Below, piece by piece: positions 1-64,000 of a DNA stretch of 64,000 nt (position 1 is the stretch's first letter; every line of letters begins with the position of its first letter). The position numbers were made by a program, and so were the translations under genes. Origin of the DNA: Candidatus Moraniibacteriota bacterium (GTDB lineage: Bacteria > Patescibacteriota > Minisyncoccia > Moranbacterales > UBA1568); contig JAAXXG010000002.1 of assembly GCA_013334575.1 (NCBI GenBank), positions 5,377 to 69,376 of the forward strand, given 5' to 3'. The notes under the pieces were generated by a model that searched no databases, was not told the DNA's origin, and worked only from the letters and a program-made list of their open reading frames with translations.

Positions 1-238
<238 letters not shown>

Positions 239-291
239 CTATCCCATCTACGCCGAAAGTTCCAGACCTCCGAAACGGCGGCCCGGAAGCG

Positions 292-2076
292 CTAGCGGAG
301 CGCGATTCCGGCGTCCCGAAGCAGTTTCTCGTCCACCTCGCCCGGACTGTCCATCATCAGGTCCCGTCCGGAACCATCCTTCGGAAAGGCGTAAATATCG
401 CGTATGGAGTCCAAATCGGAAAGCGCCATAAGGATACGGTCGATACCGGGCGCGTTTCCACCGTGCGGAGGCGCGCCGAATCGGAAGGCGCGAATAAGGG
501 CTCCGAACCGGCGGTCGACCTCATCGCGGTCATAACCGGCGATACGGAACGCCTCGTACATGATTTCCGGATCATGATTCCGGATGGCGCCGCTCGAGAC
601 CTCGAACCCGTTCAGGATCATGTCGTACTGATAGGCAACGATGTCGAGCGGAGCCTTCGTACGAAGAGCGTCGAGTCCCCCTTGGGGCATGGAGAACGGA
701 TTATGTTCGAAATCGACCTTTCCTGGTTCGATCTCGGAATAGGAATACATCGGGAAATCGACCGTCCAGCTCCATGCCGCAAGCGACGGATCTTTGAGTC
801 CGAGTCTCGCGCCGCATTCGTTCCGAACCGCCCCGAGCGACTTGCAGACCATTTCCCACGCATCCGCCCCGAAGAACACGACATCGCCAGGCTTCGCGCC
901 GACAGCACCGACAAGCTCTTTCGCGCCATCCTCCCCGAGAAACTTCACGATCGGCGACTGCAGCGTTCCATCCTCGCGGACAACGATGTACGCGAGCCCC
1001 TTGGCACCCTTTCCCTTGGCTATCTCCGTCAACTCGTCTATTTCCCGACGAGTGAACTTCGCCCCGTCGCGAACCGGAAGCGCGTGCACGACCCCGCCTT
1101 CGGCGACGGCATCGGCAAAAACCGAGAATCCCGAGGAAGCTACCTGATCCGTCACGGGAACAATCTCCATGTCGTAGCGGAGGTCCGGCTTATCGGTACC
1201 ATACTTCGTCAGCGCCTCGCGCCACGGAATCCGACGGAACCGCCCGTTCTCATCGAGACCGACGACGCGCTTTTTCGAGAACTTCTCGGTGAGTTCGATC
1301 ATAAGCGGCTCCATGACCGCGAAGATATCTTCCTGCGTCACGAAACTCATCTCCATATCAAGCTGGTAAAATTCGCCATAGTGGCGGTCCATGCGCGGAT
1401 CCTCGTCACGGAAGCAGGGAGCGACCTGGAAATACCGGTCCAGTCCACCTACCATGAGAAGCTGTTTCCACTGCTGAGGCGCCTGCGGGAGCGCGTAAAA
1501 CTTTCCGGGATGGAGACGCGACGGCACCAGGAAGTCGCGCGCACCCTCCGGCGAGGAGTTCGCGAGGATCGGTGTCTGGACCTCGGTGAAACCGCGCGCA
1601 TGGAAATACTCGCGGATGTGGCGGATATATTCGGACTTGAGACGCAATAGTTCCTGCAATTCCGGCCGACGCAGATCGAGGAACCGGTATTGGAGCCGGA
1701 GCGACTCGTTCGTCTCACCCGCCTTCTTGCCGCTTACCTCGAAAGGAGGCGTCTCGGAACGATTCAGGATCTCGAGTCCGGTCGCCGATATCTCTATCTC
1801 ACCGGTCGGCAGGTCACCGTTCACCATATCGTCCGGACGCGCCGTCACCCGACCCGTCACCTTTATCACCCATTCGCTCCGCAGCGAGTCCGCGACCGCG
1901 AACAGTTCCTCGCCGACGGACGGATGAAAGGTTACCTGCGTAAGTCCGTACCGGTCCCGCAGGTCGATGAAGATGATGCCGCCGTGATCGCGACGACGGT
2001 GAACCCAGCCGGAAAGCGAAACTTCCTCGCCGGCCGCGGACCGAGTCAATTCGCCGCACGTGTGTGTCCGAAACAT
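292..2076 (-). CDS. aspS: Aspartyl-tRNA synthetase
   Basis: The 594-aa ORF starts MFRTHTCGELT, has an anticodon-binding OB fold, class II motifs and a GAD insertion (...GLAYIVV..., ...FPMYSYSEIE...). This is a full-length bacterial AspRS architecture. Confidence 0.9.
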   Translation of the reverse strand: MFRTHTCGELTRSAAGEEVSLSGWVHRRRDHGGIIFIDLRDRYGLTQVTFHPSVGEELFAVADSLRSEWVIKVTGRVTARPDDMVNGDLPTGEIEISATGLEILNRSETPPFEVSGKKAGETNESLRLQYRFLDLRRPELQELLRLKSEYIRHIREYFHARGFTEVQTPILANSSPEGARDFLVPSRLHPGKFYALPQAPQQWKQLLMVGGLDRYFQVAPCFRDEDPRMDRHYGEFYQLDMEMSFVTQEDIFAVMEPLMIELTEKFSKKRVVGLDENGRFRRIPWREALTKYGTDKPDLRYDMEIVPVTDQVASSGFSVFADAVAEGGVVHALPVRDGAKFTRREIDELTEIAKGKGAKGLAYIVVREDGTLQSPIVKFLGEDGAKELVGAVGAKPGDVVFFGADAWEMVCKSLGAVRNECGARLGLKDPSLAAWSWTVDFPMYSYSEIEPGKVDFEHNPFSMPQGGLDALRTKAPLDIVAYQYDMILNGFEVSSGAIRNHDPEIMYEAFRIAGYDRDEVDRRFGALIRAFRFGAPPHGGNAPGIDRILMALSDLDSIRDIYAFPKDGSGRDLMMDSPGEVDEKLLRDAGIALR

Positions 2077-2118
2077 ATCGAAAAGACTGTAATCTGACCT
2101 ACTCCGACATCCTGACCG

Positions 2119-2943
2119 TCACCCCTTCCCGCCAAGCACCTCGGTAACCGCATGTGCAAGTTCGGTCGGCGTGATACGGGTTTTCTGAAAAACCCGGGCG
2201 ACTCCGAGGCCTTCGAGACTACCGGACAGATCATCCGCCTCGACCGACGCCGAGAGAAGAATGACCGGCACCTCCTTCCCGGAATCCGATCCGCGCAATC
2301 GCGTCACGATCTCGCTCCCGCTTACGGACGGAAGCATGATATCGGAGACGAGAAGATCGTATCCGCCCTTCAGCGCGGCCTCGAGTCCGGAAGCGCCGTC
2401 GCGCCGGGCATCCACCTCGTACCCCTCGTCCCGAAGACGCCTTCCGAACATCTCCACGAATATCTCTTCGTCTTCCACGAACAGGATCTTCTTTTTCGGG
2501 ACAGCATCGGAAGAAACTGAGGACTGTCCGGCATCCGAAGAACGGTCCGTCGCGTTCCGTTCCCGTTCGGAGAACTGACGCAGGTACCTCCGCACTTCCT
2601 CGATAACCTCGGACGGCGTGAAGTCGGTCTTCGGAATGAAACCGTCCGCGCCGAGACGGAGGCATTCGTCACGATCCTCGGGGCTGCTGAGGTTACTGAA
2701 CACTACCACCTTGACCCGGCCGGCCATCTCCGGGTCCGACTTGAGCTCCTTCAGGACCTCCTGTCCGCTCATCTCGGGAATGACGAGATCGAGCAGGACG
2801 AGATCGAACTGGCCTTCTTTTGCCGCCCGAAGCGCCGCTTTCCCGGTCGCGACGTTCACGGCTTCGAGTCCGGACGCCTCGAACTTCTTCTTGTAGATCT
2901 CCACGATGAACGGATCGTCCTCGACGTACAGTATTTTCGGCAT
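2119..2943 (-). CDS. Response regulator with two tandem receiver (REC) domains and no output domain
   Basis: Two CheY-like segments are present (MPKILYVEDDPF...DLVLLDLVIPEMSG and KKILFVEDEEIF...DLLVSDIMLPSVSG). Phospho-acceptor Asp and Lys positions are conserved in both. Confidence 0.8.
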   Translation of the reverse strand: MPKILYVEDDPFIVEIYKKKFEASGLEAVNVATGKAALRAAKEGQFDLVLLDLVIPEMSGQEVLKELKSDPEMAGRVKVVVFSNLSSPEDRDECLRLGADGFIPKTDFTPSEVIEEVRRYLRQFSERERNATDRSSDAGQSSVSSDAVPKKKILFVEDEEIFVEMFGRRLRDEGYEVDARRDGASGLEAALKGGYDLLVSDIMLPSVSGSEIVTRLRGSDSGKEVPVILLSASVEADDLSGSLEGLGVARVFQKTRITPTELAHAVTEVLGGKG

Positions 2944-2997
2944 ATCGCGGTATTAGGAACCTCTTTAGCCTTATCCTACGGTGTATTCCGCTGAAAA

Positions 2998-4686
2998 TCA
3001 AGCCTCCCCGGATCCGCCTTCCGCCCCGGGATTCGCATACGGGATCTCTATGATGAATCTCGACCCCGTCCCGGGCCCATCGGATTCGGCCCACATGCGA
3101 CCACCGTGTGCCTCGACGAACTTTCGGCCGACATAGAGGCCGAGACCGGTTCCGGACACGCATTTCTTGGTCGTTTCCGCGGTTCGCACGAATTTTCCGA
3201 AGATTTCCTCCGCCATACCGGGTTCAAATCCCATACCGGTATCCGTGACCGACATGCGGACCCTCGTATGACCGATATCCTCGACCGAGACCGTCACCGA
3301 TCCCTGCTCCGTATACTTGATCGCGTTGTCGATGAGATTCGAGAGCGCTTCGCGTATTTTCGGAGCGTCAAGAGGAACCCTCCGGAGACTCTTCTTCGGT
3401 AGCCGCAATCGAAGCTCGAGCCCGCGTTCGCGCGCAATGGGCTGGAACATGTCCGCGAGATCGGCCACGATAAGCTCCGAATGCGCCGGTTCGAACGAAT
3501 ATCGGATACGACCCGTATCGATTCTCGAGACATTCAGCAGATCCTCGACCAACTGGATAAGATGCCGGTTCACGAGGTTTACCTTCTCGAGGACATCCTC
3601 GATCTCGCGGGAAACCTCGCCGTAGGAACCCTCCAGGATGAGCGAGAGGTATCCCTTGATCGCCGTCAGCGGCGTTCGCAGCTGATGTGAGGCGATGGAG
3701 ATGAACTCCGACTTCGCGTTATCGAGGCTCTTGAGCCGCTGATTGGCCTGCGCCAACGAGTCGGAGATGCGCTGCAGCTCCTCTTTCCGCTCCACTTCCC
3801 TTCTGACGGAACGTACCAGGAAGTACCCCGCGACGGAGGTAAGGATCAGGTTCGCTATGCTGATAACCATCCCCTCTTTCGTCTGCGGATAGAAGAACCT
3901 CGCGGTCATAAGTCCGAAAATACCCGCTACCAGGAGCTGTGCCCCGATTACCCGAATGTTAAACATCCGATACTTGGAAATAAGAACTCCCAGAAACACG
4001 AGGAAGATGGTCATTCCGAACATCCCATACTGCTCGAGATAGAAGCTGTCGGTGACCGAGGAAACATAGCTCGTGACGAAGAAAAGCGCCAGAAACATTT
4101 CGATTCCGATCGCCAGCAGCAGCTTCATACTCCGATCAGAGCGGCTTTCGGTCCGCTGATAACAACGCAGCATAGTCACGAGCACCCATATGAATGCGAC
4201 CGCTCCGACCAGGTAGTAATAGCGTTCATATAACGCTCCGCTGGTCGCCTCGCATGAGACGAGATTGAACGACTCCACGTGATACGAGGTAGCGGAAAGA
4301 ACGGCGACGGGAAGGAATAATCCGGCCATCACGAGCTTCGTCCGGAACGGGACATCGCGACCGTCGTTCACGAATACGAGAAAAAAATACAAGACGGAAA
4401 GAAAGAGAAGAGCGTAGATGATACCGAAAAATGACCAGAAAAAGGAAACTATCCTGCTATCGACATTCACCCATACGATCAGGTCCGTGAAAGACCAGAG
4501 TGCGAAAACCGACACGAGTGCCAGCAGGAGTTTCGCGGCCAGCAGCTCGCGCCGCCTCATGAATATGCTCCACCCGAAAATGAGCGCGAAGAGGGCCGTC
4601 GGGATATGCGAATAGTACAGGAGCGTCGACGGGACTGAATCCGAGAAAAGAAAGAGGAATGGCTGAGATATATCGGTACAGAACAT
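2998..4686 (-). CDS. Sensor histidine kinase with a polytopic membrane N-terminus plus HisKA and HATPase_c domains
   Basis: The H-box reads IASHQLRTPLTAIKGY. N, G1 (DTGMGF) and G2 (GTGLGL) boxes are present, and there are about 8 hydrophobic helices at the N-terminus. Confidence 0.8.
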   Translation of the reverse strand: MFCTDISQPFLFLFSDSVPSTLLYYSHIPTALFALIFGWSIFMRRRELLAAKLLLALVSVFALWSFTDLIVWVNVDSRIVSFFWSFFGIIYALLFLSVLYFFLVFVNDGRDVPFRTKLVMAGLFLPVAVLSATSYHVESFNLVSCEATSGALYERYYYLVGAVAFIWVLVTMLRCYQRTESRSDRSMKLLLAIGIEMFLALFFVTSYVSSVTDSFYLEQYGMFGMTIFLVFLGVLISKYRMFNIRVIGAQLLVAGIFGLMTARFFYPQTKEGMVISIANLILTSVAGYFLVRSVRREVERKEELQRISDSLAQANQRLKSLDNAKSEFISIASHQLRTPLTAIKGYLSLILEGSYGEVSREIEDVLEKVNLVNRHLIQLVEDLLNVSRIDTGRIRYSFEPAHSELIVADLADMFQPIARERGLELRLRLPKKSLRRVPLDAPKIREALSNLIDNAIKYTEQGSVTVSVEDIGHTRVRMSVTDTGMGFEPGMAEEIFGKFVRTAETTKKCVSGTGLGLYVGRKFVEAHGGRMWAESDGPGTGSRFIIEIPYANPGAEGGSGEA

Positions 4687-4717
4687 GACGGTACGTCGTT
4701 TACGGATCCCGGAAACG

Positions 4718-6022
4718 TCACTTCACCCAGCCCCATTCACGAAGGCGAGGCATGTCGTCGTTCATGAAACGGAGCCCTATATCGGTGCGATAGAACATCT
4801 TCGCGATGGATATCTTGCCGATGAGGTCGTACGCGTTCCTCCGCGCTTCCTCGACCGTATCCCCGATGCCGCTGACATGCAGCACCTGACCGCCTTCGCC
4901 AGAGACATAGTAGGTTCCGTCGGGACGGCGGGACACCTCCTGGAAGTGGACCCTGCTCCACTCCTCGGCGGTGAGCTCTTCGCGGAAGAATATGTCCACA
5001 TCCTGCCTTTTCCGCCGTCTCCCCGGAACGGAATACGGAAACGGCGGCACCGCGACAAGGATGACCACGCCGACCTTCCCCTTCGGATACCGGAAATCGT
5101 ACGGCTTCCCGTCGGCAACGGCCTTGAGAAATTCTCCCCAGGGAGACGTCGACAGCGCCATCTGAAGCTGCAACGCCGGATATCCGAACCGCGCGGTGAA
5201 CTCCAGCGGGAAGACGCCCTTCTCGTTCACGATGCAGTTGATATCGACATCGCCGCGGAATCCGGAATCGCGGAGGAAGTCCTCGAGCTTCGCGAGAGTC
5301 TCCCGATACAGCGGATTCTCCTCGTCATCGTCGAACCAGGTCAGTGTTCCCATCTCGAAGGTCTTCGGGCCGAGATCGCCGTCACAGAGATCCTTGTGCT
5401 CCACGTTCATCTCGATCGGACCGACCCAGGAGTTTCCGTTGAAATACCGGCCGATACCGATCTCGATCCCACGAACCCGCTCCTGTAACTCGATGCCGAC
5501 GATGTCACGATGACGCTGATGTTCCCTGTAGGTCTCGAGCATGTTGATCACGTCGCGGCCGTCCGACAGGCGACCGACGTAGTTGAAAATCTTGGATGCG
5601 TTCCCGTTCTGTTTGATCACCCATTCGCGCGGATGCTTCCGGACGAACGAGATCGCCTCGTCGAGCGAAGTGAAATCGACCGCCGAGACGATGCGGACCC
5701 CGCTCGCCCACAGGATCGCCTGTCCGTATGCGCGGTCGTCCTCGGTACGGTCCCCGCGCCCGCTGCCGCCGACCACCGAATACCCCTTCGTTCTGAGCCG
5801 ATCCTGGACCTTTCCCCACCCCGTACCATCGAATATGATGAGTCCGTCGCGTCCGACCCAGCGGAGATGCCTCCGCCAACCACGAACCTTCGTGATCATC
5901 CCCTCCATGTCACCGGCCTGGGAACGGTCACCGACATAGACACGCACGTCGTGCCCCTCGCGCATGAGCCGAAAGGCAAGATCGCCGCCGGAAAGGTCGT
6001 TCGAGATCATGAGTACCCGCAT
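4718..6022 (-). CDS. purD: ATP-grasp enzyme resembling phosphoribosylamine--glycine ligase (PurD-like)
   Basis: The protein begins MRVLMISNDLSGG. Segments VIKQNGNASKIF, GPKTFEMGTL, INCIVNEKGVFPLEFTARFGYP and YRTDIGLRF align by eye to the PurD N, ATP-grasp and C domains. Assigned from recalled motifs only. Confidence 0.6.
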   Translation of the reverse strand: MRVLMISNDLSGGDLAFRLMREGHDVRVYVGDRSQAGDMEGMITKVRGWRRHLRWVGRDGLIIFDGTGWGKVQDRLRTKGYSVVGGSGRGDRTEDDRAYGQAILWASGVRIVSAVDFTSLDEAISFVRKHPREWVIKQNGNASKIFNYVGRLSDGRDVINMLETYREHQRHRDIVGIELQERVRGIEIGIGRYFNGNSWVGPIEMNVEHKDLCDGDLGPKTFEMGTLTWFDDDEENPLYRETLAKLEDFLRDSGFRGDVDINCIVNEKGVFPLEFTARFGYPALQLQMALSTSPWGEFLKAVADGKPYDFRYPKGKVGVVILVAVPPFPYSVPGRRRKRQDVDIFFREELTAEEWSRVHFQEVSRRPDGTYYVSGEGGQVLHVSGIGDTVEEARRNAYDLIGKISIAKMFYRTDIGLRFMNDDMPRLREWGWVK

Positions 6023-6052
6023 GGCCGTATGTCGTTAGGAGCGGAATCGCCG

Positions 6053-6664
6053 CTACCGGAAAAGATGCCCGACGAGTTCCGATACCCCTTCAAATCCGAG
6101 TCCGTATATCCAGGTCCAGAAAATCGCCTGACCGGACGTGATAAGGACCAGCAGCGCCGACATGCGGAACATCGTGCGGAGCTCCTTACGGAAGAAGATC
6201 ACGACCTGTTCCGGACCGTCCCAGATGGTCGCCCGCAGGACGACACCGAGCAGGACCAGCATGCCAGTGAACTTCGAATGTCGGTGAAGCTCGTCGACCG
6301 CCCGACGAAAGCTTTCCGCGAGCGTGATATCGTGACCGGACTTCTCGTTGGCATAGAGGAATACGAAGGCGACCACGAGGTCGTATACCCACATGACCAA
6401 TGCGATCTGCCAGAACCCAAGCCCCCGATACGTCAGAAATCCGACAATCCAGGCGCTCAATATGGCCAACCAATAATCAGCGACGACATAGGCCGTCCGC
6501 TTGATCGCGGCCGTCGCCACCCGGACCCCTCCGACTACGGCGCCGTCCCCTTTCCGTATCCTGAAGAATGCGCGAAACGTATCGGTAACCGCACTCAATG
6601 CTCCGGAAACGGAAGTTCCTTCCACACCTTCCTCGTCATGTTTGCTCGGCATATGTGACGGCAT
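6053..6664 (-). CDS. Hypothetical polytopic membrane protein
   Basis: The ORF contains about 5 hydrophobic helices. The start is uncertain: ATGs at 6664 and 6652, and the ORF track extends to 6697. Confidence 0.4.
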   Translation of the reverse strand: MPSHMPSKHDEEGVEGTSVSGALSAVTDTFRAFFRIRKGDGAVVGGVRVATAAIKRTAYVVADYWLAILSAWIVGFLTYRGLGFWQIALVMWVYDLVVAFVFLYANEKSGHDITLAESFRRAVDELHRHSKFTGMLVLLGVVLRATIWDGPEQVVIFFRKELRTMFRMSALLVLITSGQAIFWTWIYGLGFEGVSELVGHLFR

Positions 6665-7203
6665 TATTCGGCAGTACAACCGGATCCATCCGTACATTCG
6701 GGTCCGTTTCCGGAATCAAACCCTTGATCACCCCCTTCGGAAGCATCCGCTTCGGCTCCGTCCGCGACCCTGTCATCCTCTTCCGTCTCCTCTTCTCCGA
6801 CCGGTCCCGCCTCCGTCACGACACTGCAGGGAGCTTCCCTTTCGACGGAAGTCGATTCGTCGCAATAAACCGTCTCGCACTCCGGATCGCCAGCCTCACA
6901 GGACAGTTCCGGACACCCTTCATCCGCACGGGTCGGCTCACACTCCGGAACCGACGAGGCGTTCCTTCGGACGATCTTGTAATACCATTCGTCCTCATCC
7001 TGATTCCCCGTACAGGCCTCATTGCCCGACGTCGACTCTGGATCGCATACCCCGACGAAACAACGTTCCGTTTCCGGATCGCATTCCGATTCCCCTTCGA
7101 CCACGAAATCACGAGTTACGAAAAACCTCAGGTACGAGAACCAGACGGATGCCACCAACAAAACCGCCACGATGACGGCGAGTATTTTCGACCTCATATC
7201 CAT
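6664..7203 (-). CDS. Hypothetical membrane-anchored, cysteine-rich, highly acidic protein
   Basis: The N-terminus has a signal-anchor (ILAVIVAVLLVASVWF). It is followed by about 140 aa with 16 Cys in C-x-P-E and C-E-x-G type repeats and an Asp/Glu-rich tail. Confidence 0.45.
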   Translation of the reverse strand: MDMRSKILAVIVAVLLVASVWFSYLRFFVTRDFVVEGESECDPETERCFVGVCDPESTSGNEACTGNQDEDEWYYKIVRRNASSVPECEPTRADEGCPELSCEAGDPECETVYCDESTSVEREAPCSVVTEAGPVGEEETEEDDRVADGAEADASEGGDQGFDSGNGPECTDGSGCTAE

Positions 7204-7591
7204 ATCCGGATTCTACCACGAAACCGCGAAACACGAAACCGGATGAGCGAAAAAACGTCTCTTTCCGCTATCAGAAAGAATGCCGGACCCTTCAATTTGC
7301 ATCGCCGGTTCGGGCGGATCGCAAAACGGAAAATTTTCGACAACTCTACTCTCGGAAATCTCAGAAAAATCCGACCGGTATCTTTGAACCGAGTCTGCGA
7401 ATCAGCTCTCCGTTTTCACATGCATCGAAAGGCAGTCTACGTCTCAACTCCGAAGTACCCTGATACGCTCATTCATCATCCGAACGAAACCGAGGCCTTT
7501 CTGAAACTCCGGCAATGACTCGATCGTCTCAGGAGAGCATACGCTCCCGGAAGGATTGGCCCCAAACGACGATTCCGCTTCGCAGAAACCT

Positions 7592-7786
7592 TTACGATAT
7601 GTTTTTCCGATGCGTCGAGAATCCGAACGGGAGATAGAGCGGACAGGATCGCAGCGTACCGGTGAGCAGCATGACGAGCCCGAGCACCCCCCACAGGGAT
7701 TCGTAATAAATCGCGACCGAAAGCACCAGGATTCCCAGCAGGATACGTGCCATCCTATCGAACCCGCCTACATTCTTTGTGAGCAT
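7592..7786 (-). CDS. Small inner-membrane protein, DUF2892 (YgaP-like) family
   Basis: The 64-aa protein reads MLTKNVGGFDRMARILLGILVL... The GxxDRxxR motif followed by two TM helices matches this family as recalled. Confidence 0.5.
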   Translation of the reverse strand: MLTKNVGGFDRMARILLGILVLSVAIYYESLWGVLGLVMLLTGTLRSCPLYLPFGFSTHRKNIS

Positions 7787-7813
7787 ACGGATACGGTTAC
7801 GACCCCGACACCA

Positions 7814-8986
7814 TCATCGTATCACACGTTCGTCGTCGCCCGAAACGAACGACCTCAGCACCCGCTTTGCCGCATCATCCCATGAAAATTTCCGCGCCCT
7901 TTCCAGACCCCGAATCCGAAGCGTCTCGCGAAGCTTCCGGTCAAGCAAGACCGCCTCGAACGCCCGGAACAGCTCATCCGGACGATGAGGATCCACCAGG
8001 ATGCCGGCGTCGCCGACTATTTCCGGAAGCGACGAGACGTCGGACGTGACGACGGGCGTCCCACAGGCGAGCGCCTCGAGCGGCGGAAAGCCGAACCCCT
8101 CGTATACGGACGGATACGCGAACACCGATGCCAGATTATAGAACGCGGGCTTGTCCTCGTCCTCGATGAATCCGGGAAGAAGAATGTTTCCGCGGAACGG
8201 AGAGTGTTCCACGTCACGGAGGATTCCGTCCTCTTTCCACCCGGAAACGCCCGCGAGCACGAGCGCCGTCTTCTCAAGCTCCGGATGACGGGCCTTGCGG
8301 AGCGCGTCATACGCGCGGACGATCGCCGAGATGTTCTTCCTCGGTTCGAAGGCGCCGAGATACAGGATGAACGAATACGGAAGCCCGTATTTCTCCTTGA
8401 CGGCAAGCATCTTCGGGTCGTTCCGATTCCGTTCCCGAAACCGGACATCGATCCCGCTTCGAACCACTTCCACCTTCGCGGACGGTATGCCGTATCGGGC
8501 CACCAGATCGTCGCGCGTAGAGGACGAGACGGCGAAGATCCGATGTGCGCGACGGAACAGGGCTCGCGGATTCACGAAGAAATGCCACAACCGCTGCTTC
8601 CACGAGAAGGTCTCGGGACAGACCGAAAATGACAGGTCGTGTGCGGTCACGAACAGACGCGTCCGGGAAGACACCGCGCAGAAGTTCGGATTCGGCAGAA
8701 AATACGCATCGACCCCGCCGATCAATCGGTCGAGTTTCGGATACCGGAAGTACCAGAGCGAGAAATTCAGGAGCTTGTTCGGGATACGGAACCTCCGGAC
8801 GGACACGTTTCCGAAACCCTCAGCGAACGACATGTCCACCTGCCCGTTTCTCCACTCGTTCAGAAAGAGGACATACTCGTTGTCCTGATCCGAACGAAAA
8901 AGCGCCGAAAGGAGCAGCACCGTGTACTCCTCCACGCCGCTCTTCCGGCCGCTCGTCAGGCACCGTAGGTCGATTCCGATTCTCAT
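7814..8986 (-). CDS. Glycosyltransferase family 4 (GT-B, group 1)
   Basis: The ATG at 8986 gives [21 protein letters not shown]. The C-terminus carries the EX7E-type motif [21 protein letters not shown]. The ORF track extends to 9130 but that N-terminal extension is Arg-rich and unlikely to be real. Confidence 0.8.
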
Positions 8987-9134
8987 ATCCCCGTTTGCGG
9001 CACCCTCCGGAACCGGCTCATGGCTGAAGTACCGCAATAATAGCATCAACCGAAGACGAAAATCAAAAACACGCCCTGAAAAGGCGTGAGAATAAAGGAA
9101 GGCTGCACGATCGTACAGCCTCCTGTCCATCGGG

Positions 9135-9665
9135 TTATGATGGCATTGCCCTCTTGATATATGGAGAAAGCCTTTTCATGAGGCCGCCCCACGGAAACAG
9201 GTCCTCGATAACCGTACCGATACCATCCAGCTTTTCCGCCAGAAGTCCGCGGCGGTACAGCACGCCAAGCTTCACACCGGGAATGGCACCGACCTCCTCC
9301 CATACTTCATGCGGCATCAGTGTCATCACTCGCGATAATGAGGGCACTCCGTTATCTGCAAGAATGGTTTCCATGAGCTCTATAACGAACTCATCCGACG
9401 CATTGCACGACATCGAACTGATGCTGAGATCGTGCCTCATGACCCTGACTGAGGGATGACCATTTCCGCTCTCGGCTGCATAAAAACGGATCGGTAATGA
9501 CACCCTCCTGAAATCGAAATCGGTCATGTCCGTAATGGGTACCCGACGTTCATCGGTGCCCGGCATCCGAATCCAGACAACACCCGGAAACAGACTGCGG
9601 AGCAGAAACACGACGGAATTCCGTCTGACTCCCGCCATCCTTGCCAAAGCCCACGATATGATCAT
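9135..9665 (-). CDS. Hypothetical protein
   Basis: The 176-aa ORF has a strong SD (AAAGGAGGGG) 7 nt before the ATG at 9665. I recognise no domain. Confidence 0.45.
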   Translation of the reverse strand: MIISWALARMAGVRRNSVVFLLRSLFPGVVWIRMPGTDERRVPITDMTDFDFRRVSLPIRFYAAESGNGHPSVRVMRHDLSISSMSCNASDEFVIELMETILADNGVPSLSRVMTLMPHEVWEEVGAIPGVKLGVLYRRGLLAEKLDGIGTVIEDLFPWGGLMKRLSPYIKRAMPS

Positions 9666-10099
9666 ATACCACCCCTCCTTTGGGCGTATACGTAAGATGA
9701 ATAAATTCAGAAATTCTTAACGATCCAAATACTGTATATCATATTTTTAATTTTTTGTCCAGTATCACTGCCGAGCGATCTGAACAGAATGAGGTGAGTT
9801 CTCGAATTACCGCCACTCCCCGGTTCCGCTTCCCGTTCGATCCATTCCTTCCTTTTCAAGCAAGAATAATCAAAAGGACGCCCAAACAGGCATTCTCTCG
9901 GTTTCGTGCTGGAGAGGTAGGGAATCAAGCAAATCCGCCAAGCCGGATTTCTAAGAACTATCGATTCTCAGCGTCGCGGACTCGCTGCTCTCCACCCCGG
10001 GAAAACTCCTTTCTCCCGACCACCTTCCCATTTCGATCTCCTGCCTCCGAATATGAACGCAAAACCCGCACCCATTGTGGATGCGGGTTTTGCTTTATG

Positions 10100-10171
10100 C
10101 TGGGGAGGTAGGGATCGAACCTACGCATGGCGGGACCAGAACCCGCTGCCTTACCGCTTGGCTACTCCCCA
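10100..10171 (-). tRNA. tRNA-Gln (anticodon CUG)
   Basis: A cloverleaf was folded by hand: acceptor TGGGGAG/CTCCCCA, anticodon stem GCGGG/CCCGC with loop TTCTGGT, T-arm GTAGG-TTCGATC-CCTAC. CCA is not encoded. Confidence 0.8.
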
Positions 10172-10355
10172 AACACGAATCTCCGAGAACGATGACGCCA
10201 AAACAGGGCCGAATCACGTCCGGAACAAGGATACCATCGTCTTATAGAAAAATCAAGCCAAAAAATGAGGAGCATCTTTCGACGCCCCTCGTATTTGATC
10301 CTTCCGGTATTCGGGATTGCGACCAGACGACTTGTCCGATACCTCCCTTTTGGCT

Positions 10356-11099
10356 TTATCGCAACAGAATGACACTTCCCTCAGATCTCTCCTGAAGCGA
10401 CAAAACGCGGCGACCCAGCCGCTTCTCATATACCTGAAGTTCGGACGCGAATCCCGGTTCGAAGTGATGTGTAAGCTTCTTGACGGGAAACTTGACGAAA
10501 ACCTCGAAAAAATTCGAGGCGAACAACGCTAACGAAGCGGGATCACGTGCACCACAAATCTCATGCTCCCCTAAGATGGAAACGACATCATCCACAAAAA
10601 CCGCTCCCTCCCGTTCGAACGACATCGCATCCGAAAGCAGGAAGATCTTCTGCAAGGCAGACGGTCCGCTTCCCGCTATTCTGCGGACTTCGAATCGAGG
10701 ATCGGCCATCCGTCCTACCGATTGCCAGGTGGACGCGTAATAATTGAGCAACGGCGCAAAAACTCCCCGCTCGACGGATCCGAAGTACTTCTCCCCGAAT
10801 ACGGTCACCATCTCGCCGAACACGCGATCGGTGAATTCCGACACGTCGTCCCCGATGGAATCGGTCCCGATGACACCGATTACCTGAGCCAGCGCCAGCA
10901 TGAACGGAATCCGTTTTAGCGATCCCGGCGTCGCTCTGACCAGATTTTTTCTCATGGCACGGATCTCTTCCATCCGGCGACGAAGATGTTCGACGGTTCG
11001 AAAACTTCTCTTTTTTTGCATGATTCGCCACTCGAATTCGGCTTGTCTGTCCACGACGAGCTCCTCGAGCAATACTGATTTGCCCTTCACTGATGGCAT
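10356..11099 (-). CDS. Hypothetical protein, possibly a ProC-C-terminal-like (DUF2520-type) fold
   Basis: The 247-aa ORF contains an AGSGPSAL segment reminiscent of the P5CR dimerisation domain. The family assignment is weak. Confidence 0.35.
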   Translation of the reverse strand: MPSVKGKSVLLEELVVDRQAEFEWRIMQKKRSFRTVEHLRRRMEEIRAMRKNLVRATPGSLKRIPFMLALAQVIGVIGTDSIGDDVSEFTDRVFGEMVTVFGEKYFGSVERGVFAPLLNYYASTWQSVGRMADPRFEVRRIAGSGPSALQKIFLLSDAMSFEREGAVFVDDVVSILGEHEICGARDPASLALFASNFFEVFVKFPVKKLTHHFEPGFASELQVYEKRLGRRVLSLQERSEGSVILLR

Positions 11100-11184
11100 G
11101 ATGGATTTGTTTGGTTTGGAAAAGAAAAAAACACCGCCCGATAATATCGCATCGGGCGGTTCCGGTCAAACGCACTCCGTCGCA

Positions 11185-12102
11185 TCAGATCCGCAGATAC
11201 CGGCGGATCGCGATAAGGCTCGAGACGACCCCGAGAACCACGCCCGCAATAACGGTCCCGGGAACGAATACCCACAAAAACGAGAGGTAGACGCGGAAGA
11301 ACGTCTTCCCGCCGAGAATCTCGGAGAGGAACGGGCCGGCGTTCCCGGAAAGCGCCGCCGCAAGAGCCGTCAGCAGGAGCACCGTCACCGTAGCGGCGGT
11401 AAGTCCGTAGAAGACACCCTCGAAGAAGAGCGGCATGCGGATATACAGGTTCGAGGCGCCGACGAGCCGCATGACCTCGAATTCCTGCCGGTGCGAATAG
11501 ATCGTAAGCCGGATCGTATTGAACGTGATGAGGATTCCGATGATCACGAACATCGCGCCGAGTCCGAGACCGATCGTGCGAGCCCTCGACGTCAGTTCGT
11601 TGAGCCCGTCGATCCGCTTGCGGTTCCGCTCGTAATTGATCTCCTCGATATCCTGGCGAAACGCTGAGGACCGGATCTGCTCCGCGATAAGGTCGTAATC
11701 TTTCGGCTCGTTCGCACGGATGGAAAGGGAGGAGAGAAGCGGATTCTCTCCGATCGTCTCGACGGCATCCGCTACGGCCGGATTCCCGTCCTTCAGAAAC
11801 TCCTCGAGCGCCTTTTCCTTCGAGACGTAAGTCACCGAGGCGATCTCGCGATACTTGGAAAGGTCGTCCCGGATCTGCAGGATGCGCGACTCGGACACGT
11901 CGGGACGGAACGAGACGCTGATACTGATCTTGTTCTCGAGATTCCGTACCGCAAGACTGCCGGCGAATCCGACCAACGCGGCGAACCCGATGACCGAAAG
12001 GGAGAGTGCGAGGATGCTCACGGTCGCGAAAGTGAGCCACCCGTTACGCCGGTAATTCTCGACCCCTTCCTTGAAAGTCCTCCAGAGCTTGATCGTCTTC
12101 AT
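11185..12102 (-). CDS. ftsX: Cell-division ABC transporter permease FtsX
   Basis: The ORF begins [35 protein letters not shown] and has 4 TM helices with a large periplasmic loop. It overlaps the ftsE stop by 4 nt. Confidence 0.85.
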   Translation of the reverse strand: MKTIKLWRTFKEGVENYRRNGWLTFATVSILALSLSVIGFAALVGFAGSLAVRNLENKISISVSFRPDVSESRILQIRDDLSKYREIASVTYVSKEKALEEFLKDGNPAVADAVETIGENPLLSSLSIRANEPKDYDLIAEQIRSSAFRQDIEEINYERNRKRIDGLNELTSRARTIGLGLGAMFVIIGILITFNTIRLTIYSHRQEFEVMRLVGASNLYIRMPLFFEGVFYGLTAATVTVLLLTALAAALSGNAGPFLSEILGGKTFFRVYLSFLWVFVPGTVIAGVVLGVVSSLIAIRRYLRI

Positions 12103-12956
12103 ACGCGTGTTCGTTTTTTCGTTCCCTTACCGGCCGGCACGGCACCGGGAAAGACGTATCGTCCCTCCATCTCGTCGCTCGCTACCCGGCCGCGGTCGAG
12201 CGCGATGACCCGTCGCCCCACCTTGTTCACGAGTGCCTGATTATGCGTGGCAAGGATGACGGTGGTGCCCAGCTGATTGATCTCGAGCAGGAGGTCGATA
12301 ATCCCTTCCGCCGAGACCGGATCAAGGTTTCCGGTCGGTTCGTCGGCGATGATGATCTTCGGCTGCAGGATAAGCGCCCGGGCGATGGCGACGCGCTGCT
12401 GTTCTCCTCCGGAGAGCTGTTTCGGAAGATTTCCCGCCTTCGCGCCGAGATCGACGATATCGAGGATCTGCGGCACCTCGTCGAGGATCTCGTCGGTCGG
12501 ACTTCCGTACACCTCGAGCGCGTACGCCACGTTCTCGAACGCCGTCTTCTGCGGCAGCAGCTTGAAATCCTGGAACACCGTCCCGATATTGCGACGGTAA
12601 TAAGGGAGGTGTTTCCGATTGATCGTCGAAAGGTCGCGCCCATTGAACGAAACGGCTCCGGATGTCGGCTCCACTTCAGAATAGATAAGTTTGAGCAAGG
12701 TCGATTTTCCCGCGCCGCTCGCGCCGACCAGCGAAACGAACTCGCCGGGAAGGATATCGAAGCTGACACTCGAAAGGGCCGGCGTCCCGTCCGGATATGC
12801 CTTTGAGACGTCATCGAACCGGATTATCGGGAGCGCGATGTCGGAGGATGAGTCACCGTACGTCTGATAGTCGGAAGTCATCGGCTCTCCCGTCGCCCCG
12901 TTTCCGGCATCCGTCTCCGGCATTCTGGTCCTTGCGTTATCCATATCGGCGTTCAT
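12099..12956 (-). CDS. ftsE: Cell-division ATP-binding protein FtsE
   Basis: Walker A is GASGAGKST, the signature [15 protein letters not shown] and Walker [16 protein letters not shown] 12956 is chosen because it lies 17 nt downstream of the prfB stop; the ORF track extends upstream to 13133, overlapping prfB, but that N-terminal extension is Arg-rich and probably not real. Confidence 0.85.
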
Positions 12957-12973
12957 GTTCGTATTATGATCGA

Positions 12974-14071
12974 TTATCGTTCCTCCGAGGAGCGGTACCG
13001 AAGCGCCCGTTCGATAAAGGTCTCTATCTTGCCGTCGAGGACTCCGGCCGTATCGGCGGTCTCTTCCTTGGTCCGGTGATCCTTCACGAGATTGTACGGA
13101 TGAAGCACGTACGATCGGATCTGATTGCCCCACTCGGCGCTCTTGTGCTCGCCTTTGAGCTCTTTGGTCTCCCGCACCCGTTCTTCGATCGCCCGCTGAT
13201 ACAGCTTCGCCCGGAGGAGTTTCATGGCCTGTTCGCGGTTCTGGAGCTGCGAACGTTCGCTCTGTGAACTGGCAACCACCCCCGTCGGCAGATGCGTCAC
13301 ACGGACGGCGCTCTCGGTCTTGTTCACATGCTGGCCACCGGCTCCGGACGCGCGATAGGTATCGATCCGAAGTTCCTCGGGTTTCACCTCTACCGCCCCG
13401 GTATCCGACAACACTGGGAGCACCTCGACAAGAGCGAACGACGTCTGCCGCAGCCGATCGGCATTGAACGGCGACAGGCGGACCAACCGATGGACGCCCG
13501 CCTCGGTCCGGAGGTATCCGTAAGCGAATTCTCCGCGTATCTCGATAGTCGCGCTCTTGACACCGGCCTCGGTTCCGCGGGATTCATCGATCACGACGGC
13601 ATCGAAGCCGGCACGTTCCGCATATCGAAGGTACATACGCAGCAGCATTTCCGCCCAATCCTGAGCGTCGACACCGCCGGCACCGGCATGAACGGACAAC
13701 AACGCGTCGCCACGGTCATGAGGACCCGAAAACAGGAGTTTAAACTCCCATTCTTCCAGCTCCCTGGAAAGAGATTCCGCCTGTGAAACCATGTCCTTTT
13801 CCTCTTCGGGTCCGAGCCCTTCAATCACCGAGAGCTCCTCGAGGTCGCGCAGCTCGCGGCCGATCCGATCAAGCGCCCCAAGCTCCCGTTCGATCGACTC
13901 AAGCTCCCGCAACGTCGCGGCGGCCGCCGCCGGATCGTTCCATAGATCGGGACTGACGCTTTTTTGCCGCAATTCCTCGCGTCTGAGTTCTTTCGCAGGG
14001 ACGTCAAAGGCATTCCCGCAGGGGCGGGAGTTTCTCCTGAAGCGCGACGATGGTTTCACGGAATCCTTCCA
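12974..14071 (-). CDS. prfB: Peptide chain release factor 2, made from two frames joined by a programmed +1 ribosomal frameshift
   Basis: Frame 0 (14071->14003) reads MEGFRETIVALQEKLPPLRECL-UGA. The +1 frame continues DVPAKELRREEL...SPFNADRLRQTSF...GGQHVNKTESAVR (GGQ motif). The shift site is CUU UGA C, as in E. coli prfB. Confidence 0.9.
   Translation of the reverse strand, partial: WKDSVKPSSRFRRNSRPCGNAFDVPAKELRREELRQKSVSPDLWNDPAAAAATLRELESIERELGALDRIGRELRDLEELSVIEGLGPEEEKDMVSQAESLSRELEEWEFKLLFSGPHDRGDALLSVHAGAGGVDAQDWAEMLLRMYLRYAERAGFDAVVIDESRGTEAGVKSATIEIRGEFAYGYLRTEAGVHRLVRLSPFNADRLRQTSFALVEVLPVLSDTGAVEVKPEELRIDTYRASGAGGQHVNKTESAVRVTHLPTGVVASSQSERSQLQNREQAMKLLRAKLYQRAIEERVRETKELKGEHKSAEWGNQIRSYVLHPYNLVKDHRTKEETADTAGVLDGKIETFIERALRYRSSEER
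14002..14008 (-). other. Programmed +1 frameshift site CUU-UGA-C in prfB
   Basis: The heptanucleotide CTTTGAC sits in frame with the upstream ATG at 14071 on the minus strand, and the RF2 body is in the +1 frame. Confidence 0.85.
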
Positions 14072-14164
14072 TGGCCTTCCCAGTGTACCATGTTTCCCCC
14101 GATTCCGGAACTCCCCTCCCGGTTGCCAAACCGTCCGATATCCGCTATCCTGATTCCGTCGTTC

Positions 14165-14237
14165 GCCGATGTAGCTCAGTTGGTAGAGCAACGCACTCGT
14201 AACGCGTAGGTCGCCGGTTCAAGCCCGGCCATCGGCT
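14165..14237 (+). tRNA. tRNA-Thr (anticodon CGU)
   Basis: The sequence is GCCGATG-TA-GCTC-AGTTGGTA-GAGC-A-ACGCA-CTCGTAA-CGCGT-AGGTC-GCCGG-TTCAAGC-CCGGC-CATCGGC-T. T-loop and D-loop are canonical. CCA is not encoded. Confidence 0.85.
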
Positions 14238-14242
14238 CAGGA

Positions 14243-14284
14243 AACGAAACGCGCCCCGATAAAACTGGGCGCGTTTCGTTTATC
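14243..14284. terminator. Bidirectional rho-independent terminator
   Basis: A 15-bp perfect stem AAACGAAACGCGCCC / GGGCGCGTTTCGTTT has a T-run on the plus strand and an A-run on the other side. It sits between tRNA-Thr and the convergent dsbA-like gene. Confidence 0.65.
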
Positions 14285-14306
14285 CGGAGGAATGCCTCAG
14301 GAAACG

Positions 14307-15413
14307 CTATTCCGAAAGTTTAGCATCGACCGCCTTCTTCAGATCCTCGTACGGGATAGCTCCGGCAACGAACTCGTCACCGACAAAGGTTCCCGGCGTC
14401 CCATCCACGCCGAACGACGAAGCTTCAGCGACATCGGCCGCCACCTTGTCGGAAAACTTCTTCGAATCGAGACAGCCCGCGAAATCGGCATACTTGAGCC
14501 CGAGCTGCCGTGCATAGTCCTTGAAACGCTGTGTCCCCTTGGCCGCTCCCCATTCAGCCTGCCTGGCAAACAACAAATCCGAATACGCCTGGTATTTTCC
14601 CTGCTCGTTCGCACACTCGCCGGCAAGCGCCGCATTCTCCGCCTGTGCATGAAACGGAAGCGGCAGCTGCTTGAAGACAAACGCGACCCGGTCTCCGTAC
14701 TCGGAAAGCATTCTCTTGACCGTCGGATAGAATGCCTTGCTGTACGGGCACTGGAAATCGGAATACATCACGACACGGAGTTTCGCGTCATGGGAGCCGA
14801 ACACGATCGTATCGTCCCCGACCGACGGCGTCGTAAGATACTTACCCGGAGCAAGTCCGAGCTTGGACGTATCGAGTACGTATGAACCGTCCTTCTCGGT
14901 AAAAATCTCGCTCGCCGCCGCAAAGAAATCGGTCGCGGCAACGGCATCGGAAAAGATGAAGGCCGGGAGCGTCTTCACGCCGTATGTCTCGGCAAGACGC
15001 TTCCCCTCCTCGGAGGACGCTTCAACCGGCACCGCCTCCATCGTCGGCAGGATTCTTCGGAACCACACGAGCGCCTCATCCGGAGAACACGCCGCACACG
15101 ACTGGTCCGTCAGCACCTTCACGGCGACTTTCGGTTCCGAATAGGCGACCCACGTCTTTCCGGCCGCCTCAAGGATATTGCTCTCGCGGACGGCACGCGG
15201 CGAGTATCCCTCACGAGTGAGCAACTGGGCCACATCGACAAACAGGCTTCCGACCAGCAGGCCTCCGAGCAACACCGCGATCGCGGTCAGATTCTGAATC
15301 TTCAGGTCGCGATCGTCGCGCGCTTCCGTCATCGTTTCTTCGAAGAAGTTCTCGTTGCCGCTCATAGCATTCGGTTCATGGATTACCGTTCTTCCGATCG
15401 TCACTGCTGACAC
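14307..15413 (-). CDS. DsbA-family thiol:disulfide oxidoreductase with a signal anchor and two thioredoxin-like modules
   Basis: CxxC motifs CAAC and CPYS are each embedded in thioredoxin-fold context (MYSDFQCPYSKAF...). There is an N-terminal TM helix. The start is GTG 15413 or ATG 15365. Confidence 0.7.
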   Translation of the reverse strand: MSAVTIGRTVIHEPNAMSGNENFFEETMTEARDDRDLKIQNLTAIAVLLGGLLVGSLFVDVAQLLTREGYSPRAVRESNILEAAGKTWVAYSEPKVAVKVLTDQSCAACSPDEALVWFRRILPTMEAVPVEASSEEGKRLAETYGVKTLPAFIFSDAVAATDFFAAASEIFTEKDGSYVLDTSKLGLAPGKYLTTPSVGDDTIVFGSHDAKLRVVMYSDFQCPYSKAFYPTVKRMLSEYGDRVAFVFKQLPLPFHAQAENAALAGECANEQGKYQAYSDLLFARQAEWGAAKGTQRFKDYARQLGLKYADFAGCLDSKKFSDKVAADVAEASSFGVDGTPGTFVGDEFVAGAIPYEDLKKAVDAKLSE

Positions 15414-15820
15414 GATCCGCCTTCGGGCGCCGCTTCCTGCTCCTGGCCGCCGAGAGCGGCCGATTCCGCATTCTTCTGCGACACCCTCCGCTGCAGCTCG
15501 TTGAGATCATACGCGCCGGCACCCGGCCTAAGCGTATAGTCCTGATACCCGATCGTGACGATTCCGCCGGCAATCGTCTTTACTCCGAAGCCGATTGCCA
15601 GTCCGATTACGAACAAGACGATCAGCCGTTCCTTCAAAGTCATCCGCGTCACGACCGAATCGCCATATGATACGGTCGACCGCACGCATCCGCGAACCTT
15701 TCCGCACGCCACGTTCGAAACGGCAAGCGCCCGCTCCCGGACCTTTCCATATACCGGACCGACCGCGATCCGGATTCTCTCCCGGACTTCCGCGACAGAT
15801 TCCTTCAGGTTTCCAGTCAT
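15401..15820 (-). CDS. Hypothetical small membrane protein
   Basis: The ORF has a single TM (LIVLFVIGLAIGFGV). Its start is uncertain, and an internal ATG would give about 80 aa. Confidence 0.25.
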   Translation of the reverse strand: MTGNLKESVAEVRERIRIAVGPVYGKVRERALAVSNVACGKVRGCVRSTVSYGDSVVTRMTLKERLIVLFVIGLAIGFGVKTIAGGIVTIGYQDYTLRPGAGAYDLNELQRRVSQKNAESAALGGQEQEAAPEGGSCQQ

Positions 15821-15882
15821 ATCGTCTGCGTTACCTACTTGTTTCGGCCCTGTATCATACCACGCGCATTTTTCGTCAACAA

Positions 15883-15911
15883 TTGACGTTTCCTTTCAAA
15901 TATGCTAGTAT
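15883..15911 (+). promoter_or_regulatory. Sigma70-type promoter: TTGACG, 17-nt spacer, TAGTAT
   Basis: Read directly from the sequence. The spacing is consensus-like, and it lies in an AT-richer patch 50 nt upstream of the SD for the small Cys-rich ORF. Confidence 0.45.
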
Positions 15912-15963
15912 TTATCGTAGTTTCATTAACCGAATTCACGCAACCACCTATCAGGAGAACAGA

Positions 15964-16176
15964 ATGCCGCCGTTCAACACCGATATCCCCAACTCTTCCC
16001 CTACCCCTCTTCATCAGTGTCCCCGTATAACAAATGGGGGATCCATGTGCGACGCCTGTGCCGCTGCCGGCGGTTGCGCACCGGAAGGATGCGGTAAGAG
16101 AAACCCCTCTCCCACCGCGCCACCAACCGACCCCGCCGATAAAACAGCCAAGTCGGATGCGGCCATATCCGCATAA
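15964..16176 (+). CDS. Orphan small cysteine-rich protein (70 aa)
   Basis: The SD is AGGAGAA 5 nt before the ATG. The product is MPPFNTDIPNSSPTPLHQCPRITNGGSMCDACAAAGGCAPEGCGKRNPSPTAPPTDPADKTAKSDAAISA. It is flanked by its own promoter and terminator. Confidence 0.45.
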   Translation: MPPFNTDIPNSSPTPLHQCPRITNGGSMCDACAAAGGCAPEGCGKRNPSPTAPPTDPADKTAKSDAAISA

Positions 16177-16185
16177 CGGCAACCG

Positions 16186-16223
16186 AAAGGCGATCACTTA
16201 CCTATGCGTAAGCGATCGCCTTT
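16186..16223. terminator. Rho-independent terminator hairpin
   Basis: AAAGGCGATC ... GATCGCCTTT is a 10-bp perfect stem followed by TTTAACGTTTT. It is shared with the 3' end of pheT on the opposite strand. Confidence 0.55.
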
Positions 16224-16262
16224 AACGTTTTCGGGACATACTATGTCTCGGGATGCCGCAGA

Positions 16263-18626
16263 TCAACCCGCCAGCGTCGCATCGAACCGTTCCCCGACGC
16301 GGGCGACGATATCGGCGACAGCCATCTCCGCTTCCTCTCCGGTCACGGTCCGGTCATCGTGTCCGAAGGCGATCCGGAAGGTCAGATTCCTCGTTCCGTC
16401 CGCCTTTTCGTACGTGTCGACGAAGCGGACATCGCGCACGAGTATCGACGCTTCGGCGATCGCAGAGGAAAGATCGCCGCCGCGTACGGCACGCGAAACG
16501 GACAGTGTCAGGTCACGGGTCGCAAACGGAAATCGCGGAAGCGGGCTATAGGTCACGACCTCGCCCGTCGAACGACGAAGCGCGTCGAACGGGATCTCTG
16601 CCGCATAAACAACGCCCCGGATTCCGTACGCCTCGGCGATATGCGGCGCGATCTCGCCCGCGATACCGAGGAAGGCTCCGCCGACCGATAACCTGGCAGC
16701 TCTCGTCGGATGAAAGAACGGCTCAGCCCCTTCGCCCTGCCCGAGCGGCTCCCAATCGACATTCTCAAGTCCGAAGGCGGCGAACAGTTTCGTGACCGCC
16801 CCCTTGAGCACGTCAAAGCCTTTCTCATCCTTCGCGGAAACCGCGACCAGCGACAGCATGCGCTCTTCCGAAGGTCCGCCGTCACGGCCGATCAGATATC
16901 GGTCACCGAGCTCGAAGAAACGGAAACGATCAAGGAAACGACGGTTTTCCGCGACCTTGCGGAGATGTGTCGGCAGGAGACTTCCCCGGAGGAACGCCTG
17001 ATCCGGATTCATCGGGTTCGAAAGGCGCATATGACGGGAATACGCTTCGGAGCCGAGCCGATGTGCGTCTTCCTCGGAATAGAACGAATAGGTCATGATC
17101 TCGTCCCATCCCGAATCGGCGAGGAATCGTCGAAGGTCCCGCGCGGCCGATACGGACGCGTTCACGTGCGGCGATACGAGCGGCAACAGCGGAGATCGAG
17201 CCGGAAAGGCATCGTAGCCGATCATGCGGCCGACCTCTTCGGCAAGATCCCACTGATCGGAGAGGTCGGGACGATAGGCCGGAACGGTCGCAAGCCATTC
17301 GGAACCGTCTTCCGAAACGGACACGCCGAGATACCCGAGCTTTTCCCGCGCATCCGAAAGATCGATGTCCGCATCGAACATGTCGCGGAACACGGAGGGC
17401 GAGAAGCGGATCGAAGCCGGCACGTCGGCATGCGTGACCGAATCGGAAGAAGAGACGACCCGAGCGCCGCACAGTTCCGTGAAGAGACGTACGGCATCCG
17501 TGGCCGCGGCATCCGCGCGTCCGGTATCGACATTCCGTTCGAACCGGTACGAGGCCTCGGTCAGGATCCGGTGCCGCTTCGCACTCTTCCTGACCGACGA
17601 GGTATCGAACGTGGCTATCTCGAGAAATACCCTCGTGGTTCCGGAGGAGATCCCGGAACGGTCTCCGCCCATGACTCCCGCAAGCGCGATCGGACGCTTC
17701 CGGTCGGCGATGACCAGATCCTCGGACGAGAGCGAAATCTCGGCCCCGTCGAGCAACGAGAGCGTCTCCCCCTCCTCGGCCTGCCGGATCACCACATCCT
17801 TCCCGATCACGTCGGCATCGAACGCATGCATGGGCTGACCATGCAGAAGCATCAGGTAGTTGGTAATATCGACCGCAAGCCCGACCGGCCGCAGTCCGGA
17901 CCGTAAAAGGGCGGCGCGCATCCACAGGGGAGAAACCGCTTCACGGACGCCCTCGAACAGTATGCCGACATATCGCCGACACCGGTCCGATACGATCTCG
18001 ACCGTTACTCCCCCCTTCGGCTTTTCCTGCGTCGGAAGCGGCGATGCGACCGGTCCATCGAACGCTCGCCCCTCGAGGGCGGCGATCTCCCGGGCGAGCC
18101 CGACATACGACAGCGCGTCGCATCCGCGGTTCGGAAGGATGTTCACGTCGAGGATCGTATCCTCGAGCCCGACATATCCGGAAAACGGTATTCCGATCGG
18201 GGCATCGTCCGGAAGAACGAGTATGCCGTCGTGATCCGAACCGAGCCCGAGCTCGTCCTCGGCACAGATCATCCCCGACGACGCGACGCCTCGGATCTTC
18301 GCCTCCTTGATCGTCAGTCCGTTCGGAAGGCTCGCTCCGGGAAGCGCGACCGCGACTTTCTGGCCCGCCGCGACGTTCGGCGCCCCGCAGACGATCGTCC
18401 GAGGCGCCCCTCCGGTTTCCGTGGTCACGGTCGTCACCTTCAGACGATCCGCATCCGGATGCGGCTCCACCGTCCCGACGAGTCCGACCACGACACCGTC
18501 GAGTCCGTGAGGAAACTTCTCGACCGATTCGACCTCGAACGCGTGGAACATGATGAGCTCGGCAAGCTCTTTCGGACTCTTCGTTGTTCCCGACAGTTCG
18601 CGGAGCCAGTTGTAGGAAAATTTCAT
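16263..18626 (-). CDS. pheT: Phenylalanyl-tRNA synthetase beta subunit
   Basis: ATG 18626 gives MKFSYNWLRELSGT... The ORF contains tRNA-binding, B3/4, B5 and FDX-ACB domains, read as an approx. 787-aa beta chain. The ORF track's upstream extension to 18902 is Arg-rich and unlikely. Confidence 0.9.
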   Translation of the reverse strand: MKFSYNWLRELSGTTKSPKELAELIMFHAFEVESVEKFPHGLDGVVVGLVGTVEPHPDADRLKVTTVTTETGGAPRTIVCGAPNVAAGQKVAVALPGASLPNGLTIKEAKIRGVASSGMICAEDELGLGSDHDGILVLPDDAPIGIPFSGYVGLEDTILDVNILPNRGCDALSYVGLAREIAALEGRAFDGPVASPLPTQEKPKGGVTVEIVSDRCRRYVGILFEGVREAVSPLWMRAALLRSGLRPVGLAVDITNYLMLLHGQPMHAFDADVIGKDVVIRQAEEGETLSLLDGAEISLSSEDLVIADRKRPIALAGVMGGDRSGISSGTTRVFLEIATFDTSSVRKSAKRHRILTEASYRFERNVDTGRADAAATDAVRLFTELCGARVVSSSDSVTHADVPASIRFSPSVFRDMFDADIDLSDAREKLGYLGVSVSEDGSEWLATVPAYRPDLSDQWDLAEEVGRMIGYDAFPARSPLLPLVSPHVNASVSAARDLRRFLADSGWDEIMTYSFYSEEDAHRLGSEAYSRHMRLSNPMNPDQAFLRGSLLPTHLRKVAENRRFLDRFRFFELGDRYLIGRDGGPSEERMLSLVAVSAKDEKGFDVLKGAVTKLFAAFGLENVDWEPLGQGEGAEPFFHPTRAARLSVGGAFLGIAGEIAPHIAEAYGIRGVVYAAEIPFDALRRSTGEVVTYSPLPRFPFATRDLTLSVSRAVRGGDLSSAIAEASILVRDVRFVDTYEKADGTRNLTFRIAFGHDDRTVTGEEAEMAVADIVARVGERFDATLAG

Positions 18627-18667
18627 AGACGCCTCTCTAGCTTGATTCTTGATTCCGGATACGCCCC

Positions 18668-19756
18668 TTAGAACTGCCGTATGAACCGAAGGTCCCCACT
18701 CATAAGAAGGCGGATGTCCGGGATCCGGCGTTTCATCATCACGAGCCGCTCGAGACCGAATCCCCAAGCGAACCCCTGGTACTTTCCGCGGGGATATCCG
18801 GCCGCTTCGAACACCTTCTGCTGTACCATTCCCGCACCGCCGACCTCGAGCCACCCGGTCCGCTTGCAGGCGGGACACCCCGCACCACCGCAGAGCACGC
18901 ACGAGATATCGAACTCGAATCCCGGTTCGACGAACGGGAAATAGCTCGGCCGCAGCCGCACTTCCACGTGACGTCCGAAGAACTCGCTGAAGAAGGTCTC
19001 GCCGAGATGCTTGAAATGTCCGACGGTCACGTCGCCCGTCTCCCCTACGACGAGACTCTCGAACTGATGGAAGGTATGCTCGTGCGACGCGTCGGTCGAC
19101 TCGTTGCGGAACACGCGGCCCGGAACGATGATCCGGAACGGCGGCGTATGCGTCTCCATATACCGCACCTGGACCGGCGACGTATGCGTCCGCAGCAGGT
19201 ATCGCGTATCGAACCCGTCGCTTTCGACGAAGAAGGTGTCCTGCATGTCGCGGGCCGGATGGTCGGCAGGCACGTTGAGCGCGTCGAAGTTGTAGAACTC
19301 GGTCTCGAGCTCCGGTCCCTCGGCGATCTCGAATCCGAGCCGGGTAAAGATGTCCTCGATCTCGCGGATCATCGTCGTCACCGGATGCAGGTGACCCAGC
19401 GGGTCATCAGCCCCCGGGAGCGACACGTCGATCCGCTCGGACTCCCAATCCCGTCCTTCGACCAGGAGACGTTCCTTCGCCGCGGCTGCCGCCTCCTCGA
19501 GCGCCCGACGGGCACCCTGAACGACCGGGCCGAATTCGCGCTTCTCCTCGGGCGAGAGGTCCTTAAGCCCCCTCAGGATCTCCGACAGCTCGCTCTTGCG
19601 CCCCAGAAGCCGTACCTCGGTTTCCGAACGGGACGCCTCGTCCGCCGCTTCCGAAAAAGCCCTTTTCCCTTCTTCCAGAATCTCCGAAATCCGTTCGATA
19701 CGCATAGGAAAGCCATGAATCGATTTCATCGTACCATCACGCCGCCGCGCGGTCAA
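18668..19756 (-). CDS. pheS: Phenylalanyl-tRNA synthetase alpha subunit
   Basis: Class II motifs are present (FRNESTDASHEHTFHQFE, GFAWGFGLERLVM). The ORF track's start is a TTG at 19756; internal ATGs for MKSIH (around 19729) or MRIERISEIL (around 19705) are more plausible. Confidence 0.9.
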   Translation of the reverse strand: MTARRRDGTMKSIHGFPMRIERISEILEEGKRAFSEAADEASRSETEVRLLGRKSELSEILRGLKDLSPEEKREFGPVVQGARRALEEAAAAAKERLLVEGRDWESERIDVSLPGADDPLGHLHPVTTMIREIEDIFTRLGFEIAEGPELETEFYNFDALNVPADHPARDMQDTFFVESDGFDTRYLLRTHTSPVQVRYMETHTPPFRIIVPGRVFRNESTDASHEHTFHQFESLVVGETGDVTVGHFKHLGETFFSEFFGRHVEVRLRPSYFPFVEPGFEFDISCVLCGGAGCPACKRTGWLEVGGAGMVQQKVFEAAGYPRGKYQGFAWGFGLERLVMMKRRIPDIRLLMSGDLRFIRQF

Positions 19757-19925
19757 AACGTTTCCCTTCGAGTTCCGTCGGTGCTATACTGTCGGCGAAA
19801 GCCTCCAGAACGGGACGCTGAACACAATGGAATCCACCTGGCACCCAGGGAAAAGCATTTTTTCCGACAGCTGCTTCTTCAGGAATCCATACGCGCCCCC
19901 GCATTGGGGGCTTTTCGTTTGAATG

Positions 19926-19956
19926 AAAAAGCGCAGGATGTTCGTCCTACGCTTTT
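19926..19956 (-). terminator. Terminator hairpin downstream of the 19979..20452 gene
   Basis: The stem GCGCAGGA / TCCTACGC has one mismatch and is flanked by an A-run and a T-run. Confidence 0.4.
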
Positions 19957-19978
19957 CTCCTTCCGTCCGTACGTCAAC

Positions 19979-20452
19979 TTATTCGCGGTACTCGAAGCCT
20001 TCACCGCAGAAACCGGGGTGCCGAATCGACTTCGCCATTCCGAGCGAACGGTGTCCATCATCCGCGCGATTCGAACTCACACGCGATTCCGGAACGTACT
20101 CATTCACCTCGAAGCGTGCCTGTAGCCCGAGACGCACCAACACCTTCACGTTTCGACGGCCCGATTTCAAGACGATTTTCGCCACCTTCTCACGGGGATA
20201 GAGAAGAAAATGCCGTCCCGGTCTCGATTCCCTTCCTCCGTGCCCGACCATCTCCGGTACGACCGGATTCCCGTCGACATCAAGGAAATCCCGACGGCAC
20301 CCGCGTCGTTTCGATTTCGGAACGACGAACGTGTCCTGCGGGATTCCCAGATTTTCCGGGACCGAGAAACGCTCCCGAAGATATCTCTCCAGCTCGCTCT
20401 CTTCCGTTTCATAGCGCCTCACCAGACGGATATTCTGCTCCAAGCTTCCCAT
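19979..20452 (-). CDS. Hypothetical protein (157 aa)
   Basis: A strong SD (AAAGGAGGAG) lies 5 nt before the ATG at 20452. I recognise no domain. Confidence 0.5.
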   Translation of the reverse strand: MGSLEQNIRLVRRYETEESELERYLRERFSVPENLGIPQDTFVVPKSKRRGCRRDFLDVDGNPVVPEMVGHGGRESRPGRHFLLYPREKVAKIVLKSGRRNVKVLVRLGLQARFEVNEYVPESRVSSNRADDGHRSLGMAKSIRHPGFCGEGFEYRE

Positions 20453-20483
20453 GAGTCTCCTCCTTTGATTCGTTTTCTGATAT

Positions 20484-20507
20484 TAAAAGACGACCACGAC
20501 GGTCGTA
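20484..20507 (-). terminator. Terminator of the HAD hydrolase gene
   Basis: The stem ACGACC / GGTCGT has a 5-nt loop and a T-run on the minus strand. Confidence 0.45.
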
Positions 20508-20579
20508 TCCCGTAATCTTACTTGTGACGCTGCCACGTCACGCAGGCGACGTAAACATATCGTGCCGAGACACTGACGA

Positions 20580-21206
20580 TCAGAATCCGCGATCCGGAAC
20601 AGGCGACCACTCACGCATAAGACCGAGCAGCTCTCCGAGTTCCGAAATGAGATGATGCGGATTACCGCGACGCAACGTCTCCCGATCGTGATATCCGGAA
20701 TCGATCGCCACCGTCACCACGCCGGTCTCCCGAGCCGCCAGGATATCTCCCAGCGTATCGGACACGAACAGCACCCGGTCATCGGGTTGCCCATATCGCC
20801 CGCGGATATACCCGATACCATGCGTCTTCGAAGGATGGATATCCCCGCCGATGACTTCCACAAACATTTCCCGAAGGCCGTTATTGCGAAGGTATCCTTC
20901 AATGATCCGGGTTCCTCCGGCGCTCACGATATGAAGCCCCACGGACTCCGAAAGACTTCTCAAGACTTCCGCGACCCCGTCTTCGGTCCGTAATGCCATG
21001 AACTCCTTCGCGACATACTCCCGATACGAGACCCAGTCGGCCCCATGTAGTTTTTCCGGAACGCACCGATAGAAGTTCCCGTTCTGCATGTCGCGGTACT
21101 CCTGTTCCGTCAGTTCGATTCCGAAAAATTTCCTGACGCGCTCAAGATGAAACCGGAAGGTGTCGTGTATGACACCGTCGAAACCGAATATCACCGCTCC
21201 AGCCAT
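20580..21206 (-). CDS. HAD-superfamily hydrolase (phosphatase-like)
   Basis: Motif I is FGFDGVIHDT and motif IV is VLFVSDTLGDILAA. Confidence 0.75.
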   Translation of the reverse strand: MAGAVIFGFDGVIHDTFRFHLERVRKFFGIELTEQEYRDMQNGNFYRCVPEKLHGADWVSYREYVAKEFMALRTEDGVAEVLRSLSESVGLHIVSAGGTRIIEGYLRNNGLREMFVEVIGGDIHPSKTHGIGYIRGRYGQPDDRVLFVSDTLGDILAARETGVVTVAIDSGYHDRETLRRGNPHHLISELGELLGLMREWSPVPDRGF

Positions 21207-21310
21207 GATTCTCTCCTGTTAAGGTTCCGAAAAGCATTCCGGAGCGTACACCGTACCATGACACGCGTCAACCCCGATCGCAACGAACACGAGAGAGAAG
21301 CATACCGAAC

Positions 21311-22117
21311 TCACCGGATACGTTTCCAGGCGAGCAGGACGAAAAAGACGAGGAGGTTCACGAGGACGACGGTACCGCCAGCCGGGATATCGGCCAGGAA
21401 GGAGACGGTGATGCCGACGAGTACGGAAAGCACCGCGATGCAGGAGGAGAGCAGGAGCGCGCCGCGGAACCCGCGCGCGACCTGGAGCGCGGATACGGCC
21501 GGCAGGACGAGCAGTGCGGACACGAGCATCACGCCGACCACCTTGACCGCGAGCACGACCGATACGGCCGTCAGGGTCGCGAGAAGGATGTTGACGGCTC
21601 CGGTCCGTATGCCGGATACGGTCGCGTATTCCTCGTCGAACGCGACCGAGAACAGATCGTGATACAGGAACGCGATCACCGCGAGCACGACGGCCGAAAG
21701 CAGGACCGACAGATACGTCTCAACCGGGCTCACCGCGAGGATGTTCCCGAACAGGTAACTCATGAGGTCGACATTGAAGCCTCCCGCAAGGCTCGCCAGC
21801 ACGACGCCGAGCGCGATGCCGGAAGACGAGACGATCGCGATCGCCGCGTCGCCGTACAGTCGCGCGCGCCGCGACAGGACCAGGATGAGCGAGGATGCCG
21901 CCACCGAAATCGGCAACGCTACCCAGAGAGGCTCGAGCCCCAGAAACAATCCGAGCGCGATCCCTCCGAAGCTAACGTGAGAGAGACCGTCGCCGATGAG
22001 CGAGAAGCGGCGCAACACGAGGAACAGCCCGAGCATCGCGCAGAGGACCGCGATGAACGATCCCGCCAGGTATGCGCGCTGGATGAAGGCGAATCCGAGG
22101 AAGTCGGCGAATCCCAT
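21311..22117 (-). CDS. znuB: Metal ABC transporter permease (ZnuB/MntB, ABC-3 family)
   Basis: The ORF has 8 TM helices and starts MGFADFLGFAFIQRAYLAGS. Confidence 0.8.
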   Translation of the reverse strand: MGFADFLGFAFIQRAYLAGSFIAVLCAMLGLFLVLRRFSLIGDGLSHVSFGGIALGLFLGLEPLWVALPISVAASSLILVLSRRARLYGDAAIAIVSSSGIALGVVLASLAGGFNVDLMSYLFGNILAVSPVETYLSVLLSAVVLAVIAFLYHDLFSVAFDEEYATVSGIRTGAVNILLATLTAVSVVLAVKVVGVMLVSALLVLPAVSALQVARGFRGALLLSSCIAVLSVLVGITVSFLADIPAGGTVVLVNLLVFFVLLAWKRIR

Positions 22118-22122
22118 ACGCT

Positions 22123-22887
22123 TCAGGTCGTGTGCTGATGACAGATCACGTGCTGGTCGAAATATCCGAACTTCCCCTCCATGGACTTCGACCGACAGAA
22201 CTCGTCGAACCCCCCGAAAAAGACGACCGATTTGTCGAGATAGAGGAGCGTTCCACCCTGTTCACCGGCATGCGGAATATCGTGCGTGATCATGACGACC
22301 GTCTTCCCTTCCTCGGACCGGAGTCGGGTAAGCAGGGCGTAGAACCTCGCCCGCGCCTCGGGATCGAGCGCGGTCACGGGTTCGTCGAGCACCAGAAGCT
22401 CTGGATCGGACACGAGCGCCCGAGCCAGGAAGACCCGCTGCTGCTGACCGCCGGACAGGCTCCCGATCGGCGAATGCTCCAGGTCGAGCGCATCCACCGA
22501 GCGGAGCGCCTCGCGGATACGCTCGCGGTCGGCCCCGTCCAACCGCTTCGGCAGACGCTTTCCCGAAAGAAGACCCAGCCCGACCACCTCGCCCGACGTC
22601 GCCGGAAAGAGCGGATTGAACGTATTGACCCGCTGCGGCAGATAGCCGACCTTCCGATGATCGCGGAACGCGCTTCGTGGCGTTCCGAACAGTTCGATAT
22701 CTCCTTCGTACCCGTCGAGAAGGCCGAGGACGAGCTTCATGAGCGTCGTCTTGCCGGCACCGTTCGGACCGGCGAGTGCCACGAAGTCGCCGCGACGTAC
22801 ACGGAACGACACGTCGGAGAGGGTTTCCGACGCGCCGTAGCGGAACGAGAGATGATCGACCGACAGGATGACGTCGTTCATTCGCAT
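22123..22887 (-). CDS. znuC: Metal ABC transporter ATP-binding protein
   Basis: Walker A is GPNGAGKTT, the signature LSGGQQQRVFLARAL and Walker B LLVLDEPVTALD. Confidence 0.85.
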   Translation of the reverse strand: MRMNDVILSVDHLSFRYGASETLSDVSFRVRRGDFVALAGPNGAGKTTLMKLVLGLLDGYEGDIELFGTPRSAFRDHRKVGYLPQRVNTFNPLFPATSGEVVGLGLLSGKRLPKRLDGADRERIREALRSVDALDLEHSPIGSLSGGQQQRVFLARALVSDPELLVLDEPVTALDPEARARFYALLTRLRSEEGKTVVMITHDIPHAGEQGGTLLYLDKSVVFFGGFDEFCRSKSMEGKFGYFDQHVICHQHTT

Positions 22888-23909
22888 GAGAGTCCTTGCC
22901 GTAAAGTATCGAGGTTCCGCCGCATGATGTCAAAGAAGGATACGCTGTGTTCAGCCTCGTCACGCGTCAGGTTATGCGCCGCGTCGAGCTCGAACACCGT
23001 AGCGCCCGTTTCCGCGGCGATCGTCTCGGCGATCTTCGGGCTCGAAAGCTCCTCCGCGAAGACCGCGGACAAGCGTTCGCGCCTCACCTGTCCGACAAGC
23101 CGCGCAAGATCCTTCGCCGTCGGCTCCGCGTCGGGAGAAAAGCCCTGCGCCGCCTCGTATGAGAGCCCGTACCGCGCCGCAAGGTATCCGAACGCGTAAT
23201 GCCCCCCGTAGACGATCGTCCGAGACTTACAGACGGCGAGACCGTCACGATAAGCCCGATCGAGATCGGACAGACCCGAGACGTATTTCTCTGCCCGATC
23301 GGCATACGCGGCGGCATGCGAAGGATCAGCTTCGGAGAGCGCCGCGGCGACATGCCGAACCATGACAGCGGCATTGTCGAAGTCGAGCCAGATATGAGGA
23401 TCCAGCCCGCCGTGGTCATGATGATGCCCCTCTTCTTCCTCAAGGTCCGCATCGGCGTCATCCTCTTGGTCCATACCCTCTTCCCCTTCATGTCCGTGCT
23501 CGTCCCCGTCCGATCCGACTCGCATCGCGATCCCCTCACTCGCATCCACCGCAAGCAGATCCCGCCGCCCCGTCCCCGAAAGAACGTCCTTCGCCCACGG
23601 CTCCATGGCGTCTCCGGTATAGACGAAGACATCCGCCTCTCCGATCCGGACGATGTCCGCCGGCGTCGGTTCGAATGAATGCGGTTCGATACCCGGAGGC
23701 AAGAGCAGCGAGACGTCCGCATCGTCCCCACCGACGAATCGTGCCATATCGTAGAGCGGGAATAACGTCGTCACGACCACCGGACGATCGATGCCGATAT
23801 CGGTCGGCGCTTCCGTCCGGCGATTCAAAATCCAGAACGCGAATCCCATAAATACGAGGCCGATAAGGATCACAAAGACTCTCTTCTCCCACAGGTCCTT
23901 CTGTTTCAT
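22878..23909 (-). CDS. znuA: Zinc ABC transporter substrate-binding protein with a His/acidic-rich loop
   Basis: The loop DGDEHGHEGEEGMDQEDDADADLEEEEGHHHDHGGLDPHIWLD is the ZnuA-type flexible His loop, followed by the conserved HIWLD. Confidence 0.85.
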   Translation of the reverse strand: MKQKDLWEKRVFVILIGLVFMGFAFWILNRRTEAPTDIGIDRPVVVTTLFPLYDMARFVGGDDADVSLLLPPGIEPHSFEPTPADIVRIGEADVFVYTGDAMEPWAKDVLSGTGRRDLLAVDASEGIAMRVGSDGDEHGHEGEEGMDQEDDADADLEEEEGHHHDHGGLDPHIWLDFDNAAVMVRHVAAALSEADPSHAAAYADRAEKYVSGLSDLDRAYRDGLAVCKSRTIVYGGHYAFGYLAARYGLSYEAAQGFSPDAEPTAKDLARLVGQVRRERLSAVFAEELSSPKIAETIAAETGATVFELDAAHNLTRDEAEHSVSFFDIMRRNLDTLRQGLSCE

Positions 23910-23952
23910 ATGCGTATCATTTTATCCGAACATTTATAAGAATTTTTTGTCC

Positions 23953-24369
23953 TTATCGACATCGCTCGCAGTATCCGTAGAACTCGAGCTCGTGACCGAG
24001 TACCCGGAACCGCTCGTCGCGCAGGATACGTTCCTCCTCGCGATGCAGGTGATCGTCGAACGGGACCGAACGCACCTCGCGGCATCCGAGACATACGAGA
24101 TGATGACGATGTCCGCGGACCAGTTCATAGATCCGGCCACGCTTCGCGATACCGGATTCCGACACGATGCCGGCGCCGATCAAAAAGCGCAGCTCACGAT
24201 ACAGCGTCGTCCGGTCCGGCTCGCATCCCCGTTTCGAGAGTGCCTCACGGACGCCGATGAGCGCCTGCGGCCCATCGGAACCGAGAAACGATTCCAAAAC
24301 CGCCCTGCGGGTTTTTGTCATCCGACCACCGGCAGCCCGAACCCGTTGTTCCAATTCACGAATATCCAT
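23953..24369 (-). CDS. zur: Fur-family transcriptional regulator, probably Zur
   Basis: An N-terminal winged-helix domain is present. The C-terminus has HRHHLVCLGC ... GYCERCR metal sites. It is the first gene of the zur-znuACB unit. Confidence 0.75.
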   Translation of the reverse strand: MDIRELEQRVRAAGGRMTKTRRAVLESFLGSDGPQALIGVREALSKRGCEPDRTTLYRELRFLIGAGIVSESGIAKRGRIYELVRGHRHHLVCLGCREVRSVPFDDHLHREEERILRDERFRVLGHELEFYGYCERCR

Positions 24370-24395
24370 GTTTCCATGGTAACCCCATATTCAAA

Positions 24396-24418
24396 ATACT
24401 GCAACAATGTTGCAGTAT
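24396..24418. promoter_or_regulatory. Candidate Zur/Fur operator: perfect 10-3-10 palindrome ATACTGCAAC-AAT-GTTGCAGTAT
   Basis: Read directly. It lies 27 nt upstream of the zur start codon, at the head of the zur-znuACB operon. Confidence 0.5.
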
Positions 24419-24451
24419 CTGAAACACACCGACACCCGAGTACGAGATGAA

Positions 24452-25501
24452 TCAAGAAGAATCGCGGCGGGAAAACGGAAGCCCGAAGTCCCGGTGTGCC
24501 ATGACGATCCCTGGAACAAGCGGGAGCCAGAGTGTCAACCCTCGGAAAATCAGTACCCCGGTAAGCGCTCCCTCGAATGGGACGCCGAGACCGATAAGTG
24601 TCGTCGTCACGGCGAACTCGAAGGTCCCGATGCCGCCCGGAACGAATGACACGGTTCCCGCGACCGCACCGACGACGAACGCGGCGAGAGCGGTACCGAA
24701 GGCCGTATGGACTCCGACCGCATGAAGCGTCGCCCACAAGGTCGCCCCGTCGAGCACGAAGACGATCGCCTGGAACAGCACCGAGAAAGAGATATTCCTC
24801 CCCGCGAGCACGTTATCCGACGTCATTCTCGATACTGCCGAGAGAAGGCGTGCCGGAAACGATCGTCTGGTAAGCCATGCCGGCAACATATCGAGAAGAT
24901 CGCGACGACGCAGGAGGACGACTGCGAGCGTCGGAACCGTGACCGAGATAATCGCGAAGACCCCGAGCGCGGCGAGCACTACCGACGTAACGTCGTGATG
25001 AAACGAAAGTATCGCCAGCGCGACGGCGGTGGCGACCGCATACGCGATATGGAACGAAATGATATCGAGGAACACCGCTTCGAGAGCGACCGCCGAGGAG
25101 ACGCCTGCCCTGCGAAGCGCCTGCAACACGCCGACGTGTCCGGCGACTCCGGCACTCGGCAGAAGCTGATCGACCGTCAGTTTCTCGACGGAAAGTCGCA
25201 CCAGGAACCGGGCTGAAAATCTCTTTCCGACGGCACGCGTCGCGATATTCCATACCTGACCATTGGCCGCGTACGTCAGTACCTGCGCCGCCACCGCAAC
25301 GGACAGCCACCAGGGTTCGGCTTCACTGGCAAGCTCCGCGAAACGGCGCAATTGCCCGAATCTCAGGAAAACGGCGGCAGAAAGTGTCGCGATAACCAGG
25401 AATCCCGCCAAAAACGGCCGCAACGGCAGGGAAGACAATCCCGAAATACCGTCATCCTCATTGCCGACCCGGCCGCCGACCGGCCGTTCCGTTTCATTCA
25501 T
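24452..25501 (-). CDS. UPF0104 / MprF-flippase-like polytopic membrane protein
   Basis: The 349-aa ORF has about 8 TM helices. The overall pattern recalls the lysyl-PG-synthase-family TM domain (TIGR00374-like). Family assignment is moderate. Confidence 0.55.
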   Translation of the reverse strand: MNETERPVGGRVGNEDDGISGLSSLPLRPFLAGFLVIATLSAAVFLRFGQLRRFAELASEAEPWWLSVAVAAQVLTYAANGQVWNIATRAVGKRFSARFLVRLSVEKLTVDQLLPSAGVAGHVGVLQALRRAGVSSAVALEAVFLDIISFHIAYAVATAVALAILSFHHDVTSVVLAALGVFAIISVTVPTLAVVLLRRRDLLDMLPAWLTRRSFPARLLSAVSRMTSDNVLAGRNISFSVLFQAIVFVLDGATLWATLHAVGVHTAFGTALAAFVVGAVAGTVSFVPGGIGTFEFAVTTTLIGLGVPFEGALTGVLIFRGLTLWLPLVPGIVMAHRDFGLPFSRRDSS

Positions 25502-25807
25502 ATGACCTCATGGTACCACGCCTCTCGCCATCCGCTCCGCTTGCCTTTTTCACGATGACATGACTCAATGAAATCGGCTCATTCCACAACATGAAAACAT
25601 CGATAACCATGAGTAACAGCTCCGACCATCAGGACACCGTCGTTCCTTCCTTGGCAGATACGCTGGGAAGCGCCGTCCGCGCGGGCATCGAGACGATACG
25701 CACACTCGCGCTGATTGCCATAATCGTTACCGATCCCTTTTGCGACCAAATCTCACGCGACTTGTCGGACGGGAATACGGAATAGGCATCTGCCGCATGG
25801 CACGAAA

Positions 25808-25836
25808 GAAAAAGCCGTCGAACCCGACGGCTTTTC
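25808..25836. terminator. Bidirectional terminator AAAAGCCGTCG-aaccc-CGACGGCTTTT
   Basis: The stem is perfect, with an A-run on one side and a T-run on the other. It lies 28 nt downstream of the engB stop. Confidence 0.55.
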
Positions 25837-25863
25837 TCCTACCCCGATACGGAGACGGACATC

Positions 25864-26445
25864 TCAGCTGCGAATCGTCCCACCGATTACGGCGAGCAGT
25901 TCTCCGCGACCTTCGCCGGTCTCGGCTGAATAGCGGATGACCGTACTGTCCGGATATTCCTTCATCGCCTGTCGGATATGGTTCGTCACATCGTTCCGAC
26001 GTCCCTTGTCACTCTTGTTCCCGAGCAGCAGAACGAGGCGCCCGGCATCCCGCAGGACGGAGACCGTCTCCCGGTCGGAATCCTGCAGTCCGAGCGCCGC
26101 ATCGAACACGACGACCGCGAGCCGGATCGGAACCTCCTGCGCTCCGGCAAACCAGGAGAGCCGTCTTGCAATCCGCTCCATGTCCGTCTTGGACAGTCGG
26201 GCATACCCGTATCCCGGCGTATCCGCCAGATACCATTTTCCGTCGACATCGAAATAATTCACCTCGGTGGTTCGTCCGGGTCGCGAACTCGACCTTGCCA
26301 ACCCCTTCCGCCTGACAAGCGCGTTGATCGCGCTCGATTTTCCCACGTTCGAACGACCGAAAAACGCCACCGTCGGCCTCATCGGCTCCGGCAGCCCCTC
26401 CGATCCCGTCACGCCTCTCACGAACCGAACTTCACGGATCTCCAT
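25864..26445 (-). CDS. engB: Ribosome-biogenesis GTPase EngB/YihA/YsxC
   Basis: ATG 26445 with SD AAGGAGA gives MEIREVRF...G1 GRSNVGKSS, G3 DTPGYG, G4 NKSD. The ORF track's 365-aa version has an implausible N-terminal extension. Confidence 0.85.
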   Translation of the reverse strand: MEIREVRFVRGVTGSEGLPEPMRPTVAFFGRSNVGKSSAINALVRRKGLARSSSRPGRTTEVNYFDVDGKWYLADTPGYGYARLSKTDMERIARRLSWFAGAQEVPIRLAVVVFDAALGLQDSDRETVSVLRDAGRLVLLLGNKSDKGRRNDVTNHIRQAMKEYPDSTVIRYSAETGEGRGELLAVIGGTIRS

Positions 26446-26586
26446 AGGTCTCCTTACGTTGATTCCTGTATAACACAGCCTTCCGGCCCGGTAAACCGCC
26501 GATTGACAGGAGGGGCGGATAGAATCTATCATTCTTCCCGTTACGCAGACAGCCTCGGTTTCAGGAACCTTAAAAAATACACCGTC

Positions 26587-26976
26587 ATGAACGATCATTA
26601 TTCCCGTCGCCTCGCGGCTTTCCTGACCGCACTGCGGCGGTCCGGCATTCCCGCGTCGCCCGATTCGGTCAATGGGTACTCGCTCCGATACCCCGCAAAC
26701 GGTCCACCCGAAGCATTCGGGTTCTACTACCCGTTCCGGAACATCGGCGCCTGTACGATCGCGCTCATCCACCTTATCCCGAGCAAAGGAATCCGGATCG
26801 ACTTTCATTCCTTCGCGGACCGGGAACTCTCGCCGACTCCGGCAGCCGACACCATCGTCCGAGCCCTCGGAGACCTGATCTGCTCCGCCCTTGCATGCGT
26901 GCGGGATATGCTCGAACGACTGAGAGCAATCATCATACCGAACCCTTTTCCCATAACCCAAACACCCTACCCATGA
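26587..26976 (+). CDS. Hypothetical protein (129 aa), weakly supported
   Basis: This is an ATG-initiated sub-ORF of the 25978..26976 frame lying outside the engB antisense region. No SD and no recognisable domain. Confidence 0.2.
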   Translation: MNDHYSRRLAAFLTALRRSGIPASPDSVNGYSLRYPANGPPEAFGFYYPFRNIGACTIALIHLIPSKGIRIDFHSFADRELSPTPAADTIVRALGDLICSALACVRDMLERLRAIIIPNPFPITQTPYP

Positions 26977-27202
26977 TCGTACAATCGAATCTCAGATTCC
27001 CCGACGAACACATCTTCAGACCAGGACCGATCGAAGATATGATGAACCTGCTCCTGCTCCCGATACGGGCGACTATCATCGTTCTCGAAGGGGTAAACCG
27101 TTTCATATCCTTCGACAAGGACCGCGACTCCAAAAAAAGGAATCGTACGGATAGTTACGATGATATTCTCTGAAAATCGGCTGTCCGACCAAGCAAGTCA
27201 TC

Positions 27203-27256
27203 AAAAAAGCCGCCATTCCCCGCACGCAACGCGTGTTGACCGGAGTGGCGGCTTTT
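27203..27256 (-). terminator. Terminator downstream of the DsbA-like gene
   Basis: The stem GCCGCCA / TGGCGGC has an internal sub-hairpin and a T6 run on the minus strand. Confidence 0.45.
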
Positions 27257-27271
27257 CCCTCTTCCCGGAAA

Positions 27272-28255
27272 TCAGCTTCCACAGTTCGCGTCCGACGATG
27301 CGGCTGCGGTCCCCTCGCCGAACCCCGGCGCGGGCGTATCGGACGAGAGCGCGGTCGCGCACGCATCCGGCGCCTCGTCGAACGCGGAGCAGATCGTCTT
27401 GAGCAGGGACGCCGAATCGCGCGACGACGACGCCGTAACGCCGTTTATGACGAGCGTCGGCGAACCCTCCACGCCGAATTTCTCGTTGTCGTCCTTATCG
27501 ATGCCGAATGTCGGGAATTGACCCTGATACGTGGACTTGTCCTGATAGTCCTTCGACACGGAAAATTCCGTATCAGCCGCCTTCGCGCATGCCGCGTTCT
27601 TCGCGGCGTCGACACCGGCCGCCTTAAGGCAGGTCGCCTCGGTTCCCTGTCCCTTCTTCAGGAAACAGGAAAGGTATGCGGGCAGCTTCGCCGGCTCGTC
27701 CCTTCGGATACAGTACTGGCGCAGGTTCTCGTCGAGCTCCTTCTTGTCATGCATGGCGTACGAGACGAATTCGAGCGTGAATCCGATCTTGTCGCCCAGC
27801 GCAGAGAGGACCGGCAGGATCCCCTTCTCGATCTGGGTCCCATACGGGCAATAGCTCATCACGAACAGTCTGACATCCGGCTTATCCGACTTGGGTATCT
27901 CCTGCTCCTGATCCTGCGTCTTCGAAACGGCCGGCTTCAATCCGGTATCGACTCCGTTCGGAAAGAACTTCGCCCCGTCGAGCGAGAGGTACATCGGATA
28001 TTCCTTCCCCTGAATCGTCACCGAGGCCTGGTACAGTCCGGCGGACTCGACGACATCCTTGACCTCGACGTCGACGCTCTCCGGCACGCCGAACTGACCA
28101 TGAAGCGTCTCCGCGATCTTTGTCTTGGCCGCCTCCGCGCCGATAACGCTCTTTCCCGGGGTCACCCGGAAATATCCGGTCCGGACCGCGACCGCCGAGG
28201 CGATACCGGCGACAATGACCATCGCAAGCACGCCGATAATGATCCCCTTCTTCAC
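27272..28255 (-). CDS. DsbA-like thioredoxin-fold protein with an N-terminal signal anchor
   Basis: The active site is MSYCPYGTQ (CxxC). There is an N-terminal TM and a Lys/Ala-rich linker. Confidence 0.65.
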   Translation of the reverse strand: MKKGIIIGVLAMVIVAGIASAVAVRTGYFRVTPGKSVIGAEAAKTKIAETLHGQFGVPESVDVEVKDVVESAGLYQASVTIQGKEYPMYLSLDGAKFFPNGVDTGLKPAVSKTQDQEQEIPKSDKPDVRLFVMSYCPYGTQIEKGILPVLSALGDKIGFTLEFVSYAMHDKKELDENLRQYCIRRDEPAKLPAYLSCFLKKGQGTEATCLKAAGVDAAKNAACAKAADTEFSVSKDYQDKSTYQGQFPTFGIDKDDNEKFGVEGSPTLVINGVTASSSRDSASLLKTICSAFDEAPDACATALSSDTPAPGFGEGTAAASSDANCGS

Positions 28256-28420
28256 ATGGTTTCTTTTACGACATTACGGGACCAGTATAGCAGATCAGGA
28301 CAAGACTGTCCCGGATACCGGAAAACGCCGACTTGACCTGAGTTACGGACGGGGTTACCGTATGAAATCCGGAATACCGGAAGATTCCCTTAACAGCAAC
28401 CAACCGAAGGAAACCAAACC

Positions 28421-29053
28421 ATGTCCATACCGCACTTTCTCTTCTCCGATCTCATGAAGACGGCCTTTATGACGGCGCTGTGTCGACAGTACGGCAAAAA
28501 AACGCTCGAAGCGGCCGATGATATCGTCGTCGAACCGAATCCGGACAGGAAGAAACGCTACATCTGTTCCTCACAAAGCGCGCTCGTCGTCGGAAAGATC
28601 TCGATCGTCGGATCCCGCCTGGCCGTTTCCCTGTTCACCCTATCTCGGAAGAAGCCGGGCAAAGCGGTCCGCATCGTGACGTATCGGTTCGACGATACCG
28701 ATATCCCAGCCCTATCCATGCACCTCGCGACGATCCGCGTCCTCGGAACGCTCACCGGCATCCTGTTCTTTCCGTTCGAGATGACCGTGCGCGCCACCGA
28801 ACTCTTCGATGACGTAATCGCCCTATCCTGCATGGTGCCAGATGTCGCGACTGACACGGCTTCCCTCGTGGTGGATACGCTCTTCAGCGGCATCCCGATA
28901 CCGGAACCGCTCGACGGAATCCTTTCGTCCGCCGCAGAATCGCTAAGCGGCCTGTCCGAAGCCTTCGTACCGGAGTGGATCCGGAACGCCGTTGCCGAAG
29001 CCTTCGAGCCGCTCCTGGCCGCATCCGGCCTCGATCGGATCGTGGCACTCTGA
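28421..29053 (+). CDS. Hypothetical protein (210 aa)
   Basis: The SD AAGGAAACC precedes the ATG. I recognise no domain. Confidence 0.45.
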   Translation: MSIPHFLFSDLMKTAFMTALCRQYGKKTLEAADDIVVEPNPDRKKRYICSSQSALVVGKISIVGSRLAVSLFTLSRKKPGKAVRIVTYRFDDTDIPALSMHLATIRVLGTLTGILFFPFEMTVRATELFDDVIALSCMVPDVATDTASLVVDTLFSGIPIPEPLDGILSSAAESLSGLSEAFVPEWIRNAVAEAFEPLLAASGLDRIVAL

Positions 29054-29074
29054 TCCCGCAAGGGTTCCATGAAC

Positions 29075-29112
29075 AACGCCCCACAAAGAAAACTTTCGGG
29101 GCGTTATCGTTT
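29075..29112. terminator. Bidirectional terminator between convergent genes
   Basis: The stem AACGCCCC / GGGGCGTT is followed by ATCGTTTTCC. Confidence 0.5.
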
Positions 29113-29131
29113 TCCGGAGTCGTCCTGACGT

Positions 29132-29836
29132 TTAGACCGCCTCGGGAACGACATCGGCCGGAGCGCCATCCCCATCGATGACTCCGCTTTCCGGAAGACT
29201 CCCTTCCGCCTCCTCTCCGTCCTTCGTCTGTTCGCCGGCTTCAATCGTCTCCTTCTCGTCCGCCTTACGAAGATCGTCGTAGAACTTGGCGGCACTGACC
29301 TGCATATACGGCATGAGCCACAAGAATCCGATGCCGGCCGTCAGAAGCGCAAGAATGATCCACCCGATGAAACGGAACATGAGCCCGACATACTTCCAGC
29401 CGTAACCACGCATCAGCTCCTTGCTGCGCCGCATCGCCTCGGATGCGCGCACCGAAGGGTCGTCCGCGATCACGAAGTAGGTCATCGAATACGCGATAGC
29501 CGCGACGATTCCGGGAATGACAAGCAGGAGCGACCAGAGGAACACGAACAGCACGATGAGCCAGTATGCCGAAAGGTACGTCGTATACCGCCTGAATCCG
29601 TCGAAGAGCCGTTCGAACGCGGGAGTCTCGCCGCGCGAAGCGGACAGGAAGAAGATCGTCAGTCCGCCGACAAGCGGACCCGAAATGAAAAGCAATACGA
29701 ACGGACCGACGCCTTTCGCGCTCTGAAGCAGCATGACTATCCCGAGATAGGCCGCGGTCACGCCGACCGCCATACCCCACTTCCCCCGAAGAGCCTCGCG
29801 TGCCGACCGCATAAGATCCGCATTCGCCGTACGCAT
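29132..29836 (-). CDS. DUF975-family membrane protein
   Basis: The ORF begins MRTANADLMRSAREALRGKWGMAVGVTAAYL and has 4-5 TM helices, the recalled hallmark of DUF975. Confidence 0.55.
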   Translation of the reverse strand: MRTANADLMRSAREALRGKWGMAVGVTAAYLGIVMLLQSAKGVGPFVLLFISGPLVGGLTIFFLSASRGETPAFERLFDGFRRYTTYLSAYWLIVLFVFLWSLLLVIPGIVAAIAYSMTYFVIADDPSVRASEAMRRSKELMRGYGWKYVGLMFRFIGWIILALLTAGIGFLWLMPYMQVSAAKFYDDLRKADEKETIEAGEQTKDGEEAEGSLPESGVIDGDGAPADVVPEAV

Positions 29837-29951
29837 ACCCGTTTCCTTATCTGTTTAGACCCTCCGTATGGCATCAGTATACACCCGTCCAAACCGGTCC
29901 GCTACGACCGATCCTCCACTCGTCCCCCGCCACGATCGCCTTCACGCGGTC

Positions 29952-30527
29952 TCAACCATCCCTTCGGAGAAGCCCCTGTGCCTCAAGCAGCAGAAACGGA
30001 TAGCCGGAAATATCACGGGAGACCGTACCGACCCCGATCTCATCGAGGAACGCAAGCATCCCGTCGGCCACCGACTTCGTATCGACCGATTCCGCATCCG
30101 CTCCCTTGTATTCGATCTCCACGAACGCCCCGAGACCCTCGACCGTGTCGAGCGCGACCTCGTAATCACGATAGGCGTATGCGCGACGGACCTTGTCGAC
30201 GGTCACGACCGGACGGATATCGAGAGCCGTCAGTATGTTCCGAAGCGCATCCGCATCGGAAATACCGCTTTCATGTTCCTCACAATGATCGGACGTCCCG
30301 TCCGGCCCGTACTGCCAATCCTTGTAGTTGATCGACGCCTTTCCGTCTTCCGTCCGGATACGCAGCCACTCCCGTATCGGACGCTCCGCAAGAAAGTCAC
30401 GGAATACCGGAACGAAATACTCGTCCATTTGCCGCGACTCGTACCAGAACTCTCCCTCCCGCTCGAGCAGTTCCGTCAGAGGCGCCGCGTTTTCGACCCG
30501 CACCTTGATCTCGATTTCCCTTGACAT
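29952..30527 (-). CDS. CYTH-domain (triphosphate tunnel metalloenzyme / class IV adenylyl cyclase-like) protein
   Basis: The N-terminus carries the ExExK motif (MSREIEIKVRVEN). The size is 191 aa. Confidence 0.65.
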   Translation of the reverse strand: MSREIEIKVRVENAAPLTELLEREGEFWYESRQMDEYFVPVFRDFLAERPIREWLRIRTEDGKASINYKDWQYGPDGTSDHCEEHESGISDADALRNILTALDIRPVVTVDKVRRAYAYRDYEVALDTVEGLGAFVEIEYKGADAESVDTKSVADGMLAFLDEIGVGTVSRDISGYPFLLLEAQGLLRRDG

Positions 30528-30704
30528 AGGCTTCCGTTACGGCTGATGCGGGCATTGTAGCACGCTCCCCCTTTTCCGCCGACCACCTCCGTTTCCGATA
30601 CTTGCCCGTCCGGCACCACTTGACCAGACCGCATATCCGTATAGAATTGAGCCGAACCCGAACCTTAACTCCACGAAAACGCTCACGCACAACCGGAATT
30701 CGCC

Positions 30705-31253
30705 ATGAAAAACACACTCTTCCTGTCTCTCCTCCTTCTGCTTGTTCCTTTCCCGAGCCGAGACGCCCGAGCCGCATCCGAAATTCCCGACACGTTATCC
30801 GCTCACGCGGCGCTCGACTCGACAGCGGCCCGCATCCCCGACCGGATCAGTCTATCGCTGGCCAGAAAACGGTACGTATTCGACGAGGCAAAGGCGTTCT
30901 CGAAATCGGAACGGACGCGTCTGCAATCGGAATGCCGGCATTTCCACGAACAGACCGGTATGCCGATCGTCGTATTCGCTTCGCCGTCCCTTCCGGACGA
31001 ATCGACGCTTGCAAAAGCAAGCGCCGGCCACACTCATATCGTCCTTCTCTTTCCGGAAACGGACGCCCATGGAAGAAAAACGTGGTTTGGCAGGCTTGTC
31101 ATCGTCCAGACCGTCCGCGACAACGGAATCGCGGACCTCGTTATAAAAAGTTTCCGCGTCAAGCCGGGCTCAAGCGCAGCCGAGGGCGCGCTCGCGGCGC
31201 TAGCAACCGCGACGAACGCGTGGCACATGACGCAGGAGATGAATAAACGCTGA
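30705..31253 (+). CDS. Secreted TPM-domain (TLP18.3/Psb32/MOLO-1) protein
   Basis: A signal peptide is followed by a YVFDEAKAFSKSERTRLQSECRHFHEQTGMPIVV pattern. Confidence 0.5.
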   Translation: MKNTLFLSLLLLLVPFPSRDARAASEIPDTLSAHAALDSTAARIPDRISLSLARKRYVFDEAKAFSKSERTRLQSECRHFHEQTGMPIVVFASPSLPDESTLAKASAGHTHIVLLFPETDAHGRKTWFGRLVIVQTVRDNGIADLVIKSFRVKPGSSAAEGALAALATATNAWHMTQEMNKR

Positions 31254-31524
31254 GCGTTATCGCGAACCGAACAAACGGAGACAGGTCGAACCGACCGTCT
31301 CCGTTTTCAATTCATAACGTATCGTCACATCCCCCATCGCCGCACAAATAGCGCCGCACGTCCGCGGGATTTATCGGAAAGTTCGCATACGATTTCCCTC
31401 TTCCCGCCGAACCCGCGAACGGAACCCGACATCGACAGGAATACAGAGGACGCCCATGATAGGCTGGCTTCGCTTTCCGAACCGATGTAAAATAGGCGGG
31501 TCATAATCGGATATCGCACCTACT

Positions 31525-31866
31525 ATGAATTCCTTCACCCGACTCGCCCTCGTATTCCTGTCGGCGATAACCATCATCATCGCCGACGCGATGATCAAGC
31601 GGATCAGCGCCGGTCGGAGCATCGTCGCCGTCATGACCGACCCCCTGATGGCGGCTATCTGCGGTCTTTATTTCGTCCAGATCCTCTTCGCGGTCCTCAT
31701 CTTCATCTTCGAAGGAGAGCTCGCGATCTACACCAATCTCTTCATCGTCTTCTACGGCCTCTCCGGACTCGCGGTCGGATACGTCCTCTTCCACGAGACC
31801 GTCACGCTCACCCAGGGCGCCGGAATCCTGTTCGGCATCGTGGGAGCCGTCCTCATGAGTCTCTGA
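31525..31866 (+). CDS. Small 4-TM DMT-superfamily protein (ArnE/ArnF / SMR-like)
   Basis: The 113-aa ORF has four hydrophobic helices. Confidence 0.5.
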   Translation: MNSFTRLALVFLSAITIIIADAMIKRISAGRSIVAVMTDPLMAAICGLYFVQILFAVLIFIFEGELAIYTNLFIVFYGLSGLAVGYVLFHETVTLTQGAGILFGIVGAVLMSL

Positions 31867-31887
31867 ATCGCCCCTTCCTTCAACGAA

Positions 31888-31923
31888 GCACGGCGCGCCG
31901 GTCGGCTTTTTTACATGACCCGA
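31888..31923 (+). terminator. Possible terminator (GC-rich palindrome plus T6)
   Basis: The sequence CACGGCGCGCCGGTCGGC is followed by TTTTTT. Confidence 0.3.
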
Positions 31924-31960
31924 AAAACGCCCCCCCCTTCGGAATCCCCTCTCACGCGTA

Positions 31961-31984
31961 CTACCATATAATATTATATGGTAG
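31961..31984. repeat. Perfect 24-nt palindrome CTACCATATAAT|ATTATATGGTAG
   Basis: Read directly. It is an AT-rich core within a 440-nt non-coding stretch. Confidence 0.6.
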
Positions 31985-32212
31985 CATCGGTCGGTATTCT
32001 TTATACTTTCAAACGAAACGTGTAACATAATAATGCGGTCGTCGGATTATGTCGCGCGGCTTTTGAAAGGAGCTCGTCCGCCTTGTCCAACAGACATGGA
32101 CAGTCCGACGACTTTGACACTCCGCTCGGTCAATAACGTATCGGCGCGAACCGAAAAAGGCGCCGGCCCCTTTTCCTGACTCCAGGCCGGATGAGCGCCG
32201 TATCACGATATA

Positions 32213-32241
32213 TTGACATCACATAGAATGCATGCTATATT
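32213..32241 (+). promoter_or_regulatory. Sigma70-type promoter TTGACA-17-TATATT
   Basis: Read directly. It lies 60 nt upstream of the lipoprotein ATG. Confidence 0.5.
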
Positions 32242-32300
32242 AATGTGTTTTGAAGCTTAACAGTTTGCAAACCAGGGCAATAGCCCGCTTCGGAGACATC

Positions 32301-32678
32301 ATGGACAGACCTACCGTTACGCTCGCTATCTGCCTCGCGTTATCATGCACGGCAGCACAACCTACCTCGCAGCAGGTACTCGCTGCCACGGTCATGAAGA
32401 CATCGCCGGCAGTATCGATAAGATTCTACGACATCGAAAGGGTGCGCCCGGTCCAGCTTTCGCCGATGATTTCGGCTACGGCGTCCTGGCCGATGGGAAC
32501 GGAAAGACAAACCGCGATAAAAACGGCGAGGCTTCGCATCCAGGAGGAGTTTAGGAAACTCCCTCTCTACGCCAAAGGATACCGCATCGAGAGTATCCAG
32601 GCTGATGACGGATTTCCCGATTTCCCGTCACAGCGGTTCTACGTCATCCTCCAGTTGACCGGGCCCGGGATCCATTGA
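32301..32678 (+). CDS. Putative lipoprotein (125 aa)
   Basis: The SD GGAG lies 6 nt before the ATG. The signal peptide has a lipobox-like ALSC. Confidence 0.5.
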   Translation: MDRPTVTLAICLALSCTAAQPTSQQVLAATVMKTSPAVSIRFYDIERVRPVQLSPMISATASWPMGTERQTAIKTARLRIQEEFRKLPLYAKGYRIESIQADDGFPDFPSQRFYVILQLTGPGIH

Positions 32679-32697
32679 CTCTCCCATCCGAATTTAT

Positions 32698-32736
32698 CAA
32701 AGCCGCACGGCAACGTGTGGCTTTGTAATTTTTTAG
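32698..32736 (+). terminator. Rho-independent terminator
   Basis: The stem CAAAGCCGCAC / GTGTGGCTTTG has one G.U, followed by TAATTTTTT. Confidence 0.6.
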
Positions 32737-32946
32737 CGGTACCGAACCGCGTTCGTCGCAGTCTGTCATGATCGAAACCAAATCCACCCTCAACCACCGC
32801 GCGCTTCAGCACGTAGAATCCCCGACGACTAGGTTCGTATAGCTGGTAATTTATATCTTCATTGCCGTGGTAATTTACACGGATACCCGCCAGATTCTCA
32901 TCCTCTTCAGATTTTGATGTTGCATGGGAAAAGAACGAGATTCTCA

Positions 32947-32985
32947 CAAAAAGGACTCGTATTACGGGTCCTTATTAATATTTTC
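32947..32985. terminator. Bidirectional terminator downstream of the Nudix gene
   Basis: The stem AAGGACTCG / CGGGTCCTT is flanked by an A-run and a T-run. Confidence 0.5.
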
Positions 32986-33076
32986 TCGTTTCTTCTCGAG
33001 TGCTCGGAAGCGTCATCACGAAGCAAAAAATCCCCGCTTTCTTCGGCCTCGTATTACGGCGCGGATCCGAATGACT

Positions 33077-33559
33077 TCAAAGCGAATTCAAAGCACCATG
33101 GATATCCGCCGCGAGGTCCCCGATATCCTCCTCCCGTATCGAGGTGATCTCGGACCAGCGTGGCGTTTCGGACTCGAGATCGTCCACAAGGTCGTCGCCT
33201 TTGAGTTTTTCCGAACGCACAGCGCATCGGAAAAAGAAAAGAAACGCGTGATAGGCCTCGTCGAGCGGGTCATAGTAGAAGAAGTTCTCCCGACAGAGGA
33301 CCAGTTCCCCGATCTCGACCTCGAGCCCCGTTTCCTCGCGGATCTCCCTCCTCAGGGCGTCTTCCATCCTTTCCCCGACTTCCACGCCGCCGCCCGGAAA
33401 CCACAGCTTGCCGTTCCCCTTGTTCCGCATCGTGACGACGCGGCCTCCGCTGACGATGAATCCGTAGACGCTCGGCCGGAAGAAGAACTTGTCACGCGGA
33501 ACCGGGACGATTTCCCCGCGACTGTTCTTACAGGATATCTGATTCATAGGAATGACCAT
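33077..33559 (-). CDS. Nudix hydrolase
   Basis: The Nudix box is GGGVEVGERMEDALRREIREETGLEVE. Confidence 0.8.
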   Translation of the reverse strand: MVIPMNQISCKNSRGEIVPVPRDKFFFRPSVYGFIVSGGRVVTMRNKGNGKLWFPGGGVEVGERMEDALRREIREETGLEVEIGELVLCRENFFYYDPLDEAYHAFLFFFRCAVRSEKLKGDDLVDDLESETPRWSEITSIREEDIGDLAADIHGALNSL

Positions 33560-33655
33560 TCACGCTATTTATATCAGATGGGGTTTGACGGCAACCCCGC
33601 TTCATAACTGGCGTTCATGCGTCCAAGGATATACTCGCGCACCGGGAAAAATGCT

Positions 33656-34192
33656 TCATGCCTGTTTCGATTTCGTCCGTTCCCCTACTGACCACGGGTG
33701 CAAATCTTCGTAGATGGCATCCTGATAATTATGGGGCTTGAGACGAAGAATCGCTTCGGCTATCGGCATGCAGTGCCGCTCGATCTCGCCGGTGTTTCCG
33801 GTTTTTGTATAGTGTTCGAAACTGTCTATCGTATCCGCCGTCTTGACGATCAGCGCGTCCTCGCCCACTTCAGCGCATCGTCGGACCATATCGTCTATCC
33901 GCTCACGTGAATCCTCTATGGTTCGGTCCTTCGAATTCGCTTGTACGATACGGAGCACGTCCTCTCCGAATCCGTCTCGCAGCGCCTCCTCGGACATATC
34001 CGACCATTCCAAGGCATCATGCAGCAATCCCGCGAGTACGATATTCCGTGAATACCCCTTCCCATACAGGAATACGCCGACCCGGATATCGTGAAACAGG
34101 ATCGGCTTCCGCGACCCCTCTTCCGATACCGGCATACGCTCTGCCAGTGCCCGTACCGCCCGCTCGAATTCGACATCTATCGAGGCATTCAT
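33656..34192 (-). CDS. HD-domain phosphohydrolase
   Basis: The H...HD...D pattern is present (GLLHDALEW). Confidence 0.7.
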   Translation of the reverse strand: MNASIDVEFERAVRALAERMPVSEEGSRKPILFHDIRVGVFLYGKGYSRNIVLAGLLHDALEWSDMSEEALRDGFGEDVLRIVQANSKDRTIEDSRERIDDMVRRCAEVGEDALIVKTADTIDSFEHYTKTGNTGEIERHCMPIAEAILRLKPHNYQDAIYEDLHPWSVGERTKSKQA

Positions 34193-34220
34193 AGTATTCG
34201 AATTTATAACTCAACCTTCT

Positions 34221-34292
34221 TTAAAGTGTCACGCCGAGGAACCAAAGGGTGAAGTCGAGCATCTTGGTGTCGGAGAGCTTCCCGACATTCAT
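34221..34292 (-). CDS. Repeat-family R1 copy A: conserved 23-aa ORF MNVGKLSDTKMLDFTLWFLGVTL, 29 nt upstream of the HD gene
   Basis: Nucleotide conservation with copies at 35988-36049 and 38038-38106, plus two decayed copies. The ATG is preceded by conserved GATATTCCCGGA. Confidence 0.35.
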   Translation of the reverse strand: MNVGKLSDTKMLDFTLWFLGVTL

Positions 34293-34506
34293 GCATCCGG
34301 GAATATCAGCGGGTTTCCGCATCGCACCAAACTCCATATATCCTGCTTCGTACATGTTTAATGCAAATGAGATGTATCGACTACCAATTTGCGATTCATT
34401 CTTCGAACAATTTTTAGATAGACCGTATGGCGCTAATTCCTTCCGAAATAAACTCATCTATCAATAGTATTATTATATACCATCTCATCAAGGGGAAGGT
34501 TTGCTT

Positions 34507-34539
34507 GAAAAAAGCAGGAGCACCGTTTGGAACTCCTGC
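34507..34539 (-). terminator. Terminator of the PRTase gene
   Basis: The stem GCAGGAG / CTCCTGC is followed by a T6 run on the minus strand. Confidence 0.5.
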
Positions 34540-34578
34540 ATTTCATGTAGAAACGAATAATCGAACGGAGGTCGTTGT

Positions 34579-35259
34579 TTACCTGGACGCGTCCACGCTT
34601 ACGCGACCAAGCGCCTGCAAGACCTCGTTATCACGGGTATCTTCGAAAGAATCGTAGAACATGCCGGTAGGAAAGTAATCACTTCTTGATCGGCGGCACG
34701 ATACTACCCTGTGCCCGTTGATAATATCGGGAAACCAATTCAAAATGGCCGGAATACCGATGACGATCTGCGATGCTCCGGCATACTCCATCGCATTAAT
34801 TGCGGCGATAATCGAGCGTCCCGTCACGGCACCATCGTCGATGAGCATCACCCGCTTTCCGATAACATCCTCGGGAATCATTCCGCCGAATATGGCGTGC
34901 TGGGAGGCGACGTTTTTGCGGCAATTTAGCACGATTGGATTTGCCAGAGACGCATCTTCCGCATCCCGAAAGAATGTTTCCGGTTCGAACGCACCGGTTT
35001 TCCATACCGTAGCGGTGCCGAAGCCAGTCAGAAATACGGCAACTTCACCGCCCTCAATTTCCTGCGACGGAATCCGGCAATCGTCGACTGAGAAGGAATA
35101 CAACGGCACATCAAGGAGACTCGCTACCTCTTTCGCGACGACGATTCCTCCACGAGCGAGTCCTACGACAATCGTATTTGTCGTCTCGGACGCTTCTCCG
35201 GCGGCGACAATACTGCTTGCCAATTGTCGCCCAGCATCAGTGCGGTTTTCGAAAATCAT
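34579..35259 (-). CDS. Type I phosphoribosyltransferase-family protein (COG1926-like)
   Basis: The PRPP-binding motif is VMLIDDGAVTGRS. The N-terminus is MIFENRTDAGRQLA. Confidence 0.7.
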   Translation of the reverse strand: MIFENRTDAGRQLASSIVAAGEASETTNTIVVGLARGGIVVAKEVASLLDVPLYSFSVDDCRIPSQEIEGGEVAVFLTGFGTATVWKTGAFEPETFFRDAEDASLANPIVLNCRKNVASQHAIFGGMIPEDVIGKRVMLIDDGAVTGRSIIAAINAMEYAGASQIVIGIPAILNWFPDIINGHRVVSCRRSRSDYFPTGMFYDSFEDTRDNEVLQALGRVSVDASR

Positions 35260-35367
35260 GGATATGTTGGTTTTGTTAGAAAAATGTTTAAGGCGTCGAC
35301 CGTTCGTCGACGCCTTGTTGAGACTTGATCCTACCGAGGCCGCGCAGGATTATCAGCAGTAGGAGTA

Positions 35368-35655
35368 TCAGCAGTAGGAGACGTGCTCTGACGCGGCATG
35401 ATTCCTGAGATCATCGAGGTCGATGCCGAAGTCGGCGGAGAGATTTTCGGCGCCCGCCGCAAGCGAGGAGTCGGCGATGACGATGGCGAGCAGCTGAATG
35501 CCAGGCATCTTGTGCGGCTCGGCATTCCCGCCCAGCAGCTTTGCCTTGATGATCTTGTCGGCGTGCATGATAGCTTCTTCCATGATGTCAGCCTCTTCCA
35601 TTTGCGCCTCTTTGATGGCGTCGCGCATGCCGCAGTGATTGATCGCATGACCCAT
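35368..35655 (-). CDS. Hypothetical protein (95 aa)
   Basis: The ATG at 35655 has SD GGGGGA 5 nt upstream. Sequence: MGHAINHCGMRDAIKEAQMEEADIM... I recognise no confident domain. Confidence 0.4.
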   Translation of the reverse strand: MGHAINHCGMRDAIKEAQMEEADIMEEAIMHADKIIKAKLLGGNAEPHKMPGIQLLAIVIADSSLAAGAENLSADFGIDLDDLRNHAASEHVSYC

Positions 35656-35848
35656 AGTATCCCCCGTTGTTTTGTGGTGATTATTGTTGTTGTAGTATAC
35701 GATCGTCACCAGATGATCGCATTCCTCATGAGCAGATTTTTCTCATCAGTCCTGGGGAATGCAATCATCGGCGTGCGCAGGCGGTGCCATACATCGAATC
35801 GGAAAGTTATTAAATGACTGAACATATTAGCAAATATAAACGACTCTG

Positions 35849-36049
35849 TCAAGAATTATATTTATATAGTCGATAATTAGGCTTATTTTTAACGTTTTTC
35901 TTAAACTTGGCCAAAGTTATGACTATTTCCAACGGGTATAAATACAGTATCGCAACGGCCTTATAGATCAAAAATCGTGGTACCATCGCGCCCAATGACC
36001 AGAGAGCAAAGTCAAGCATCTTGGTGCCGAAAAACCTCTCGACGTTCAT
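35849..36049 (-). CDS. Repeat-family R1 copy B, extended to 66 aa (MNVERFFGTKMLDFALWSLGAMV...)
   Basis: Same conserved element as above. Here there is no stop after codon 23, so the ORF continues into an AT-rich hydrophobic tail. Confidence 0.3.
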   Translation of the reverse strand: MNVERFFGTKMLDFALWSLGAMVPRFLIYKAVAILYLYPLEIVITLAKFKKNVKNKPNYRLYKYNS

Positions 36050-36079
36050 GTACTAAAAATATCATCGTGAATCGGAAAA

Positions 36080-36179
36080 GGTACCTGACCCCTTTTCTGG
36101 CTCATCAAATCAACTGGCGCGTACCGGCATAAACACATCGGGTCTTTTCTAGCTTGAGCCAGAAAAGAGGTCAGGCGCC
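36080..36179. repeat. Inverted pair of R2 repeats (GGTACCTGACCCCTTTTCTGGCTCA ... TGAGCCAGAAAAGAGGTCAGGCGCC), 24-25-bp arms about 50 nt apart
   Basis: Read directly. Related single copies lie at 38972-39005 and 39563-39589. Confidence 0.5.
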
Positions 36180-36338
36180 ATTTGAGAGTCTTCCCCTCCT
36201 CCGAAGAAGGTCAATTCCAGACCGAGAGCAGAAGCCATTCGTATGATCTACTCGTTTTCTCCGAACGGCGTCCCGCGATTCACATTTTCGAACCGTGTCT
36301 ATCAGTTTTCACTTGAAAAAAAATACCTAATCCACTTT

Positions 36339-37415
36339 CTAACTTGTTTGCTGGCACTTAAAATCGTTCTTTATCATATATTCCGATCCATCGCCATCCT
36401 TTTCTATATGCTTATCTGGATTGCGAAAAATGTCGATCATCGTTCTAATGAACCTCTCTTTCACTTCCTTGTGGATCTCGATCATTCTACGGACTTGAGC
36501 TTCATCCAAGGCGTCCATTATTTTATCGTCAATTCCGAATATTTCTTTTCCATAATCCTCCGAAAGGGCAAAATTCATTCCCTTTTCCACTTTCCTTGCA
36601 ATTTGATAGACGTATGTTTTCAAGCGGTCGTCTTCTTCGATCAATTTCGAAAGGACGATATCCCTGAAAGAAAACGTGTAGACATCCCCTTCGCCAAGGA
36701 TTTTTTCCGCCCGCGTCACGTCTTCCGTCGACAACTTCCCTTTCGTCGTATCAGACAGCAGCCCCGACCCCAATGGAGCCGAAAAATACATCCCCCCATA
36801 TTTTGCCGAAAAATCTTCGCCGAAGAGATCTTTAACTATCTCACGATTAATCAAATAGTATGCCTTATTAGGGGGGAGCAGTTTTTTGGAAAACAAATCC
36901 CTCCCTTCTCCTGCACCATCACTCCCTTTGCGGTCGTGATCGAGCATCTTCGACAAAGAGTCCTTATCCAGCACCTCCTGATCGACAATCTCATACAACA
37001 GTCGACCGGTCCTGCCATTGCCGTCGGAAAACGGATGAATCGCCTGAATACTATAGTAGAGTAACGTCGCTCTATCTTCATTGTCGCGCAAATTTTTCAA
37101 GGCATCAAAGGCTTCTTTCATCAGCGTATCCTTTTGTTCCGGATATGGAGGCAGATATGCCACGCCTTGAATACCGTAGGAAAGTTCAGTATTTGCTCCG
37201 TCGATACCCCTCCTATTTGTCGGCAATTCCCTGATGATTCCGTTGAGTCTTGAAACGAAATTCTTAAAATCGTCATATGACACATCGAAGATCCATTCGT
37301 CGAACTTTTCCTCCGAGCGCTTCATTTCAGAGAATCCGGATTTTTCTAAAAAATTGAAGACCATTTCTCCGGTATTCATCCTTTCCGCATTCCCTTGCAT
37401 CATTTCCAACGACAT
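36339..37415 (-). CDS. fic: Fic/DOC-family protein (AMPylator-type fold)
   Basis: The canonical Fic motif HPFSDGNGRTGR is present. Size is 358 aa with low GC. Confidence 0.85.
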   Translation of the reverse strand: MSLEMMQGNAERMNTGEMVFNFLEKSGFSEMKRSEEKFDEWIFDVSYDDFKNFVSRLNGIIRELPTNRRGIDGANTELSYGIQGVAYLPPYPEQKDTLMKEAFDALKNLRDNEDRATLLYYSIQAIHPFSDGNGRTGRLLYEIVDQEVLDKDSLSKMLDHDRKGSDGAGEGRDLFSKKLLPPNKAYYLINREIVKDLFGEDFSAKYGGMYFSAPLGSGLLSDTTKGKLSTEDVTRAEKILGEGDVYTFSFRDIVLSKLIEEDDRLKTYVYQIARKVEKGMNFALSEDYGKEIFGIDDKIMDALDEAQVRRMIEIHKEVKERFIRTMIDIFRNPDKHIEKDGDGSEYMIKNDFKCQQTS

Positions 37416-37514
37416 AGGCTTGTCTTAATCCGGACGAAACGAACGCGAATCAAAAAAGTGCCTTACGACTATTCTGGCTCCGATTTTTCCAAAAACTGCA
37501 CCAAGAGACGGAGC

Positions 37515-37555
37515 CGGACATCTTGGCATCGGAACACTTCGCGGCGTTCGACTCT
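37515..37555 (-). repeat. Decayed R1 copy (no ATG) between Nudix and Fic
   Basis: GAGAGTCGAACGCCGCGAAGTGTTCCGATGCCAAGATG aligns at about 75% to the R1 core. Confidence 0.4.
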
Positions 37556-37984
37556 CTATGACGATAGAGCTCTTGCGATACGAGCCGCTTTTCCCACGGC
37601 GGTTCGGAAGTTGTCGTTAAGCCAATGGATGTCGGCAAGGCTGTCGGATCCGACCCACCGCGCCTCCGCGTGTTCGTCGCTCATGTGAATAGTATCCTCT
37701 TCAACGGCGCGGCAGAGATAGAATACGGTATATTTCGGAGGATCCTCGATGCCCCAGCGGGCCGCATGAACCGGCGTGACGATATCGATATCGAGGCCGG
37801 TTTCCTCCTTTACTTCGCGTCGAAGCCCCTCTTCCGGTTCGTCTTCCGCTTCGAGCCTTCCACCGGGAAGCATCCACATCTCCGTCGTGAATTCCTCGTT
37901 CAGCGGCAACCGAAGGATCAGTAACTCGCCCCGTTCGTTCATGATGACTCCGTATTCCCCGACATTACACGTCAATCTCGACAT
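37556..37984 (-). CDS. Nudix hydrolase (second copy)
   Basis: The Nudix box is GGRLEAEDEPEEGLRREVKEETGLDIDI. The start is ATG 37984 (MSRL) or 37942 (MNERG, better SD). The ORF track's 38059 start overlaps R1 copy C. Confidence 0.75.
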   Translation of the reverse strand: MSRLTCNVGEYGVIMNERGELLILRLPLNEEFTTEMWMLPGGRLEAEDEPEEGLRREVKEETGLDIDIVTPVHAARWGIEDPPKYTVFYLCRAVEEDTIHMSDEHAEARWVGSDSLADIHWLNDNFRTAVGKAARIARALSS

Positions 37985-38034
37985 ACTGCTTTTCGATTTC
38001 CATATCAGATCGCAAACGATGAATTTATTATACC

Positions 38035-38106
38035 TCACATGATCGCGCCGAGGGACCACAGGGCAAAATCGAGCATCTTGGTGTCGGAGAACTTCTCGAC
38101 GTTCAT
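38035..38106 (-). CDS. Repeat-family R1 copy C: MNVEKFSDTKMLDFALWSLGAIM
   Basis: It has the same conserved upstream box GATATTCCCGGACAC-ATG and lies 50-90 nt upstream of the second Nudix gene. Confidence 0.35.
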   Translation of the reverse strand: MNVEKFSDTKMLDFALWSLGAIM

Positions 38107-38162
38107 GTGTCCGGGAATATCATTTCGTACAAAAAATTGCCTAGCCTTTTTCGACTTCACAT

Positions 38163-38194
38163 AAAAACCCGTCACGGCTTATCGCCATGACGGG
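38163..38194 (-). terminator. Terminator of the ITPase gene
   Basis: The stem CCCGTCA / TGACGGG has a nested GGC/GCC and a T5 run on the minus strand. Confidence 0.55.
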
Positions 38195-38225
38195 AACCGA
38201 TTTCTTGTCCAAGAAAACTACCGAA

Positions 38226-38765
38226 TCAGAATCCTCGCAGGAAGGCTTCGTAAAACACCTGTTTAAGCCCCTCCGTCAGGATCTTCCGCCTGGAAACCCT
38301 GCAGCCGGACATCACGATATGCGGATCGGTAGGATCTCCGCCGAAGCGCTCGGAAAATACCGACCCGACGGTCGTTGTCCCGAAGCCGCGCTCCTCGGCT
38401 TCCGCGACGCATGCGTCGGGAAATCGCATCCCTTCGGATATCGAAACGTATTCTCTCCCGTCCGGCAACAGCAGAACGATGATAGCGACATCGATTGGAA
38501 ATCGCCTGCCGTCAGCTCCCCCGAATCGGACGATTCCGTTCTCGATACCTATTCCGATGACGTCAGACCCGGTCGCCGCAGCCCCCTTCGCCCGGTTCGA
38601 TGCGCCACGATAGATTTCCTCCAGGCCTTCCGGCTGCGCGTTTACCAATGACGGGATATCCTTGCCCGACACGTCAGCCAGTATCCCCATACTGACGCAG
38701 ACCGCCGAAACCGGACCGACCTTGTGTTCGCTTTCCGAGCCGACAACGATATGTTTTCGTTGCAT
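38226..38765 (-). CDS. YjjX/DUF84-family inosine/xanthosine triphosphatase-like protein
   Basis: VNAQPEGLEEIYRGASNRAKGA aligns by eye to the YjjX [22 protein letters not shown] region, and the C-terminus is similar. Confidence 0.6.
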   Translation of the reverse strand: MQRKHIVVGSESEHKVGPVSAVCVSMGILADVSGKDIPSLVNAQPEGLEEIYRGASNRAKGAAATGSDVIGIGIENGIVRFGGADGRRFPIDVAIIVLLLPDGREYVSISEGMRFPDACVAEAEERGFGTTTVGSVFSERFGGDPTDPHIVMSGCRVSRRKILTEGLKQVFYEAFLRGF

Positions 38766-38924
38766 ATTTCGTTTCTCCTGTTAAGTTTCGAAAATCATCT
38801 CTGTTTTGTAGCAGAGACGTTACGAAACGTCAAGATTCCACAAGGTTTCGACGTCTTCGGTCATCCGACCGATACACGACTCCGTTCGCGCTTCCTTGCA
38901 TAGGACGGGATCCGCCTGCTCCCT

Positions 38925-39005
38925 AGCCCATGACCGAGGACGTTCACGCCTCCGAGAATATCATCGTGAATTGAAAAGGCACCTGACTTCTTTTTCGGCT
39001 CTGGC
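38925..39005 (-). repeat. Decayed R1 copy (ATG->GTG, diverges after 7 codons) abutting an R2 copy (GGCACCTGACTTCTTTTTCGGCTCTGGC)
   Basis: Read directly. The R2 copy ends at the stop codon of the P-loop gene. Confidence 0.4.
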
Positions 39006-39524
39006 TTATAATATACCGGCTCTGATGAGGGCATCTTCCAAGTATTCGCCCGGTTGCATGATAATTTTTTCGTTTGGTTGGTTTACGAAATCCTCGAAAT
39101 CGCTCTGAATGTTCGTCTCGATTCTTTTGACAAATTCTTCATTCGCGCCTCTTTCTCTTGCCCGTTCAATATACTCCTCCTTGCACGTCGGGTCCGGATA
39201 CGCCAACACAAATTCTATGCCATAGTCTCGCATTTCCGAGAAAGGCATACATGGTGCTATGAGAACAATGTCATATATTCCGTTTTTCACTTCTTTAAGA
39301 ATCGCATCGTAATAATTGTTCGGCCAAGCGGGATTGATCTCCCTTTTTGTCGATTTCAGGCTTTCCTTGTTCACGACGGCCTTTTGTTCCTCAGTCAGGA
39401 TATACTTGTAGTCGCCGCTCGGTAGCTCGATTATATTATTATATTTCTTCGTCAAATACGTTTTTCCCGCACAAATCCACGCGCTAATTACGAGTGTTTC
39501 CTTTTTCGTCGATCCATTTTTCAT
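39006..39524 (-). CDS. Hypothetical P-loop NTPase / small kinase-like protein
   Basis: The Walker-A-like motif is ISAWICAGKTY. Size is 172 aa with low GC. Confidence 0.4.
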   Translation of the reverse strand: MKNGSTKKETLVISAWICAGKTYLTKKYNNIIELPSGDYKYILTEEQKAVVNKESLKSTKREINPAWPNNYYDAILKEVKNGIYDIVLIAPCMPFSEMRDYGIEFVLAYPDPTCKEEYIERARERGANEEFVKRIETNIQSDFEDFVNQPNEKIIMQPGEYLEDALIRAGIL

Positions 39525-39562
39525 AAATGTAATAATTGGATATTGAATCTGGAACGCAACTA

Positions 39563-39589
39563 AAAAAGTACCTGACCCTTTTTCTTGCT
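39563..39589 (-). repeat. R2 repeat copy (AAAAAAGTACCTGACCCTTTTTCTTGC)
   Basis: It sits directly 3' of the HNH-like gene stop. Confidence 0.4.
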
Positions 39590-39591
39590 TC

Positions 39592-40362
39592 TTATTTTAC
39601 TTTTTGTAGTGTTTGTTTTTCTCTTAAGCTTTCGCCAATTTTTTTAATAATACTTAACTCAGCGGAATCGTCTAGATCTCCGGATACCATATATAATCTT
39701 GGCATCATTCCAAGAAGTAATCTCTGAAAAGTGCTTGGGGCCTGTAGCTTATCCACTTTTATGTAAACAACGTACCCGCTTCCAAAGTATATCTGGTAAA
39801 ATCGTACTCCATCGATTCTAATTGGTCGTGGATCTAATAGGATTTCCCTAGCAAATTTATTTTTTTCGATGTCGAACTTCCTTATGAAAATAGTGAATGA
39901 TTGATTAGAATCCTCGACGTTATTATCAATCATATCCTTTAGTACTGTTTGATATGGACCCAGCACAACATGTTGATAAAATATATTCTCAGATATATCT
40001 GCTCGAAAAAGGACGGAGCAAAAGAACATTTTTAGTTTTACAAAATCAACTTCTTGCTCAAATACCCATCCAACCGGGTAGGCTCCGCCTTCTTCAAAGA
40101 TTGCTCTAAAGCTAGATTGATTTTGTAACAATATCTTTTGTCCATAATCATCAAGGGGCTTAAACTTTTCTTCGCAGGACAAACACAAAATCTCCTGATC
40201 ATAGATACCTATTCTGCTCTTTTTTGTATGTTCATCCTTATTGCTTGATACAACTAAAAGATGGTCACTTTCCTTTTTTATGGCTCGGAAAAAACTCTCA
40301 GGAATTACATGAGATTTGACTAATTTTTCAAATTCTCGACTACACATCTTGCAAGTCTTCAT
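39592..40362 (-). CDS. Putative HNH/His-Me-finger endonuclease-like protein
   Basis: The ATG at 40362 gives MKTCKMCSREFEKLVKSHVIPESFF... A second CxxC pair (CLSCEEKF) follows. It is very AT-rich, and the assignment is tentative. The ORF track's 301-aa version overlaps the dnaK 3' end. Confidence 0.35.
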   Translation of the reverse strand: MKTCKMCSREFEKLVKSHVIPESFFRAIKKESDHLLVVSSNKDEHTKKSRIGIYDQEILCLSCEEKFKPLDDYGQKILLQNQSSFRAIFEEGGAYPVGWVFEQEVDFVKLKMFFCSVLFRADISENIFYQHVVLGPYQTVLKDMIDNNVEDSNQSFTIFIRKFDIEKNKFAREILLDPRPIRIDGVRFYQIYFGSGYVVYIKVDKLQAPSTFQRLLLGMMPRLYMVSGDLDDSAELSIIKKIGESLREKQTLQKVK

Positions 40363-40370
40363 AAATATAT

Positions 40371-40400
40371 GAAGAGCGGAGGTATAACACCTCCGCTCTT
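40371..40400 (-). terminator. dnaK terminator
   Basis: A 12-bp perfect stem GAAGAGCGGAGG / CCTCCGCTCTTC lies 9 nt after the dnaK stop and is followed by a T-rich tract on the minus strand. Confidence 0.6.
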
Positions 40401-40408
40401 CGTAAACC

Positions 40409-42337
<1,929 letters not shown>

Positions 42338-42525
42338 ATGATTTCAGTTAACGATTTTAGTTACTGGTAGTGTTGTCATTCCGACCGAAGTCGGCTACAG
42401 GCCGATGGAGCGGAGGAATCTGCCAAGAAAGGTGCTGACACCATTTCCACTCAGATCCCTCGACTCGGAGACTCGCTCGGGATGACACGAAAATATTTAC
42501 TCACGTTCTCAGTATAAATACAGAA

Positions 42526-42552
42526 TTAGCACTCGTCAAGTTCGAGTGCTAA
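42526..42552. promoter_or_regulatory. CIRCE operator (TTAGCACTC-N9-GAGTGCTAA) overlapping a TTGACG-17-TATACT promoter for dnaK
   Basis: The inverted repeat is a perfect match to the consensus. On the minus strand the -35 lies inside CIRCE and the -10 is at 42511-42516. Confidence 0.85.
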
Positions 42553-42589
42553 ACTCTAATCAATAGCCGAATCAAGCCCTTTTCGAATA

Positions 42590-42922
42590 TCAGAACAGCC
42601 GCTGTCCGTTTGGCACGTCCTTATCCGGAACCGCAAGGACGACACGTCCGTTTTCATCCGGAAATCCGAGCGTAAGCACTTCGGATACGAACGGCCCGAT
42701 CTGCTTCGGCGAAAAGTTCACGACACCCATCACACGCTTCCCGACCAGCTCCTCCTTGGAATAGAGCGAGGTTATCTGTACCGACGAGCGTTTCATCCCG
42801 ACCTCGGACCCGAAATCGATCGTCAGCTTGTAGGCGGGCTTCCTCGCTTCCGGAAATTCTTCGGCAGACACGATAGTTCCACTCCGGATGTCCACCTTAT
42901 CGAAATCTTCGTACGTGATCAT
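42590..42922 (-). CDS. csaA: tRNA-binding-domain protein (CsaA/Trbp111/EMAP-like OB fold)
   Basis: MITYEDFDKVDIRSGTIVSAEEFPEARKPAYKLTIDFG matches the MetRS-C/CsaA OB-fold pattern. Confidence 0.7.
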   Translation of the reverse strand: MITYEDFDKVDIRSGTIVSAEEFPEARKPAYKLTIDFGSEVGMKRSSVQITSLYSKEELVGKRVMGVVNFSPKQIGPFVSEVLTLGFPDENGRVVLAVPDKDVPNGQRLF

Positions 42923-42937
42923 ATTCGATTCGCTACT

Positions 42938-43828
42938 CTAGGCGACGCTCACCTTCGCCGCCGCGATCACCTTGTCCCCCATCATGTAGCCCTTGCGATG
43001 CACAGTGGTGATCTTCTGTACGTTTCCTTCCCTGACCTCCCCGTCCGTACCGATCGCCTCGTGCCGGGACGGATCGAAGTCGTCACCGACCTTCGGCTCA
43101 ATGAGCGCAACGCCGTTCTGCGAGAGCACGTCCTCGAACTGCTTCGCTATGTAGCCGATACCGGTCACCCACGGGCTGTCCTTGGCCTCTTCCGGGACAT
43201 GTGCGGCCGCCGCATGGAAGTTGTCGAGTACCGGTATCAAATCAAGCACGAGCCGCTCCACCTTGTACGCGCCCATCTCGGCACCCTCGGCATCGCGTCG
43301 TTTGCGGTAGTTCTCGAAATCCGCCAGGCACCGCTTCCAGCCGGACAAGGCGTCGCGATTCTCCAGATGCTCCTTCGCAAGGAGGACGGTTCGCCGCTTG
43401 TCGGCCTCGTAGCCCTTGTCTTCGAAGGTCTCCGCGGCCTCGTCGAGCGTCATCCACTCGAAGCCGTCATGTTCGGCCGGGTCGGTCTTCACCCCGGCAT
43501 CGTGGGTAAAGGCGACGAAGCGGAGGGCTTGGAGCGCGTCGCCCTCATCACTCGTGAGATGGCGGAAGAACGGAAGCGGCACAATATCACGGACGGCAAG
43601 TCCGGTCTCTTCCCTTACTTCGCGGACGATCGTCTCTTCCGGCGTCTCGTCCGCATCCACGTGTCCGCCGGGAAGGTCGCGCTTGCCCGATCCGCGCCGA
43701 TCACCCTTAGCCCGCGTCAGGACGAGGACGCGCCCGTCCGGACCGATGACGGCGGCCTTGACCGTGATGCGGAAGATCCCGTCCGTCGGCTTCCCGTCCG
43801 TCATTTCGTGCGTTTTCTTTCCGGTCAT
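42938..43828 (-). CDS. grpE: GrpE nucleotide-exchange factor whose N-terminal region is a Nudix hydrolase domain
   Basis: Residues about 30-150 carry the Nudix box GGHVDADETPEETIVREVREETGL. Residues about 150-296 are GrpE (WKRCLADFENYRKRRDAE...KITTVHRKGYMMGDKVIAAAKVSVA). It reads as a single continuous frame. Confidence 0.8.
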   Translation of the reverse strand: MTGKKTHEMTDGKPTDGIFRITVKAAVIGPDGRVLVLTRAKGDRRGSGKRDLPGGHVDADETPEETIVREVREETGLAVRDIVPLPFFRHLTSDEGDALQALRFVAFTHDAGVKTDPAEHDGFEWMTLDEAAETFEDKGYEADKRRTVLLAKEHLENRDALSGWKRCLADFENYRKRRDAEGAEMGAYKVERLVLDLIPVLDNFHAAAAHVPEEAKDSPWVTGIGYIAKQFEDVLSQNGVALIEPKVGDDFDPSRHEAIGTDGEVREGNVQKITTVHRKGYMMGDKVIAAAKVSVA

Positions 43829-43854
43829 AGGGTTTTCTTCTAGGCTTAACTTCT

Positions 43855-43924
43855 GTCATTCCCGCGAAGGCGGGAATCCTGGCGAAAAAGAGAGGGTCAA
43901 GATTCCCGCCTTCGCGGGAATGAC
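43855..43924. repeat. Inverted pair of dRS3-like repeats GTCATTCCCGCGAAGGCGGGAATC ... GATTCCCGCCTTCGCGGGAATGAC
   Basis: Read directly in the hrcA-grpE intergenic. The plus-strand translation gives the familiar ...PAFAGMT... repeat-derived peptide. Confidence 0.6.
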
Positions 43925-43941
43925 GCTGAAGGAGGTGAAAA

Positions 43942-44685
43942 TTACAACATCGGATGGATGATGATCGCGATCGCGAGCGAGGAGCCGAGCAGCTTCTTCA
44001 TGTGCTCGAGAAGCGATTTGTTCCGCGCGTACTGCATCCGCTTCGGGCCGATGATGGCAAGGATTCCCTTCCCCTCCTCGGTCTCGTACGGAGCGACCAT
44101 CATCGAGCAGTTCGAGATCTCGGCGATCGGGTTCTCCTTGCCGATGAAGATCTTGGTACCGCCGTCCGCCACCTCGCGAAGGATGAGGTCGAACTTCTCG
44201 TCAAGCGAGTCGAGCGCCTCGACCATGCGGCAGAGCTCGTCGAGCTCACGGAACTCCGGGTTCTCGAGGAGCTCCTTCATGCCGAAATCGTAGAGCTCCT
44301 GCCGATCGGCGATACCGGTCACGGCGAGGTTGCCCGAGAGCGCGGAGAGAAGCTTGGCGGTCGAGCGACCGAGGCGGGCGTGCTTGGCGCGCAGCGAGAG
44401 AAGTTCCTTCTGGAGCCGCTTCTGCTCGGCGACGGAGAGCGCCTCGTCGGGCATCACCTCCTCGACATAGAAGCGGAAGCCCTCGTCGGTCGGAATGCGA
44501 CCGGCCGAGGTGTGCGGCTGATAGAGATAGCCCGCCTTCTCGAGCGCGAGCATATCGTTGCGGAGGGTCGCCGAGGACACGTCGAACCCGTACCGCTCGA
44601 TGAGCAGCTGGGATCCGACCGGGATTGCGGTCTTGGTATATTCCTCGACGATGGCGGCGAGGACCTGACGCTGGCGTTCGTTCAT
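43942..44685 (-). CDS. hrcA: Heat-inducible transcription repressor HrcA
   Basis: The ORF begins MNERQRQVLAAIVEEYTKTAIPVGSQLL. Confidence 0.85.
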   Translation of the reverse strand: MNERQRQVLAAIVEEYTKTAIPVGSQLLIERYGFDVSSATLRNDMLALEKAGYLYQPHTSAGRIPTDEGFRFYVEEVMPDEALSVAEQKRLQKELLSLRAKHARLGRSTAKLLSALSGNLAVTGIADRQELYDFGMKELLENPEFRELDELCRMVEALDSLDEKFDLILREVADGGTKIFIGKENPIAEISNCSMMVAPYETEEGKGILAIIGPKRMQYARNKSLLEHMKKLLGSSLAIAIIIHPML

Positions 44686-44750
44686 AGGGAAGGCTCCGAT
44701 TCATCGGTCCGGAAAACGGACCCTGTTCAGTTCCAGTATACGTCCGTGGC

Positions 44751-44777
44751 TTAGCACTCGTCAAGAAAGAGTGCTAA
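44751..44777. promoter_or_regulatory. Second CIRCE operator overlapping the TTGACG-18-TATACT promoter for hrcA
   Basis: TTAGCACTC-GTCAAGAAA-GAGTGCTAA is a perfect match. The -10 is at 44735-44740 on the minus strand. Confidence 0.85.
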
Positions 44778-44814
44778 TCGCGGAATGCCATGGTCGGAAG
44801 AGCAGGAAAGCGCG

Positions 44815-44843
44815 TTGACAATATCATTATTTCCTGCTACATT
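44815..44843 (+). promoter_or_regulatory. Divergent promoter TTGACA-17-TACATT
   Basis: Read directly. It lies upstream of the 44901 gene. Confidence 0.4.
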
Positions 44844-44900
44844 ATCATTCTCGGATTTTCCGAGAAGTCCGCTCTTTCAAAAACTCTAGACGTTCCCGAC

Positions 44901-45605
44901 ATGAATCAGCAGAATCTTGATCTGAATCTGATTGCCGCCCTCGGCATCCAGGACACCCCCCTTGCCAGAATCATCGAAAAGGCCGTGGAATTCAGCCACG
45001 GAACCCGCCCACCGGAATCACTCATCGAGGAGATGCGACAGCGCCCCGGCGTCCTGCGTGCGCGGTGTGCCACTCCTTTCGAGATGGCCGCGATGTACCT
45101 CATCCGGGAGTATGCCCGGGAGGAAAACTACATGCGAAACATGCTGCTCACTTTCTATTCCATCTCCACACTCTGCGACTGCACCGCCTACACCTTCATG
45201 AGCGACACCGGTGATCAAGAAGCGGACCGCAAGGACAAGAAGGAGTTGGGGGGGCAGTATGTCGTCGTAGAAAACGGGGTGACCATGGTGGTCAAACCCA
45301 ATTACACTTTCGGCTGTGTGAACCCAGAATTCCGGACGGTCCCCTTGAAAACCGGAGGAGATCCGGAGGTCGATGCCGCGTCCGCATCGGGTTTCGCGAC
45401 GAGAATTTACAGACGTCCCACCGAAATCGGGGTCATGCTCGTCTCGGGCAGCATGCTGGAAGGCACTAACGGTCTCCCGTTCGATCTGTTCGGTTCCATG
45501 TTCGGTTCCCCGTGCAGCTGTAAAGGCCCTTCCCCTGCTCCCGGCGCGTCCGCTGAACACGATGCTCCCGGTTCCAGAATTACCCCTGAAAATACGCCGA
45601 ATTGA
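44901..45605 (+). CDS. Hypothetical protein (234 aa)
   Basis: The ORF begins MNQQNLDLNLIAALG. I recognise no domain. The ORF track's 44790 start overlaps CIRCE. Confidence 0.45.
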   Translation: MNQQNLDLNLIAALGIQDTPLARIIEKAVEFSHGTRPPESLIEEMRQRPGVLRARCATPFEMAAMYLIREYAREENYMRNMLLTFYSISTLCDCTAYTFMSDTGDQEADRKDKKELGGQYVVVENGVTMVVKPNYTFGCVNPEFRTVPLKTGGDPEVDAASASGFATRIYRRPTEIGVMLVSGSMLEGTNGLPFDLFGSMFGSPCSCKGPSPAPGASAEHDAPGSRITPENTPN

Positions 45606-45755
45606 CGGCAACGACCGCATCCTTCCCGACGGCTCTCTTCCAAACGAAGAGAGCCGTTCGACGTTTTCCGACTTGATATTTACCGTGTACAATCCGTTGG
45701 CATACGCCATATCCATGTGGAGATGCCCCTGGAAACGTTAACGACCAGAGGGAAC

Positions 45756-45935
45756 ATGGAAACGAAAAATATGCAGGCATCGCTCCAGGAGGGAGCGCAG
45801 GATGTCATTGAGCAAGCAGCAGCGCTCCAGCGTAGACTGGACACAAAGAATCCGGATTTCGCGGAACTGGAAATCAGGCTCGCCGTCATATTCGGAACCA
45901 CAGCAATCGTCGACCTTCCGGGATATCCGCGATAG
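45756..45935 (+). CDS. Hypothetical small protein (59 aa), weak
   Basis: The SD AGAGGGA precedes the ATG. Confidence 0.2.
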   Translation: METKNMQASLQEGAQDVIEQAAALQRRLDTKNPDFAELEIRLAVIFGTTAIVDLPGYPR

Positions 45936-46015
45936 CAGTGAAAGAACGACACCCTGACAGATAATCGACAACCCTCTCCTTCGGGAACGGGCCGCAACTT
46001 TTCCCCTGAAAAGTC

Positions 46016-46041
46016 AAAAAGCCTTCTTCGAAGGCTTTTTT
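46016..46041 (+). terminator. Rho-independent terminator
   Basis: AAAAAGCCTTC-TTC-GAAGGCTTTTTT. Confidence 0.55.
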
Positions 46042-46129
46042 CGATTTCAAAACGGGGTTTTTTCCGTCTTACGAAACCGGAAGGCATCGCCGCCCGCCGA
46101 TCGCGGGCGGCTCGATGGATCGATCCTTG

Positions 46130-46618
46130 TTACAGGACCTCTTCCGCGACTTCGGCATTCGATCGAATCCTCAGCCGCCTCTTGAAGACGGCCATACCGA
46201 CCTTCGCAAATTCGCAGGCCAGCTCGGGAGTCGGGGCCACGACGGCCAGCGCCGCCAATATCGTCGCGCCATCGGATACGCGGAATACGGCGGTTCCACT
46301 GACATTGCCGTCATCCGTCGAAGCGATGTGGACCGAGGAAAACAACTGACTGATCCGGCGGGCATGCCTCGCGATGGAATCCGCCACCTCTTTTCCGGAG
46401 GCCACGTCGAGCGCTACCGACGCCCGAATAAGCGCCGTACCGCTATCAAGCTCATTGGCCCCTATGGTGCTGCGAAGAGTGATGACCATCCCGTTCGACC
46501 GCATAATGCAGATGGTCAACCGATCCGAACATTCCCTTCTCCGGGCTGCGCGGATAATCGCGTCTTCGATCGCCTGACGGATCTCGTCGGAAAGATGAAA
46601 ATTGCACGACATGTTCAT
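46130..46618 (-). CDS. Hypothetical protein, possibly GlcG/HbpS-like (DUF336)
   Basis: The ATG at 46618 has SD GAGGA upstream. The pattern LTICIMRSNGMVITLRSTIGANELDSGTALIRASVAL recalls the DUF336 core. Weak. Confidence 0.4.
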   Translation of the reverse strand: MNMSCNFHLSDEIRQAIEDAIIRAARRRECSDRLTICIMRSNGMVITLRSTIGANELDSGTALIRASVALDVASGKEVADSIARHARRISQLFSSVHIASTDDGNVSGTAVFRVSDGATILAALAVVAPTPELACEFAKVGMAVFKRRLRIRSNAEVAEEVL

Positions 46619-46702
46619 GTGATGTCCTCGTTTGTGGTTTCGGTTGATTGGTAAAGGGGGTATCTGGGTAACTTTCCCAGTAAACAGGCTTTCCGATTCA
46701 GT

Positions 46703-46746
46703 GTCAATCCGACAGCCGTTCCCCGGGAACCGGGTCGATTCGCCCG
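46703..46746 (-). repeat. Diverged duplicate of the last about 45 nt of yidD (the coding 3' end)
   Basis: About 85% identical to 48283-48326, including CCCCGGGAACCGG. Confidence 0.45.
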
Positions 46747-46790
46747 ACGTCCGTGGCACCGATTCGCATCGACGGTCTGCGCAAAAAAAG

Positions 46791-46825
46791 AAAGCCTTCT
46801 GACTCCGAAGAGCAGAAGGCTTTTT
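46791..46825. terminator. Bidirectional terminator AAAGCCTTCTG / CAGAAGGCTTT
   Basis: The stem is perfect, with an A7 run upstream and a T5 run downstream. It lies 47 nt after the dapD stop. Confidence 0.55.
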
Positions 46826-46871
46826 CGTTTTCCGACGGAACCTCATGATGTCATGATGGTTCGGTTCGTGT

Positions 46872-47744
46872 TCAGCGCAAGGCGCTTTCGAGCGCGGTGG
46901 CGCTGTCGGTCCGTTCGTCGCGGTACTTGACGATAAGCGGCGTATAGATCGACAGCCCGTGTTCGGCAGCGAAGTCACCCTTCACCTGACGCGAGCCGAC
47001 AACCACCACCGCGCCCTCGGGAATGACCAGTGGCGACTCCGCCGTCTTCCGGAGAATGGTGCCGTTGACCAGATCGTAGACCGGTGTCGAGCCGTTCAGG
47101 ATCACACCAGTGCCGATGACCGCCCGTTTCCTGACGATCGTGCCCTCGTAGATGCCGCAGTTGCCGCCGACCATGACCTCATCCTCGATGATGACCGGCA
47201 TGGCACCAACCGGTTCGAGCACCCCGCCGATCTGCACGGCGGCGGAGAGATGAACCTTCTTGCCGATCTGGGCACAGCTGCCGACCAGTACGTGGGAGTC
47301 GACCATAGAGCCTTCGCCGACATACCCTCCGACATTGACATAGGAGGGCGGCATCATGACCACCGAAGGCGCAAGGTACGCGCCGTCACGCACCGAGGAG
47401 CCACCCGGAACGATCCGGACGCCATCCACAGCGGTGAACTGGTGAAGCGGATAAGTGTCCTTGTCGACGAAGGAAAACTGGCCGTGATGGGTCTCGACGA
47501 GCATGCCGAGCCTCATGCCGACCAGGATGCCCTGCTTGACCCATTGGTTGACCCTCCAGCCTGTCACGGAACCGGAATCCGGCTCCGCGGCACGGATCGA
47601 ACCGTCATTCAGAAGCCGTTTAAACCCGTCGAACGCTGTGCGGACATCCGCATCCGACTTTAGCTGGTCCGGCGTATAGATAGTATATCGTCCGATCGCC
47701 TCCTTAAGGTCGTCAATCGAGATCGTTGTTTGAACAGTAATCAT
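46872..47744 (-). CDS. dapD: Tetrahydrodipicolinate N-acyltransferase (DapD/DapH hexapeptide-repeat family)
   Basis: A left-handed beta-helix hexapeptide repeat region is present ([36 protein letters not shown]), with a DapD-like N-domain. Confidence 0.7.
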
Positions 47745-47768
47745 CTGGATATCCTCCGTTTGTTCGTT

Positions 47769-48194
47769 TTAGGCGGCTTGGTTCATGTGATACTTTACAT
47801 TGGGATTCACCCCGTCACGCAGCAGCACGAACAGATTGGCATGCTTTCCCCCTTCCGTCGACAGCGCATCGTCACAGATTACGTTTCCGAAGAACCGGCG
47901 TGCGAGGGGGTTCATCGCCTCCCGATCGTACACATAGGATACCTCGTATCCGGTCCTCGTACAGACGACATCGACACAGCACGAAATCGCATAGAGAAAC
48001 AAGGCCATGTTCCGGGCTTCCGGAGCCGACGCCCATTTGCCGTCGATACCGAAACAGATCAATGGCACGTCTTGTACCGAATTGAAACCGAGCAGCCCGC
48101 ACCATGTCTTCGCGTTGTCGACCATTCCGTTTCGCTCAGACTCGGAACACAAACCCATAAGTCGGGCGATCGTCACAGGGTCATTGTTGGACAT
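47769..48194 (-). CDS. Hypothetical protein (141 aa)
   Basis: No domain recognised. Confidence 0.4.
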   Translation of the reverse strand: MSNNDPVTIARLMGLCSESERNGMVDNAKTWCGLLGFNSVQDVPLICFGIDGKWASAPEARNMALFLYAISCCVDVVCTRTGYEVSYVYDREAMNPLARRFFGNVICDDALSTEGGKHANLFVLLRDGVNPNVKYHMNQAA

Positions 48195-48282
48195 AGATTC
48201 CCTCCGTCGTTATTTGTGAAGCAAACAAGGCTCCGGAACCTCTCCGAAGCCTCTTTCTTGTATCAGAAGACGCCCTTCTCCG

Positions 48283-48561
48283 TCAATCCGACAACCGCTC
48301 CCCGGGAACCGGATCGTATCCGCCCGGGTTCCAGGGATGACAACGGAGAATACGCCGCAGACCGAGCCACGAACCGCGAAGGGTCCCGAATCGGTCGATC
48401 GCCTGGTACGTATATTCCGAACAGGTCGGATGAAAACGGCACGCGCCGCCGGGAACGAGCTTCCCGAGCAGTCCGTGATCGAGCGAGAGCGTCTTCTGGT
48501 AGACGCGGATAAAAATGAGGATGATACGTTTCATAGGTCTCCGTTTCGGCGTCTCCATCAT
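48283..48561 (-). CDS. yidD: Membrane protein insertion efficiency factor YidD
   Basis: Motifs [15 protein letters not shown] and [24 protein letters not shown] are present. Confidence 0.8.
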
Positions 48562-48630
48562 GACGTTCCCGGACGGGTTTGTAAATGTCCGGTATGGTAT
48601 ACTGAAAACAAACGAACCGCCGAAACGGAT

Positions 48631-49539
48631 ATGAACATCATCAAATCAGGAAAATTCACCTGGATCGATTTTCTCGATCCTCAGCCGGGCGACATCACCT
48701 ATCTCCAGGAGAACTACAACATCCACCCTCTCGCCATCGAGGAGCTGATGACCCCGACCTATCAGCCCAAGGCGGTACAGTACGACAAGTGCCTGTTCCT
48801 CTCGGTCCATACGCCGCTCTTCGACGCGGCGCTGCGCACCACCTATCCCGGCGAGCTCGATATCATCCTCACCAAGGACACCCTCATCACCGCCCACAAG
48901 CACGACATCTACCAGCTGCGCGAGTTCCACGAGAAACTCGCCCGCAGCAAGGGTTCGCAGCGGCTGTACTTCGCCAAGACCCCGGCACACCTCCTCTACC
49001 ACGTCCTCGAGATCCTCCTCAACTCCTGCTTCCCGAAGCTCCACCACATCTCCGAGAATCTCGACTACATCGAGACGCAGGTCTTCTCCGGCCATGAGAA
49101 GGAGATGGTGACCGAGATTTCCATCGTGAAGCGGGACATTCTGAACTTCCGCCGGACGCTCAAACCGCAGCGGTCGATTCTCGATTCGCTCACGCAGCGG
49201 GACCACCCCTTCATCCCGGACGACCTGACCGTCTATTTTCAGGACCTCATCGGGACGAACATCCGCGTCTGGAACATCCTCGAAAGTACCAAGGAGACCA
49301 TCGAGGCCCTCGAGGCCACCAACAACTCGCTCCTCTCGAATAAGCTCGACATGACCATGAAGGTCCTCACGATCTTCAACGCGGTACTGCTCCCGATGTC
49401 CGCATATTCGAACATGCTCGCCATGAGCGCCGATATCCCCTTCGGACACAGCCCGCACGCCTTCTGGATCCACGTCGGTATCATGTTCGTCATCTCGATG
49501 GCGACCATGGTCGTCTTCAAGGCCCGTAAGTGGTTCTAA
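48631..49539 (+). CDS. corA: CorA-family divalent-cation transporter
   Basis: The ORF begins [18 protein letters not shown] and carries [11 protein letters not shown]. There are two C-terminal TM helices, with the GMN-motif position reading YSNML (variant). The ORF track's 48337 start is antisense to yidD. Confidence 0.65.
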
Positions 49540-49609
49540 TGCCCCCTCTTACACGTAAAAGAGTCCGCGGGAATTCCCGGCGGACTCTTTTCATCTTGCG
49601 GAATCTTCG

Positions 49610-50245
49610 TCAACCTCTCAGCTGTTTACCGATATATTCCGAGCACTTCTTTTCGACGATCCCGGGCTGCTCGACCAGGAACGGGACCAGGACGCTGAAC
49701 GGATTGCACCCTCTCCCATATCTCGTTTCGATTTCGGAAAGCCACGAGGCGGTGGTAATGCCGTCTATCTCCGCAGCAGTCAGGGAGCGAAACGTCACGT
49801 CGAATCTGGCCACATCCGGAAGGGGCGGATTTTCCGTTTTCGGAATCATGCAGCTCGAAACATAAACGAACCCTTCTTTACCAGAAATCTCCCTCAATAA
49901 TTCCGGCGCGTCCGCAAGGTAATTGTCCGTCCATAATAATTTCTCGGAATAGCACGGAAGGACTGCGACACTTAAGATTCTCTCGGCTTGCCAGTTGAAC
50001 TCTCGGGCCAGCGCGGCACGAGAGCGAGCCAACTTGCCCATAATGACCACCGGATCACATCCCAGCCCCAGCTCCTCGATAATTCCCCCGAGAGAACAGG
50101 TCACGCTTCCGTGCGGAACCGCAGATCCGCCAGAGGTGCTCGTTGACGCCTCCAGGGCTTTCACTACGTACGGATGACTCGCGGCGACGACGACCCCGTG
50201 ACCGCTGAGTCGCGATGCAGCTTTTGGTTCTTTCAAAATACTCAA
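49610..50245 (-). CDS. Hypothetical protein (211 aa)
   Basis: The TTG start at 50245 has SD GGAGG 5 nt upstream. The ORF track's extension to 50728 overlaps the permease gene and is Arg-rich. Confidence 0.45.
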   Translation of the reverse strand: MSILKEPKAASRLSGHGVVVAASHPYVVKALEASTSTSGGSAVPHGSVTCSLGGIIEELGLGCDPVVIMGKLARSRAALAREFNWQAERILSVAVLPCYSEKLLWTDNYLADAPELLREISGKEGFVYVSSCMIPKTENPPLPDVARFDVTFRSLTAAEIDGITTASWLSEIETRYGRGCNPFSVLVPFLVEQPGIVEKKCSEYIGKQLRG

Positions 50246-50358
50246 AATAACCTCCCTTGTTTTACATAAGAAATACGGCTGAATTTGAACAAAGAACAAA
50301 AAAACGACTATCAAAGAATACTCCCGGTACGAAACGGAGTCAACCGGAACGAGTCCGA

Positions 50359-51135
50359 CTACATCTCCTCGGCGACGCGCGGCGCAAGCCGGCGATACGA
50401 GAAGATTCCGATAACAGAGCCTGCCGCGACGGCGGCGAAAAAGGCGGCGTTCTGCCAAAGTTCCGGAAAATGGCCGTTTATGAGCGACTCCTTGGAAAAA
50501 TGGATGATGAACGCTATCGGATTGAGAAGCAGGACCTGTTGCACCCAGGCGGGCATCAGCTGTAGCGAGTAGAAGACCGGGGTCGCGTAGAAGAGGATCT
50601 GCAGCAACACTTCCCAGATCATCGAAAGGTCGCGGAAACGGACGAACAGCGGAGCGGTAAGAAGCGCGAACGAAAGGACGATGACGTAGACGAGCACCGA
50701 ATAGAGCGCGAACATGAGAACCGCCCACGGAGACGGCACGAAGCGGCTTCCGACGAAGAACGCGACCACGACGAAAAGGTTCATGAGGTAGATCATGGCC
50801 GCATTCAGGGTCGACGCCATGATGATGGTCCAGCGCGGGATATAGATCTTGGTCACGAGCTGAGACTTTCCGACGAGCGACTGCATACCGGCACTTGTTC
50901 CCTCGGAAAAGAAGTTGAACATGAGGATCCCCACGAGAAGCTGGAGCGAATAGTGTTCCATGCCCTGCCCCCGCTGCGCGAAGATCGAGGAGAACACGAA
51001 GTTAAGAATGGCGAACGTCAGGAGCGGCTTGAGAAGCGCCCAGACATAACCAAGAAACGACCCCTGGTATCGGAGTTTGAAGTCGGTCTTGGCGAGCATC
51101 CAGATGAGCTCGCGATAGTTCTCGTGATAACGCAT
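50359..51135 (-). CDS. ABC-2 type polysaccharide/teichoic-acid export permease (Wzm/TagG-like)
   Basis: The ORF begins MRYHENYRELIWMLAKTDFKLRYQGSFLGYVWALLKPLL and has 6 TM helices. Confidence 0.75.
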   Translation of the reverse strand: MRYHENYRELIWMLAKTDFKLRYQGSFLGYVWALLKPLLTFAILNFVFSSIFAQRGQGMEHYSLQLLVGILMFNFFSEGTSAGMQSLVGKSQLVTKIYIPRWTIIMASTLNAAMIYLMNLFVVVAFFVGSRFVPSPWAVLMFALYSVLVYVIVLSFALLTAPLFVRFRDLSMIWEVLLQILFYATPVFYSLQLMPAWVQQVLLLNPIAFIIHFSKESLINGHFPELWQNAAFFAAVAAGSVIGIFSYRRLAPRVAEEM

Positions 51136-51192
51136 GAGTTCCAGGCTAACACGACGTCACGCTTCCGACAACCGCGTCCGAACAGGATATGA

Positions 51193-52374
51193 TTATCGCT
51201 TCCGAGATCTCCGTACGATGACGGTCAGCAGCACGCCGAGAACGACTATCGCCGCCACGGAGAGCACCAGCGCGACGATGCTTCCCTGTTTTTCGGTTGC
51301 CGCGGGAGCGGCATCGCTCACGGGGGAATTTCCGCCGGTATCCTCGACGACCGGAGCGATTCCCGGCAGCTCGACGGACGAAGATGAGCCGGCGATACGC
51401 TTGAAGACCCGATCTCCCGAAGTGAACAGGAATTCCCCTTCCTTTCCAGTCGAAAATATACGGTCAATGGTGTCGGCAGGACTGAGTATCACACCCTCCT
51501 TTCCCGAATCGATCGAGATCGAATGGACACGACCGTCGGAGGCGAGCACGGCCAAGACCGACCTGCCGATGAAGGCTACGTCCCGGACCGATACCGTCGT
51601 CGTGACATCACGGAATCGGCCGGCAGTCGCATCGAAAAGGCGTAACCCGGATCCGGTCCTGACCAGGAACACCGTGGGGTCAAATACGTCCGCAAAAACG
51701 TCGACTACTTCGCTTCCCGCATCGAAAAACCGTACGGAAGCTCCGTCCGTCCCAAGTACGTAGATGCCTGACGATACGGGCATGACCGCATAAGATGAAG
51801 ACGTGACCGTCGAAAGGCCGTCTTCCGCCTTACGGTCGGATCCCGGCGGAAGCGTCGCGACGTTCGCGAATCGCGAGAGATCGGATTCGGACGAGACCGA
51901 AACGGTCTCGTTTTTCCAATTATAAACAATCCGACCATCCGGAAGCCATCCGGCATCGACTACGCCAGCCCCAAGCAGCGTCTGCTTTTCGGTGGAAAGT
52001 TCATAAAGCCACCAATTCAGGGAATCAAGGTCTCGGTCCGGCGTTCGGAACGGGAGCTCCTGTTTCACGGCGGGAAGATTCCCGGAAAGCACCAGGATTC
52101 GGGATCCGTCCGGTGACCAGGAAAGCTTTTTGATGGAACCGCCGAGATTCCGCGACTCCCCGATCGGAAGCGCCGCGTCACTGCTGATGTCGTATCGGAA
52201 CAGTCCACCCGTCTGCTGCTGATAAAAAGCCACCTCGTTCCCGTCATCGGCAACGAAGGGAAAACCGAACGTCCGACAGCAGACCTGAGCAGAAGCGCCG
52301 CTTGTCCAGAAAAACGGAGCCGCAAGGAGCGACATTGCCAGAAAGGCGACTCCGAAGATGCGCATGTTCTTCAT
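51193..52374 (-). CDS. Exported beta-propeller (TolB/WD40-like) protein with a C-terminal TM anchor
   Basis: The signal peptide starts MKNMRIFGVAFLAMSLLAAPF. Repeated DG-containing blades follow, and the C-terminus is a hydrophobic helix plus RRSRKR. Confidence 0.5.
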   Translation of the reverse strand: MKNMRIFGVAFLAMSLLAAPFFWTSGASAQVCCRTFGFPFVADDGNEVAFYQQQTGGLFRYDISSDAALPIGESRNLGGSIKKLSWSPDGSRILVLSGNLPAVKQELPFRTPDRDLDSLNWWLYELSTEKQTLLGAGVVDAGWLPDGRIVYNWKNETVSVSSESDLSRFANVATLPPGSDRKAEDGLSTVTSSSYAVMPVSSGIYVLGTDGASVRFFDAGSEVVDVFADVFDPTVFLVRTGSGLRLFDATAGRFRDVTTTVSVRDVAFIGRSVLAVLASDGRVHSISIDSGKEGVILSPADTIDRIFSTGKEGEFLFTSGDRVFKRIAGSSSSVELPGIAPVVEDTGGNSPVSDAAPAATEKQGSIVALVLSVAAIVVLGVLLTVIVRRSRKR

Positions 52375-52391
52375 ATGTGTCCGGTTTCCGT

Positions 52392-53789
52392 TTAGCAATT
52401 CTTGTAGACATCGTAATTCGCCACGATGCCGGCGCAGTAATTTCCGCCACATGCGTTCTTATCCACGCAGGAACCGCAATATGCATCTCCCGCCTTGTAG
52501 ATTCCCACGACGCTGTAGTCTCCTCCGCTGCTCTTGGAAATGAACTTGGCTGCGCATTTGAGCGCGTCGGCACGATTGAATTTACTGCCGGTGCAACCCA
52601 GCCCCTTCCAGGTACTGTCCGTGAACTGCATCGGACCGCCTGCGGTATACGAGTTATTGCTGCTGCAGGCATTCGGATTCGTGAGCGCCGGCGCGCATTC
52701 GCGACGCATGAATGCGACCAGCAGCGCGGGTGGGACGCCGTACCCGGCAGCATTCACGTCAGCCATGAGTGCGGCATTCATATCGCTGCATTTCGCGTTC
52801 GAGGAGACGCTGACCGAAGTGTTGTACTGGGTCGATAGCGCGCTTGAGCCGTATGTCTCGACCTGTTCGCCGGAACGGGACGTCGCATCGCAATTGAACT
52901 GATATCCGTCGACCCCTCGGAACTGCGCCCCGACACCGAGGTCGTTACGGGCATTCAGGACGTTGAACATCACGGTCTCGACGATGAACCACGCGAAAAG
53001 GATGAACAGTATGCCGATAAGCGTGTATTTTATGCCGTCCTTGGCGAGCGTCATGAGCTTCTGGTCCCCGCCGGAAACGATATATACGATCGCCATCGCG
53101 GTGATCACCGCGAGCCCGATAAAGAACATCACGTCACGTATCGTCGTAATCAGGTTCGCGATACCCGTTATGAAATGGCAGAGCGTGCAGGGAATCGATG
53201 CATTGCCACACGGGATAAGTCCCGAAATGGAATCACCCGAGACGGTTCCCGCGGTCTCTTCCGCCCCGCTGCCGGTAGCGGCGTTCGATCCCGATGCCGA
53301 CGCAGCGGCGGTCGATCCGAGAGCCGTTTTAACCGAAGACGCGAGAGACGAATAACTTTTCGGATGCAGGCCGTCCGCGGAAGAAAACTGGGACAAATCG
53401 ACCGTCGAATCGCCATACGAAGCGGCCACCGACCGAACGACCGCCTTCATTGCCGCATCGTACGGCAGGATCCAGACGGTTTTTGCGTTCGGCTGCTTGT
53501 CGCGAATGGCTTTAAGGTAGGATTGTTGCTGAGCGGTAGTGAAATTCTGCCCCTTGTCGTTGCTGCCGGCGGAAATGACCATCTGGGTGTACGTACCCGA
53601 AACCGCAAAACCGGCTATCGTCTTAGAATTGGCTCCGACAACCGCCGATGTCTTCGTAGGAGAGAGTGCCGAGGCCGTACCGACAGCGATACTGTCACCG
53701 ATCACCAGAAGCGTATCCGCCGCCGAGACGGCCAAAGGGTTCATCCATGCGAGAACTCCGACGAAAAGCATCGAAAAGAAGATTCTCAT
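52392..53789 (-). CDS. Fusion of an SGNH/GDSL hydrolase domain, a TM segment, and a lytic-transglycosylase-like domain
   Basis: The N-terminus has a GDSL block (LLVIGDSIAVG). Mid-protein there are 3 TM helices. The C-terminus carries ...GGPMQFTDSTWKG..., an SLT-type motif. Confidence 0.5.
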   Translation of the reverse strand: MRIFFSMLFVGVLAWMNPLAVSAADTLLVIGDSIAVGTASALSPTKTSAVVGANSKTIAGFAVSGTYTQMVISAGSNDKGQNFTTAQQQSYLKAIRDKQPNAKTVWILPYDAAMKAVVRSVAASYGDSTVDLSQFSSADGLHPKSYSSLASSVKTALGSTAAASASGSNAATGSGAEETAGTVSGDSISGLIPCGNASIPCTLCHFITGIANLITTIRDVMFFIGLAVITAMAIVYIVSGGDQKLMTLAKDGIKYTLIGILFILFAWFIVETVMFNVLNARNDLGVGAQFRGVDGYQFNCDATSRSGEQVETYGSSALSTQYNTSVSVSSNAKCSDMNAALMADVNAAGYGVPPALLVAFMRRECAPALTNPNACSSNNSYTAGGPMQFTDSTWKGLGCTGSKFNRADALKCAAKFISKSSGGDYSVVGIYKAGDAYCGSCVDKNACGGNYCAGIVANYDVYKNC

Positions 53790-53866
53790 AGAGGAAATTT
53801 ATTCTTTCTCTTCATATTTCCGAACAAGAGCCGTCACATGGCCATTCCCTTGAAATCATACCACAA

Positions 53867-54850
53867 CTACACATCACCGGAAACACGCGGGGAATAATAC
53901 GACCGATACCATTCGACGAACCGGGCGATGCCGTCGTCTATGCGCGTGGAAGGCGCCCAACCGAGCGCGCGAAGCTTCGAGATATCCGCGACCGTCCGAG
54001 TGACATCCCCCCGCTGCATGGGAAGCATGTTCGTCTCCGCCTTGCGGCCGGCATGCCGTTCGACCGCGGCGATATAGTCCATAAGCGCCTCGTCCCGGTC
54101 GCCGCCGATGTTCATCACGTCGCAGGGAAGGTCCGCATCGAGCGTCACGAGCGTCCCGGAGACGATGTCGTCGATATAGGTAAAGTTCCGCCTCATCTCG
54201 CCGCCGTTGTAGACGTCGATCGGACGCCCTTCGACGATGTTCGCCACGAACTTGAAGACGCCCATGTCCGGACGCCCCCACGGACCGTACACGGTGAAGA
54301 ACCGGAGCCCTGTCGTGTGCAGTCCCCAGACGTGACTGTAGACGTTCGCCAGGAGCTCGGTCGACTTCTTGGTCGCCGCATAGACGGAAACCGGGTGGTC
54401 GACGGGATCCGATTCGGAGAACGGCACTTTCTCGTTCTCGCCGTAGACGGACGAAGAGGACGCGTAGACGAAGTTCAAGACGCCGGAGTTCCGAGCGCAC
54501 TCGAGCATGTTGAGCGTGCCCATCATGTTCACGTCCGCATACAGCTCGGGGCGCTCGAGCGAATACCGCACGCCGGCCATCGCCGCCAGATGGATCACCT
54601 TCTCCGGCTTCTCGGAACCGAAGACGTCTCCAAGGAAGGTCCGGTCGCGGATATCCCCCTCGTAAAGCGAGAACTTTCCCGCGTAATCACCGAGAAAGAC
54701 ACCGATCCGGTCCCGCTTCAGCTTCGGATCGTAGTAATCGTTGAAGTTGTCGATAAGGATCGGGAAATCGCCGCGATCCATGAGCGCTTTCGCTACGGCC
54801 GATCCGATAAATCCCGCTCCGCCGGTAATCAGAATCCTCATATCATTCAT
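53867..54850 (-). CDS. NAD-dependent nucleotide-sugar epimerase (UDP-glucuronate/glucose 4-epimerase-like)
   Basis: The N-terminus is MRILITGGAGFIGSAV. The YxxxK site is YAATK. Confidence 0.85.
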   Translation of the reverse strand: MNDMRILITGGAGFIGSAVAKALMDRGDFPILIDNFNDYYDPKLKRDRIGVFLGDYAGKFSLYEGDIRDRTFLGDVFGSEKPEKVIHLAAMAGVRYSLERPELYADVNMMGTLNMLECARNSGVLNFVYASSSSVYGENEKVPFSESDPVDHPVSVYAATKKSTELLANVYSHVWGLHTTGLRFFTVYGPWGRPDMGVFKFVANIVEGRPIDVYNGGEMRRNFTYIDDIVSGTLVTLDADLPCDVMNIGGDRDEALMDYIAAVERHAGRKAETNMLPMQRGDVTRTVADISKLRALGWAPSTRIDDGIARFVEWYRSYYSPRVSGDV

Positions 54851-55064
54851 CCGTTATCCGTTATACCGAGCACCGACCAGCGAAGAAGATCGCCCGCCGC
54901 CGCATCCTGTGCCGCCTCGTCGATGCGCAACTTTTTCGAACAAGGGAACGACTCCGTATTTCCCGCACTCTCCCCACGCGCATCGGGAACCGTTTTCGGC
55001 GGCGAGCTTCCGGTGCATCGCCTCTTCACGTTCGATGATTCCTTCGATCGTCATAGCGGCCGCG

Positions 55065-56279
55065 CTACGACGACATCTTACGGACCCGATCGATCGACTC
55101 GCGCAGGTACGACACATAAACGGCATCGTCCGCGGCACGGGTCACATACTTCGAAAGCGCGGTCTCCCTGGCCCGCTCACCGATACGCTTCCGAAGTTCC
55201 GGATCGACGATGAGCGACTCGAGCTTCGCTTCCCACTCCCCGGCGGTCGAGGCGACAAAACCGTCCGTCCCGTCGGTGATCGCTTCGCGAAACGGTCGCG
55301 TAGCGGCCGCGACGATCGGCACTTCGAGCGCCCCGGCCTCGAAGAACTTCAGTTCCGACTTCCCCTCGCAGAACGGATTCCCGATTTCCAAGGGCGCGAT
55401 GACGATATCCGAACGGGCAATGTTCCCGAAATGCTTCTCGCGCGGCACGTAATGCATGCGTTCGATCCGGTCCGAGAACGCGTCGAACCGCGGGTCGATC
55501 GAGAGAGGGCCGACCAGAAGAAGTCTCAGCTGCGGATACCGGGACAGGAGCGAGAGAAGCGGCTCGGTCACGGTCGCGAAGTCCTTGTCGTGCCCGAGGG
55601 ATCCGCTGAAATACGAAAGCGTGACGGTATCCGTCTTGCGGGCGGCCCCGATGCGGGCGCGCCTTTCCGGGAGCAGCGTGCCGATCACCTCCAGGTCAGA
55701 ATCGGGAAGCCGGTTCGGGACGACATAGACGGTCTTGCCGTACTCGCGGAGCTTGTCGGCGATGAACGAAGTCGAGGCTGTCGCGACCGTGACATACGGG
55801 TCCGCGAGGATCTCCCCGCCCACACCGTGCTCGTACAGCTTCCGCTCGAGCGCGTTCATGACGCGCCAGTAGTCCATATGCTCGAGGTACTTCGGATCGA
55901 AAACGAGATCGTCCGTATCGAAGACGATCGCTTTTCCCTGCGCCTTGACCCGCCCGACGAGCTTCGCGACCGACGGAGTGAACAGGACCCGATGAAGCAC
56001 GAAGACGGAGAACTTGTCCGCGTACGATGCGAGCAACGGATTATCCTGCACGGTGACCGATGACGAGATGCCGTTCCGAAGCAGGCCTTCTCCGACGTGT
56101 CGGGTCCGATACCGCGCACTGTCCCCGACCCCGCCGGTCACGAACAGCACATCCGCCGGGCGGACGTGTCCGAACAGCGCGAGCCCCGCCGGAACGATCC
56201 GCTTCATACCGCGGACGACCCCCTCGCGACGAAGGGTCTGCCACGCCTTTCCTATCTTGATGAGCAGCAGTCGGTTCAT
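55065..56279 (-). CDS. Glycosyltransferase (GT-B, group 1-like)
   Basis: A C-terminal GT4-like domain is present (LLLVGPLS..., ...EFGIPLEIGNPFCEGKSELKFFEAGALEVPIVAA). Confidence 0.7.
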   Translation of the reverse strand: MNRLLLIKIGKAWQTLRREGVVRGMKRIVPAGLALFGHVRPADVLFVTGGVGDSARYRTRHVGEGLLRNGISSSVTVQDNPLLASYADKFSVFVLHRVLFTPSVAKLVGRVKAQGKAIVFDTDDLVFDPKYLEHMDYWRVMNALERKLYEHGVGGEILADPYVTVATASTSFIADKLREYGKTVYVVPNRLPDSDLEVIGTLLPERRARIGAARKTDTVTLSYFSGSLGHDKDFATVTEPLLSLLSRYPQLRLLLVGPLSIDPRFDAFSDRIERMHYVPREKHFGNIARSDIVIAPLEIGNPFCEGKSELKFFEAGALEVPIVAAATRPFREAITDGTDGFVASTAGEWEAKLESLIVDPELRKRIGERARETALSKYVTRAADDAVYVSYLRESIDRVRKMSS

Positions 56280-57484
56280 AGGACGGATCGATAGGTCTTT
56301 TCGAGCGCCTCCCCGGTCGCGTCCCAGGAGAAGCCGGCTGAGCGCTCACGATTCGCCCGGCCGATTTCCGGTAGTCGGTCCCGCTCCCGCGAAAGGGCGA
56401 CGATCGCCTCCGCAAGGGACTCCGGCGTCGCCTCGTCGGCGAAGGATCCGCCATCGTCGAGATACTTCCGATTGTTCATCGTATCGAAACATGCGACCGG
56501 AAGCCCCGCGTTCATATACTGGAGCATCTTTCCACTCGCCTGTCCGGTATCTTCGTGCTTCGGTTCGATCGCGATATCCCCCATTCCGAGCACCTCCCCG
56601 AGCGAGAAGTACGGAAGCGGCGAGATGACCGTCACCCGGTCCGCGACACCGGCCTCGGAAAGCAGCGGGGTCAAAAGATCACGTGGAGAGCCCGCCAGAA
56701 CGAACCGGAGGCGCGGATCGCTCCGAAACGCGATCGGAAGAGCGGAAACGAGCGTTCCGATCCCCTTGTTACGCACGAACGCTCCGGTATAGACCGCGAC
56801 CGTCTCGTCGGGCCCGATACCGTACCGACTCCTGGCCGCGGTCCGAGCTTCGAGCGACAGCGGAGGAAGGTTCCGAGCGCCGTCGAGCACCGTTCCGACA
56901 CCGCCTCTCGTCCGAAGCGACGAGATCTCCTCGGCACTCGCCCACGAACTCGCCACGACGACGTCTCCCATGTCCTCGATCCACGACTCGAGTGCACGGA
57001 ACAGGGTACGGAGCCACCCGCCCCGCAGATACGCGTGCGAGACCATCTCCCGCGTCATGCTCCCCTGCAGATCCGCGACAAGCACCGGACGGATGCCGAA
57101 CATACGCAGAAACGGCATCGCCGCCCACGCTATCGCCACCCCCTCATGGTTGTGCGCGTGGATCACGTCCGGCCTCCAATGCCGCGCGAGCGTGAAGGTC
57201 TTGCGAATGAGCAGCAGATCGAGGACGATCTTCTGCCAATCCGGTCCGGCCTCGAGCTTCCGGTACCAGAACAGGAGCCGACGGATACGCCGAACCTCGA
57301 TGCCCGGATTCTCCTCGGCGGGAATATCGCTGCCGATATGGTACGTCGCGATCATCACGCGATGCCCGCGCCGCACAAGGGCGCGCGCCTCCTCGAGAAT
57401 GCGGATATGCATTCCGCGATCCGCGAAAAACGGGGTCGGGGCGACCATGAGGACCTTCAGTCGCCGTGCTTCGTTCGCTGTCAT
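56276..57484 (-). CDS. Glycosyltransferase family 4
   Basis: The ORF begins MTANEARRLKVLMVAPTPFFADRGMHIRILEEARALVRRGHRV and has a C-terminal E..E motif region. Confidence 0.8.
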   Translation of the reverse strand: MTANEARRLKVLMVAPTPFFADRGMHIRILEEARALVRRGHRVMIATYHIGSDIPAEENPGIEVRRIRRLLFWYRKLEAGPDWQKIVLDLLLIRKTFTLARHWRPDVIHAHNHEGVAIAWAAMPFLRMFGIRPVLVADLQGSMTREMVSHAYLRGGWLRTLFRALESWIEDMGDVVVASSWASAEEISSLRTRGGVGTVLDGARNLPPLSLEARTAARSRYGIGPDETVAVYTGAFVRNKGIGTLVSALPIAFRSDPRLRFVLAGSPRDLLTPLLSEAGVADRVTVISPLPYFSLGEVLGMGDIAIEPKHEDTGQASGKMLQYMNAGLPVACFDTMNNRKYLDDGGSFADEATPESLAEAIVALSRERDRLPEIGRANRERSAGFSWDATGEALEKTYRSVL

Positions 57485-57522
57485 GGGAGAGCTCGTTATC
57501 GGAAAAACGGGACGGGAAACGG

Positions 57523-59982
57523 TCAGAGATCCGATTCCGCGACGGTCAGCCGCCCTCCCTCGGCCACCTCGCCTGAAATGACCTTTCGGACGACCACATC
57601 CTCGATATGATCTTCGATGTACCGGTTCAGGGAACGGGCTCCGAATACGCGCTCGTACCCTTCGCGGACGATCGCCGCAGGAACACCCTCACCGAACGAG
57701 ACCGAGATGTTCTTCTGCTTCTTTACCCGATCCGAGAGCTGTGCGAGCTTGATGGAGACCACCTGTGCCAGTTCCGGTTCCGAAAGCGGCGAGAAGAAGA
57801 TGAGGCCGTCGAAACGGTTCATGAACTCCATGCGGAACGTGCCGTTCTTGGCGATATCGGCGATGACCTCGTCGCGAGCCTGCTCCGCGGTCTTCCCGTG
57901 CCCCAGAAGCTCCTCGATAAGGAGTGAGCTGGCGTTCGACGTGGCGATGATGATGGACTTCCGGAAGTTGACCTTCCGGTCGAAGCCGTCGGTTACGAAT
58001 CCCTCGTCAAGAACCTGCAGGAACAGGTCGAGCACCTTCGGATACGCCTTTTCGATCTCGTCGAGCAGAACGACCGAGAACGGATGCTCCTTCATGATAC
58101 CGGAAAGCCTTCCCTCGTCGCCCGATACGCTCGAGCCGATGAGCCGTTCCACGGAATCAGGCGTCTGATATTCGCTCATGTCGAACCGGACCATTCGTTC
58201 CTCGTCACCGAAATACGCCTCGGCGAGCGCCTTCGCCGTCTCGGTCTTGCCGACGCCGGTCGGTCCGAGAAACAGGAACGACCCGAGCGGACGCTTCGGG
58301 TTCCCGAAGCCTGCGCGCGCGCGACGAAGCGCCTCCGCGACCTGGCGCACCGCATCCCCCTGTCCCACGACACGATGATGCAGAATGTCCTCAAGCAGCA
58401 GTAGCCGCTGTTTCTCGTCCTCACCGAGCGCTCCGACCGGAACACCGGTCTTCATCGAGACGAACGCGGAAACCGTCTCCGGAGTGATGAAGGGTCCCTC
58501 CGGCTCAGACTGCCAATGAAGCGCCGTCTCCTGCATGAGGTCTATCGCCTTTTCCGGATATGGCGTATCCCATTCGTACTGTCCGGAAAGCTCGACGATC
58601 GACTGAAGCGCCTTCCAGGTGAACAGCGGCCGGATATGTTCGGTCGGAACCAGGATATTGAGCAGGATGCGCAGCGTATTTCCCGCATCAGGCTCCCGGA
58701 CATAGACCGAGTCGAAGAACTTGAGCGTCTGCTCGTCGCGATGCGCGAGCGCGTTGTAGCGGGCATTGCCGATAGTTCCGATCACCTGGAAAGTCGGAAG
58801 CGCGAGAAATTCCGCGAAGACCGGAGCGAGGTTCGGCCGGCCGGACTCGGCACCGAGAAAAGCGTCGATATTCTCGATGATCAGAACGACGTTCCCGGCG
58901 TTGGCCGCCTCGTAGAAAAGGGACCGGACGGCGTTGTCGAGATCGGTGCCACGATTCACCGCATCACCGACGGCCATGCCGAGATCGAGAAGCAGGAACC
59001 GCAGGTGCCCGAATTCCGGCAGATCGCCCTCCCGCACCTTCCGGGCAAGCGCGTGTACGAACGTCTTCTTGCCGACACCGGCATCGCCGATCAGAAGAAA
59101 GCTGTTCTGCCCGGGGCGGCGCATGACGAGCGTCGCGAGCCGAAATTCGTCATCGCGACCGAACAGGTGCGCCTTGGCATACTCCGAATAGTCCCCCTTG
59201 GAAAGGTCGACGGAGTATCGATCGAGGTGTACCGTGAATCCGTACTGCCATCCGCGGCCTATCGGGACGGTCTTCCGGAGATTCTCCCACAAAAGCTTCT
59301 GAGACTCCTTGGCGCGCAGTTCCGCCGCCAGCGTCTCGTATGCGACGATCTCGTCGAACGTCTCGCGCGGAAGGTTGAGTTCGGACAGCTTCCGTTCGAG
59401 CGCCTCGTCGGATTCCCATTCATCGACACGGAAGTCCTCGCGACGGATTCCGAGACGGGCCAGGATCCGCGGGAACCATTCGGCTCCGAACAGCTCCCGC
59501 CTCGTACGCGGGAGCGAAACCTCGTGCCCACCGAACAGCGCCACGAAAACCGGAAAGACGATCGAGGGGACGGACACGAGGACAAGAACGGCTTCCACGG
59601 GACCGAGACTTCCCGTCAGGAACAGTTTTCCGGAGAGAAAGACGAACATCGGGACACCGACGAACCAGCCGGGCACCGCGAGCGCGCCGACGACGGTCGC
59701 GACCGAGAGGACGACAAGGCCCAAAGCCAGCACGAGAGAACGGACGATGAATCCCATCATCCGCGAAAAGACGTTCATAAGAAGCCGGTTCGCCTCCTTC
59801 CCGGGAGAAAAACCCAGCCAGTCTTTCGGAGAGACGTCACGCTTCCACGGCGACAGAAGCGTCAATGAAAGTTCGGCGAAATTGAATCGCCGCACGAGAT
59901 ATCGGAGCAGGTTTCTCCATGCAGAAACGAGAAGCCTGGGGCCTCTCGCGAGATACCATGAAAGAAACGTGAACGGAAACAT
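57523..59982 (-). CDS. ClpA/ClpB/ClpC-family double-AAA+ ATPase with an N-terminal transmembrane region in place of a Clp-N domain
   Basis: D1 Walker A is GDAGVGKKT and D2 Walker A is GPTGVGKTE, with sensor motifs. The first about 160 aa contain 3-4 hydrophobic helices. Confidence 0.75.
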   Translation of the reverse strand: MFPFTFLSWYLARGPRLLVSAWRNLLRYLVRRFNFAELSLTLLSPWKRDVSPKDWLGFSPGKEANRLLMNVFSRMMGFIVRSLVLALGLVVLSVATVVGALAVPGWFVGVPMFVFLSGKLFLTGSLGPVEAVLVLVSVPSIVFPVFVALFGGHEVSLPRTRRELFGAEWFPRILARLGIRREDFRVDEWESDEALERKLSELNLPRETFDEIVAYETLAAELRAKESQKLLWENLRKTVPIGRGWQYGFTVHLDRYSVDLSKGDYSEYAKAHLFGRDDEFRLATLVMRRPGQNSFLLIGDAGVGKKTFVHALARKVREGDLPEFGHLRFLLLDLGMAVGDAVNRGTDLDNAVRSLFYEAANAGNVVLIIENIDAFLGAESGRPNLAPVFAEFLALPTFQVIGTIGNARYNALAHRDEQTLKFFDSVYVREPDAGNTLRILLNILVPTEHIRPLFTWKALQSIVELSGQYEWDTPYPEKAIDLMQETALHWQSEPEGPFITPETVSAFVSMKTGVPVGALGEDEKQRLLLLEDILHHRVVGQGDAVRQVAEALRRARAGFGNPKRPLGSFLFLGPTGVGKTETAKALAEAYFGDEERMVRFDMSEYQTPDSVERLIGSSVSGDEGRLSGIMKEHPFSVVLLDEIEKAYPKVLDLFLQVLDEGFVTDGFDRKVNFRKSIIIATSNASSLLIEELLGHGKTAEQARDEVIADIAKNGTFRMEFMNRFDGLIFFSPLSEPELAQVVSIKLAQLSDRVKKQKNISVSFGEGVPAAIVREGYERVFGARSLNRYIEDHIEDVVVRKVISGEVAEGGRLTVAESDL

Positions 59983-60052
59983 CCCTCGTCGTTCTGATTC
60001 TGATCGTCGGACGGACTAAACGCCTTTTCAGTGTACCTTCGAGCGGCCCCTT

Positions 60053-61867
60053 TTGCAAATTGAAGCGCAGCGCCTTTTCAGGTATACTGAAGCCGTGAAA
60101 ACCGCAGAAACCGCAAGCGATCAACCTTCCCGGCGCTTCCTCTCGTTCGCGCTCGGAGTCATCATATTTTCCTGGTCCGCCTACGCGCTCGCGACGGCGG
60201 GCCTGTTCGCGCGACCTGTCGTACTGGCGGTATTCGGAGTCTTCTCCATCATCTCGTCCGTCCTCCTTATCAGGTTCCTCCTTGCCGCATCCGGAACCGC
60301 GCGACTCGCGACAGCGGCCATCATCGTCTTCATTGCGGGTCTCCTCATCGGAACCGCGCCCACGATCTTCTCCGGACGCGACCAGGGATCCATCGCCGAT
60401 GCCGCGGCCGAACTGTCGACGACCGGCTCCTCCACCTTCTCGGATTCCGCCGTCGACACCTTCTTCGAAATCTACGGCCCCGGACGTGCGCTGAATTTCC
60501 CCGGCTTCTTCTATGGGGAAGACGGATTCCTCCGGTCCCAGTTCCCGGAATCGTACATCTCATGGCTTGCCGCGTTCCATTCGGTATTCGGCATCGAGGG
60601 ATTCGTGATCGGGAACGGATTCCTGTTCTTCCTTACCCTGCTTTCGATCTTCATGCTCGTCAGGGAGCTGTCCGATGACCGATCCGCCGTTCTGGCCGTC
60701 ATCCTTTCGGGCGGCTCGTTCCTCCTGCCCTGGTTCGTGAAATCCACCCTCTCCGAAAACCTCGGGGCCTTCCTTTTCATTTTCCTTTCTTTCTCTCTCG
60801 TCGGTTTCTTACGACGCCCCGGCACGACGGGCTTTGTCGCCGTCGTCCTGACGGCGACACTGCTCGCGCTGACCCGCATCGAGGGATTCGCGATACTCGC
60901 CATAGCGTTCGGACTCCTGTACCTGCCCGTTCCGTCGCGACGTTTCCTTGATTCGCACGGACCGCTTTTCCGGATCGCTCCTTTCGTCTTCTCGGCATCC
61001 GCAGCCCTTTCCGATTTCTTACCGAACATCTCCCGGTACGCACTCATCGGAAAGGCGTTTCTCCACGATGTCTCCGCCGGCGAGAATCTCCCCGTCTCGA
61101 CGGTCCTCGCCGACAAGACCGGGACCGCGCTCGAGCTCTGGCGACTCCTTCACTCCTACGGGCTCTTCCCGATCGCGATCCTCGGCTTCGCGGGTATCGC
61201 GGTCCTCATCCTCCGCCGGAACCGTACCGCCCTCGTCCCCGCACTTCTGGCCGCCCCGACATTTCTCTACCTTCTCGACCCGAATATCACCGGAGATCAC
61301 CCGTGGATGCTTCGCCGTCTCGCATTCTCCGTCTGGCCAGCGCTCATCGTATCCGCGACGGTCGCACTCCGCGAAATCATACCGGACCGGCCGACGACAA
61401 GGTTTCTTCCCTCGGCGGCCGTCGCATGCCTGCTGTTCTTCTCGCTTCCTCCGACGCTCCGCACATTCGCCTTTTCGGAAAACCGCGACCTGCTCGCCGA
61501 AACCGCCCGACTCGCGGAATCGGTCGGAAGCGAAGACCTCGTTCTCGTCGATCGGGAGGCTACCGGAGACCCGTTCGCGATTCCTTCGGGACCGCTCCGA
61601 TTCCTGTTCGGAAAAAAGGCGGCCTACTGCTTCAATCCCGACGATATCGCGAAGATTCCTTCCGGCCGCTACCGTCACCTGTATCTCCTCGTAACGGAAG
61701 ATTCCCTCGGTCGATGGTCCGAGGTCATCCGAAACGCCGCCCCCGTCGCCACGTTCCGATTCCACACCGAGCGTCTCGGTCCCTCCCCGCTTTCCGATCC
61801 CGCATTTCCAGAAATTTCCGAACGGACCGTCGAGTCGACCCTCATCCGTATCGATCCGACCATATGA
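60053..61867 (+). CDS. GT-C-fold membrane glycosyltransferase (ArnT/PMT-like, about 13 TM)
   Basis: The ORF is polytopic, with large loops resembling the 4-amino-arabinose/mannosyl-transferase family. The start is TTG 60053 or GTG 60095. Confidence 0.55.
   Translation: MQIEAQRLFRYTEAVKTAETASDQPSRRFLSFALGVIIFSWSAYALATAGLFARPVVLAVFGVFSIISSVLLIRFLLAASGTARLATAAIIVFIAGLLIGTAPTIFSGRDQGSIADAAAELSTTGSSTFSDSAVDTFFEIYGPGRALNFPGFFYGEDGFLRSQFPESYISWLAAFHSVFGIEGFVIGNGFLFFLTLLSIFMLVRELSDDRSAVLAVILSGGSFLLPWFVKSTLSENLGAFLFIFLSFSLVGFLRRPGTTGFVAVVLTATLLALTRIEGFAILAIAFGLLYLPVPSRRFLDSHGPLFRIAPFVFSASAALSDFLPNISRYALIGKAFLHDVSAGENLPVSTVLADKTGTALELWRLLHSYGLFPIAILGFAGIAVLILRRNRTALVPALLAAPTFLYLLDPNITGDHPWMLRRLAFSVWPALIVSATVALREIIPDRPTTRFLPSAAVACLLFFSLPPTLRTFAFSENRDLLAETARLAESVGSEDLVLVDREATGDPFAIPSGPLRFLFGKKAAYCFNPDDIAKIPSGRYRHLYLLVTEDSLGRWSEVIRNAAPVATFRFHTERLGPSPLSDPAFPEISERTVESTLIRIDPTI
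60060..60088 (+). promoter_or_regulatory. Putative promoter TTGAAG-17-TATACT
   Basis: Read directly. A GTG at 60095 would give a near-leaderless start. Confidence 0.3.
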
Positions 61868-63030
61868 TCCTCTTTCATCCCGAAAATCTGATACCGGCAC
61901 ACAATCGGTCCTCCTACCGGATTCTCCGCGCAATCATGTTCGCGATTTTCGCGGCGTCAGCCGCCGTCTTCGCCTATCGGACACTCTTTCCGACTCAGCC
62001 GTTCTCGTTCTCGTTCCGAAACCCCGATACGTCCGAGAACACCCTCGAAGATCCCGTCGACGGCACGGGAAAGACGGTGCGACACGGACGCATTCCGGTC
62101 GGCGGCACCGTTACGACCTATGCCGGTACGGTCGGCACCTTCTCGAACGCGAGCGTACGCATCGTGCTCGATACCGATTCGACGGTACCGAAATCCGGAT
62201 TGAAAGTCGCAATCCGGAAGTCCTATCGTTCGTTCTACTACCCCGAAGGAGAACCCCTCTCGACACAACCGCAGAAACGCGTCATCACCGCCGGAGGAAA
62301 ACCGTACCTCTTCTCGACGGACGCCCTGTATCCATTCGTCAGCGACCGCGCCGCGCTTTCATGGAGCCCGAAAGAACGGATTCTCGCCGGCACACCCGAA
62401 CTGCTCTCGATCTTTCCGCCACGCGAAGAAGAACGGGTCGGATTCCGACCCGGAACGCTCGTCTCCGACGCGCAGGGAGTCTATGCGATCGACGGCGACG
62501 AAAAGGCGCATCCGATCGGCAATACCGAGGTATTTTCTGCCCTCGGCTTCCATTGGGACGATGTCATCAAGGCGGACGAGGAAGAGCTGGGATTCCATAA
62601 GCGCGGCCGCATTCTCCTCTTCGACGGCGCCCAGCCGGACGGAACGCTCTTTCGCGATACGGTTTCCGGATCGTATTCCGTCGTTTCCGACGGCAGGCGG
62701 CTCCCGATATCCGATCGCGATTCACTCGAGCGGCTCCTCGGCGTGACGACACCCATCGACGCCTCTTCCGACTCGCTCTTGACCGCGGCATCCTGCGAAC
62801 TCCGCCGCACACCGCTTTCCTTCCTTCATCCGACATACCGATGCGACATCCCTCTCGGCCCGCTCTCGACGTTCCCGGGCGACAGTTTTTCGATATCTCT
62901 CACATCGGATGAGACGATCCACGCCGCGGATTTTTCCGTAACGCTCGAAACGAAGCCGGACCGGTCGAACTTCTCGCTTTTCCTCGCCCGGATACGGGAA
63001 CGTTTCTCGGCCACTTACGGATCCCGATAA
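61864..63030 (+). CDS. Hypothetical exported protein (388 aa) with an N-terminal anchor
   Basis: ATGA overlaps the upstream stop, suggesting translational coupling. There is an N-terminal TM. Confidence 0.45.
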   Translation: MILFHPENLIPAHNRSSYRILRAIMFAIFAASAAVFAYRTLFPTQPFSFSFRNPDTSENTLEDPVDGTGKTVRHGRIPVGGTVTTYAGTVGTFSNASVRIVLDTDSTVPKSGLKVAIRKSYRSFYYPEGEPLSTQPQKRVITAGGKPYLFSTDALYPFVSDRAALSWSPKERILAGTPELLSIFPPREEERVGFRPGTLVSDAQGVYAIDGDEKAHPIGNTEVFSALGFHWDDVIKADEEELGFHKRGRILLFDGAQPDGTLFRDTVSGSYSVVSDGRRLPISDRDSLERLLGVTTPIDASSDSLLTAASCELRRTPLSFLHPTYRCDIPLGPLSTFPGDSFSISLTSDETIHAADFSVTLETKPDRSNFSLFLARIRERFSATYGSR

Positions 63031-63040
63031 TCATCCTGAT

Positions 63041-63535
63041 ATGAAAAGACCGACCATCGGCCGAACGAGACCCTCTTCAAGACATGCCTTCCGGTCAATG
63101 ACGAACCGGCTCTTCGCAGTCGTCAAGGCGATACGAAAACTGACCCTGCCGACCGATCCGATGTCGTTCGTCATGTATGCGATCCTGGCGGAAGCATGCG
63201 AACTCGGACTCCTCGCCTTCGCCGCCATGCTCACTGTCGAGGCGGTCCTGCCGGGAATGATCACGCTCCGCATCAATCTCGCACCGGTGTTCCTCGTGCT
63301 CCTGCTTCTCATCCTCGCGACGGCAGCACTTGGAAAATCGCTCGGGATTTCCTTCCCCTTCGCCCCCGACAAACGCAGTCCGCTCACCTGGATCGGCATC
63401 TCGTGGCTTGCGTTCCTCCTCACGCTCTCGTCCATCCGGTTCCCTTTCTGGTCCGTCCCACTCATCGTCGGCGGCACGTTCGTCGTCGCCCACCTGTTCT
63501 GGAAGATCCTGTTCCGAAACGAACCGCGGACCTGA
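63041..63535 (+). CDS. Hypothetical membrane protein (4 TM)
   Basis: The ORF begins MKRPTIGRTRP... and has hydrophobic helices. Confidence 0.45.
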   Translation: MKRPTIGRTRPSSRHAFRSMTNRLFAVVKAIRKLTLPTDPMSFVMYAILAEACELGLLAFAAMLTVEAVLPGMITLRINLAPVFLVLLLLILATAALGKSLGISFPFAPDKRSPLTWIGISWLAFLLTLSSIRFPFWSVPLIVGGTFVVAHLFWKILFRNEPRT

Positions 63536-63558
63536 TCGCCCGCCTCATCGACACCGTA

Positions 63559-64000
63559 TGAACGTCATCCTCGGCTATCTCTTCTTTTTCATCGCGGCAA
63601 GCGCCTCCCCGCTGCAGCGTCGGTGGCTCGCCTCAGCGAAAAACCACGAGAACAAAGGGCAGGTCCGCTTCGCCTTCCAGGTGATGACGATCGTGTCCGT
63701 ACTCGGCCTCCTGATCCCCTTCTTTCAGCCGGCACATATCGAAGGCTCTCCGTTGTCCCTGATCGGACTTTCGGTGTGTGCAGGCATCTTCGGGGCCGGC
63801 TTTTTCATATCCTCCTTCGTCGCCCAGAAACACGTCGACGCCGGCGTCACAAGCCTGATAAGCAATCTGTATACGCCGGTGACGATCATCCTCGCCTCCC
63901 TGCTCCTAGGCGAAGGCCTCATGCCGATGCAGGCATTCGGAACGATGCTCCTGCTTGCCGGCGTTCTCATCGTATCGAAAAAGCACCGTACCGGACGGTT
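63559..64000 (+). CDS. EamA/DMT-family transporter, N-terminal part (runs off the window end)
   Basis: MNVILGYLFFFIAASASPLQRRW... is hydrophobic with EamA-like periodicity. Confidence 0.45.

What the first reader, a model, noticed from the sequence alone, without database searches (positions are those of the whole stretch)
42938..43828. GrpE with an N-terminal Nudix hydrolase domain inside the hrcA-grpE-csaA-dnaK operon
The single 296-aa frame carries a complete Nudix box (GGHVDADETPEETIVREVREETGL) in its first half and a GrpE dimerisation/beta-sheet region in its second half. It replaces the usual disordered N-tail and long helix of GrpE. A nucleotide-hydrolysing domain fused to the Hsp70 nucleotide-exchange factor is not an arrangement I can recall being characterised. 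It could couple ADP/ADP-ribose or dinucleotide hydrolysis to DnaK cycling.
Basis: partly seen in the sequence, partly recalled or inferred. Interest (0 to 1): 0.6.

Follow-up and report, generated by a model that had tools for sequence, protein, structure and literature searches.

The report
GrpE co-chaperone carrying a Nudix enzyme
In a group of ultra-small (Patescibacteria/Moranbacteria-type) bacteria, the heat-shock co-chaperone GrpE has swapped its floppy N-terminal tail for an apparently active Nudix nucleotide-hydrolysing enzyme; this recurring but unstudied variant is a natural experiment on what that tail does.

Summary
Window 42938..43828 (minus strand) is one uninterrupted 296-aa ORF with a Pfam NUDIX domain (aa 20-135, E 1e-20) and a GrpE domain (aa 153-296, E 2e-34).

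It is not an assembly artefact:
- About 100 clusters at 90% identity share the architecture, as do at least 62 representatives at 50% identity, down to ~30% identity.
- Nearly all labelled sources are Moranbacteria/Patescibacteria.
- The gene always sits in the grpE slot between hrcA and dnaK.
- Here the operon has two perfect CIRCE operators overlapping sigma-70-type promoters.

The Nudix REUxEE core is essentially invariant, so catalysis is probably retained.

The long GrpE helix is kept (AlphaFold helix 139-209, pLDDT 91.5). Only the disordered, charged N-terminal tail is replaced.

Close unfused relatives in identical synteny are interspersed among fused ones, which suggests repeated loss or gain and a modular role.

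The Nudix domain sits at the end of the stalk far from the DnaK nucleotide cleft, so direct ADP channelling is unlikely.

The substrate is unknown: the domain is MutT-like but reaches no equivalog cut-off. No literature was found. Verdict: a new, uncharacterised variant of a known kind, of moderate interest.

The parts
42938..43828 (-). Nudix-GrpE fusion gene (296 aa plus stop codon)
   Evidence: Continuous ORF. Pfam NUDIX and GrpE both above curated cut-offs. Identical protein P0001 and about 100 homologous clusters with both domains.
43775..43828 (-). Short, poorly conserved, probably disordered N-terminal tail (aa 1-18)
   Evidence: pLDDT 46-65 in the first two 10-residue blocks. Mean pairwise identity 23%.
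43424..43774 (-). Nudix hydrolase domain (aa 19-135), alpha/beta/alpha Nudix fold
   Evidence: PF00293 E 1.3e-20. The model shows strands and helices of the Nudix fold at pLDDT above 90. Foldseek best hits are MutT-like 3GRN (E 4.9e-12, TM to target 0.74), 3N77, 4DYW, 3HHJ, 3R03 and NUDT15.
43598..43666 (-). Nudix box G55-L77 (GHVDADETPEETIVREVREETGL), the metal-binding and catalytic motif
   Evidence: Read from the sequence. R69, E70 and E73 occur in 78/78, E74 in 77/78, E61 in 75/78 and G76 in 74/78 family members. 58/78 have canonical x7 spacing, 15/78 an x8 variant and 5 carry single substitutions.
43202..43414 (-). Long GrpE stalk helix running into the first helix of the four-helix bundle (aa 139-209), including the DnaK-contacting ADFENYRKRR patch (aa 169-178)
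   Evidence: One helix 139-209 in the model. R166, A169 and N173 are invariant and positions 175-177 are basic in 91-100%. No indel between aa 138 and 211 in 78 sequences.
42941..43201 (-). Second bundle helix (aa 219-237) and C-terminal beta-wing (aa 240-296) of GrpE, the part that opens the DnaK nucleotide cleft
   Evidence: Secondary structure of the model. Alignments to GrpE structures 4ANI, 3A6M, 8GB3 and 1DKG. G223, G248 and G280 are invariant.
43942..44685 (-). hrcA, the CIRCE-binding heat-shock repressor and first gene of the operon
   Evidence: TIGR00331 hrcA 219.6 bits (cut-off 197.2). PF01628.
44751..44777 (.). Perfect CIRCE operator upstream of hrcA, overlapping a sigma-70-type promoter (TTGACG-N18-TATACT, 44764 to 44735 on the minus strand)
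   Evidence: Zero mismatches to TTAGCACTC-N9-GAGTGCTAA, with 0.01 expected by chance. Promoter scan.
42590..42922 (-). csaA (tRNA_bind-fold chaperone), between the fusion gene and dnaK; relatives have hsp20 in this slot
   Evidence: NF007495 182.7 bits and TIGR02222 CsaA 157 bits, both above cut-off. hsp20 occupies this slot in L081, L082, L084, L085 and L087.
42526..42552 (.). Second perfect CIRCE operator, overlapping a second promoter (TTGACG-N17-TATACT, 42539 to 42511 on the minus strand) in front of dnaK
40409..42337 (-). dnaK (Hsp70), the partner of GrpE; followed by a 14-bp-stem terminator at 40401 to 40371
   Evidence: PF00012 848 bits. Terminator scan.

Best explanation
This is the organism's regular, HrcA/CIRCE-controlled GrpE nucleotide-exchange factor. 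The usual disordered, charged N-terminal tail has been replaced by a catalytically competent MutT-like Nudix pyrophosphohydrolase domain. The GrpE part is complete: stalk helix, four-helix bundle and beta-wing. It should dimerise through the stalk and open the DnaK nucleotide cleft as in other bacteria. The two Nudix domains of the dimer are held on a fixed-length helix at the far tip of the stalk, on the side of the DnaK substrate-binding domain. There they hydrolyse a nucleoside-diphosphate-X compound, most probably a non-canonical or damaged (d)NTP or another stress-related nucleotide. The fusion mainly ensures heat-shock-regulated, stoichiometric, dimeric and DnaK-proximal delivery of a house-cleaning enzyme. 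It does not channel ADP from DnaK. Shown: the architecture, its conservation, its operon and operators, the fold, and the intact catalytic motif. Inferred: dimer geometry, enzymatic activity, substrate class, and that the coupling is modular rather than mechanistic.
For: Both domains pass curated cut-offs. The model is confident (pLDDT 91.5) and shows Nudix fold, then helix 139-209, then bundle, then beta-wing. GrpE hallmark positions are invariant: the R166/A169/N173 patch, the LPVLDNF motif, G223, and basic residues at 175-177. The fusion sits in the grpE slot of a conserved hrcA-grpE-(hsp20/csaA)-dnaK block, in relatives of about 35% identity and in an 82%-identical tandem-Nudix relative. 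It is the only GrpE in the 64-kb window. Two perfect CIRCE operators overlap two promoters. The Nudix REUxEE core is invariant in 77-78 of 78 sequences that diverge to 31% identity, and both boxes are intact in Nudix-Nudix-GrpE relatives, so the enzymatic function is under purifying selection. The nearest structures and HMMs are small MutT-type NTP pyrophosphohydrolases. Modularity: unfused GrpEs in identical synteny are up to 74-83% identical in the GrpE domain to particular fused proteins, and closer to them than to other unfused ones. They are interspersed in the GrpE tree (Fitch minimum 18 changes). Seven of them lie inside a 21-tip clade whose fused members share one Nudix signature. The same window encodes other house-cleaning enzymes: two free Nudix proteins, a DUF84 NTPase and an HD hydrolase. 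Geometry against channelling: the Nudix domain ends about 30 helical residues before the DnaK-contact patch. [quoted passage not shown]
Against: No enzymatic or exchange activity was or could be measured. No substrate can be assigned, since all NCBIfam Nudix equivalogs are far below cut-off. The stalk between Nudix and the DnaK patch has no indel in 78 sequences, and the fusion has persisted across deep divergence. Both facts could point to tighter structural integration than simple co-delivery. The organism already has at least two free Nudix paralogues, so a purely house-cleaning role for a third, tethered copy is not obviously needed. The disordered tail it replaces is functionally important in E. 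coli and M. tuberculosis (PMC12915176; PMC10803776), so its loss should have consequences that this explanation leaves open. The loss/gain phylogeny rests on an NJ tree of 136 columns without bootstrap. Whether a second grpE exists elsewhere in these genomes was not checked.
Confidence: 0.6

Rival explanations
1. Integrated regulator. The Nudix domain is a working part of the DnaK cycle. It sits where the pseudo-substrate tail normally acts, next to the DnaK substrate-binding domain. It either takes over substrate release sterically or by docking, or it acts as a nucleotide/alarmone-binding sensor. In the sensor case its occupancy or dimerisation would stabilise or destabilise the thermosensing coiled coil, tuning exchange and substrate release to the nucleotide state of the cell.
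For: It replaces exactly the tail that drives substrate release in E. coli (the 17-IIM-19 motif binds the SBD groove, PMC12915176) and in M. tuberculosis (deltaN42 blocks release). The remaining tail is short (about 18 aa) and unconserved. The connector is only 4 residues, and the stalk from aa 138 to 211 has a fixed length in 78 sequences. The two halves co-vary (Pearson 0.58 against a permutation maximum of 0.09). The fusion is maintained, and even duplicated, in many lineages.
Against: Closely related lineages in identical synteny do without the domain, so it is dispensable for a working GrpE. The strict conservation of catalytic residues argues for turnover rather than mere binding. No structural model of the complex is available and no DnaK co-variation was tested. 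Spearman correlation between the halves is only 0.29, and nearest neighbours agree in 16 of 78 cases.
Confidence: 0.22
2. The Nudix domain hydrolyses ADP, ADP-ribose or Ap4A at DnaK, either removing the released product or removing an inhibitory ATP analogue, and so biases the Hsp70 cycle.
For: Ap4A accumulates under heat and oxidative stress and was reported to bind DnaK, GroEL and ClpB (review PMC7705103). Some Nudix enzymes are Ap4A hydrolases, and CT771 (4MPO) appears among the structural neighbours. The gene is heat-shock regulated.
Against: The active site lies at the opposite end of a helix of about 100 A from the nucleotide cleft, so there can be no channelling. RppH/Ap4A-type, NudC-type and ADP-ribose-type HMMs score far below cut-off: 31 against 116 bits, 25 against 158 bits, and 31 against 403 bits. 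The best matches are MutT-type NTP pyrophosphohydrolases. The review itself notes that Ap4A may only act as an ATP analogue on these chaperones. The domain has been lost repeatedly.
Confidence: 0.1
3. Artefact. A frameshift, read-through or chimeric assembly joined a separate Nudix gene to grpE.
For: None found. The possibility arises only because the window is a single assembled sequence.
Against: The same continuous architecture occurs in about 100 independent clusters from NCBI, JGI, ENA and Logan assemblies and in at least 62 representatives at 50% identity. Composition is continuous across the junction. The model is confident and contiguous. In relatives hrcA is followed directly by the fused ORF.
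Confidence: 0.01

Closest known systems
Canonical bacterial GrpE (E. coli 1DKG, G. kaustophilus 4ANI, T. thermophilus 3A6M, M. tuberculosis 8GB3)
   Same: It has the stalk helix, four-helix bundle and beta-wing. It has the ADFENY(K/R)KR and LPVLDNF motifs and the conserved Gly in the bundle helix. It sits between hrcA and dnaK under CIRCE control.
   Different: The disordered N-terminus is described as part of the conserved architecture (review PMC12987570) and is needed for substrate release. Here a folded 13-kDa enzyme domain replaces it, and only about 18 unconserved residues precede that domain.
Small MutT-type Nudix NTP pyrophosphohydrolases (3GRN, 3N77, 4DYW, 3HHJ, E. coli MutT 1MUT, human NUDT15)
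   Same: Single-domain Nudix fold of about 115 aa, a complete Nudix box, and 25-30% identity with TM-score to target 0.7-0.8.
   Different: It is covalently attached to a coiled-coil co-chaperone and therefore presumably displayed as a pair. It reaches no equivalog cut-off (MutT TIGR00586 38.8 against 97.9 bits), so its substrate is unknown.
Unfused GrpE of sister Patescibacteria lineages (P0084, P0101, P0103, P0104, P0105 and others)
   Same: Same syntenic block (DnaB-CysS-CorA-YidD ... hrcA-grpE-hsp20-dnaK). The query's GrpE domain is up to 57% identical to an unfused one (P0091), and some unfused proteins are 74-83% identical to particular fused ones.
   Different: They carry a 35-70 aa charged low-complexity tail instead of the Nudix domain, with no Nudix relic detectable.
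Nudix-Nudix-GrpE relatives (P0002 at 82% identity, P0008, P0025, P0121, P0122; 445-450 aa)
   Same: Same family, same operon position, and both Nudix boxes intact.
   Different: The Nudix domain is duplicated in tandem. The window's protein has a single copy.
Anabaena All4144, a GrpE with an added helix-turn-helix domain (bioRxiv 10.1101/2025.04.14.648684, abstract seen)
   Same: A precedent for a GrpE that carries an extra folded domain with a second activity.
   Different: The extra domain there binds DNA and is not an enzyme. The lineage is unrelated, and I did not read beyond the abstract.

Membership tests
GrpE nucleotide-exchange factor (PF01025) | Sequence match to the family profile above the curated cut-off | tested here: met
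   118.8 bits against 25.8, model positions 23-164 of 165. phmmer hits to the GrpE structures 4ANI, 3A6M, 8GB3 and 1DKG.
GrpE nucleotide-exchange factor (PF01025) | Architecture: long stalk helix, four-helix-bundle helices and C-terminal beta-wing | tested here: met
   The AlphaFold model shows H139-209, H219-237 and strands 240-295, with pLDDT mostly above 90.
GrpE nucleotide-exchange factor (PF01025) | Disordered N-terminal tail preceding the stalk (part of the architecture as reviewed in PMC12987570) | tested here: not met
   It is replaced by a folded Nudix domain. Only about 18 low-confidence residues remain at the N-terminus.
GrpE nucleotide-exchange factor (PF01025) | Genomic association with dnaK and hrcA under CIRCE control | tested here: met
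   hrcA-fusion-csaA-dnaK with two perfect CIRCE operators. The same slot is used in relatives.
GrpE nucleotide-exchange factor (PF01025) | Homodimerisation and acceleration of ADP release from DnaK | not testable with these tools
   This needs biochemistry or a multimer model. Only monomer prediction was available.
NCBIfam GrpE equivalogs (PRK14140-PRK14164 series) | Whole-protein score above the curated equivalog cut-off | tested here: not met
   The best are NF010743 at 89.5 against 186 bits and NF010738 at 83.5 against 137 bits. The sequence is divergent, as expected for Patescibacteria.
Nudix hydrolase superfamily (PF00293) | Profile match above cut-off and a Nudix box GX5EX7REUXEEXGU | tested here: met
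   74.2 bits against 21.1. The box spans G55-L77, and the core is invariant in the family.
Nudix hydrolase superfamily (PF00293) | Alpha/beta/alpha Nudix fold | tested here: met
   Foldseek against PDB gives 3GRN E 4.9e-12 and TM to target 0.74-0.80 for several MutT-like structures.
Nudix hydrolase superfamily (PF00293) | Mg2+/Mn2+-dependent pyrophosphohydrolase activity | not testable with these tools
   Inferred only from conservation of the metal-binding glutamates.
MutT 8-oxo-dGTP diphosphatase (TIGR00586 / PRK10776) | Equivalog score above cut-off | tested here: not met
   38.8 against 97.9 bits and 39.4 against 148 bits. These are the closest named family but do not establish membership.
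NudC NAD(H) diphosphatase (the name IMG attaches to one member) | Equivalog score; the SQPWPFPxS motif and zinc-binding domain (the last two from my own knowledge) | tested here: not met
   NF001299 scores 24.6 against 158 bits and matches only the box region. No SQPWPFP string occurs in the sequence (read).
RppH / Ap4A-type Nudix | Equivalog score above cut-off | tested here: not met
   NF001938 scores 31.3 against 116 bits and NF001937 25.4 against 139 bits.
ADP-ribose pyrophosphatase-type Nudix | Equivalog score; a proline about 15-16 residues after the box (own knowledge) | tested here: not met
   There are only partial hits to the Nudix half of the bifunctional NadM-Nudix models (NF003790, 31 against 403 bits). 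Residues 92-93 are T and S, not P (read). The marker rule is recalled from memory, so this is weak evidence.

The most novel reading that the evidence does not exclude
The Nudix domain is an integral, ligand-responsive module of the Hsp70 cycle. It is held rigidly at the SBD-proximal tip of the GrpE coiled coil. It replaces the pseudo-substrate tail and couples binding or hydrolysis of a stress nucleotide (for example Ap4A, an oxidised NTP or an alarmone) to stalk stability, substrate release or exchange rate. That would make it the first enzyme-gated nucleotide-exchange factor.
Probability: 0.2. Interest if true: 0.8.

Novelty: new variant of a known kind. Interest (0 to 1): 0.55.

Why it matters
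GrpE architecture is treated as universal, and the role of its disordered N-terminal tail in substrate release is an active question with papers in 2024-2026. This family offers paired natural variants: closely related GrpEs in the same operon, one form with a charged tail and the other with a folded, apparently active enzyme. That makes the question directly testable with recombinant proteins. If the Nudix domain influences exchange or release, it would be a new way of linking nucleotide or alarmone chemistry to chaperone cycling. If it does not, it remains a clean example of how genome-reduced Patescibacteria bundle a house-cleaning enzyme into the heat-shock regulon. It also shows that current annotation ('nucleotide exchange factor GrpE') hides a second enzymatic function in a hundred or more protein clusters.

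Tried and rejected
1. The genome-contig scan with the family alignment used the universal GrpE motif A[DE]F[ED]NY[KR]K as its pattern and was swamped by ordinary GrpEs. Only L001 and L002 were fusions, so it gave no taxonomic survey and no test for a second grpE per genome.

2. Foldseek against afdb50 was unavailable, so I could not list UniProt/AFDB entries with this architecture.

3. My first Nudix-box regex was too strict and reported only 41/78 intact boxes. Inspection showed an x8 spacing variant and polar residues at the last position.

4. Grouping fusions by a single residue after GG was too crude to define Nudix subclades. Only the 'GGR' clade was informative.

5. A search for Nudix relics in the tails of unfused relatives found nothing (all E above 0.4). 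The mode of loss or gain remains open.

6. Substrate assignment by NCBIfam equivalogs, phmmer against PDB and Foldseek gave only generic MutT-like neighbours, mostly structural-genomics entries.

7. I considered the intergenic 27-bp hairpin as an operon-specific attenuator or thermosensor. I rejected that because the same 24-mer occurs in at least 120 unrelated metagenome contigs and in none of the related loci.

8. I considered the neighbouring Fic-motif protein as a possible functional partner (AMPylation of Hsp70). I rejected this as a working idea because Nudix enzymes cleave pyrophosphate bonds, not the phosphodiester of an AMPylated side chain (own knowledge), and I did not test for any conserved linkage.

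Full report
OBSERVATION. Window 42938..43828 holds one continuous 296-aa ORF on the minus strand (DNA read). Pfam places a NUDIX domain at aa 20-135 (74.2 bits, cut-off 21.1) and a GrpE domain at aa 153-296 (118.8 bits, cut-off 25.8, model positions 23-164 of 165). The neighbours on the same strand are hrcA (43942..44685; TIGR00331 above cut-off), csaA (42590..42922; CsaA/tRNA-binding models above cut-off) and dnaK (40409..42337). GC and GC3 are continuous across the domain junction and match hrcA and dnaK.

NOT AN ARTEFACT, NOT A SINGLETON. A search of 5.8 billion clustered proteins returned about 100 clusters (90% identity) of roughly 290-310 aa that carry both PF00293 and PF01025, at 30-100% identity to the query. 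Where a source names them, the label is only 'nucleotide exchange factor GrpE' from Candidatus Moranbacteria, Moraniibacteriota or Patescibacteria. An exhaustive HMM search of 1.84 billion 50%-identity representatives found at least 62 representatives matching the profile end to end within the best 150, and four further listed hits proved to be fusions. One IMG entry is named 'GrpE / NADH pyrophosphatase NudC (nudix...)', so pipelines have seen the dual nature. Labels such as 'Candidatus Fimivivens' (a Clostridia genus) and 'uncultured Bdellovibrionales' sit on short or MAG contigs and are probably binning or labelling errors; I did not verify this. Three literature searches and a term search within the 2025 review of GrpE-like factors found no mention of a Nudix-GrpE protein.

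ANATOMY. AlphaFold2 with the 78-sequence family alignment gives a confident model (mean pLDDT 91.5, pTM 0.68). The layout is as follows:
- an unstructured N-terminus of about 18 residues;
- a Nudix alpha/beta/alpha fold (aa 19-134);
- a four-residue connector;
- one uninterrupted helix from aa 139 to 209;
- a second helix (aa 219-237);
- a beta-rich C-terminal domain (aa 240-296).

The long GrpE stalk is therefore present. This agrees with the Pfam match starting at model position 23 and with phmmer alignments that begin at residue 25 of E. coli GrpE (1DKG) and residue 15 of T. thermophilus GrpE (3A6M). Aligning fused proteins with their closest unfused relatives shows what was displaced: a 35-70 aa charged, low-complexity N-terminal tail. 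It replaces the disordered tail.

CONSERVATION. Across 78 fusion proteins (31-75% identical to the query), G54, G55, R69, E70 and E73 are invariant. E74 occurs in 77/78, E61 in 75/78 and G76 in 74/78. Fifty-eight have the canonical x7 spacing, 15 form a group with a one-residue insertion (x8), and 5 carry single substitutions. Mean pairwise identity is 35% in the Nudix half, 50% in the GrpE half and 29% in the connector and N-terminal stalk. In the GrpE half the ADFENY(K/R)KR patch (R166, A169 and N173 invariant; basic residues at 175-177 in 91-100%), the LPVLDNF motif, G223, G248 and G280 are conserved. [quoted passage not shown] There is no indel between aa 138 and 211 in any of the 78 sequences, so the helix joining the Nudix domain to the DnaK-contact patch has a fixed length. 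Some relatives are Nudix-Nudix-GrpE, including P0002, which is 82% identical to the query. In most of them both boxes are fully intact, and in P0121 and P0025 the N-terminal copy still keeps the RE..EE core.

GENOMIC AND REGULATORY CONTEXT. Two perfect CIRCE inverted repeats (TTAGCACTC-N9-GAGTGCTAA; 0.01 expected by chance) lie at 44751-44777, upstream of hrcA, and at 42526-42552, between csaA and dnaK. Each overlaps a sigma-70-type promoter of identical design, TTGACG-N17/18-TATACT, on the minus strand. A 14-bp-stem terminator follows dnaK. The fusion gene is therefore in an HrcA-repressed heat-shock operon. In relatives of about 35% identity (P0066 on a 1.18-Mb contig; P0088 in GCA_052034935.1) and in the tandem-Nudix P0002, the order is hrcA, fusion, hsp20, dnaK, with CorA, CysS and YidD upstream as in the window. 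The fusion is the only GrpE in the 64-kb window. Whether another exists elsewhere in the genome could not be checked.

FUSED AND UNFUSED FORMS ALTERNATE. Unfused GrpEs of 172-192 aa (P0084, P0101, P0103, P0104) lie in the same syntenic block. In each, hrcA abuts grpE and no Nudix gene is nearby. In an NJ tree of the GrpE domain (193 sequences, 136 columns) unfused proteins are scattered among fused ones, with a Fitch minimum of 18 state changes. Independently of the tree, several unfused proteins are much closer to a particular fused protein than to any unfused one: P0177 74% against 54%, P0183 74% against 56%, P0168 70% against 56%, and P0105 83% against 76%. The query's own GrpE domain is as little as 28% identical to some fused members. 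A 21-tip clade whose fused members share the 'GGR' Nudix signature contains 7 unfused proteins. The tails of unfused proteins show no Nudix relic. Distances in the two halves are correlated (Pearson 0.58; maximum of 999 permutations 0.09), but weakly by rank (Spearman 0.29; the same nearest neighbour in 16 of 78). My reading is that the domain has been lost, or exchanged, repeatedly within one lineage. This is inference from a short alignment without bootstrap support.

WHAT THE NUDIX HALF IS. By sequence and fold it resembles small MutT-type NTP pyrophosphohydrolases: 3GRN, 3N77, 4DYW, 3HHJ, 3R03, E. coli MutT and NUDT15. The best NCBIfam models are PRK08999, MutT and pyrimidine dNTP diphosphatase, all far below their cut-offs. 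NudC-, RppH/Ap4A- and ADP-ribose-type models score lower still. No substrate can be assigned. The window also encodes two free-standing MutT-like Nudix proteins (33077..33559 and 37556..38059), which are only 30-39% identical to the fused domain around the box. It further encodes a DUF84 ITPase/XTPase-like NTPase and a small HD hydrolase.

HOW IT MOST LIKELY WORKS. Shown: a complete GrpE with conserved DnaK-contact features, under CIRCE control, in the grpE slot, with a structurally intact Nudix domain whose catalytic residues are under purifying selection. From established knowledge (PMC12987570; PMC10803776; PMC12915176):
- GrpE dimerises through the stalk;
- the beta-wing of one protomer opens the nucleotide cleft;
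- the disordered tails bind the SBD substrate groove to promote release.

Inference: the two Nudix domains sit side by side at the SBD-proximal tip of the stalk. That is about 30 helical residues (roughly 45 A) below the DnaK-contact patch, and about 100 A along the helix from its C-terminal end. This makes channelling of ADP from the cleft implausible. I therefore favour a modular bifunctional protein: a normal exchange factor that also delivers a heat-shock-induced, dimerically displayed nucleotide-sanitising enzyme (confidence 0.6). The repeated loss of the domain and the presence of other house-cleaning genes fit this.

The main rival (0.22) is that the domain is an integrated part of the cycle, substituting for the pseudo-substrate tail or acting as a nucleotide-sensing cap on the thermosensing coiled coil. 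The fixed-length connection, the persistence and duplication of the domain, and the known importance of the tail it replaces speak for it. Its dispensability in close relatives speaks against it. Artefact is effectively excluded (0.01).

COMPARISON AND NOVELTY. The protein is a member of the GrpE family and of the Nudix superfamily by every sequence and fold criterion tested. It fails the 'disordered N-terminus' feature of canonical GrpE architecture, and it fails every specific Nudix equivalog. The closest precedent for a GrpE with an extra folded domain is Anabaena All4144 (HTH domain; abstract only). I rate it a new variant of a known kind: widespread in sequence databases and noticed by at least one annotation pipeline, but not described or characterised in the literature I could search.

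VERDICT. Real, recurrent, heat-shock-regulated Nudix-GrpE fusion. Interest is 0.55: a specialist would find an enzyme in place of the GrpE tail surprising, and the paired fused and unfused relatives make the tail's function testable. A mundane co-expression fusion remains the most likely reading.

Noticed in passing
window 43855-43924 (hrcA/fusion intergenic region): A 27-nt inverted repeat (96% complementary, 16-nt spacer) folds as RNA into a perfect long hairpin (-57.8 kcal/mol, z = -7.5) that ends about 26 nt before the fusion's start codon. Its 24-nt core GTCATTCCCGCGAAGGCGGGAATC has at least 120 exact matches in unrelated metagenome contigs (GC 0.32-0.68), 8 of them as inverted pairs 41-156 nt apart, with a conserved core of about 29 nt (tcGTCATTCCCGCGAAGGCGGGAATCCAG). 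It is absent from all related grpE loci. It looks like a dispersed REP/MITE-like palindromic element. From memory it resembles the ATTCCC-N8-GGGAAT dRS3 repeats of Neisseria. Its effect on hrcA/grpE expression is unknown.
   Followed up: partly
window 33077-38765, minus strand: A cluster of nucleotide house-cleaning and signalling genes lies downstream of dnaK. It holds a DUF84 ITPase/XTPase-like NTPase (38226..38765), a free MutT-like Nudix (37556..38059), a PRTase-like protein (34579..35259, assigned only from reading a VMLIDDGAVTGRS motif in the translation, no HMM run), a small HD RelA/SpoT-type hydrolase (33656..34192) and a second free Nudix (33077..33559).
   Followed up: partly
window 36339-37415, minus strand: A 358-aa protein carries a canonical Fic motif (HPFSDGNGRTGR), with only weak NCBIfam Fic hits, about 3 kb from dnaK. 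It is a possible protein AMPylase. No link to the chaperone operon was tested.
   Followed up: no
window 42590-42922 compared with L081, L082, L084, L085, L087: In this genome the slot between grpE and dnaK holds csaA (tRNA_bind-fold chaperone). Most fused and unfused relatives examined have an hsp20 gene there, while L088 has small unannotated ORFs.
   Followed up: partly
window 43942-44685; L081-L089: HrcA is short here (247 aa against a 338-position TIGR00331 model, matched in two stretches). HrcA is 246-252 aa in most related loci (269 aa in L083), which suggests a lineage-wide deletion in the middle of the repressor.
   Followed up: no
P0002, P0008, P0025, P0121, P0122, P0265; locus L087 8001-9350: Tandem Nudix-Nudix-GrpE versions (443-450 aa) occur, including one that is 82% identical to the query. 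Most have two fully intact Nudix boxes. Free-standing double and triple Nudix proteins (P0208, P0221, P0235, P0246, P0263; Kitasatospora/Streptomyces P0108-P0112) are the nearest non-GrpE relatives of the Nudix half.
   Followed up: partly
family alignment A1 (P0057, P0060, P0063, P0064, P0066, P0069, P0073, P0077, P0082, P0087, P0089, P0090, P0093-P0095): Fifteen of the 78 fusions have a non-canonical Nudix box with one extra residue between the first Glu and the RE pair (GX5EX8REUXEE), while all catalytic residues are kept.
   Followed up: no
window 39592-40497, minus strand: A 301-aa ORF overlaps the 3' end of dnaK by 89 nt, so its true start is probably an internal Met near MKTCKMCSREF. 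It has no Pfam hit and its function is unknown.
   Followed up: no
P0010 (HWQ59520.1), L002, L003: Moranbacteria-type fused or closely related GrpE genes sit on contigs labelled 'Candidatus Fimivivens sp.' (Clostridia) and 'uncultured Bdellovibrionales'. These are probably mis-binned or mislabelled MAG contigs.
   Followed up: no
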